From positions 1-29,668 of the forward strand of contig JAZGDW010000062.1 of the NCBI GenBank assembly GCA_036478295.1: DNA of 29,668 nt, in the 5' to 3' direction. This DNA comes from Candidatus Krumholzibacteriia bacterium (GTDB lineage: Bacteria > Krumholzibacteriota > Krumholzibacteriia > WVZY01). The notes beneath the pieces are model-generated. The model ran no database searches. It saw only the letters and a list, made by a program, of their open reading frames with translations, and was not told the DNA's origin. The translations under genes and the position numbers were made by a program. The stretch's first letter is position 1, and every line of letters starts with the position of its first letter. Positions 1 to 29,668 of the stretch are shown here, in pieces.

Positions 1-1
1 G

Positions 2-1075
2 TGGAACCAGGTTCATTTTCCCCGACGCTTCCTTTGTCCAGGTTACCGTGGCCTCCGCGAGATACTCTTGTGGGGGACTATACTTCGTTTCCACGACGAG
101 CACGTTGCATTCGGCGAGTCGGCATACGTTCTCCGTATTGCCTCCTATGTCCATGTCTTCATCACTGTGGATCCCAATGCGCCCCATTAGCACCAACCAT
201 GGTGAGCGCTGGCCAATAAATTCCAGGATCTTTGCGTAGGCTTTTCCGTCGAGAAGCTGCGTCGATATCTCTAAGCCCTCCGCCCCACCAATTCGCTTGG
301 CGACGTCCAAATGGGATTGATAGATCTTGGCCAGGCCCGAATCGATGATGTCCTCGTGCAGCTTCTCCTGCTCCTCGAACTTGAACACCTCTCTGGCCTT
401 GTCCGTGATCACTCTGTTTATGGCGCTGAACATCGCGTAATGGAAGTACGGATCGAAGCAGCTGATCGCAATCATTTTCTTCTGGAATGACTTTGCGAGC
501 GCAAGGCCGCGTTTCAGCGCGCCCCAACTTCGCGAGCTGCCGTCCAAACAAACCACTACTTCATCAGATCCATTTTCTTCCATACTCTTGTTGCAGATAA
601 AGACATCTCTGCGTACGCGCCGGAGCAACCTCTCCGTGACCGTCCCCAGCTGTGACACCGCAACCCTCCCCACGCCGTGCCCGCCGAGCACAATCAGGTC
701 GTAATCCTTAGCGTTTATATCCTTTGCCAGCTCCCGCCAATTCTTACCCTCTAGCGAGACGCCGCAAAACGGAATACCGCTTTCTCTGCAAGACTGTTCC
801 ATTGCGCAAAGGTACGAATCCGTTATCAGCTCGAGGCCTTGCGTTATGAGAGAATCATGAATATTTCGCTGGTGCTCCAGAGCGTTCTCTTCCCGATATT
901 CCTCAGGCAACCCGCCTTCCATCATCTTGAATCGGCGTTCGTGCAACTTTGCCGCATACACGTGACTGCCGTGCAGTTTCGCGTCGTCCGCCCTGCCGAT
1001 CGATATGGCGTACTGAGCCGCTGCGTTTGACAGTTCCGACCCGTCGATTCCGACGTATATGTCTCTGTAATTCAG
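2..1075 (-). CDS. Tandem universal stress protein (2 USP domains), probably followed by a PCP_red-like domain; 3' end runs off the window
   Basis: Not in the ORF track. My translation is open from 1075 to the window edge: (M)NYRDIYVGIDGSELS...YDLIVLGGHGVG...LGTVTERLLRRVRRDVFI (USP1), EVVVCLDGSSRS...LVLMGRIGIH...IGGNTENVCRLAECNVLVV (USP2), then VTWTKEASGKMNLVP. An in-frame TGA lies 7 codons upstream, so the start is probably CTG at 1075. Confidence 0.88.
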   Translation of the reverse strand, partial: MNYRDIYVGIDGSELSNAAAQYAISIGRADDAKLHGSHVYAAKLHERRFKMMEGGLPEEYREENALEHQRNIHDSLITQGLELITDSYLCAMEQSCRESGIPFCGVSLEGKNWRELAKDINAKDYDLIVLGGHGVGRVAVSQLGTVTERLLRRVRRDVFICNKSMEENGSDEVVVCLDGSSRSWGALKRGLALAKSFQKKMIAISCFDPYFHYAMFSAINRVITDKAREVFKFEEQEKLHEDIIDSGLAKIYQSHLDVAKRIGGAEGLEISTQLLDGKAYAKILEFIGQRSPWLVLMGRIGIHSDEDMDIGGNTENVCRLAECNVLVVETKYSPPQEYLAEATVTWTKEASGKMNLVP

Positions 1076-1283
1076 GGTTCCTTGCTTTCTCTTTCAACCA
1101 CGTCGGCGCGGGCGCTTCCCTAGTACCTGATGGGGTAGTTCAAGTGTTCTTTCACTTCACAAACAACTTCGAGGTTGGCACAAGCTCTTGGTACATTCCG
1201 GACACAAAATTAGCAGACAGTTGTTTCCGTAACAAGGGTTTTTGTCTCGTTTGCGGAACCAATGCTAATAGAGCTGGCCATTA

Positions 1284-1322
1284 ATGACCATTGTCAGGCA
1301 AACAAATCATGACATTTGTCAA
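1284..1322. promoter_or_regulatory. Two FNR/CRP-family-like palindromes
   Basis: ATGAC-CATT-GTCAG (1284-1297) and ATGAC-ATTT-GTCAA (1309-1322), both TGAC-N4-GTCA, resemble FNR TTGAT-N4-ATCAA. They lie in a divergent intergenic region. Confidence 0.6.
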
Positions 1323-1356
1323 TAAACACGGCCGTCCAAGATTTCGTTGCGTTTGC

Positions 1357-1385
1357 TTGACAGTTGTTTAGCCAAAGTGTAACAT
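1357..1385 (+). promoter_or_regulatory. Sigma70-type promoter
   Basis: TTGACA (1357-1362), 17 nt spacer, TAACAT (1380-1385), oriented toward the CDS at 1561. Confidence 0.6.
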
Positions 1386-1560
1386 CTGCGCTGCTTGAAT
1401 CCGGCTTGATCGATTGCTGACGCTTGGTACCCGTGACCTTCGGCCTGAATGATGGACACCGGTCTCGTCTTCTGAATCGAGTTTACTGGTTACCACGAGT
1501 TGAATCAGCGTGCGGACCGGGAGAGCGAAGTGTAACCCCACACCAACCAACAGGAGTTGA

Positions 1561-2292
1561 ATGATGAAAAGTCGTTTTCAATTTCCAACGTTCTCCGCAC
1601 TTTGTATTTCGTTAGTCCTCTGTGCAAACACCGCGTCAGCCTACGAGGAAACACCCGTCGCCAATGGGGGCAGGGTCACGGGGACGGTCAAGTTGAAGGG
1701 AAAAGTGCCGGCCGCCGGCTCGCTGGAAGTCGCAACGGACCAGGCCACCTGCGGTCACCGTGTCACGGACGAGAGCCTGGTCGTGCACGAGGGAATGATT
1801 CAGAACGTCGTCGTATCGATCGACGGCATCACCGCCGGAAAAAAACCGGAGAAGACCAATCAGCACCTGAACAACCTGGAATGCCGTTACGTGCCCCACG
1901 TGCAAACGATCCAGGCGGGCGCGTCGCTTATCATCGAGAACGCCGACTCAATCCTCCACAACACTCACGGGAACTACGAAAACGGCCGCACCGCTTTCAA
2001 CCTTGCCCTCCCCCGCCAGGGAGTGCAGATCAAGAAGCGGATCAGGAAACCTGGGATCATCACCATGAAGTGTGATGCCGGGCACACCTGGATGAGTGCC
2101 TACGTGCATGTCTTTGCGCATCCCTACCACGCGGTAACCGGAAAAGACGGAACTTTCTCGATCTCGGACATTCCCGCTGGTACGTACACCTTCTCCGTCT
2201 GGCACGAGACGCTCGCCTCGAAGAAGGTCGAAGTGACGGTTGAGGCGGGAAAGACCGTGACGGTCTCGATCGAACTGGAGGGGCCCGAGTAG
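1561..2292 (+). CDS. Secreted protein with a cupredoxin-like core and a carboxypeptidase-regulatory-like Ig domain
   Basis: Signal peptide (...ANTASA), AGGAG RBS, 'CRYVPHV', 'NADSILHNTH', 'KCDAGHTWMSAYV', 'HPYHAVTGKDGTFSISDIPAGTYTFSVWHE'. Confidence 0.75.
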   Translation: MMKSRFQFPTFSALCISLVLCANTASAYEETPVANGGRVTGTVKLKGKVPAAGSLEVATDQATCGHRVTDESLVVHEGMIQNVVVSIDGITAGKKPEKTNQHLNNLECRYVPHVQTIQAGASLIIENADSILHNTHGNYENGRTAFNLALPRQGVQIKKRIRKPGIITMKCDAGHTWMSAYVHVFAHPYHAVTGKDGTFSISDIPAGTYTFSVWHETLASKKVEVTVEAGKTVTVSIELEGPE

Positions 2293-2366
2293 TCGTGTCT
2301 CAACCAACCACACTTAGTTAGCGGTCAAATTATGAACAACAAGAGCTTGTCTTGAAGGGATATAAA

Positions 2367-2380
2367 TTGATTTTCGTCAA
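2367..2380. promoter_or_regulatory. FNR-like box in a convergent intergenic region
   Basis: TTGAT-TTTC-GTCAA, a 9/10 match to TTGAT-N4-ATCAA. Confidence 0.45.
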
Positions 2381-2475
2381 AGGAGATTAACCAAAGGCGG
2401 TGTGAGGACCCGGGAGCCGATGTCCGGCCGAGGGGCACAATCAGGCGCCAGGTTCGGGCTCCAGAATGCTGCACG

Positions 2476-3435
2476 CTACAGAACTGATTTCAGGCGCTCT
2501 CGGTCAACGTTGCCCCCACTCAGCAGGCACAAGACACGGGCGCCGGCCGGCACGATGATCTTGCCCGCGAGTAGCGACGCGAGTCCAGCGGCGGCGGCCG
2601 GCTCTGCGGTTACCTTGCACCGTTCGATGATCAGCGCCATGGCCTGCAGGATTTCGTCATCGGTAACGATCACCATGTCATCGACGAGCGACCGTGCGTG
2701 GGCGAGTGTGTGTTTTCCTACGAACGGTGCTGACAGACCGTCTGCAATCGTATCGACGTGTTCGAGGTGCACCGGCTCGCCTTTCTCCAGGCTGCGGCTC
2801 ATGGTGGGCGCCCCCTCCGGCTCGACGCCGATAACCCGCGTGTCCGGTTTCTTCGCTTTGATCGCGGCTGCGACTCCGGAGATGATCCCCCCACCCCCGA
2901 CCCCAACCACGACTATATCGACATCCGGCAGGTCTTCGAGGATCTCGGCACCGACCGTTCCCTGTCCTGCGATGATGTGCAGATCATCGAAGGGGTGGAC
3001 CAAGGTCAGGCCGCGTTCTTTCTGAATGGAGAGGCACGTCTCCAGCAGGTCGTCTTCGGTGAGGATGACCTCGCCACCGTAGCCGCGGGTCGCTTCGACC
3101 TTGCTGCGAACGCTCGCCGCCGGCATCACCACGCTCGCCGCGATGCCCCACTGCGCGGCACCCCACGCGAGCGCCTGGGCGTGGTTCCCGGCCGACAGGG
3201 TGATGACCCCCCTTCGCCGGGCCTCGTCGCCCAGGTGGTGCAGCTTGTTCAGCACTCCGCGCACCTTGAACGATCCGGTCTTCTGGAAGAGCTCCAGCTT
3301 GAAGTACAGGCGGACACCCAACTGCTCTCCCAGGTAGGAAGACGTGACCACCGGTGTGTGGTGGAGCCTGCCCGCGATCACATCCCGGGCAGCCAGGATG
3401 TCCGCGTATTCGACCAGTTGCACACCGGAACTCAC
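2476..3435 (-). CDS. PLP-dependent threonine/serine dehydratase (fold type II, no regulatory domain)
   Basis: FQKTGSFKVRG (PLP lysine), SAGNHAQ, HPFDD, GVGGGG, IADGL, LSGGN. Likely start GTG 3435 with GGGAG 7 nt upstream; the ORF-track start at 3594 overlaps moaE. Confidence 0.9.
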   Translation of the reverse strand: MSSGVQLVEYADILAARDVIAGRLHHTPVVTSSYLGEQLGVRLYFKLELFQKTGSFKVRGVLNKLHHLGDEARRRGVITLSAGNHAQALAWGAAQWGIAASVVMPAASVRSKVEATRGYGGEVILTEDDLLETCLSIQKERGLTLVHPFDDLHIIAGQGTVGAEILEDLPDVDIVVVGVGGGGIISGVAAAIKAKKPDTRVIGVEPEGAPTMSRSLEKGEPVHLEHVDTIADGLSAPFVGKHTLAHARSLVDDMVIVTDDEILQAMALIIERCKVTAEPAAAAGLASLLAGKIIVPAGARVLCLLSGGNVDRERLKSVL

Positions 3436-3493
3436 AGCCCGGCTCCCGTTCCCTTTCCGTTCCTGTAATTGACTTCCAAACCGGGGCTCTTCA

Positions 3494-3922
3494 TCATGCT
3501 TCCTTTCGAGGCGCGTCCTGGGGCGAGAGCCACTTCGCCCGATGATCGGCATAGCGCTCCTTTTTCCAGATCGGCACGCACTTCTTGATGTCATCGATCA
3601 CGGCCTGGCATGCATCAAAGGCGGCTTTGCGGTGCGGCGCCGTTACGATCACGAGCAGCGAGGTTTCACCGGCGGCGACCTCACCGATCCGGTGGCGGAC
3701 ATCCACGACGCTGACCGTAAAGCGGGTCCGGACATCCTCGACGATTCGTTCGAGCTCTCGCTCGGCCAGCGCCCGGTAGCAATCGTAGTATATGCCGGTC
3801 ACACGGCGTCCATGGTCTTCACGCCTGACGACACCCTCGAACGTCACCAACGCGCCGTTCCGGGTGTCCCGCGCTCTCGCCACGGTATCGTCGACGATTA
3901 TGGGCTCGTCGGTTATGAACAT
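3494..3922 (-). CDS. moaE: Molybdopterin synthase catalytic subunit
   Basis: GALVTFEGVVR, HRIG..GETS, APHRKAAF, PIWKKE. Confidence 0.95.
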   Translation of the reverse strand: MFITDEPIIVDDTVARARDTRNGALVTFEGVVRREDHGRRVTGIYYDCYRALAERELERIVEDVRTRFTVSVVDVRHRIGEVAAGETSLLVIVTAPHRKAAFDACQAVIDDIKKCVPIWKKERYADHRAKWLSPQDAPRKEA

Positions 3923-4171
3923 CTAACCTCCCGCAAAGGGCGTAATCAGGGCAAGGCAGTCGCCGTCACTCAACCGGTAGTCCGCGGCGACGTATTGCTC
4001 GTTCACGGCGAACATCAGCGGCAGGCGTGCGATCGCCGGGTCGGGAACCTCTTTCAGCAGCTCGGCGGCAACGCGCTCGACCGTGGTGCCCTCCCGGACT
4101 CCCCGGCTCAGCCGCTCCGCCGCGAAGGCCTCCTTGAGCTGTGCGAAGAGGAGCAATTCGATTCTGATCAC
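3923..4171 (-). CDS. moaD: Molybdopterin synthase sulfur carrier subunit
   Basis: 82 aa; LLFAQLKE, AVNEQY, C-terminal PFAGG di-glycine. Confidence 0.95.
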   Translation of the reverse strand: MIRIELLLFAQLKEAFAAERLSRGVREGTTVERVAAELLKEVPDPAIARLPLMFAVNEQYVAADYRLSDGDCLALITPFAGG

Positions 4172-5391
4172 GGTATCTCCTCGGCATGGGGCAGTCGAAG
4201 CGTTTCCACTCCGCGTCCTCTCTCGATGCGGGCCCCGTCGGGAGGAATAACGAGGATGCGGTCCGTTTCCGCGAGTGACGTAACCATGTGCGATCCCTGC
4301 CTGGGAAGTTTGTCAACACCGGCCCTCGGCCGCTTGCGCGTTTTCCCCTTCAGCATGAGCCAGCGCTCCGCATCGGGTTCAACCGGGTCTTCTATAGGCA
4401 GTACGCTGCCCGCGAGGTGATCCTTGCGCTTGCCGGCGAGAAGTTGCAGCGCCGGGTAGACATACAAGTAGAAACAGGTAAACGCGCTCGCCGGGTTGCC
4501 TGGCAATCCGAAGACGAGGCGCCGGCCCTTGACTCCAAAATAGATGGGCTTGCCCGGTTTCTGGCGGACACGCCAGAACACCTCGCGCACCCTCAGTTTC
4601 TTCAGCACTCTCCTTAGATAATCACGATCCCCGACGGACACACCGCCCAGGACGATCAGCACGTCGCTCTTGTCGAGTGCCGCGCCGACCGCGTTGGCGA
4701 GCGCCGTGTAGTGATCCTTGATCCGGCGGCATCGCGCCTGCGGCATGGCCATTTGTTCGAGCATGGCCGAGACCATATAAGAGTTACTGTCGTAGATTTG
4801 CCCCGCCCCGAGCTTCGTTCCCGGTTCTACGGCCTCGTCGCCGGTACTTATCACGGAAACGACTGGCTTGCGAACGACACGTACGGTCTTCTTGCCGACC
4901 GATGCCAGGCACGCGATGACACCCGGATGAATGTACTGTCCTCTCCGCAGGACTACTTCGTTTCGTCCAATTTCATCTCCCCTGCGACGGACGTGGCGGT
5001 GCTTTTCAACCGCCTGGCGTACGACGAGCGTCGATCCTTCTACGTGCGCCCGCTCTTTCGGAATCACGGCATCGACACCGCGTGGCAGCGGTGCACCGGT
5101 CATGATGCGGCACGCCTCGCCTTTGCCGATCGTGTGTGCCCGGTTGTCGCCGGCAAAGATGCTCTGCACGATGCTGAGGCACACGGGACGATCCGGCGTC
5201 GCGCGCCTGCTCGCCGACGAGCGAAGGGCGAAACCGTCCATCGCCGAGTTGTCGAACCGCGGCAGGGGCATCGCCGTGCGGACGTCTTGCGCCAGCACGT
5301 ACCCAAGCGCTGACGAGAGGGAAACCGCAGTCCTCCCCAGGGGTGCGCAGTGCGAATCGATCAAACGGCGGGCTCTCGGTGGTGTAATCAT
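4168..5391 (-). CDS. moeA: Molybdopterin molybdotransferase
   Basis: SAMDGFA, IMTGAPLP, STGDE, IYDSN, GGVSVGDRD, KPGKP, LPGNPAS. Confidence 0.95.
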   Translation of the reverse strand: MITPPRARRLIDSHCAPLGRTAVSLSSALGYVLAQDVRTAMPLPRFDNSAMDGFALRSSASRRATPDRPVCLSIVQSIFAGDNRAHTIGKGEACRIMTGAPLPRGVDAVIPKERAHVEGSTLVVRQAVEKHRHVRRRGDEIGRNEVVLRRGQYIHPGVIACLASVGKKTVRVVRKPVVSVISTGDEAVEPGTKLGAGQIYDSNSYMVSAMLEQMAMPQARCRRIKDHYTALANAVGAALDKSDVLIVLGGVSVGDRDYLRRVLKKLRVREVFWRVRQKPGKPIYFGVKGRRLVFGLPGNPASAFTCFYLYVYPALQLLAGKRKDHLAGSVLPIEDPVEPDAERWLMLKGKTRKRPRAGVDKLPRQGSHMVTSLAETDRILVIPPDGARIERGRGVETLRLPHAEEIP

Positions 5392-6137
5392 ATCGCACTC
5401 CAGATAAGCCGGATGGACACGAACAGAATCAGGACAGCCAGCATCCGGCGCACGCCGGCGATCCGCAGGCGGTAGGCGCCCAGCCGTGACCCGATCTGGC
5501 CGCCGAGTATCACCGCCAGCACCAGGGGGATGATCATGCCGTCGATGTAGACGCCTTTCGACAGCTGTCCGAGGAGCCCCGCCCCCGAGTTAACGATGAT
5601 GAACAGGGCCGCCGCGGCTGCAGCCTGCTTGGCGTTCGCCCAGCCGGTCAGGATCAGCACCGGGGCGAGGAATATCCCCCCGCCGATGCCCACAACACCG
5701 GCCAGAAAACCGAGCGCCCCGCCGATGGGCAGGCCGAGCCTCCACGCCTGCTTTCCCGACAGAATGTTCCCGACGACTGTTCTGCGGTCCGGAACGAACG
5801 TGCGTGCGCCGGCGGCGAAGAGCGATACCCCGAGCAGGATGAGGAAGAGTTCCCTCCCGACTGGGAGTCGCCCACCGACGAACGCCATCGGGATCGACAG
5901 CACGATGAAGGGAACGACCTTTTTGAAATTCAGATGTCCGCCTTTGTAGAAATGCCACACGCCGCCGGCGCTCACCACAAGATTGCACACCAGGGCGATC
6001 TGGGGAATCGTGTAATACGGCAACCCGATCAACACGAGGACTGCGAGGTAGGACGAACCACCGCCAAACCCGACCGTCGCGTAGCAGAGTGCGACCGAAA
6101 AGAACACCAGCGGCAGCCAGAAAGGAATCGTTTCCAT
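5388..6137 (-). CDS. Sulfite exporter TauE/SafE (DUF81) family membrane protein
   Basis: Real start METIPFW at 6137 (TGATG overlap with the moaCB stop). About 8 TM segments, with the two repeats VGFGGGSSY and VGIGGGIFLAP. Confidence 0.9.
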   Translation of the reverse strand: METIPFWLPLVFFSVALCYATVGFGGGSSYLAVLVLIGLPYYTIPQIALVCNLVVSAGGVWHFYKGGHLNFKKVVPFIVLSIPMAFVGGRLPVGRELFLILLGVSLFAAGARTFVPDRRTVVGNILSGKQAWRLGLPIGGALGFLAGVVGIGGGIFLAPVLILTGWANAKQAAAAAALFIIVNSGAGLLGQLSKGVYIDGMIIPLVLAVILGGQIGSRLGAYRLRIAGVRRMLAVLILFVSIRLIWSAI

Positions 6138-7039
6138 CAATGACCCTGTCCTCGAATCATGGCAAACGCGTGAAAGACGCCGGGCAGAATTGCGTTCAAC
6201 GATTCCTCCGTTCCCCGTGACGATCCCGGCAGGTTGACGATGATCGTGCGCCCACACACGCCGGCCAGCCCGCGGGCCAGCATGGCGTAGGGGGTGCGGT
6301 CCTGGCCGTACGCCCGCATAGCCTCTGCGATGCCGGGGATTTCTCTCTCGATGACGCGGCGCGTCGCCTCCACCGTCACGTCGCGCGGACCGAGCCCCGT
6401 CCCCCCTGTGGTCAGGACGAGATCGATACCGCGCTGCACCAGAGTCTGCAGTGCCGCCGTGATCGTCGACTCTTCGTCGGGCAGCACCTCGTAGCCGGGC
6501 GTCAGGCCCAGGGCTTCGAGCCGAACTCGGATGACCTGACCCGAACGGTCTTCCCGCGTCCCTTCGAACGTGCCGTCGGACGTCACCAGTATCGACGCCT
6601 GGAAACCTTCCGGGAATCGCTGCGGGAAATCGCGCTTGCCTCCCCTCTTCGATTCCAGTTTGACGGTCTGAATCTCGATACCAGTGTCGATCGGTTTGAG
6701 CATGTCGTAAATAGTGAGCGCCGCGGTCGATACCGCGGTCAGCGCTTCCATCTCGACCCCGGTCTTGGCGACCGCTTCTACCGTCGCGCGTATGTCCACG
6801 CAATCGCTTCCCACTTCGAAGGTAATTTCCACCAGGTCGACGGGCAGCGGGTGACAATACGGGATGATTTCAAAAGTCTTCTTGGCGCAATACGTTCCCG
6901 CGACGCGGGCCACGGCGAGAACGTCTTTCTTGGGAAGATCGTTCGATTGCAAACGCTCGATCGCCGATGTGCTGGCCTTGACGCGCCCCACGGCAACGGC
7001 GCGGCGCAACGTCGATGTTTTTGCCGTCACCGATTTCAT
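6137..7039 (-). CDS. moaCB: Bifunctional MoaC / MoaB(MogA) fusion
   Basis: N-half: KKDVLAVARVAG, IPYCHPL, KTGVEMEALT, TIYDMLK, KRGGK. C-half: SD..DRSG, TTGGTGLGPRDVT, NLPGS. Confidence 0.95.
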   Translation of the reverse strand: MKSVTAKTSTLRRAVAVGRVKASTSAIERLQSNDLPKKDVLAVARVAGTYCAKKTFEIIPYCHPLPVDLVEITFEVGSDCVDIRATVEAVAKTGVEMEALTAVSTAALTIYDMLKPIDTGIEIQTVKLESKRGGKRDFPQRFPEGFQASILVTSDGTFEGTREDRSGQVIRVRLEALGLTPGYEVLPDEESTITAALQTLVQRGIDLVLTTGGTGLGPRDVTVEATRRVIEREIPGIAEAMRAYGQDRTPYAMLARGLAGVCGRTIIVNLPGSSRGTEESLNAILPGVFHAFAMIRGQGH

Positions 7040-7041
7040 TG

Positions 7042-8046
7042 CTAACCTCCGATGCTTCTGATCAACGGTCCGCTCGTAGCATACGACTTGGCGGACGACG
7101 GGCCGTCAAAGGGCTCATCGGCGAACTGGCTGCCAGCTGGTTTGCCTGCTACTGCGTAACGAATGACGTCGGCCACCCGTTCATCCGTCGCGTTCTCTCG
7201 CAGCAGGCCGCCCACGGCGACCTCGAAGTCCGAGAAGAGGCACGGGCGGATATTGCCGTCGGCGGAAACGCGTATCCTGGAGCAATTCTCGCAAAACGGC
7301 TCGCTCAGAGGCGCGATGAAGCCCACCCGTCCCCGACCGCCGGAGAGCGAGAATGTCTGTGCCGGGCGGTCGCCTCGCGGGCGCTCGGTCATCTCAAAAC
7401 GTTGCGCGATTAGTTCGCGGACACGGCCAATAGGATATACCAGATCGGGCCGCCAGCCGCTGCCACAAAGGGGCATGAACTCCAGAAAGCGAACCTCTAG
7501 TTCGTGATCCACCGCCAGCCGGACGAACGCGAGTATTTCGTCATCGGTGATTCCCCGCATGACCACAACGTTGAGCTTGACCGGAAAACCGTGGTGCACC
7601 GCAGCGTCGATCCCGTCGCGAACCCGCTGATAGTGGGCGTAGCGGGTGACACGGGCAAAGCGGTCCGGGTCGAGACTGTCCAGGCTGACGTTGACGCGGT
7701 CGAGCCCTGCCCTGCGCAGCGGCCCGGCCAGTTTGGCCAGGTTGCTGCCGTTCGTCGTCACCGACAGTTCCCGCACGAACGTTATCCGTTTCAGTGCGGC
7801 GACGATGGCTATCACTTCTTTTCGAAGCAGCGGCTCTCCGCCGGTCAACCGGAAACGGCTCACACCGAGGGCACCGATCACGCGGGCGAATCGAGCGATC
7901 TGCTCGACGGTCAAGTAGTGAGCAGTGGGCATGACCGAAAGGCCTTCCGGAGGCATGCAGTACACGCAGCGGAAATTGCAGCGGTCGGTCAGGGAGATAC
8001 GAAGCGTCGTAACCCGACGCCCAAAGGAGTCGATGAGTGCGGACAA
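7042..8046 (-). CDS. moaA: GTP 3',8-cyclase (radical SAM)
   Basis: LIDSFGR, LRISLTDRCNFRCVYC, LTGGEP, FLEFMP, FCENCSRIR...PCL, C-terminal IGG. Start TTG 8046 with AAGGAG 6 nt upstream. Confidence 0.96.
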   Translation of the reverse strand: MSALIDSFGRRVTTLRISLTDRCNFRCVYCMPPEGLSVMPTAHYLTVEQIARFARVIGALGVSRFRLTGGEPLLRKEVIAIVAALKRITFVRELSVTTNGSNLAKLAGPLRRAGLDRVNVSLDSLDPDRFARVTRYAHYQRVRDGIDAAVHHGFPVKLNVVVMRGITDDEILAFVRLAVDHELEVRFLEFMPLCGSGWRPDLVYPIGRVRELIAQRFEMTERPRGDRPAQTFSLSGGRGRVGFIAPLSEPFCENCSRIRVSADGNIRPCLFSDFEVAVGGLLRENATDERVADVIRYAVAGKPAGSQFADEPFDGPSSAKSYATSGPLIRSIGG

Positions 8047-8050
8047 TGGC

Positions 8051-8177
8051 TTCTCCTTTACAAGTCGTCGCGGAGGCCGTTTACGGTCCCGCAATTCGGA
8101 AGGCACACGCCGTTTCCCGCGTGGCCCTATCGTTTCAGATCCGTAGCAACACGCCTTAGGTCTCTGAAATCGGAGAA
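8051..8177 (-). ncRNA. Moco/Tuco-class riboswitch in the moaA leader
   Basis: Minus strand reads TTCTCCG-atttcaga-ga-CCTAAG...TACGG-a-tctgaaa-cgat-AGGG-ccacgc-gGGAAACg-gcgtg-tGCCTTCCG...TAAAGGAGAA, the ordered Moco-motif landmarks. P1 TTCTCC/GGAGAA sequesters the moaA RBS. Confidence 0.85.
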
Positions 8178-8371
8178 TGACGTGGCAACCCATCACCCGT
8201 GGTTGCCCGTCAATCAAGATAGTAGTGATTTCGATCGGCCTTCGCAACCCCGAATTGGAGAGTGAGGCCCCGCCTCGCTGCCGCCCGACTCGGCGAAGGC
8301 ACCTGTCTCCCGGGAAACCTCTCTTCGTTTTTCTTGCCATTTCCCCAGGGGACCGTAGAATCGCAGCCAGG

Positions 8372-9068
8372 ATGGGTATCGATCACTCCGCCACTTACCG
8401 GGACAAAAGTCTCAAGAACCTGGTCCACCGTCACCGCCTGCGGACCATTCTTTCCATCATCGAAAGGGACCTCGTCCTGGACGGAAGAACTCTCGCCGAT
8501 GTCGGGTGCAGCAACGGTTACCTGACGGCCCTGATGAACGAGAGGTTCAAACCTTCTCTGGCACGCGGCTATGACCACGACCCGGACAACCTCGCCCGGG
8601 CGAGGGCCAGCCATCCGGGTATTGAATTCGAGACCATTGATTTGAACACTGTTTCCACGCCGGGGCGGCAGGTACGACGTCGTGACGTGTTTCGAAGTAC
8701 TCGAGCACGTGGGAGACCTCCACAATGCTCTCGATAACCTGTTGCACCTGGTCGCGCCGGGAGGTGGGGTGCTGTTCCTGACCGTGCCCATCGAGATCGG
8801 CTGGCGGGGCACGGTCAAGTTTCTTATCAAGACCGCCTTGTATCGTTATCGTATCGGCGAGCTTCCCGCTCGGCGGTTACTTTTTGCCAGGTATCTGGCC
8901 CGTCTGGCAGCCAACAAGCGGATCAGCGGCTTCCGGGACCGGCGGGACGGATGGGGCACGCATTTCGGATTCGACTACCGGGAGATCGACGATTACCTGA
9001 TGGGCAAAGAAAAATCGTTCGAGGCCTCGAACCGGGGAATGTCTAGATTCTACCTGATACGGGGGTAA
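8372..9068 (+). pseudogene. Class I SAM-dependent methyltransferase split by a +1 frameshift (or sequencing error)
   Basis: Frame A from ATG 8372 has LADVGCSNG, GYDHD. Frame B continues YDVVTCFEVLEHV...LVAPGGGVLFLTVP. Removing one G from GGGG at 8662-8665 joins them. Confidence 0.8.
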
Positions 9069-9101
9069 GCGGCTCGTTTCACAGGTGAGGCCGGTCGTGG
9101 G

Positions 9102-11051
9102 CTATTTCAGCAGAACTGCTTTTCGCACGAGGGTGCGCTTGCCCGATGTCAGGCGAAAAAAGTATGTCCCGCTGCCAGCCCGCAGGCCGTCGTTGTTGGT
9201 TCCGTTCCAGATCGCCGTGTGGCTTTTCGCCGCCATGGTCCGGTCGATGAGCGTGCGAACGAGGGCTCCCGATACGTCATAGACACGTAGTGTAACCGGG
9301 CCCGCTCGATCGACCGTGAAGCGGATACGGGTTTCGGGGTTGAACGGGTTCGGGTAATTCTGGCCGAGGGCGAAGCTCGACGCCGGCACGCTCACGCTCG
9401 TTTCAAAGAAGGTTACCGGTGTCCCGTCCTCTATTATAGTAACTCCGTACTTGTAGGTCTTCCCCGGCTCGGCGGTGCGGTCGCGGAAAACGAATCGGTC
9501 CCCGCTCCGCACGATCTCCGGTTCCTCGATCCTCTGGTAGCGCCCTTCCGGAGCTCCGCTGCGCAACACCTCGAAGCTCACACCTGTCGTCACGTCGAGC
9601 AGCGTCCAGGTGACCACCACGTCGGTGCCGTCCCAGTGCGATTCGAATGACTGAAGTGAGACGGGGACCACATCGAACCCGTGGAAGACGAGTGCCTGGC
9701 CCTCGTTGGATTCCGGGTTGGCCGCGTGCGGCACGCCGATGATGATGTCCGAGTAGCCGCTCTGGTTGACGTCGCCCGCGCCCGCGACTGAGTACCCGAA
9801 CCACGCGAGATTCTGATCGCTTTCACCCGTCCAGATTGGTGTCGTGTCCAGCCCGCTGCCGCTCCCGAGATACACGTACGCCCGCCCTTCGTTCAGTTCT
9901 CCGCCGTCGTACTGGTAGGCCCCGACGATGACGTCGGCAAACCCGTCCCGGTTTGCATCCCCCGCGCCGGCGACGGAGCGACCAAAGCTGGCGAAGGCCT
10001 GATCGCCCTCCGCCGTCCACGTGGGAGTTGTGGCGAGTCCGCTACCACTCCCGAGATACACGTACGCCCGCCCCTCGTTCGACTCCCCGTTGTCGTACCG
10101 GTAGGCCCCCACGATGACATCGGCGAAACCGTCGTTGTCCACGTCACCGGCGCCGGCCACCGAATAGCCGAGGTTGGCGAACGCCTGGTCGCCCTCGACC
10201 GTCCACGCAGGTGTCGTGGCCAGCCCGCCACTGCCGCCGAGGTAAACGTAGGCCCGCCCTTCTTCCGTCTCGCCGTTCGTGTACTGGGGCACTCCGACAA
10301 TGACATCGTCGAAGCCGTCGCCGTTGACGTCGCCTGCGCTCGCCACCGACCAGCCGAAATTGGCCGATGCCTGGTCGCCCTCTGCCAGCCACGCGTGGCC
10401 GGCGGCCAGTCCCAGGCTGCCACCATGATACACGTAGGCCCTTCCTTCCTCCACTTCTCCATTGCTGTACAGCGGGGCCCCCACGATGACGTCCGCGAAG
10501 CCGTCGTTGTTGACGTCACCGGCACTGGCCACCAACCAGCCGAAATTGGCTTCGTCCTGGTTGCCCTCAGCAGTCCACGCCGCCCCGGGCGATGGACCAC
10601 CAATGCCACCGTGGTACACGAAGGCGCGTCCCTCTCGCACCTGGCCGTTGAAGTAAAACGGGGCTCCGACGATGACGTCGTCGTAGCCGTCGTTGTTGAC
10701 GTCACCGGCGCCGGCCACCGACCAGCCGAAATTGGCGAAGGACTGGCCACCTGTAGGGTTCCAGACGGGAAGTAACGCCAGTCCCCCGGCATCGCCGAGG
10801 AACACAAAGGCCTGGCCCTCATCTGGCAGTGACCCATCCAGGAGGGGCGCGCCGACAATGACGTCGTCATAGCCGTCGTTATCTACGTCGCCGGCGCCGG
10901 TCACCGACCAGCCGAAGGTGGCGAAGGCCTGGTCCCCCTCTGCGGTCCACGATGGTATTGTAAAGAGAGGGCCACCGGCCCGCGAGGCAATTGCGAGCAG
11001 GATGACAACGCTCAACGCTGCGGCGGTTATCAAGCCACTCCTCGGATTCAT
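9102..11051 (-). CDS. Secreted FG-GAP (integrin-alpha-like beta-propeller) protein with an Ig domain and a FlgD-Ig/T9SS-like C-terminal domain
   Basis: Signal peptide; seven FGWSVAGAGDVNxDGxxDVIVGAP repeats; VPVSLQSF linker; LGQNYPNPFNPET...VYDVSG..VRTL...WNG...SGTYF. Start 11051 has an AGGAG RBS; 11087 is an alternative. Confidence 0.9.
   Translation of the reverse strand: MNPRSGLITAAALSVVILLAIASRAGGPLFTIPSWTAEGDQAFATFGWSVTGAGDVDNDGYDDVIVGAPLLDGSLPDEGQAFVFLGDAGGLALLPVWNPTGGQSFANFGWSVAGAGDVNNDGYDDVIVGAPFYFNGQVREGRAFVYHGGIGGPSPGAAWTAEGNQDEANFGWLVASAGDVNNDGFADVIVGAPLYSNGEVEEGRAYVYHGGSLGLAAGHAWLAEGDQASANFGWSVASAGDVNGDGFDDVIVGVPQYTNGETEEGRAYVYLGGSGGLATTPAWTVEGDQAFANLGYSVAGAGDVDNDGFADVIVGAYRYDNGESNEGRAYVYLGSGSGLATTPTWTAEGDQAFASFGRSVAGAGDANRDGFADVIVGAYQYDGGELNEGRAYVYLGSGSGLDTTPIWTGESDQNLAWFGYSVAGAGDVNQSGYSDIIIGVPHAANPESNEGQALVFHGFDVVPVSLQSFESHWDGTDVVVTWTLLDVTTGVSFEVLRSGAPEGRYQRIEEPEIVRSGDRFVFRDRTAEPGKTYKYGVTIIEDGTPVTFFETSVSVPASSFALGQNYPNPFNPETRIRFTVDRAGPVTLRVYDVSGALVRTLIDRTMAAKSHTAIWNGTNNDGLRAGSGTYFFRLTSGKRTLVRKAVLLK
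9680..10950 (-). repeat. Seven tandem ~186-bp (62-aa) FG-GAP repeats (boundaries approximate)
   Basis: AGDVDNDGYDD, AGDVNNDGYDD, AGDVNNDGFAD, AGDVNGDGFDD, AGDVDNDGFAD, AGDANRDGFAD, AGDVNQSGYSD. Confidence 0.9.
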
Positions 11052-11150
11052 ATCCCGTCTCCTCGCGTGTGAAACCACCGGGTTCATTCAACTCTTGTTT
11101 CCATGTTAGCACAAAACGCCCGCACTGTTAAGGGGATTCAGAGGGCACGC

Positions 11151-11186
11151 AAAAGCCGACCCCGCGTAGACACACGGAGCCGGCTT
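11151..11186 (-). terminator. Intrinsic terminator after the TWG-motif gene
   Basis: Minus strand AAGCCGGCTCCGTGT-gtct-ACGCGGGGTCGGCTT-TT: a 15-bp stem with G-U pairs that forms fully only on this strand. Confidence 0.7.
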
Positions 11187-11234
11187 GCATCAACAGAGCC
11201 TGCTATCGTATTCGTTGTCGCTTCTTATTATTAC

Positions 11235-11993
11235 TTATTCTTTGAAACGCTCCTTGATGGCGCCCCAGGTCGTCTCCTCGACCGGCACCGTGGCACTCAA
11301 CACGAGGTTCGCCCAGCCGTTCCAGGTATTCTGGCCAAAACCAGCCGGATCGAGAGGCGCGGCAATGTCGTACAGACCCTTCTCATGAAAGGTCATGGCC
11401 GTTACCTGCGCCAGATCGAAACCGGTATCCGTATAAGACGCCGTCGCCGCGATATTCGGTCCGGCACCACCCGGATTGACACTCAGCGATAGCTGGGTAT
11501 CGCACGGCTGGTTGGCCGGTATAGCCCAGTACCAGCTCATGACCTTGCCGGTGGCATCCCGGAGACCGATGCCGAAGGTGTTGATGTTGTTCAAACACGG
11601 TGATAGGCCGATGAGGTCTATCAACGTATTGGACAGGTCCTCGGGCACGGCGAAGACATACTCATACTTGCCGATAACTTCAGTGCCATCGTCGAGGGAG
11701 GATCCCCACGCCATGATCATACCGTTCTGCTGTCCGGGTGTGAACGGGTCGAAATCCTTTTCAGGCGACAGATTGGCAGCCCGAAGCTGCGTCATCATTC
11801 CCGGATAGAAGGATTCCAGTCCGTTGTCCCAACTGATCGACGGAACTACTTGACCGGCGATGATCGCGTTGTTCCAGTCCGCTTGCACGAGCAGGGCTAC
11901 AGCCGGTGCGGAGACCAAACTCGACACCATGTAACCGCTGATGAACGAAACGACGACAACTGCAAAAACCAATATTTTAGCTCTGCTGTTCAT
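11235..11993 (-). CDS. Hypothetical secreted protein with a C-terminal 'PVEETTWGAIK' motif
   Basis: ATG 11993 with GGGGAGG RBS; N-terminal hydrophobic signal; ends TVPVEETTWGAIKERFKE. Confidence 0.75.
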   Translation of the reverse strand: MNSRAKILVFAVVVVSFISGYMVSSLVSAPAVALLVQADWNNAIIAGQVVPSISWDNGLESFYPGMMTQLRAANLSPEKDFDPFTPGQQNGMIMAWGSSLDDGTEVIGKYEYVFAVPEDLSNTLIDLIGLSPCLNNINTFGIGLRDATGKVMSWYWAIPANQPCDTQLSLSVNPGGAGPNIAATASYTDTGFDLAQVTAMTFHEKGLYDIAAPLDPAGFGQNTWNGWANLVLSATVPVEETTWGAIKERFKE

Positions 11994-12475
11994 TGAAACC
12001 TCCCCCAGATGATCCACGCAAATGGCTGGTGGTTAGAGGTACATGCACTCATAACAAACAATCTCGCTCCCCAACCATTTCGGGTGAGGACCAAGCGAAC
12101 AATTGAATATTCTTATCTAGCAATCGCCTGAGAACGCGAATCTGGCGACGGGTGTCCTTGCGACAGGTGTTGTTTACCCCTTGCTGGAAAGTACAAGTTA
12201 TACCACAGGTGGCGGCAGAATTCAAGCGTGAAGTTTGGGGTGGCGCATCCGCCCGCAGGCCTCGCCGCGGGCACTCACACAACCCGTTGTCATATTAGGC
12301 GATAGTTGCACACCTCTCCGGGAAGCTTCTTTCAAATATCTTGCGAAGCGGGCGACCGAGGCGCCCGACGCGGCCAGACCACGAGCGGCACAAACCAGGG
12401 ACAGGGTTCACGGCCCGCCCGGCGTGCCACCGGCAGGCCGGTACCGCCACAGGGGTCACCGGTACAGACCTCAGG

Positions 12476-13855
12476 TCAGCTCTGCTTGCGTCGGACGACG
12501 TCGCGGCGTGTGAGACGAAGTTCCTCGAAGCTTTTTGCGGAGATTACGTAGTACCAGTTGGCAAAGCGTGCGTTGAGACCATCGGAAAGCTTCTGTCGCG
12601 CGCGGTTTTTCTCGAGCCACTTCTCGTGCGCATCGTACAACGTCTTGTTCTCCCGGTCGTCAGGCGTCCATACGCTGTCCGGCCTGCTCAGAAAATTGGT
12701 GTTCGCCGGAGATCGTGGTTCGGGGAAACCCGTGCGATCGAATTCCGTCGTGATAAAAAGATAGCGGTTTTCACCCTGGCCATCATTTGTCTCTCCGCCG
12801 GCGCCCGTGCCTGCGGTCACTGCCAACCCCGAACCGTACACAATTTCGCCAAAACGCAGCGTGTAGGTGATGGCATCCCCGATCGTCACCAGCAGCTCAC
12901 CCTCGTTCGACACCAGACGGCCGTCGCGCGTAAAGAAGTACCCCTTGTTCTGGAGTGAAACCATGTCGGTCCGCGTGATGGTGAGACTATCGGTGGACCT
13001 CGTCAGCCTGCTGGACAGACCTTGCGGCTTGGGGCGTACGCCCTCGATCTTGAGCTCGTCAAGCGTGGTCAGCATCTGGCCCAACTTGGTCATGTCGACT
13101 TCCTGATCGTCCGACATTCGGTTGGCGGCCCACACCGCGTCCTCCCTGTCGAGGACGACGACATCGCGCTCGTTCAGTTGTCCCGTCCGTTCGTTGACCG
13201 AATAGTCCTTCAGAGTGATCCGTTCGATATCATCCTTTTCGACCCCAAGCAAATCCGCCTCGATCCAGTCACTAAAGCGGGTGGAAATATCGATATCCAT
13301 TCGTACCGCATAGACCCGTTTCTGCCCGGGCACCCGCACAAAACGAAAGTCTTCCCGGCCTTCCACTGTCTTGCCCACGATGAAATCGGCCAGCACCAGG
13401 TCGTTATCGCCCTTGATCGTGACGCGCTGCCCGCGACCTTTGGGACTGGTCGCAGTCTCATCGAGAGGATCGACAACATCACACGCTTCGTGGTCCGACA
13501 CATTATCGGTGCGAAAATCATCCTTGCGGATCCCGATGACTCCGGCGGCGGTTTTCGCCAGCCGATCCTTGCCGTCGGCGGGGTGATCATGATGAGACGG
13601 GATCGACCAGCGTCCGTCCTTGAACGTCACCTTGAACGGTTTGGCCGAGCCGGTGTCCTGGTCGAAATCGATCACTTCCAGCGTGCGCGCGGCGTTGGGG
13701 TCGGTGAATTCCGGAAAAAACGGTTCTCCCTGGTCGAGAAACGCGTTCGGTGTAATCTTTCTGGGCGCGGTAACCAGAGCCAGGGCGGCGAGAACGATCG
13801 CCACGGCTGCAAAGATAAGCGTCTTCCTGGTTTCGCCCACAAACATGGCCGTCAT
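12476..13855 (-). CDS. DUF4340-family protein
   Basis: Single N-terminal TM; DGRWSIPSHHDHPAD, DFIVGK..RFVRVPGQKRVY, TRFSDWIEADLL; typical position after GldA/F/G-type genes. Confidence 0.75.
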   Translation of the reverse strand: MTAMFVGETRKTLIFAAVAIVLAALALVTAPRKITPNAFLDQGEPFFPEFTDPNAARTLEVIDFDQDTGSAKPFKVTFKDGRWSIPSHHDHPADGKDRLAKTAAGVIGIRKDDFRTDNVSDHEACDVVDPLDETATSPKGRGQRVTIKGDNDLVLADFIVGKTVEGREDFRFVRVPGQKRVYAVRMDIDISTRFSDWIEADLLGVEKDDIERITLKDYSVNERTGQLNERDVVVLDREDAVWAANRMSDDQEVDMTKLGQMLTTLDELKIEGVRPKPQGLSSRLTRSTDSLTITRTDMVSLQNKGYFFTRDGRLVSNEGELLVTIGDAITYTLRFGEIVYGSGLAVTAGTGAGGETNDGQGENRYLFITTEFDRTGFPEPRSPANTNFLSRPDSVWTPDDRENKTLYDAHEKWLEKNRARQKLSDGLNARFANWYYVISAKSFEELRLTRRDVVRRKQS

Positions 13856-13857
13856 GG

Positions 13858-16506
13858 TCAGTTTCTCAGCCTCCTCACCGCCGCCGCGCCCTCTTTTTCG
13901 CGGCGGCGCCTGCGCAGGAAAACCATCGTGCCCATGACGAATATGGGGATTGGAGGCAGCAGGCCGGCCATGGTCTTTATGCCGCTTTGAATGCTGCGAA
14001 TCTGCGTCTCCATGACCTCCTTGCTGCGTTGGATTTTTATATCCCGCTCGGCGTTAATGTTGGCCTTGAGAGTCTCAAAGCGACGGTTCTCTACTTCCTG
14101 CAGGTTCCTGGCCATAATCTGTTTGGTCTGCTCGTCCAGGTCCGCGCGTTGCTGGACCTCGGCCACCTTCTGGTTGAGGCGCTGCTGGGCCTCGTTCAAT
14201 GCCTGCTGGGCTTCGATTTCCGCCTCCTGTTCTTCCCGGTTGCGGCGCTCGGCATAGGCCCGGGTCTTTGCCTCGACGGCCTCCAGCGTGCGATGCTTGA
14301 CTCGTCGCTTGCGCAACGACATGAACGACTCGTCCCCGACCATGACATCAATGCAGTTCAGGAAGAACGTAATGTTATCGAAGTTCAGGTTTTCGATTCC
14401 CATACGCCGAATTTGAAAGAACTGGTCGGAAATGAAATCAAGATCTGCGATCACGGTGACGTTTATCCCGGGCACCGTGTCCGTGCCGCCCGCAACGTGC
14501 GCCGCGAAGGCATATTCCACTTTCGTGGGACGGTGGGGCAGGTTGCGACCAACGAGCTGCACGCCACCAAAAAAGTTTCTCTGCACCAACTGGCGGTAGT
14601 CGAGCGAGCCCGACACCTGACCCGAGTTCAGAATCGGTTCGAAGCTAAAGCTCGAACTCGCCGCCTTGCGTAGCGTGCCCGGGTACAGCAGAACCAATTC
14701 CTGCAGGCCCGCGCTGGCCGTGAAGTTCTCGCTGAACGCCTGCGGGTTGCCACCGCCCTGACCCACGAACACGATCTCCGGGGGCAGGCTTGCCAGGTCG
14801 GGGTGCGGGTTGTAGCCGTCCCAGATGACCTGCCCGGGATTCCACTGCACGCCGATGCTCGACATCAGGCCGTTGATGTCTCCCTTTGGTTTCGGCGGGG
14901 GACTTTGGCCGCGGTTGAACGGGTTGGTGTTCGCGCCGCTTTTCTCCAGCGGAGCGAGACCGATGTTGACCACGGGCACCGGGTCCACCAGCAACAGCGT
15001 TGGATGGCCAGCCCCGATATACGCCTGCAGGACATCCATCTCTTCCTGCGGCAGAGACGACGGCAGGGCCACCACCAGACCGTCGAGTTCCTCCGCGATG
15101 GAGTCCGTCGCGGATATCTGGACGACCTCGTACTGCTTCTTGAGTTCGTTGACCACCGGCCACGCCGGTTGGCTCTGGAACGTATTGAAATCAAACCCAC
15201 CGAAGAGGTTGATCTGTGTGTTCAACACACCGATTTTCTTGCGCTGCGTGCGCGCGACCACGCGTATACTCCGGACCAGTTCATACTCCGTGGGCAGGCC
15301 GCGGTCGAAAAACGGAATCACGTCTTCTTCCGCTCCGCAGGTAACGGCCACGCCGAGGAATACTTGTGACAACTCCGCGCGGCTCGCGACGGACGGGACC
15401 TCTACGGGTCCGATCCCAAACTTTTCACGGGCGTCCCTTGCCTCCGGGCTGAATAGTTCTGTGTCGTGGATCAAAACCTGGACCTTGCTGCCCCCCACCG
15501 CGTCGATTTCCTTCAGGAAGCCGTAGAGGTTCGCGCGGGTCTGGATGTAGGTTTCGGGTACATCCTTGCTCAGATAGGCCTGGATCAGCACCGGTCTGTC
15601 ATCGGACAGTTCTTTTATCAAACGCTTCGTCTCACCGGACAGCGAGTGCAGTTTGCCCGCCGTGAAATCCGCGCGCAGGCTCCCGCGGCCGATAATGGTA
15701 TTGAGAGCGATGACAGCGATGACGACCGCCAGAGTCCTGACCGTCGCGTGCACCCACATCTTGACACCGTCTGCCTGCGGCGGCCAGTGGCGGCGCCCCA
15801 GCATCACGATATTCAGGTAGAGCATCGTCGCTGCCACGGAGACGAAATAGAGCAAGCCGGAAAAACTGACCACACCACTCGCAAAATCGCCGAAATGGTC
15901 GAACACGGCCAGCGGCGCGACCCAACTCTCGGCCGGCCGGCCGAGGACGCCCATGACCGGTCCGATGTAGACGAACGTCGAGCACAGCACGGCCCCCAGG
16001 ATGAAGGCGATGGTCACGTTGGCACTGAGCATCGACGCCAGCATTCCCGTAGCAATGAACGCCGCTCCAATCAGCCAGTAGCCGAAGTAATTCGCGACCA
16101 TCAGCCCGAGGTCCGGGTTGCCCAGCCAGAACAACACAACCAGGTGGCTCAACGAGAGCACCAGCGCCGCCGAGTAGATACCCAACGTCGAGAGGTACTT
16201 GCCGAGGACCACCTCGAGGTCTGTGGCTGGCAGCGTGAGGAGCAGCTCATCGGTCCCCTGCTTGCGTTCATCGGCCCACACCCCCATGGTGATGGCGGGC
16301 ACGAAGAAGAGGAGCAAGTAGGGAAACAGGTTATTCAGCTGATCAAGATTGGCAAGATTGTTCAGAAAAAAACGCGTTTGCCAGAACGCCGCAGCCGCGC
16401 TCAAAAAAATGAACAGGGTGATGAACACGTAACCCGTTGGGTTGCTGAAGTACAGCTTCAGGTCACGCTTGCACAGCGCCTTGATTACTCTAACGTTGAT
16501 TTCCAT
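13858..16506 (-). CDS. Fused GldF-like ABC-2 permease / GldG-like extracytoplasmic protein
   Basis: LKLYFSNPTGYVF, PAITMGVWADERKQGTDELLLTLP, VVLGKYL; then DFTAGKLHSLSGETK, EYELVRSI, VIADLDFISD; coiled coil and C-terminal TM. Confidence 0.85.
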   Translation of the reverse strand: MEINVRVIKALCKRDLKLYFSNPTGYVFITLFIFLSAAAAFWQTRFFLNNLANLDQLNNLFPYLLLFFVPAITMGVWADERKQGTDELLLTLPATDLEVVLGKYLSTLGIYSAALVLSLSHLVVLFWLGNPDLGLMVANYFGYWLIGAAFIATGMLASMLSANVTIAFILGAVLCSTFVYIGPVMGVLGRPAESWVAPLAVFDHFGDFASGVVSFSGLLYFVSVAATMLYLNIVMLGRRHWPPQADGVKMWVHATVRTLAVVIAVIALNTIIGRGSLRADFTAGKLHSLSGETKRLIKELSDDRPVLIQAYLSKDVPETYIQTRANLYGFLKEIDAVGGSKVQVLIHDTELFSPEARDAREKFGIGPVEVPSVASRAELSQVFLGVAVTCGAEEDVIPFFDRGLPTEYELVRSIRVVARTQRKKIGVLNTQINLFGGFDFNTFQSQPAWPVVNELKKQYEVVQISATDSIAEELDGLVVALPSSLPQEEMDVLQAYIGAGHPTLLLVDPVPVVNIGLAPLEKSGANTNPFNRGQSPPPKPKGDINGLMSSIGVQWNPGQVIWDGYNPHPDLASLPPEIVFVGQGGGNPQAFSENFTASAGLQELVLLYPGTLRKAASSSFSFEPILNSGQVSGSLDYRQLVQRNFFGGVQLVGRNLPHRPTKVEYAFAAHVAGGTDTVPGINVTVIADLDFISDQFFQIRRMGIENLNFDNITFFLNCIDVMVGDESFMSLRKRRVKHRTLEAVEAKTRAYAERRNREEQEAEIEAQQALNEAQQRLNQKVAEVQQRADLDEQTKQIMARNLQEVENRRFETLKANINAERDIKIQRSKEVMETQIRSIQSGIKTMAGLLPPIPIFVMGTMVFLRRRRREKEGAAAVRRLRN

Positions 16507-17305
16507 CGCCGTCCGGTTTGGTTTCCCGTGAAGAGATCGGCCTTCCGTAGTTCGTCATGCGATAAAAAGGCTTTTCGAGCTTTCCGTCCTCCTTGAGCTC
16601 CTCCGGGGAACCGTCGAAGATCAACCGGCCCTCGTGAATGAGAAGCACACGGTCCGCCACCGCCTCGACTTCCTGCAGGATATGGGTCGAGATCAAGATC
16701 GTCTTGGTTTTGCCGAACTCCAGCAGGTTCTCGCGGAAATCACGGATCTGGTTCGGGTCCAGGCCGGCAGTCGGTTCGTCCAGAACGAGCACGTCGGGAT
16801 CGTGCAGCAGAGCCTGCGCCAGGCCAACCCGCTGGCGGTATCCCTTCGACAACTTGCCGATGGGCTTCTCCAACACTTCACCGAGGGCGCACTGGTGGCT
16901 CACCACGTCGATCCTCCTGGCCAGCACATCCGGTTCCAGACAACGCGCCTCTCCAAAGAACTCGAGGAGACCCCTCGGTGTCATGTCATTATACAGTGGG
17001 CCGTTTTCGGGCAGGTAGCCCATGCGCCCGGCCGCCTGCAGCCGTTTCTCCTGGACATCAAACCCGGCGATACGTGCCCTGCCCTCACTCGGGGCCAGGT
17101 AGCCACAGAGCATCCTCAGGGCCGTCGACTTGCCGGCCCCGTTCGGTCCGAGGAACGCCACAACCTGCCCCTCGGGTATGGCAAACGAGACGTCCTTGAC
17201 GGCGACGAACGGGCCGAAGTATCGCGTGAGACCCATGGCCTCGATCATGAGGTTGGGGCCTTCCAGCATGCTCCCGGGCGAATCGATTCTAGGTTTGGAT
17301 TTCAT
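16490..17305 (-). CDS. ABC transporter ATP-binding protein (GldA-like)
   Basis: GPNGAGKST, LSKGYRQR, VLVLDEPT, STH. The true start may be ATG 17248. Confidence 0.92.
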   Translation of the reverse strand: MKSKPRIDSPGSMLEGPNLMIEAMGLTRYFGPFVAVKDVSFAIPEGQVVAFLGPNGAGKSTALRMLCGYLAPSEGRARIAGFDVQEKRLQAAGRMGYLPENGPLYNDMTPRGLLEFFGEARCLEPDVLARRIDVVSHQCALGEVLEKPIGKLSKGYRQRVGLAQALLHDPDVLVLDEPTAGLDPNQIRDFRENLLEFGKTKTILISTHILQEVEAVADRVLLIHEGRLIFDGSPEELKEDGKLEKPFYRMTNYGRPISSRETKPDGDGNQR

Positions 17306-17513
17306 CGTGCTGCTTATGGCTCTCTGACCTGCTGCGGCCTCGCCGCCGGCCTGCTATGCTAAATTGAATCACAGCGTTATACAAAAAGACCACCCAGATA
17401 GTTCCCTTCCGTTCCCCGCATCGGTTCGCTTGGATGGACGGTCTTCCAACAGCCGAATCTAGCGAGTTTCGGGTGGCGTCGCAACAGGAATTTTGGTGGT
17501 AAGCGACGCGCTC

Positions 17514-17744
17514 TCACGAATGCCACAGGCGGGTTTCGTCATCGAGCAGCTTGCAACGGGCGTTCCGCTCCTTCTTCCGCCCCTCGTCATCAACTCGCGG
17601 GGAGATGATACCGCACTCCCGGGCCAGCGGACAGGTCTCCGCGCAGCCGCACTCTTCGTCACCCACCGCGGACCGGTACAAGTCACGTCCCGCGAAGATG
17701 GCGGCGATGACGACGACTACAATGACGAAGGCGGTTTCCAGCAT
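17514..17744 (-). CDS. FeoB-associated Cys-rich membrane protein
   Basis: N-terminal TM then CGCAETCPLAREC; 15 nt downstream of feoB. Confidence 0.75.
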   Translation of the reverse strand: MLETAFVIVVVVIAAIFAGRDLYRSAVGDEECGCAETCPLARECGIISPRVDDEGRKKERNARCKLLDDETRLWHS

Positions 17745-17759
17745 CTCATTTCTCTCGCG

Positions 17760-19835
17760 TTACACGCCGATTCCGAACAACACACCCAACTGGTACACAA
17801 TGACGGTCAGGACGTACGCAACCGTGGTGAGTATGCAGAACTGGGCAATCGCCCACTTCCACGAATTGGCCTCGCGCCGGGTGACGGCCACCGTTGCGAT
17901 GCACGGCATGCCGATCAGGACGAAAAGCATGATACAGAACGCCACCAGCGGCGGGTAATTTCGCCGCAACTGAGTCCGCAGCCCCTCCGGTGTCGTATCG
18001 CCGATGGCGTAGACGATTCCCATCTGGGCGACGAACACCTCCTTGGCCCCGATCGCTCCGATGAGCGCGGTGCCGATCCGCCAATCGAACCCCATCGGTG
18101 CGAGCACGGGGGTCATCAGGTTGCCGAGCCGGCCGGCAAAGGAATGGCTGAGTTCCGCCGTGGCCGCCGACCCCGGCGGTGTCGCATCAACGTCCCTGCG
18201 TGGGTACGCCGTCAGGAACCAGAGTACGATTGAAAAAGCCAGAATGGTGGTGCCGGCCTTCCGCAGGTAGAGCCAGGCCCGCTCCCACACATGCAGAGCG
18301 GCGCCTTTCAAGGTCGGAAGCCTGTACGGCGGCAGTTCCATGACGAAGGCGGCGGACTCGCCCTTGAACACCGTGGCCCTGAGCAGGCTGGCGCCGATGA
18401 TCGCCAGCACGATACCGATCACATACATGAGCCACAGCATGGGAGCCTGCCGCGGCTGCGGGAAAAAGGCCGGAATGATGAGCGCGTATACCGTCAGCCG
18501 CGCGCTGCAGCTCATCAGCGGCACCACCAGCATGGTGATCAAACGGTCACGCCGGTTGTCCAGCGTGCGGGTGGCCATGATGGCCGGGACCGAGCACCCG
18601 AATCCGATAAGCATGGGAATGAAACTCTTTCCCTGAAGCCCCACCTTGTGCATGAACCGGTCCATGATAAACGCTGCGCGTGCCATGTATCCGGAGTCCT
18701 CGAGAATGACGATGGCCAAAAAAAGAAAAAAAATGTTGGGCAGGAATACAATGACCCCACCGACACCGCCGATGATGCCGTCGATCACCAGCGATTTGAG
18801 CGGGCCGCTGAGCGCAGAGGGCCAGGACGTCTCCAGCACGCGGGCCGTCCACGCAAACAAGTTCTCGAGTAACGCCGTCACCGGATTGCCGAGTGTGAAG
18901 GTGGCAAAAAAGACCAGGTACATCGTGCCCAGAAAGATCGGCAGCGCCAGAATTCGCTGGGTGACAACCGAGTCGACTTTGTCCGAGAAAGTTTCTCCTT
19001 CGTCACGCGGGAACCGCACTCCTTCTTCGCACACCCCCGAAATAAATGCGTAACGATGATTGGCGATGAGCACCTCGGGGTGCTCGCCGCAATTCTGTTC
19101 AATGGCGGCGATCCCCGTCTCGGCGGATCGGAGCAGTTCTTCCGACTCGATTTTCTCGCGAACGTCGGCATCGTCTTCGAGAAGCTTGACGGCAAGCCAT
19201 CGGCGGCGTACCGCTGGAATGTTACCGTTGCCGGCTGCGAGCATGCGTTCGAGACCCCCGATGGCCTCTTCGATGTCGCGGCCGTAGCGCACCCCGGCCG
19301 CGCCGCTACGCGGCTGCCGCTGCGCGGCGAGAACGATCTCGTCCAGCAATTGCGGAATCCCTTCTCCAGTGCGGCCCACGGTGGAGACAATAGGAATACC
19401 GAACAGTCGGGAGAGTTTGGCTTCGTCATATTCGATTCCCCGCGCGCGCGCGCGATCGCTCATGTTGAAAGCCAGCACGAGTTGAACGCCCAGCTCGGCG
19501 AGCTGGACCGCCAGATAGAGATTACGCTCGAGGTTCGATGCATCGAGGACGTCGACGACGACGTCGAGTTCCTCATCGATGAGGACCCTGCGCGCGATAA
19601 GCTCTTCGGTGGATTGCGTGGTAAGGCTGTAGATCCCGGGGAGGTCAATTACATCGATGCGCCGTCCGGCGTGTGTGCGCGTACCCTCTTTTTTCTCGAC
19701 GGTTACGCCGGGATAATTCGCGACGCGTTGGCGAGCTCCCGCGATGGCGTTGAAGACACTGGTTTTTCCGGTGTTGGGATTGCCCGCGAGACCCACGCGG
19801 ATTGTCTTCTGCATACCCTGGTCCCTCGCCGCCAT
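17760..19835 (-). CDS. feoB: Ferrous iron transport protein B
   Basis: GNPNTGKT, VANYPGVTVE, DLPG, NMSD; LEDSGYMARAAF, GFGCSVPA, MSCSARL, MELPPY. Confidence 0.97.
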   Translation of the reverse strand: MAARDQGMQKTIRVGLAGNPNTGKTSVFNAIAGARQRVANYPGVTVEKKEGTRTHAGRRIDVIDLPGIYSLTTQSTEELIARRVLIDEELDVVVDVLDASNLERNLYLAVQLAELGVQLVLAFNMSDRARARGIEYDEAKLSRLFGIPIVSTVGRTGEGIPQLLDEIVLAAQRQPRSGAAGVRYGRDIEEAIGGLERMLAAGNGNIPAVRRRWLAVKLLEDDADVREKIESEELLRSAETGIAAIEQNCGEHPEVLIANHRYAFISGVCEEGVRFPRDEGETFSDKVDSVVTQRILALPIFLGTMYLVFFATFTLGNPVTALLENLFAWTARVLETSWPSALSGPLKSLVIDGIIGGVGGVIVFLPNIFFLFLAIVILEDSGYMARAAFIMDRFMHKVGLQGKSFIPMLIGFGCSVPAIMATRTLDNRRDRLITMLVVPLMSCSARLTVYALIIPAFFPQPRQAPMLWLMYVIGIVLAIIGASLLRATVFKGESAAFVMELPPYRLPTLKGAALHVWERAWLYLRKAGTTILAFSIVLWFLTAYPRRDVDATPPGSAATAELSHSFAGRLGNLMTPVLAPMGFDWRIGTALIGAIGAKEVFVAQMGIVYAIGDTTPEGLRTQLRRNYPPLVAFCIMLFVLIGMPCIATVAVTRREANSWKWAIAQFCILTTVAYVLTVIVYQLGVLFGIGV

Positions 19836-19897
19836 AATGATGTTCGCAATGTACGCTTCGGCAGCATTCCCGTTCGGACACGCACGCGGCGACGTCC

Positions 19898-19926
19898 AAA
19901 AAAAATCTCACCCAGCGGGGTGAGAT
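19898..19926 (-). terminator. Intrinsic terminator between feoA and feoB
   Basis: Minus strand ATCTCACCC-cgct-GGGTGAGAT-TTTTTTT: a perfect 9-bp stem plus U-tract, 5 nt after the feoA stop. Confidence 0.8.
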
Positions 19927-19931
19927 CTGGC

Positions 19932-20180
19932 TCACAAAAGTTGAACGGCGATGCGGCTGGCCTCCGCTTTTCTCAGCATCAGCCGGTAGCGCTTGACCCG
20001 AATGGCGATGGGGTCACCCAGCGGTGCCACCCGCTCCACTTCGACCACGGTCCCCGGTGTCATCCCCATGTCCACCATCCGCTTCCTCACACCCCCCTGC
20101 CCCGTGATCTTAACGATGCGGGCCTTCATACCGGGTTTTAACTCATTTAACGGAAATATAATTAACTTATGATGTGACAA
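19932..20180 (-). CDS. feoA: Ferrous iron transport protein A
   Basis: LNELKPG, RKRMVDMGMTPG, APLGDPI, LRKAEA. Start uncertain (TTG 20180, no clear RBS). Confidence 0.93.
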   Translation of the reverse strand: MSHHKLIIFPLNELKPGMKARIVKITGQGGVRKRMVDMGMTPGTVVEVERVAPLGDPIAIRVKRYRLMLRKAEASRIAVQLL

Positions 20181-20206
20181 TTAGTTATGGTGTTACAATT
20201 CGAAAC

Positions 20207-20240
20207 TTAGCTCGACCAAACTGTTGTTAGGGTTTCCTAA
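20207..20240. promoter_or_regulatory. DtxR/MntR-family-like operator(s) upstream of feoA
   Basis: Perfect TTAGG-GTTT-CCTAA (20227-20240) and degenerate TTAGC-TCGA-CCAAA (20207-20220). Confidence 0.6.
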
Positions 20241-20418
20241 TTGAACATAGCCCAAAGTCATTGAATGATGCAAGGCTTTTTTGTGATATTTTTCACATGA
20301 TATTCTGACCGCCGGACGGCTTCCCGCGGATGGCCTGGCCGGGAGCCCCGTGCTCCGCAGTGACGGGGATGACGCGGCCGCGCCGTGTGTGCTATGGTCT
20401 GCATCGAAAGGACCCAGC

Positions 20419-21447
20419 ATGGAGAAACCCGGAAGATCTTCGAAGCTAATTACGATCGAACGTCACATCCTGCACGAGCAGTCAGCGTTTCCCGACGCCA
20501 GCGGGGCGCTCACCCATGTTCTCTATGATATCGCGCTGGCGGGAAAGCTCATCGCCAGCCGTACGACCCGCGCGGGTCTGGCCGACATCATCGGTGCCAC
20601 GGGTAGCGACAACGTCCAGGGTGAAGAGGTGCAAAAACTCGACGTTTACGCACACGACACCCTGTTCAAACTGAACGACCATACCGGACGTCTCGCGGTG
20701 ATGGCATCGGAAGAAGAAAAGAACATCATTCCCATCCCCGACTGTTATCCAACGGGGAATTACGTCTTGGTTTTTGACCCGCTCGACGGGTCGTCCAACA
20801 TCGAGTTCAACGTGACTGTCGGCACTATCTTCGCCATCTACCGGCGCAAGTCCGCGTCCGGGGTCGGCACGCTGGACGACGTGCTTCAAAAGGGCTCGGA
20901 GATTGTCGCGGCGGGATACATGGTGTATGGCTCGAGCACCATGCTGGTTTATTCGGCGGGCCACGGCGTCAACGGCTTTACGTTGGACCCGAGTATCGGC
21001 GAGTTCCTGTTGTCGCACCCCGACATCCACCTGCCCGAACAGCCGAAGTACTACAGCGTCAACCAGGGACACGAGAAATACTGGTCGGAAGGCATCAAGT
21101 GTTACACGCGATGGCTACAGGGGGAAGAAGGCGCTAAGCGGTCGCTGTCGCTGCGATACATCGGATCGATGGTCGCCGACATTCATCGCACGCTTCTCGG
21201 TGGCGGCGTGTTCTACTATCCCGCCGACAGCAAGGACCCAAAAAAACCGCATGGAAAACTAAGACTGCTCTACGAAGCCAACCCCATGGCCTTCATCATC
21301 GAGCAGGCCGGTGGCTACGGCTCCACGGGCAAGGGGCCGCTGAGGGACGTTCAACCCACCGATCTGCACCAGCGGGTACCACTGTTCCTCGGCAATCGGG
21401 ATCTGGTAGAAAAGGCGGAAGCGTTTATTTCGGAGCACGATGGGTAG
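20419..21447 (+). CDS. fbp: Fructose-1,6-bisphosphatase class 1
   Basis: [51 protein letters not shown] 20419 with AAGGA RBS. Confidence 0.97.
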
Positions 21448-23068
21448 GTCTTCGCGGCGCAGGAAATCCCCAGCGACATCCACATCCGATGGTCCCGAAC
21501 ATGACCGCCGGTGGCGTGTCATCCTCTTTGTCATCATCTTCGCGGCCGCGTTTCTGTCCGTCGGTTACTACCGGCATCAAGGCGGCAGCGGCTACCCGCT
21601 CGACGACAGCTGGATCCACCTGACATTCGCGCGCAACGTCGCCTCGGGCGCCGGCTTCGGAGCCAACCCCCACGAGCCAACGCCGGGCGCCACCTCGCCC
21701 CTTTGGGTGTTCTTCCTTGCCCCGGGATTTCTCTTCGGCCCCGCGCACGCCGTGTGGCCATGGGTTCTCGCAACGTGTTTCCTGGGTGCCGCCGGTGTTC
21801 TGTGCGCGATTCTCGTGCATGTACTGCGCCGGACCATTTCACCGGACGATGACGCGGTACCTGGCCGGGCCCGCTTGTCTCCGGGCTGGCCGGGGTTCGT
21901 GTGCGGCCTCGCCGTAGTGTGGAGCGGTCCTCTCGTCTGGAGCGCCGCGGGGGCGATGGAAGTGCCGCTCTTTGCCTCATTAATCATCGCGGCCCTCCTC
22001 GTGTATGCCAGGAGCGGGCTGCCGGGGTGGCGCAACGGGGTGGCGTGGGGTGGCGCAGCTGGCTTCGCCGCCCTGGCGCGACCCGAAGGCTTGCTGCTGG
22101 CGGTCGTCCTGGCGTTTGTGTCGTTGTCGCGCATGCGGCGGGGTGCGATGGTTGAAGCCGGGGTCGGGCTCGCTGCGTGCGCCGTCGTGTACTCCCCGTC
22201 GGTTTTGTTCTGTCTGTCGACCAGCGGGCGGGTTTTCCCCAATACGTTCTATGCCAAGACGACGGCGCTCGTGGCCGGACCTCCGGACGCAGCGTTTCTC
22301 GGCGGGGCGGCGCGGTTCTTTGCCGGCGCGGCGCCCGTCGCCCTCCTCGGTTTTTTTCTCGGTGTCGCGGTTCTGGGCTGGATGCTGCGGCGCCGCGCAC
22401 CGGTTCACGCGCTCGTTGCGCTGGCGGCGTTTGCCGTGGGATTGCCGCTCGCATACGCGGCGATGGGAAGAACGTTTCTTTTTGCGGGGCTCGCGGGCAA
22501 CTTCGGACGCTACCTCTACCCGGTGTTTCCGCCGGCCCTGGTTCTCGGCTTTTGGGGTCTGGCGTGCGTCACGGATGTCACCCCGCGACGGTGGGTGGCA
22601 GCCGCGGGGCGCGGGCTCATGATCGTGGCGCTTGTCGTATCGATCACGAAAGCCGTCGACCGCGTCGAACTGTACCGGCACAATGTCCGCGACATCAACT
22701 CGATGCAGGTGGCCATGGCACACCGGCTCCGGAGCGCGCTGCCGGCCGGTTCACTGGTGGCGGCCAACGACGTGGGCGCCCTGGCTTACTTCACGGACTT
22801 CCGGGTTCTGGATCTCGAAGGAATTATCAGCACGCACACGATGAAGGTGCTGGAGGATGCGGGGCCACGCGGGCGGGAGCGCGCCCACTACGAACTCCTG
22901 AACAGCGAGCGGCCGGCGGCGCTGGTCGTGTTCCCCCAGTGGTTCGCCGGCGTGTTGACAAGGCTCGGTGATGCCGCGCGTCCAATCGAGGTAATCGAGA
23001 ATCGCCGCAATATTACTGCCGGCGGCTCGCGGCTCGTTGCGTTCCGCCTCGACTGGGGGCAGCCCTGA
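21440..23068 (+). CDS. Polytopic GT-C-fold glycosyltransferase-like membrane protein
   Basis: After TM1: [50 protein letters not shown]; more than 10 TM segments. Confidence 0.75.
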
Positions 23069-23093
23069 AAAAAAAGCTGGCCGTGCGGACCGC
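23068..23093 (-). terminator. Probable terminator of the injection-system operon
   Basis: Minus strand GC-GGTC-cgcac-GGCC-a-GC followed by T8, just after the stop at 23098. The stem is modest. Confidence 0.5.
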
Positions 23094-23097
23094 CTGC

Positions 23098-23760
23098 CTA
23101 CCCGGCGCCAACTACCATCGTAATCCCCAACGCCGGCGGATTGGCTTTACTCCCGCGGGCACGCCCTCGCGAGTGGTCCAGCCGGAAACACCAGTCTTCC
23201 TTTCGAACTGAAAACGTCAGGCGGTAATCGAGCGTGAGCGGCAAGGCAGCTTCGAAGGCGTCCTCGAGGTAGCGCACGGTGCGGGGGTGCCGCCTGAACG
23301 CCCGCAATTGGCGCACACTCAATTCGACCCTGATATCCAGAGTCGGCACGGCCTCCGCGCTAGCGTTTCCCAACACCATGCTCCGGCTCAACCGGCACTT
23401 AGCGCTGTCCCCGAGCGTCAAACCGTCACGCACCGGGCACGACTCTTTTTCGAATACGATGTTCGACTCCACACGAATGCCGTCGGCCGCCTTCAGGTCC
23501 TCCTTGTTTCTCGACAGGAGGATCTTGAACGCCAGGACGATGACCTCTCGGACCAGCGTTCCCACACTCTCGAGATCGTTCGCGTCGGAAAGCATGTAGA
23601 CCCTGAGCAGCCGCCGGGCGTGGTACTCGAAATACGACTTTGCGAGGTTCTCTTCCGGGCCGGCTTCTTCACGACTCGACTGCTCGGCAAGGATGGAATA
23701 GTCCCTCCGTATGTAACGGTTGCCGTATGAGCTCCTTGAAACGGGAATGCCTGTCTTCAT
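23098..23760 (-). CDS. Divergent, short TssG-like baseplate protein
   Basis: TLGDSAKCRLSRSMVLG...LDIRV.L...F...LPLTLDYRLTF...LGITM matches the TssG C-terminal LG-repeat pattern; follows the TssF-like gene. Confidence 0.6.
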   Translation of the reverse strand: MKTGIPVSRSSYGNRYIRRDYSILAEQSSREEAGPEENLAKSYFEYHARRLLRVYMLSDANDLESVGTLVREVIVLAFKILLSRNKEDLKAADGIRVESNIVFEKESCPVRDGLTLGDSAKCRLSRSMVLGNASAEAVPTLDIRVELSVRQLRAFRRHPRTVRYLEDAFEAALPLTLDYRLTFSVRKEDWCFRLDHSRGRARGSKANPPALGITMVVGAG

Positions 23761-23773
23761 CCGCTTCTCCCGT

Positions 23774-25294
23774 CTACCGAACTTGCAACACTACCTGGCT
23801 GCCGACCGGCGACCGGTCATCGACAAAACTCTGAATGGTTTCGACATGTCCCTTGGTGAGCGGCTTGCCACGCTTGCTTTGAAGATAGACCACGGTCACG
23901 CGTCTCCGGGCGCCATCGACCACACGGAGTTCGGTGACCGGGTTCTCTATCTCTACATCCTCGTATCCCAGCTTTTCGACGAGATCACCGATGATATGAA
24001 GCAGAGAGTCCCTGTAAACCAGGGTTTGTGGCGGGGTGGAATAGGTCAGCATCAACTTGTTGTACCAATCCTTGTCCTTCGAGCGCGGGCAGTCGTATCC
24101 CCCGAAACACGCCATGACGGTCGACGCCTGCTCGAGCAGGATCGACGTTTTCTGCATAGGTTGGATGATCGTGGTCGCGTGATAGCTGTACTCGGCGTCG
24201 TTGACTTCGCTCCCGTGCGTCATCCACAGGAACAGCTGTTTGGTTTTCTTGGTGTTCTTCTCTCCGGGAAGATCGTAATTGGTCAAGGTCGTGCCGCCGC
24301 GGTCTATCTCGAGGGTGAAGAGATTCGCGTATGACTCGACGGGCTCGATCCGCTGGTCGTTCTTGTTACCGGCTTTGCGGTACGGAAAAATCCCCGCCGC
24401 GCCGAGCGGCTTCATGCCCGCCGTCGACACGCATTCCGCGAAACTGTCGTCGAGCTCCCAGGCTTTCAGATCGACGTTCATGACCGGGAGCGCGTTGCCG
24501 AATATCGAAATCCCCGACAGGTCGGGATTTCCCAACCCAGCCTCTTGGTACAAGTCACGCAGAGCGTCTTCCGGGAACCGGAAGCGCAGCGACACGGTCT
24601 CGGACTCTATCTCAAGCTTGCGACCGTCAGGCAACGTATGGTACGGCTCCATCACCAGTTTGAAAATAAAGGGCGAAATCAGCTTGGAGGCGTAGTTCAG
24701 CGGGAAACGGATACCGGCAACCGACGGGCTGGCCACCCACGACGGGCCGGCCCAGTCCGGAGACAGGGGGATCTCGTGATTGTTGAACTGGAGGAACACT
24801 TCGAGCCTCCGTGCATACAGTTCGAGCACGCGGCTTATCTCGAGCAACTCCGAGGCGTGCCAGCCACGCCCCTCTCTCTCCGCATCCCAGGGGAGAAATG
24901 CGAAGGAGATCACGGATTTCTCCCAGCGATCCTTCAGCCTCAGGTCCAACGACTTTTCGAATCTGGAACTCTGTTTACCCGGGGTGATGTCGATCAGCGG
25001 GATAGTAATGTCACCAATGGGTGTGAAGAACACGGCCTGCGGGTCTCCATCCGTGTTCGTGTCCGTTCTCGAGCGCAACGCCACCAGGTCGCCCGTCCGC
25101 CATCGCTCAGCGTTCGGACGGGTTCGGGTTTTCCAGGATTGGCTGGACACGATCGAAACCGCCGGCAAGGCGGCACAGCCCGGAATAAAAAGCCCGGCGG
25201 CATCCTGGATGAAGTCTCCCAGAACTCGCGGGCTCGTTAGGCTCTGTACTTCGGAAATCAGGCGGTCGAAATGGCTCCCAGCTTCGCTCGTCAT
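23774..25294 (-). CDS. Divergent TssF-like baseplate protein
   Basis: LFIPGCAALPAVSIV (cf. L.P....P.PA..I), NALPVMNV (cf. NCxPxxN), WMTHGSEVN, FGG, and an LVYRDSL-type C-terminal region. Confidence 0.62.
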   Translation of the reverse strand: MTSEAGSHFDRLISEVQSLTSPRVLGDFIQDAAGLFIPGCAALPAVSIVSSQSWKTRTRPNAERWRTGDLVALRSRTDTNTDGDPQAVFFTPIGDITIPLIDITPGKQSSRFEKSLDLRLKDRWEKSVISFAFLPWDAEREGRGWHASELLEISRVLELYARRLEVFLQFNNHEIPLSPDWAGPSWVASPSVAGIRFPLNYASKLISPFIFKLVMEPYHTLPDGRKLEIESETVSLRFRFPEDALRDLYQEAGLGNPDLSGISIFGNALPVMNVDLKAWELDDSFAECVSTAGMKPLGAAGIFPYRKAGNKNDQRIEPVESYANLFTLEIDRGGTTLTNYDLPGEKNTKKTKQLFLWMTHGSEVNDAEYSYHATTIIQPMQKTSILLEQASTVMACFGGYDCPRSKDKDWYNKLMLTYSTPPQTLVYRDSLLHIIGDLVEKLGYEDVEIENPVTELRVVDGARRRVTVVYLQSKRGKPLTKGHVETIQSFVDDRSPVGSQVVLQVR

Positions 25295-25306
25295 GTCGCG
25301 ACCATC

Positions 25307-26965
25307 CTAACCCGCATCGATCTGCGACGCCTTTAGCGCGATCTTGGTGGCGGTCTGGGCGATCTCGGCGGTCTTGATCTCGATGTCGCTTCCCTCCGCG
25401 CTGTCGATCTTGACCTTGCCCTGCTCCAGCGACACCGTCTGCCCGTTCGCGGTCGTAATCACGATCTTGTCGTCCTGGATCTCGATCGTACCCCCGCTGC
25501 CGTCTCCCGTACCGATGACGATCTTGTCCGGCAAGATTTCCATGGTACTGCCCCCGCCGTCGACCTCGTTCTTGAACTTGATGTTGTTCTCGCCGATGGT
25601 CAAGGTCTGCCCCTGAACGGTCTTGAAGAAAAAAGATGCGGCGTTGTCCTCGACCTCGAAGCCGGCGGGCACACTCCCAATGACGACCGGGTCCATGTCT
25701 ACCTGGCCCCACAGCACGAGCACGATATCATCGAGTTCGGGGGGAATATAGAGCGCATGCTCCTCTCCCCACGACGGCGTGGCCACGCGCAGCCACGGCG
25801 TGACCGAGCGCAGTTTGTCCCAGGCAAACTCGACCTTTACACGATTATACTTGAGGGGGTCGTTTTCGCTGGTGTCCACGACAGTTGCTGCTGAGGCGAT
25901 CAATCTCCGATCGGGCCATTCCTTTTCGGGATACAACCCTTCCAGGTTCGCCGCCTCGAACTGCCACGAACTTTCATCAGCGCGGTAGTCGTGGTAGCCG
26001 TTGATCGAGCGGATGAAAGCGGTCTCCAGATCCTTGCCGGAGCCATCCGCCGGGTCCAACACGGCGATCTGCACCTCCGAGCCCACCGGGACCGGCGTTC
26101 TCAACGTGCCTTGCACGAGGAAACGCCCATGGGCGTGCGCCCTGAGGAAATGCTCTCCCCAGCGTTTTCTCGCGTCGTACCCGGCGTCCTCGTGGATCAC
26201 GTGAAAGGATTCGTCCCCCTGGTTCTTCTTCCGAATATCGATCAGGGAGTCCTGGACCTTGCCGAATCCAAACGGGGCCTTTTCCAACTCGACGTCGGTG
26301 GACTGGGCGTTGTTGTTCTCGACGTAGGGATGGGTTTCCACCGTGACCTTCTCGGGGCCGAGTTCGGTGCGTATCGTATAGTCGGTGATTTCCTTGCGCA
26401 GTCTGAGAACCGGTGAGAAGCTCTCACCCTGCTGGCTCTGCAGGGCGGTCAGCCCGGTGGCGACGAAAATCTTGCCCGCCGAACACCAGATCTGACCGCC
26501 TATTCCATGCAGCAACCGCTTGAGGAAGTCCAGGTTGGATTCCTGGTACTGGATGGCGAGGTTGATCATGTAGGAATCGCAACCCGCCAGGCACTCGTGA
26601 GGTACGCCGCTGGGGATCAGTGTGCCCAGCACATCACTGAGCGACTGGTCGACGAACACTTGCGACGTATGTGTCTGCGCGAGGCGCGACATCGCATCTC
26701 GGAGAATCAGGCGGAATCCCGACTCGCTGTCGAACTCCAGAGCTTCCACCGTGCCTGTGAATTTCCAATCCTCGACCCGGCAGGTGAACTCCTGTCCGAA
26801 GAACTCCTGCAGCTCTGCGTGTGCGGCCAGCTCGGAGTCCGGCATCCCTTTTGAGGGGTGCAGCGTCACGCTCAGCGACCCTACCTCGCCGATCGTCTGT
26901 CGGACCTCAAAGCCGCGCACCGAGTACGACTCGAGAAACTTCGGCTTCTCTTCGAAGGTCAACAC
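25307..26965 (-). CDS. vgrG: VgrG/TssI-like spike protein (gp27-gp5 fusion)
   Basis: QYQESNLDFLKRL; OB-fold DPLKYNRVKVEFAW...TPWLRVATP...IPPELDDIVLV...PVVIGSV; short beta-strand repeat C-terminus. Confidence 0.88.
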   Translation of the reverse strand: MLTFEEKPKFLESYSVRGFEVRQTIGEVGSLSVTLHPSKGMPDSELAAHAELQEFFGQEFTCRVEDWKFTGTVEALEFDSESGFRLILRDAMSRLAQTHTSQVFVDQSLSDVLGTLIPSGVPHECLAGCDSYMINLAIQYQESNLDFLKRLLHGIGGQIWCSAGKIFVATGLTALQSQQGESFSPVLRLRKEITDYTIRTELGPEKVTVETHPYVENNNAQSTDVELEKAPFGFGKVQDSLIDIRKKNQGDESFHVIHEDAGYDARKRWGEHFLRAHAHGRFLVQGTLRTPVPVGSEVQIAVLDPADGSGKDLETAFIRSINGYHDYRADESSWQFEAANLEGLYPEKEWPDRRLIASAATVVDTSENDPLKYNRVKVEFAWDKLRSVTPWLRVATPSWGEEHALYIPPELDDIVLVLWGQVDMDPVVIGSVPAGFEVEDNAASFFFKTVQGQTLTIGENNIKFKNEVDGGGSTMEILPDKIVIGTGDGSGGTIEIQDDKIVITTANGQTVSLEQGKVKIDSAEGSDIEIKTAEIAQTATKIALKASQIDAG

Positions 26966-27015
26966 TTCAGCAACCTCTCACCATCGGTTAGGGTATCGCT
27001 ACCCGCTGTTCGATG

Positions 27016-27441
27016 CTACACACCAAACAGTTCGTTTCGACGCGGGTGGTCAAATTCCACACCCGAGATCTTCATTTCCGACGAGATGACCGTAAAACTC
27101 AAGTTGAACTTCTCGTCATGAATGGAGAAACTGCTGTCGATGTCACCCAACCAGGCCTTGGAGAACTCGACGGTCTGGATCGACTCGCCCACCGGCTTGT
27201 CGTCCCGTCCCTTGAATACCTGTATGATACCGGATCCTTTGCTTTCGGCATCGGCGTGCTGTGCCGACGCGTATTCGTACAGGTCCTTGGCCGGTTCTGC
27301 TCCCGGCGGGAGTTCCAGGTTGACACGGATCTCGCCCGGCGCGCAGTTGGCCAGTTGGCCTCCGCCGACCGTCTCGACTGACACGTCAAAGTTCGTAACC
27401 TTGTATTCCGCGCCCGAACCCAGCTTGAACTTGATAACCAT
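27016..27441 (-). CDS. TssD/Hcp-like tube protein (Bacteroidota T6SS-iii type)
   Basis: 141 aa. The pattern GEIRVNLE...GSGIIQVFKG...QTVEFSKAWL...LSFTVISSEMKISGVEF parallels Bacteroidota TssD (GGxI...SGxIxF...ELxWENGY...FVVSAQxIKIG). Strong AAGGAGG RBS. Confidence 0.78.
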   Translation of the reverse strand: MVIKFKLGSGAEYKVTNFDVSVETVGGGQLANCAPGEIRVNLELPPGAEPAKDLYEYASAQHADAESKGSGIIQVFKGRDDKPVGESIQTVEFSKAWLGDIDSSFSIHDEKFNLSFTVISSEMKISGVEFDHPRRNELFGV

Positions 27442-27551
27442 GACTTCCTCCTTGAGGTCGATGGGGACGGTGCTTACCGCACCTCCCCGTACAATAGAGT
27501 CACCAACGCAACACGCGCCTTGGCACTTAAATCATGCAGCCCGGGTGCTGT

Positions 27552-28970
27552 TTATTCTTCCGCTGCTTCTTCGTCGCGGCTCTCGGCATCGATCTCGAAC
27601 TCATCGGCGGTGCTCGACCAGCCGACGTTCACCTTGACCTTGAACTTGCCGAGGTCGTCCTTGCTGCACTCCGCAATCTTCCAGCTCTTGATCTGCTTTT
27701 TCTCCTTCATGTCCTGCAGGTATTTCTCAACCTTCGCCCGGATAACCTTCGGCTCCTCCTGGCCACCGACGTAGCGCTCGAGCTCGGTAATCAGAAAGAA
27801 GTAGATCCGGTTGCGGGTCACCCGTGCCTGCGACTGGATCAGAGGCACGGCCTGGTTGCCGAAGGCCTGGATGTCCACCGCGTCCTCGGGAAACGTCGTC
27901 GAACCGCCGTAGATACGAACGCCGGCGTCGGTCGCATCCTGGCTGGCGTTCGTTGTATAAGCGAAGTTGAACTGGTTCGACACCGCATCCTGCCAGGCGC
28001 CGCGCCGATCGACGACGTTGACGGTCTTCATCTCCGTCGGCTTGATCTTCGGGTGAATGATGGGCACGAACCAGTGACCCTTTTTCTCCCGCTGGAAATA
28101 CTTGGTCATCTGCGCGCCGAACGCGTAATTCAGTCCGACGTTCAAAGATTTTTTCTCGTGGTACTCCTCATGCGGGGGACGGACGACGAGTTCGTTTGCC
28201 ACCATCGATGCGTGTGACAGTGCGGATTGCTCCTCTTCGCCCACGCTGTTGATGTTGAACTTCCAGTTACCCACGAGTTTACCCATCGAATCGAGATTGT
28301 CTTCGACCGGCAGGGCTCCGAGGATGTGAAAATGGTAGTTCTCCGCCATGCGCATGTAAGGAATCAGAGACATGGATTCGCCCTCGAGCTTGTCGAAGGG
28401 AAGAAACATGAAGCTTCTGTATTCACCACGGGCGATGTGGAAGTTCGTAGCCTTGACCTCGTGTTCGACCACCTTCTGAAAGGCCGGTTTGATCAAGAAG
28501 TTCGGACCGATCAGAAGCGAGGTCTGGTTCTTGCGCAACGCGGGCGCTTTGGCGTCCAGTGAATTCGCCTTCCACAGGATGATATTGTTCGCCAGTATCT
28601 CCCGCGGGCGCAGCTGCGTGAGCATCTGCCCGACGCCGAGACTGATCGCCGCTTTTAGCTGCTTCTTTGCCTCCCGCAGATTCGTCAGTTCCACCTTCTG
28701 CTGATTTGCCGAATCCAGAGAGTCGGCGATGAGGTTCAACACCTCGGCCATAATCAGTTTTTTCGAATGGGTGAAATTCGGGCTCGTCTTGAGGTCCGCA
28801 TTCGTGGCCCACTTCGCGTTGAGTATGCTCAACTCGTTGTTTTGCTTTGTCTTCGCGTTGAGGATCTCATCCGCACGAGCGGCTGCCTCCTGCTCCAGTG
28901 GCTGGGCGGTTTGCAGCTGTTCGATCGGCTTCCTCGCGGCTTCTGGCTGATTTTCGGGAGCCATCGGCAT
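27552..28970 (-). CDS. TssC-like contractile sheath large subunit
   Basis: HASMVANELVVR (cf. T6SS-iii CNWLVGR); sheath C-domain GVRIYGGSTT...RIYFFLITELERYVG...IRAKVEKYLQDM...KFKVKVNVGW. TAATG overlap with the upstream gene. Confidence 0.7.
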   Translation of the reverse strand: MPMAPENQPEAARKPIEQLQTAQPLEQEAAARADEILNAKTKQNNELSILNAKWATNADLKTSPNFTHSKKLIMAEVLNLIADSLDSANQQKVELTNLREAKKQLKAAISLGVGQMLTQLRPREILANNIILWKANSLDAKAPALRKNQTSLLIGPNFLIKPAFQKVVEHEVKATNFHIARGEYRSFMFLPFDKLEGESMSLIPYMRMAENYHFHILGALPVEDNLDSMGKLVGNWKFNINSVGEEEQSALSHASMVANELVVRPPHEEYHEKKSLNVGLNYAFGAQMTKYFQREKKGHWFVPIIHPKIKPTEMKTVNVVDRRGAWQDAVSNQFNFAYTTNASQDATDAGVRIYGGSTTFPEDAVDIQAFGNQAVPLIQSQARVTRNRIYFFLITELERYVGGQEEPKVIRAKVEKYLQDMKEKKQIKSWKIAECSKDDLGKFKVKVNVGWSSTADEFEIDAESRDEEAAEE

Positions 28971-29662
28971 TATTGACCTCCTTGAAACAACTCATTTACT
29001 TCGTCTTCGGTGAGCCCACCCTTTTGCTTCGCTTCTTCGCTCGTCACCGTGTATTTCATGTAGCGTTCCTTCGTCTCCGCAATGGACCTGGACAGGGTGG
29101 CCTGCGCCCCGTCTGTCTTTGCGTCGACCGCGTTGAGGGCCTCGTCCTGCAGGCTCGCCGCCAGCTCGCGTGCGCGTTGTGCGACGACCTTCTTGTCCTC
29201 ATCGCTCATAGAGCCCCCAAAATCGAGCGTCGAAGGGTCGTTGAGAAAATGGGTGACGGCGTTGAGTTTCGCTTGCAGCTGGGATAGCAAAGTGGATTTC
29301 CAGATCAGATCCTCCGGATCATCGATCCATTTGCTGTCGTCGACACCAAAGCGGTCGCTTTCCGCTTCGCCCAGCGGCTTGAAACCGTCGCCGGTCGGAT
29401 TGATGTAGACGTTGCCGGTGTAATCGGACAGCTTCTCCATGAGACTCTTCAGGCTCTCTTTGCCCTCTTCCTTGGCGAAATCGAGTGAACCGGTCACCGG
29501 ACAACGCTTGAACACGTCGTTCTCGTCCTTCACGCTGCCCAGGTAAACGACATCCGTCATCGCCGGGTCTACGCTGATCCCGAGATTCTGGTCCAGCGGG
29601 CCTTCCGTGGAAGCCTTTTCCACCGGATCACCTTTCTTTATATGAGCACCTTTTCCTGCCAT
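28970..29662 (-). CDS. TssB-like contractile sheath small subunit
   Basis: VVYLGS and IDDPEDLIWKSTLLSQLQAKLNAV (cf. TssB DDFxPxxxxxxxPxLxxL); coupled to the TssC-like gene. An in-frame TAA at 29666-29668 shows the gene is complete. Confidence 0.55.
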   Translation of the reverse strand: MAGKGAHIKKGDPVEKASTEGPLDQNLGISVDPAMTDVVYLGSVKDENDVFKRCPVTGSLDFAKEEGKESLKSLMEKLSDYTGNVYINPTGDGFKPLGEAESDRFGVDDSKWIDDPEDLIWKSTLLSQLQAKLNAVTHFLNDPSTLDFGGSMSDEDKKVVAQRARELAASLQDEALNAVDAKTDGAQATLSRSIAETKERYMKYTVTSEEAKQKGGLTEDEVNELFQGGQ

Positions 29663-29668
29663 GGTTTA

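Follow-up and report, generated by a model that had tools for sequence, protein, structure and literature searches.

In a 2026 review (PMC13584744), type VI secretion systems (T6SSs) are listed as subtypes i–iv, and TssE is described as a conserved baseplate part whose loss abolishes killing in Serratia. The membrane complex of subtype iii, a Bacteroidota system, consists of TssNOPQR, and Bacteroides TssN combines five helices with an EccD-like ubiquitin-fold domain, is encoded beside tssK and co-purifies TssK (PMC10781749). A 2024 survey of >20,000 genomes from outside Bacteroidota detected subtype iii in none of them and did not settle whether replacement or independent gain accounts for the membrane complexes.

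The window analyzed here is an entire contig (C276, 29,668 nucleotides) of a 316-contig Krumholzibacteriota genome rated 91% complete and 5% contaminated. As an earlier note on this DNA had described, six co-oriented, closely spaced ORFs fill positions 23098–29662 of the minus strand, with intergenic gaps of –1, 110, 50, 12 and 13 nt. These six genes, together with five located elsewhere (tssK, X, Y, clpV and PAAR), likely build a divergent T6SS, and we consider it highly probable that the locus encodes a contractile system of this type. The relevant features of the window are:

28970..29662, minus strand: tssB-like ORF (B), 230 aa, labeled by position only
27552..28970, minus strand: TssC, large sheath subunit, highly divergent, 472 aa
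27016..27441, minus strand: Hcp/TssD tube protein, iii-type, 141 aa
25307..26965, minus strand: VgrG/TssI spike, 552 aa
23774..25294, minus strand: TssF baseplate wedge protein, shortened, 506 aa
23098..23760, minus strand: TssG baseplate wedge protein, shortened, 220 aa
23068..23075, minus strand: T8 run where the operon meets a convergent gene, unsupported as a terminator
29663..29668, minus strand: end of the contig, which probably continues into C24

Relative to the related genome G076, substitution rates ranked third > first > second codon position in all six genes, marginally so in tssG (0.51/0.50/0.67 for the first, second and third positions), and a pattern of purifying selection was observed in 10/10 genes compared, so that, judged from these alignments, the six ORFs are real and under purifying selection. 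Among the six products, VgrG alone was above the Pfam cut-off, with Hcp (E 0.012) and TssG (E 2e-4) below it; the other three proteins had no relevant match in Pfam, NCBIfam or PHROGs, and the last two collections added no cut-off pass for any of the six, which agrees with the expectation that only VgrG would be easily recognized and the rest missed by curated profiles. The terminator formerly placed at the operon end was discarded, since the T8 run was not one of the eight sites that the scan returned against a chance expectation of 7.0, and it folded no better than its shuffles (z 0.30). The remainder of the window is of housekeeping type (15 ORFs scanned), including genes for FBPase, FeoB, an ABC transporter and molybdopterin functions. 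An ABC ATPase, an 882-aa ABC_transp_aux/DUF7088 protein and a DUF4340 protein lie in a row at 12476–17305, which we take to be a gliding-type ABC module.

Only 6 nt separate the first ATG from the contig end, and the operon consequently continues outside the window, as had been anticipated. The end of clpV lies in the first bases of contig C24 together with a ribosome-binding motif, which places the clpV stop 20 + 6 = 26 nt from the tssB-like ATG; the corresponding spacings in the closest four intact loci are 26, 26, 27 and 27 nt. No sequence overlap was found between the two contig ends, and from the matching spacing we infer that they probably abut. In the relative G008, four further genes lie upstream of B, and their counterparts, as well as a PAAR gene, were located in the genome of the window:

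C24:21-2375, minus strand: ClpV, two AAA domains, directly before B in 7/7 intact loci
C35:5623-9035: module of TssK-like protein (K), X (411 aa) and Y
C35:7956-9035: TssK (short)
L014:5623-6771 (contig C35): Y
C129:37653-38009: DUF4280 PAAR gene

The Clp protein would act as ClpV/TssH, judging from its position. The K-X-Y module is detached from the main operon in this genome, since unrelated genes lie upstream of clpV on C24. Of the parts that the earlier note had missed, tssK, clpV and PAAR therefore exist elsewhere in the genome, and tssE, tssA and the known membrane complexes were indeed not found by the searches described below. Seven intact loci (G008, G069, G076, G152, L063, L064 and L065, excluding the near-duplicates L055 and L059 and broken loci) share the order tssK-X-Y-clpV-B-C-D-vgrG-(PAAR)-F-G-(PAAR), with weak PAAR labels in L063 and L065, and none of the seven contains a spare gene. 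Their TssC proteins, including that of the single-contig genome G076, are 42–69% identical to the window TssC. An exported 245-aa product is encoded before tssK in G000 and G008; since the other loci lack it at that place, it was not taken as a part.

The TssC family was found in 9/208 genomes of the phylum, spanning four families, and in 46 clusters of a large protein set; among 1.84 billion representatives it had only 14 matches, all at E 6e-11 or stronger, and by these sequence searches it is an isolated family. A single-protein scan of genomes had given no match, and the alignment-based search did. Word-index searches returned at least six proteins with the Hcp profile and at least ten with the X profile, all of their own family. 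X is present in exactly the same 9/208 genomes, a co-occurrence that is not independent because one operon holds both genes in most of them. A B-C-D-vgrG segment also occurs on a 4.1-kb contig (L052) of a Pirellulales-labeled genome in which X was not found; either transfer or misbinning of the contig could explain it, which makes spread beyond the phylum a possibility only.

A search of the phylum for PF17541 uncovered another, iii-like T6SS family, here called family 2. For profile comparisons, this family, present in 22/208 genomes and never together with the window family, served as a bridge; loci from 10 of its 22 genomes were used, together with five Bacteroidota plasmid loci (five of ten Bacteroidota matches). 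In a 9 × 11 hhalign matrix, cognate pairs ranked top and non-cognate pairs reached at most 1.5% (local) and 3.2% (global). The proposal of a T6SS-like system closest to subtype iii was upheld by ESM Atlas, PDB and hhalign comparisons. The top ESM Atlas matches of the 472-aa protein were PF17541 TssC clusters (score 0.97), and hhalign gave 94% against merged iii-type TssC (local, 373 columns, E 1e-7) and 12% against Bacteroidota alone. PF17541 was matched at E ≤ 1 by 0/44 TssC homologues and passed in none of the nine genomes carrying window-type TssC. PF17642 was detected in 11/13 Hcp homologues scanned, two of them above cut-off; the best PDB matches of Hcp were Bacteroidales Hcp proteins (E 0.027), and its hhalign value against the merged references was 96%. 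None of the six proteins matched VipA/VipB or Hcp-i in Pfam. A tandem hcp pair was seen in one metagenome locus (L054:3249-4026), and L063 contains a 714-nt gap 3′ of hcp in which no same-strand ORF reaches 75 aa.

The first ORF is the probable small sheath subunit TssB, by its position between clpV and tssC and its 1–4 nt overlap with tssC in the window and 7/7 intact loci. At 230 aa it is about 80 aa longer than subtype iii TssB (146–155 aa), and it had no match in Pfam, NCBIfam, PHROG or PDB sequences, hhalign values of 0.1–0.4% against TssB sets, and a structure model (pLDDT 49) too poor to read, whose fold search gave no match. The order tssB-C-D-vgrG-F-G put forward previously is accordingly backed by homology for C, D, VgrG, F and G and by position for tssB. 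Profiles of B, C, X, F and K retrieved nothing relevant from PDB sequences.

VgrG, the sole copy found in the genome, matched Phage_GPD (E 3e-12) and Phage_base_V (E 6e-9), reached hhalign values of 99.8–99.9% against the references and presented no visible toxin extension. The TssF model (pLDDT 57) had its best fold matches in two 528–532-residue chains of 6n38 (E 9e-7, TM only 0.26), which are presumably TssF in view of their length; against merged TssF, hhalign gave 40% (local) and 77% (global), and 2% against Bacteroidota alone. TssG matched PF06996 (E 2e-4) and TIGR03347 (E 0.004), both below cut-off, and hhalign gave 93–95% over its C-terminal half and 56% against Bacteroidota alone.

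Missing parts were sought in five genomes, among them a relative whose 4.1-Mb assembly is one contig (rated 91% complete), with one Pfam family per part; this genome-wide panel covered gp25, TssN, TssO, TssR, DotU, IcmF, ImpA_N and Terminase_6N, and TssP and TssQ were compared with X and Y only. TssL (DotU), TssM (IcmF) and TssA (ImpA_N) were above cut-off in 0/5 genomes, with a positive E. coli control, as were TssN, TssO and TssR, the TssR search having no positive control. TssE/gp25 (PF04965) was likewise above cut-off in 0/5 genomes, and a family-2 TssE profile, which found its control in G107, gave nothing significant in 4/4 relatives or G000. The vgrG-tssF gap of 12–16 nt in the window and 6/7 intact loci leaves no room for tssE, the site of the family-2 tssE being occupied in window-type loci by 12–16 nt or PAAR. 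Fusion of TssE to B, to F or to any other component was rejected, as hhalign gave no sign of it in nine proteins. The missing TssE may reflect divergence beyond detection, a warning that PMC10781749 raises for absent TssO/Q. In G152, a sub-cut-off gp25 match (C157:73830-75331, E 7e-5) lies near a second spike-type OB domain away from the main locus, perhaps part of another contractile element.

A released or cytoplasmic contractile particle of the eCIS or tailocin type, to which K-X-Y would be a mere tether or unrelated, could account for the weak Phage_sheath_1C matches of 2/44 TssC homologues and for the unassigned B, and other contractile baseplates, including those of eCIS, ranked behind 6n38 in the TssF fold search. 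We regard it as highly improbable, given that iii-type TssC and Hcp are present along with ClpV and TssK, the latter two being marks of T6SSs and thereby supporting the T6SS reading, and that no PHROG match was obtained. Terminase genes upstream had been named as evidence against a T6SS, and Terminase_6N was above cut-off in 0/5 genomes.

The genes after PAAR or tssG vary between loci, and variable genes follow PAAR in 7/7 intact loci or at their ends. One unnamed family of 395–487 aa (28–30% identical) is encoded next to PAAR in three genomes, its orientation varying, and one member was scanned, with no Pfam match:

L025:1681-2868: unnamed PAAR-side family
L046:16140-17600: unnamed PAAR-side family
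L049:16163-17404: unnamed PAAR-side family

Other loci carry VanY-like or DUF5675-like proteins after PAAR or tssG, and no cargo gene was found in the genome of the window. By position, these PAAR-linked variable genes are candidate effectors. In G008, PAAR is followed by a 510-aa gene without Pfam match (L008:3520-5052), with a Fic-like gene nearby; its C-terminal motif may mark an ADP-ribosyltransferase-like toxin domain, by resemblance. These variable genes also bear on the possibility of a repurposed, non-firing apparatus that, lacking TssE and having a remodeled B, would serve as a static conduit or scaffold instead of a weapon. Such a device would fit the failure to find TssE and TssA, the shortened F and G, the single VgrG and PAAR and the lack of any identified immunity gene; it is nevertheless quite improbable, since PAAR and a strongly conserved ClpV are kept, the PAAR-linked genes vary, and purifying selection extends to every gene compared.

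The most novel part of the system is the K-X-Y module, which lies outside the window. Going by sequence signals, X has two ubiquitin-like repeats followed by one membrane helix and a probable periplasmic part: the single hydrophobic helix was found in 9/9 proteins, the internal repeat was detected at 76% (E 2e-5), ubiquitin-like Pfam families were matched in 2/7, and the structure neighbors in the ESM Atlas, with a best TM of 0.52, either were ubiquitin-like or had no name. K has 353–359 aa, against 359–391 in subtype iii TssK, reaches 97% by hhalign against the merged references, or 98% (global) to iii TssK, and stops where family-2 TssK starts its extra 140 residues. By analogy with the ubiquitin fold of TssN and its link to TssK, and with K as short as iii TssK, X is the likely dock of TssK. 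Against this stands the faint hhalign match of X to TssN (0.75% whole, and 3.1% and 1.8% by repeat). Y, present in eight of the nine carrier genomes (the ninth is broken there), has an N-terminal hydrophobic, signal-like segment and a C-terminal Phe in 11/11 proteins, a glycine-rich hydrophobic stretch near the C-terminus that exceeded the threshold in 5/11, and Ig/TIG-type domain matches. It looks exported, and the terminal Phe is presumably an outer-membrane signal; partial Y-like proteins also occur in four genomes without the system, and the C-terminal end of Y is generic. The Y of the genome analyzed differs from its relatives in its C-terminal half, which has glycine-rich repeats, as if its outer end had been swapped. 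Altogether, X-Y probably forms the anchor of the system, with TssK-X binding as a prediction.

Lone K-X-Y cassettes occur on C35 in the genome analyzed and in G076, where a second copy (L103:7019-10583, G076:C1:2371018-2374583) lies 1.4 Mb from the main locus and is closer, by eye, to the L063/L065 copies than to the main-locus copy, which suggests that the anchors are exchangeable.

The same module admits another explanation, a fast-evolved T6SS-iii in which X is a rearranged TssN, Y stands in for TssP/TssR, and TssE and other parts are too divergent or dispersed to be seen. All assignable parts are nearest to iii-type families, the length of K and its adjacency to X resemble the tssK-tssN arrangement, weak alignments link each X repeat to the C-terminus of TssN (E 0.014 and 0.028), and B is an example of a genuine part going unseen by all profiles. 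We find it unlikely, because X has one helix after its ubiquitin repeats whereas TssN has five helices before a single domain, X and Y reached at most 1.8% by hhalign against TssN/O/P/Q/R, the intact loci have no spare gene, and the trees place the window family apart. In 5/5 trees (ClpV, with support 100/100, VgrG, TssK, Hcp and TssC, the last by FastTree) it forms one side of a long branch, and the Bacteroidota rows group together in 4/5, weakly for VgrG (0.52) and not for Hcp. Within these trees, which hold four to six Bacteroidota references, long branches and no subtype i, ii, iv or eCIS sequences, the family appears to lie outside the Bacteroidota systems for ClpV, VgrG (weakly), TssK and TssC, in keeping with the earlier note, the Hcp tree giving no clear placement. 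Its TssC is 13–19% identical to the Bacteroidota references, the values being 40–64% among those references and 19–29% between family 2 and them; VgrG and TssK are 14–23% and 9–18% identical to T6SS-iii references. The best reading of these sequences is a system related to Bacteroidota subtype iii yet outside it; given the few references and long branches, it may also be an offshoot of the iii stem that evolved fast.

We lean with some confidence toward reading the locus as the tail and baseplate of a cell-anchored T6SS of a separate lineage, in which TssK would dock on X-Y in place of TssJLM or TssNOPQR. TssF-TssG-TssK wedges would assemble around VgrG-PAAR without a recognizable TssE or TssA, and Hcp rings and the putative B-C sheath would then polymerize. 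On the cytoplasmic side, TssK would bind the pair of ubiquitin-like repeats of X, much as TssK of subtype iii does with TssN; X would be an inner-membrane protein whose periplasmic part meets the exported Y, and Y would be lodged in the outer membrane by its C-terminal hydrophobic stretch and final Phe. Contraction would drive the tube, the spike and the variable PAAR-side cargo into neighboring cells, and ClpV would recycle the sheath. The chances seem evenly balanced that this is a new subtype with the smallest parts list, defined by a TssE-less baseplate, a remodeled B and an independently recruited two-protein X-Y channel swappable as K-X-Y.

In comparison with known systems, T6SS-i of Pseudomonadota, anchored by TssJLM, shares the match of the TssF model to the TssKFG structure 6n38 and the weak Pfam matches of TssG and TssK, and differs in that no TssL, TssM or TssA match was obtained here in five genomes. 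With T6SS-ii, T6SS-iv and eCIS, contractile tail parts are generally held in common, and the system is set apart by general features: T6SS-ii and iv are not known to have a ClpV of this kind, eCIS are not known to have TssK or ClpV, and the eCIS sheath is one-piece. The likeness to T6SS-iii includes PF17541 and PF17642 as the nearest families of TssC and TssD, a short TssK, ClpV, the absence of TssA and TssJLM, a DUF4280 PAAR and a ubiquitin-fold membrane protein beside tssK; in contrast, the window family has no TssE and no TssN/O/P/Q/R match, two envelope genes instead of five, a B of about 230 aa rather than 146–155, shorter F and G, and Krumholzibacteriota rather than Bacteroidota hosts. 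It falls outside T6SS-iii on TssE, TssN/O/R, TssC profile and host. No description of it was found in the literature searched, a scope that excluded most subscription papers, and we consider it a candidate new T6SS subtype.

Family 2, of which no description was found in the literature searched either, shares the order clpV-B-C-D-vgrG-...-F-G, whereas it passes PF17541, keeps TssE, has a long TssK of about 483 aa and carries two membrane proteins, one of 309 aa and one of the Double-GTPase2 type, in place of X-Y. Its loci (L080-L099, e.g. L086:6338-18809; genomes including G067, G070, G093, G107, G109, G117, G049, G058 and G066) read clpV-B-C-D-vgrG-E-F-G-K followed by these two genes; in most loci examined, a convergent CsgG-like/TPR and LamG operon then follows. 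A third, deeper iii-like locus in G203 (L088:13125-L089:6094) has a TssC of only 61 bits and yet another set of genes downstream of tssK, and some of its ORFs look broken. The window family sits outside the four-clade scheme, goes unrecognized by curated profiles, and would provide a third anchor, made of two genes, and a natural TssE-less baseplate, so that the adaptation of TssK to different anchors and the need for TssE become testable with small soluble parts. If the reading as a new subtype holds, iii-type tails, with family 2 included, would have acquired membrane anchors at least three times.
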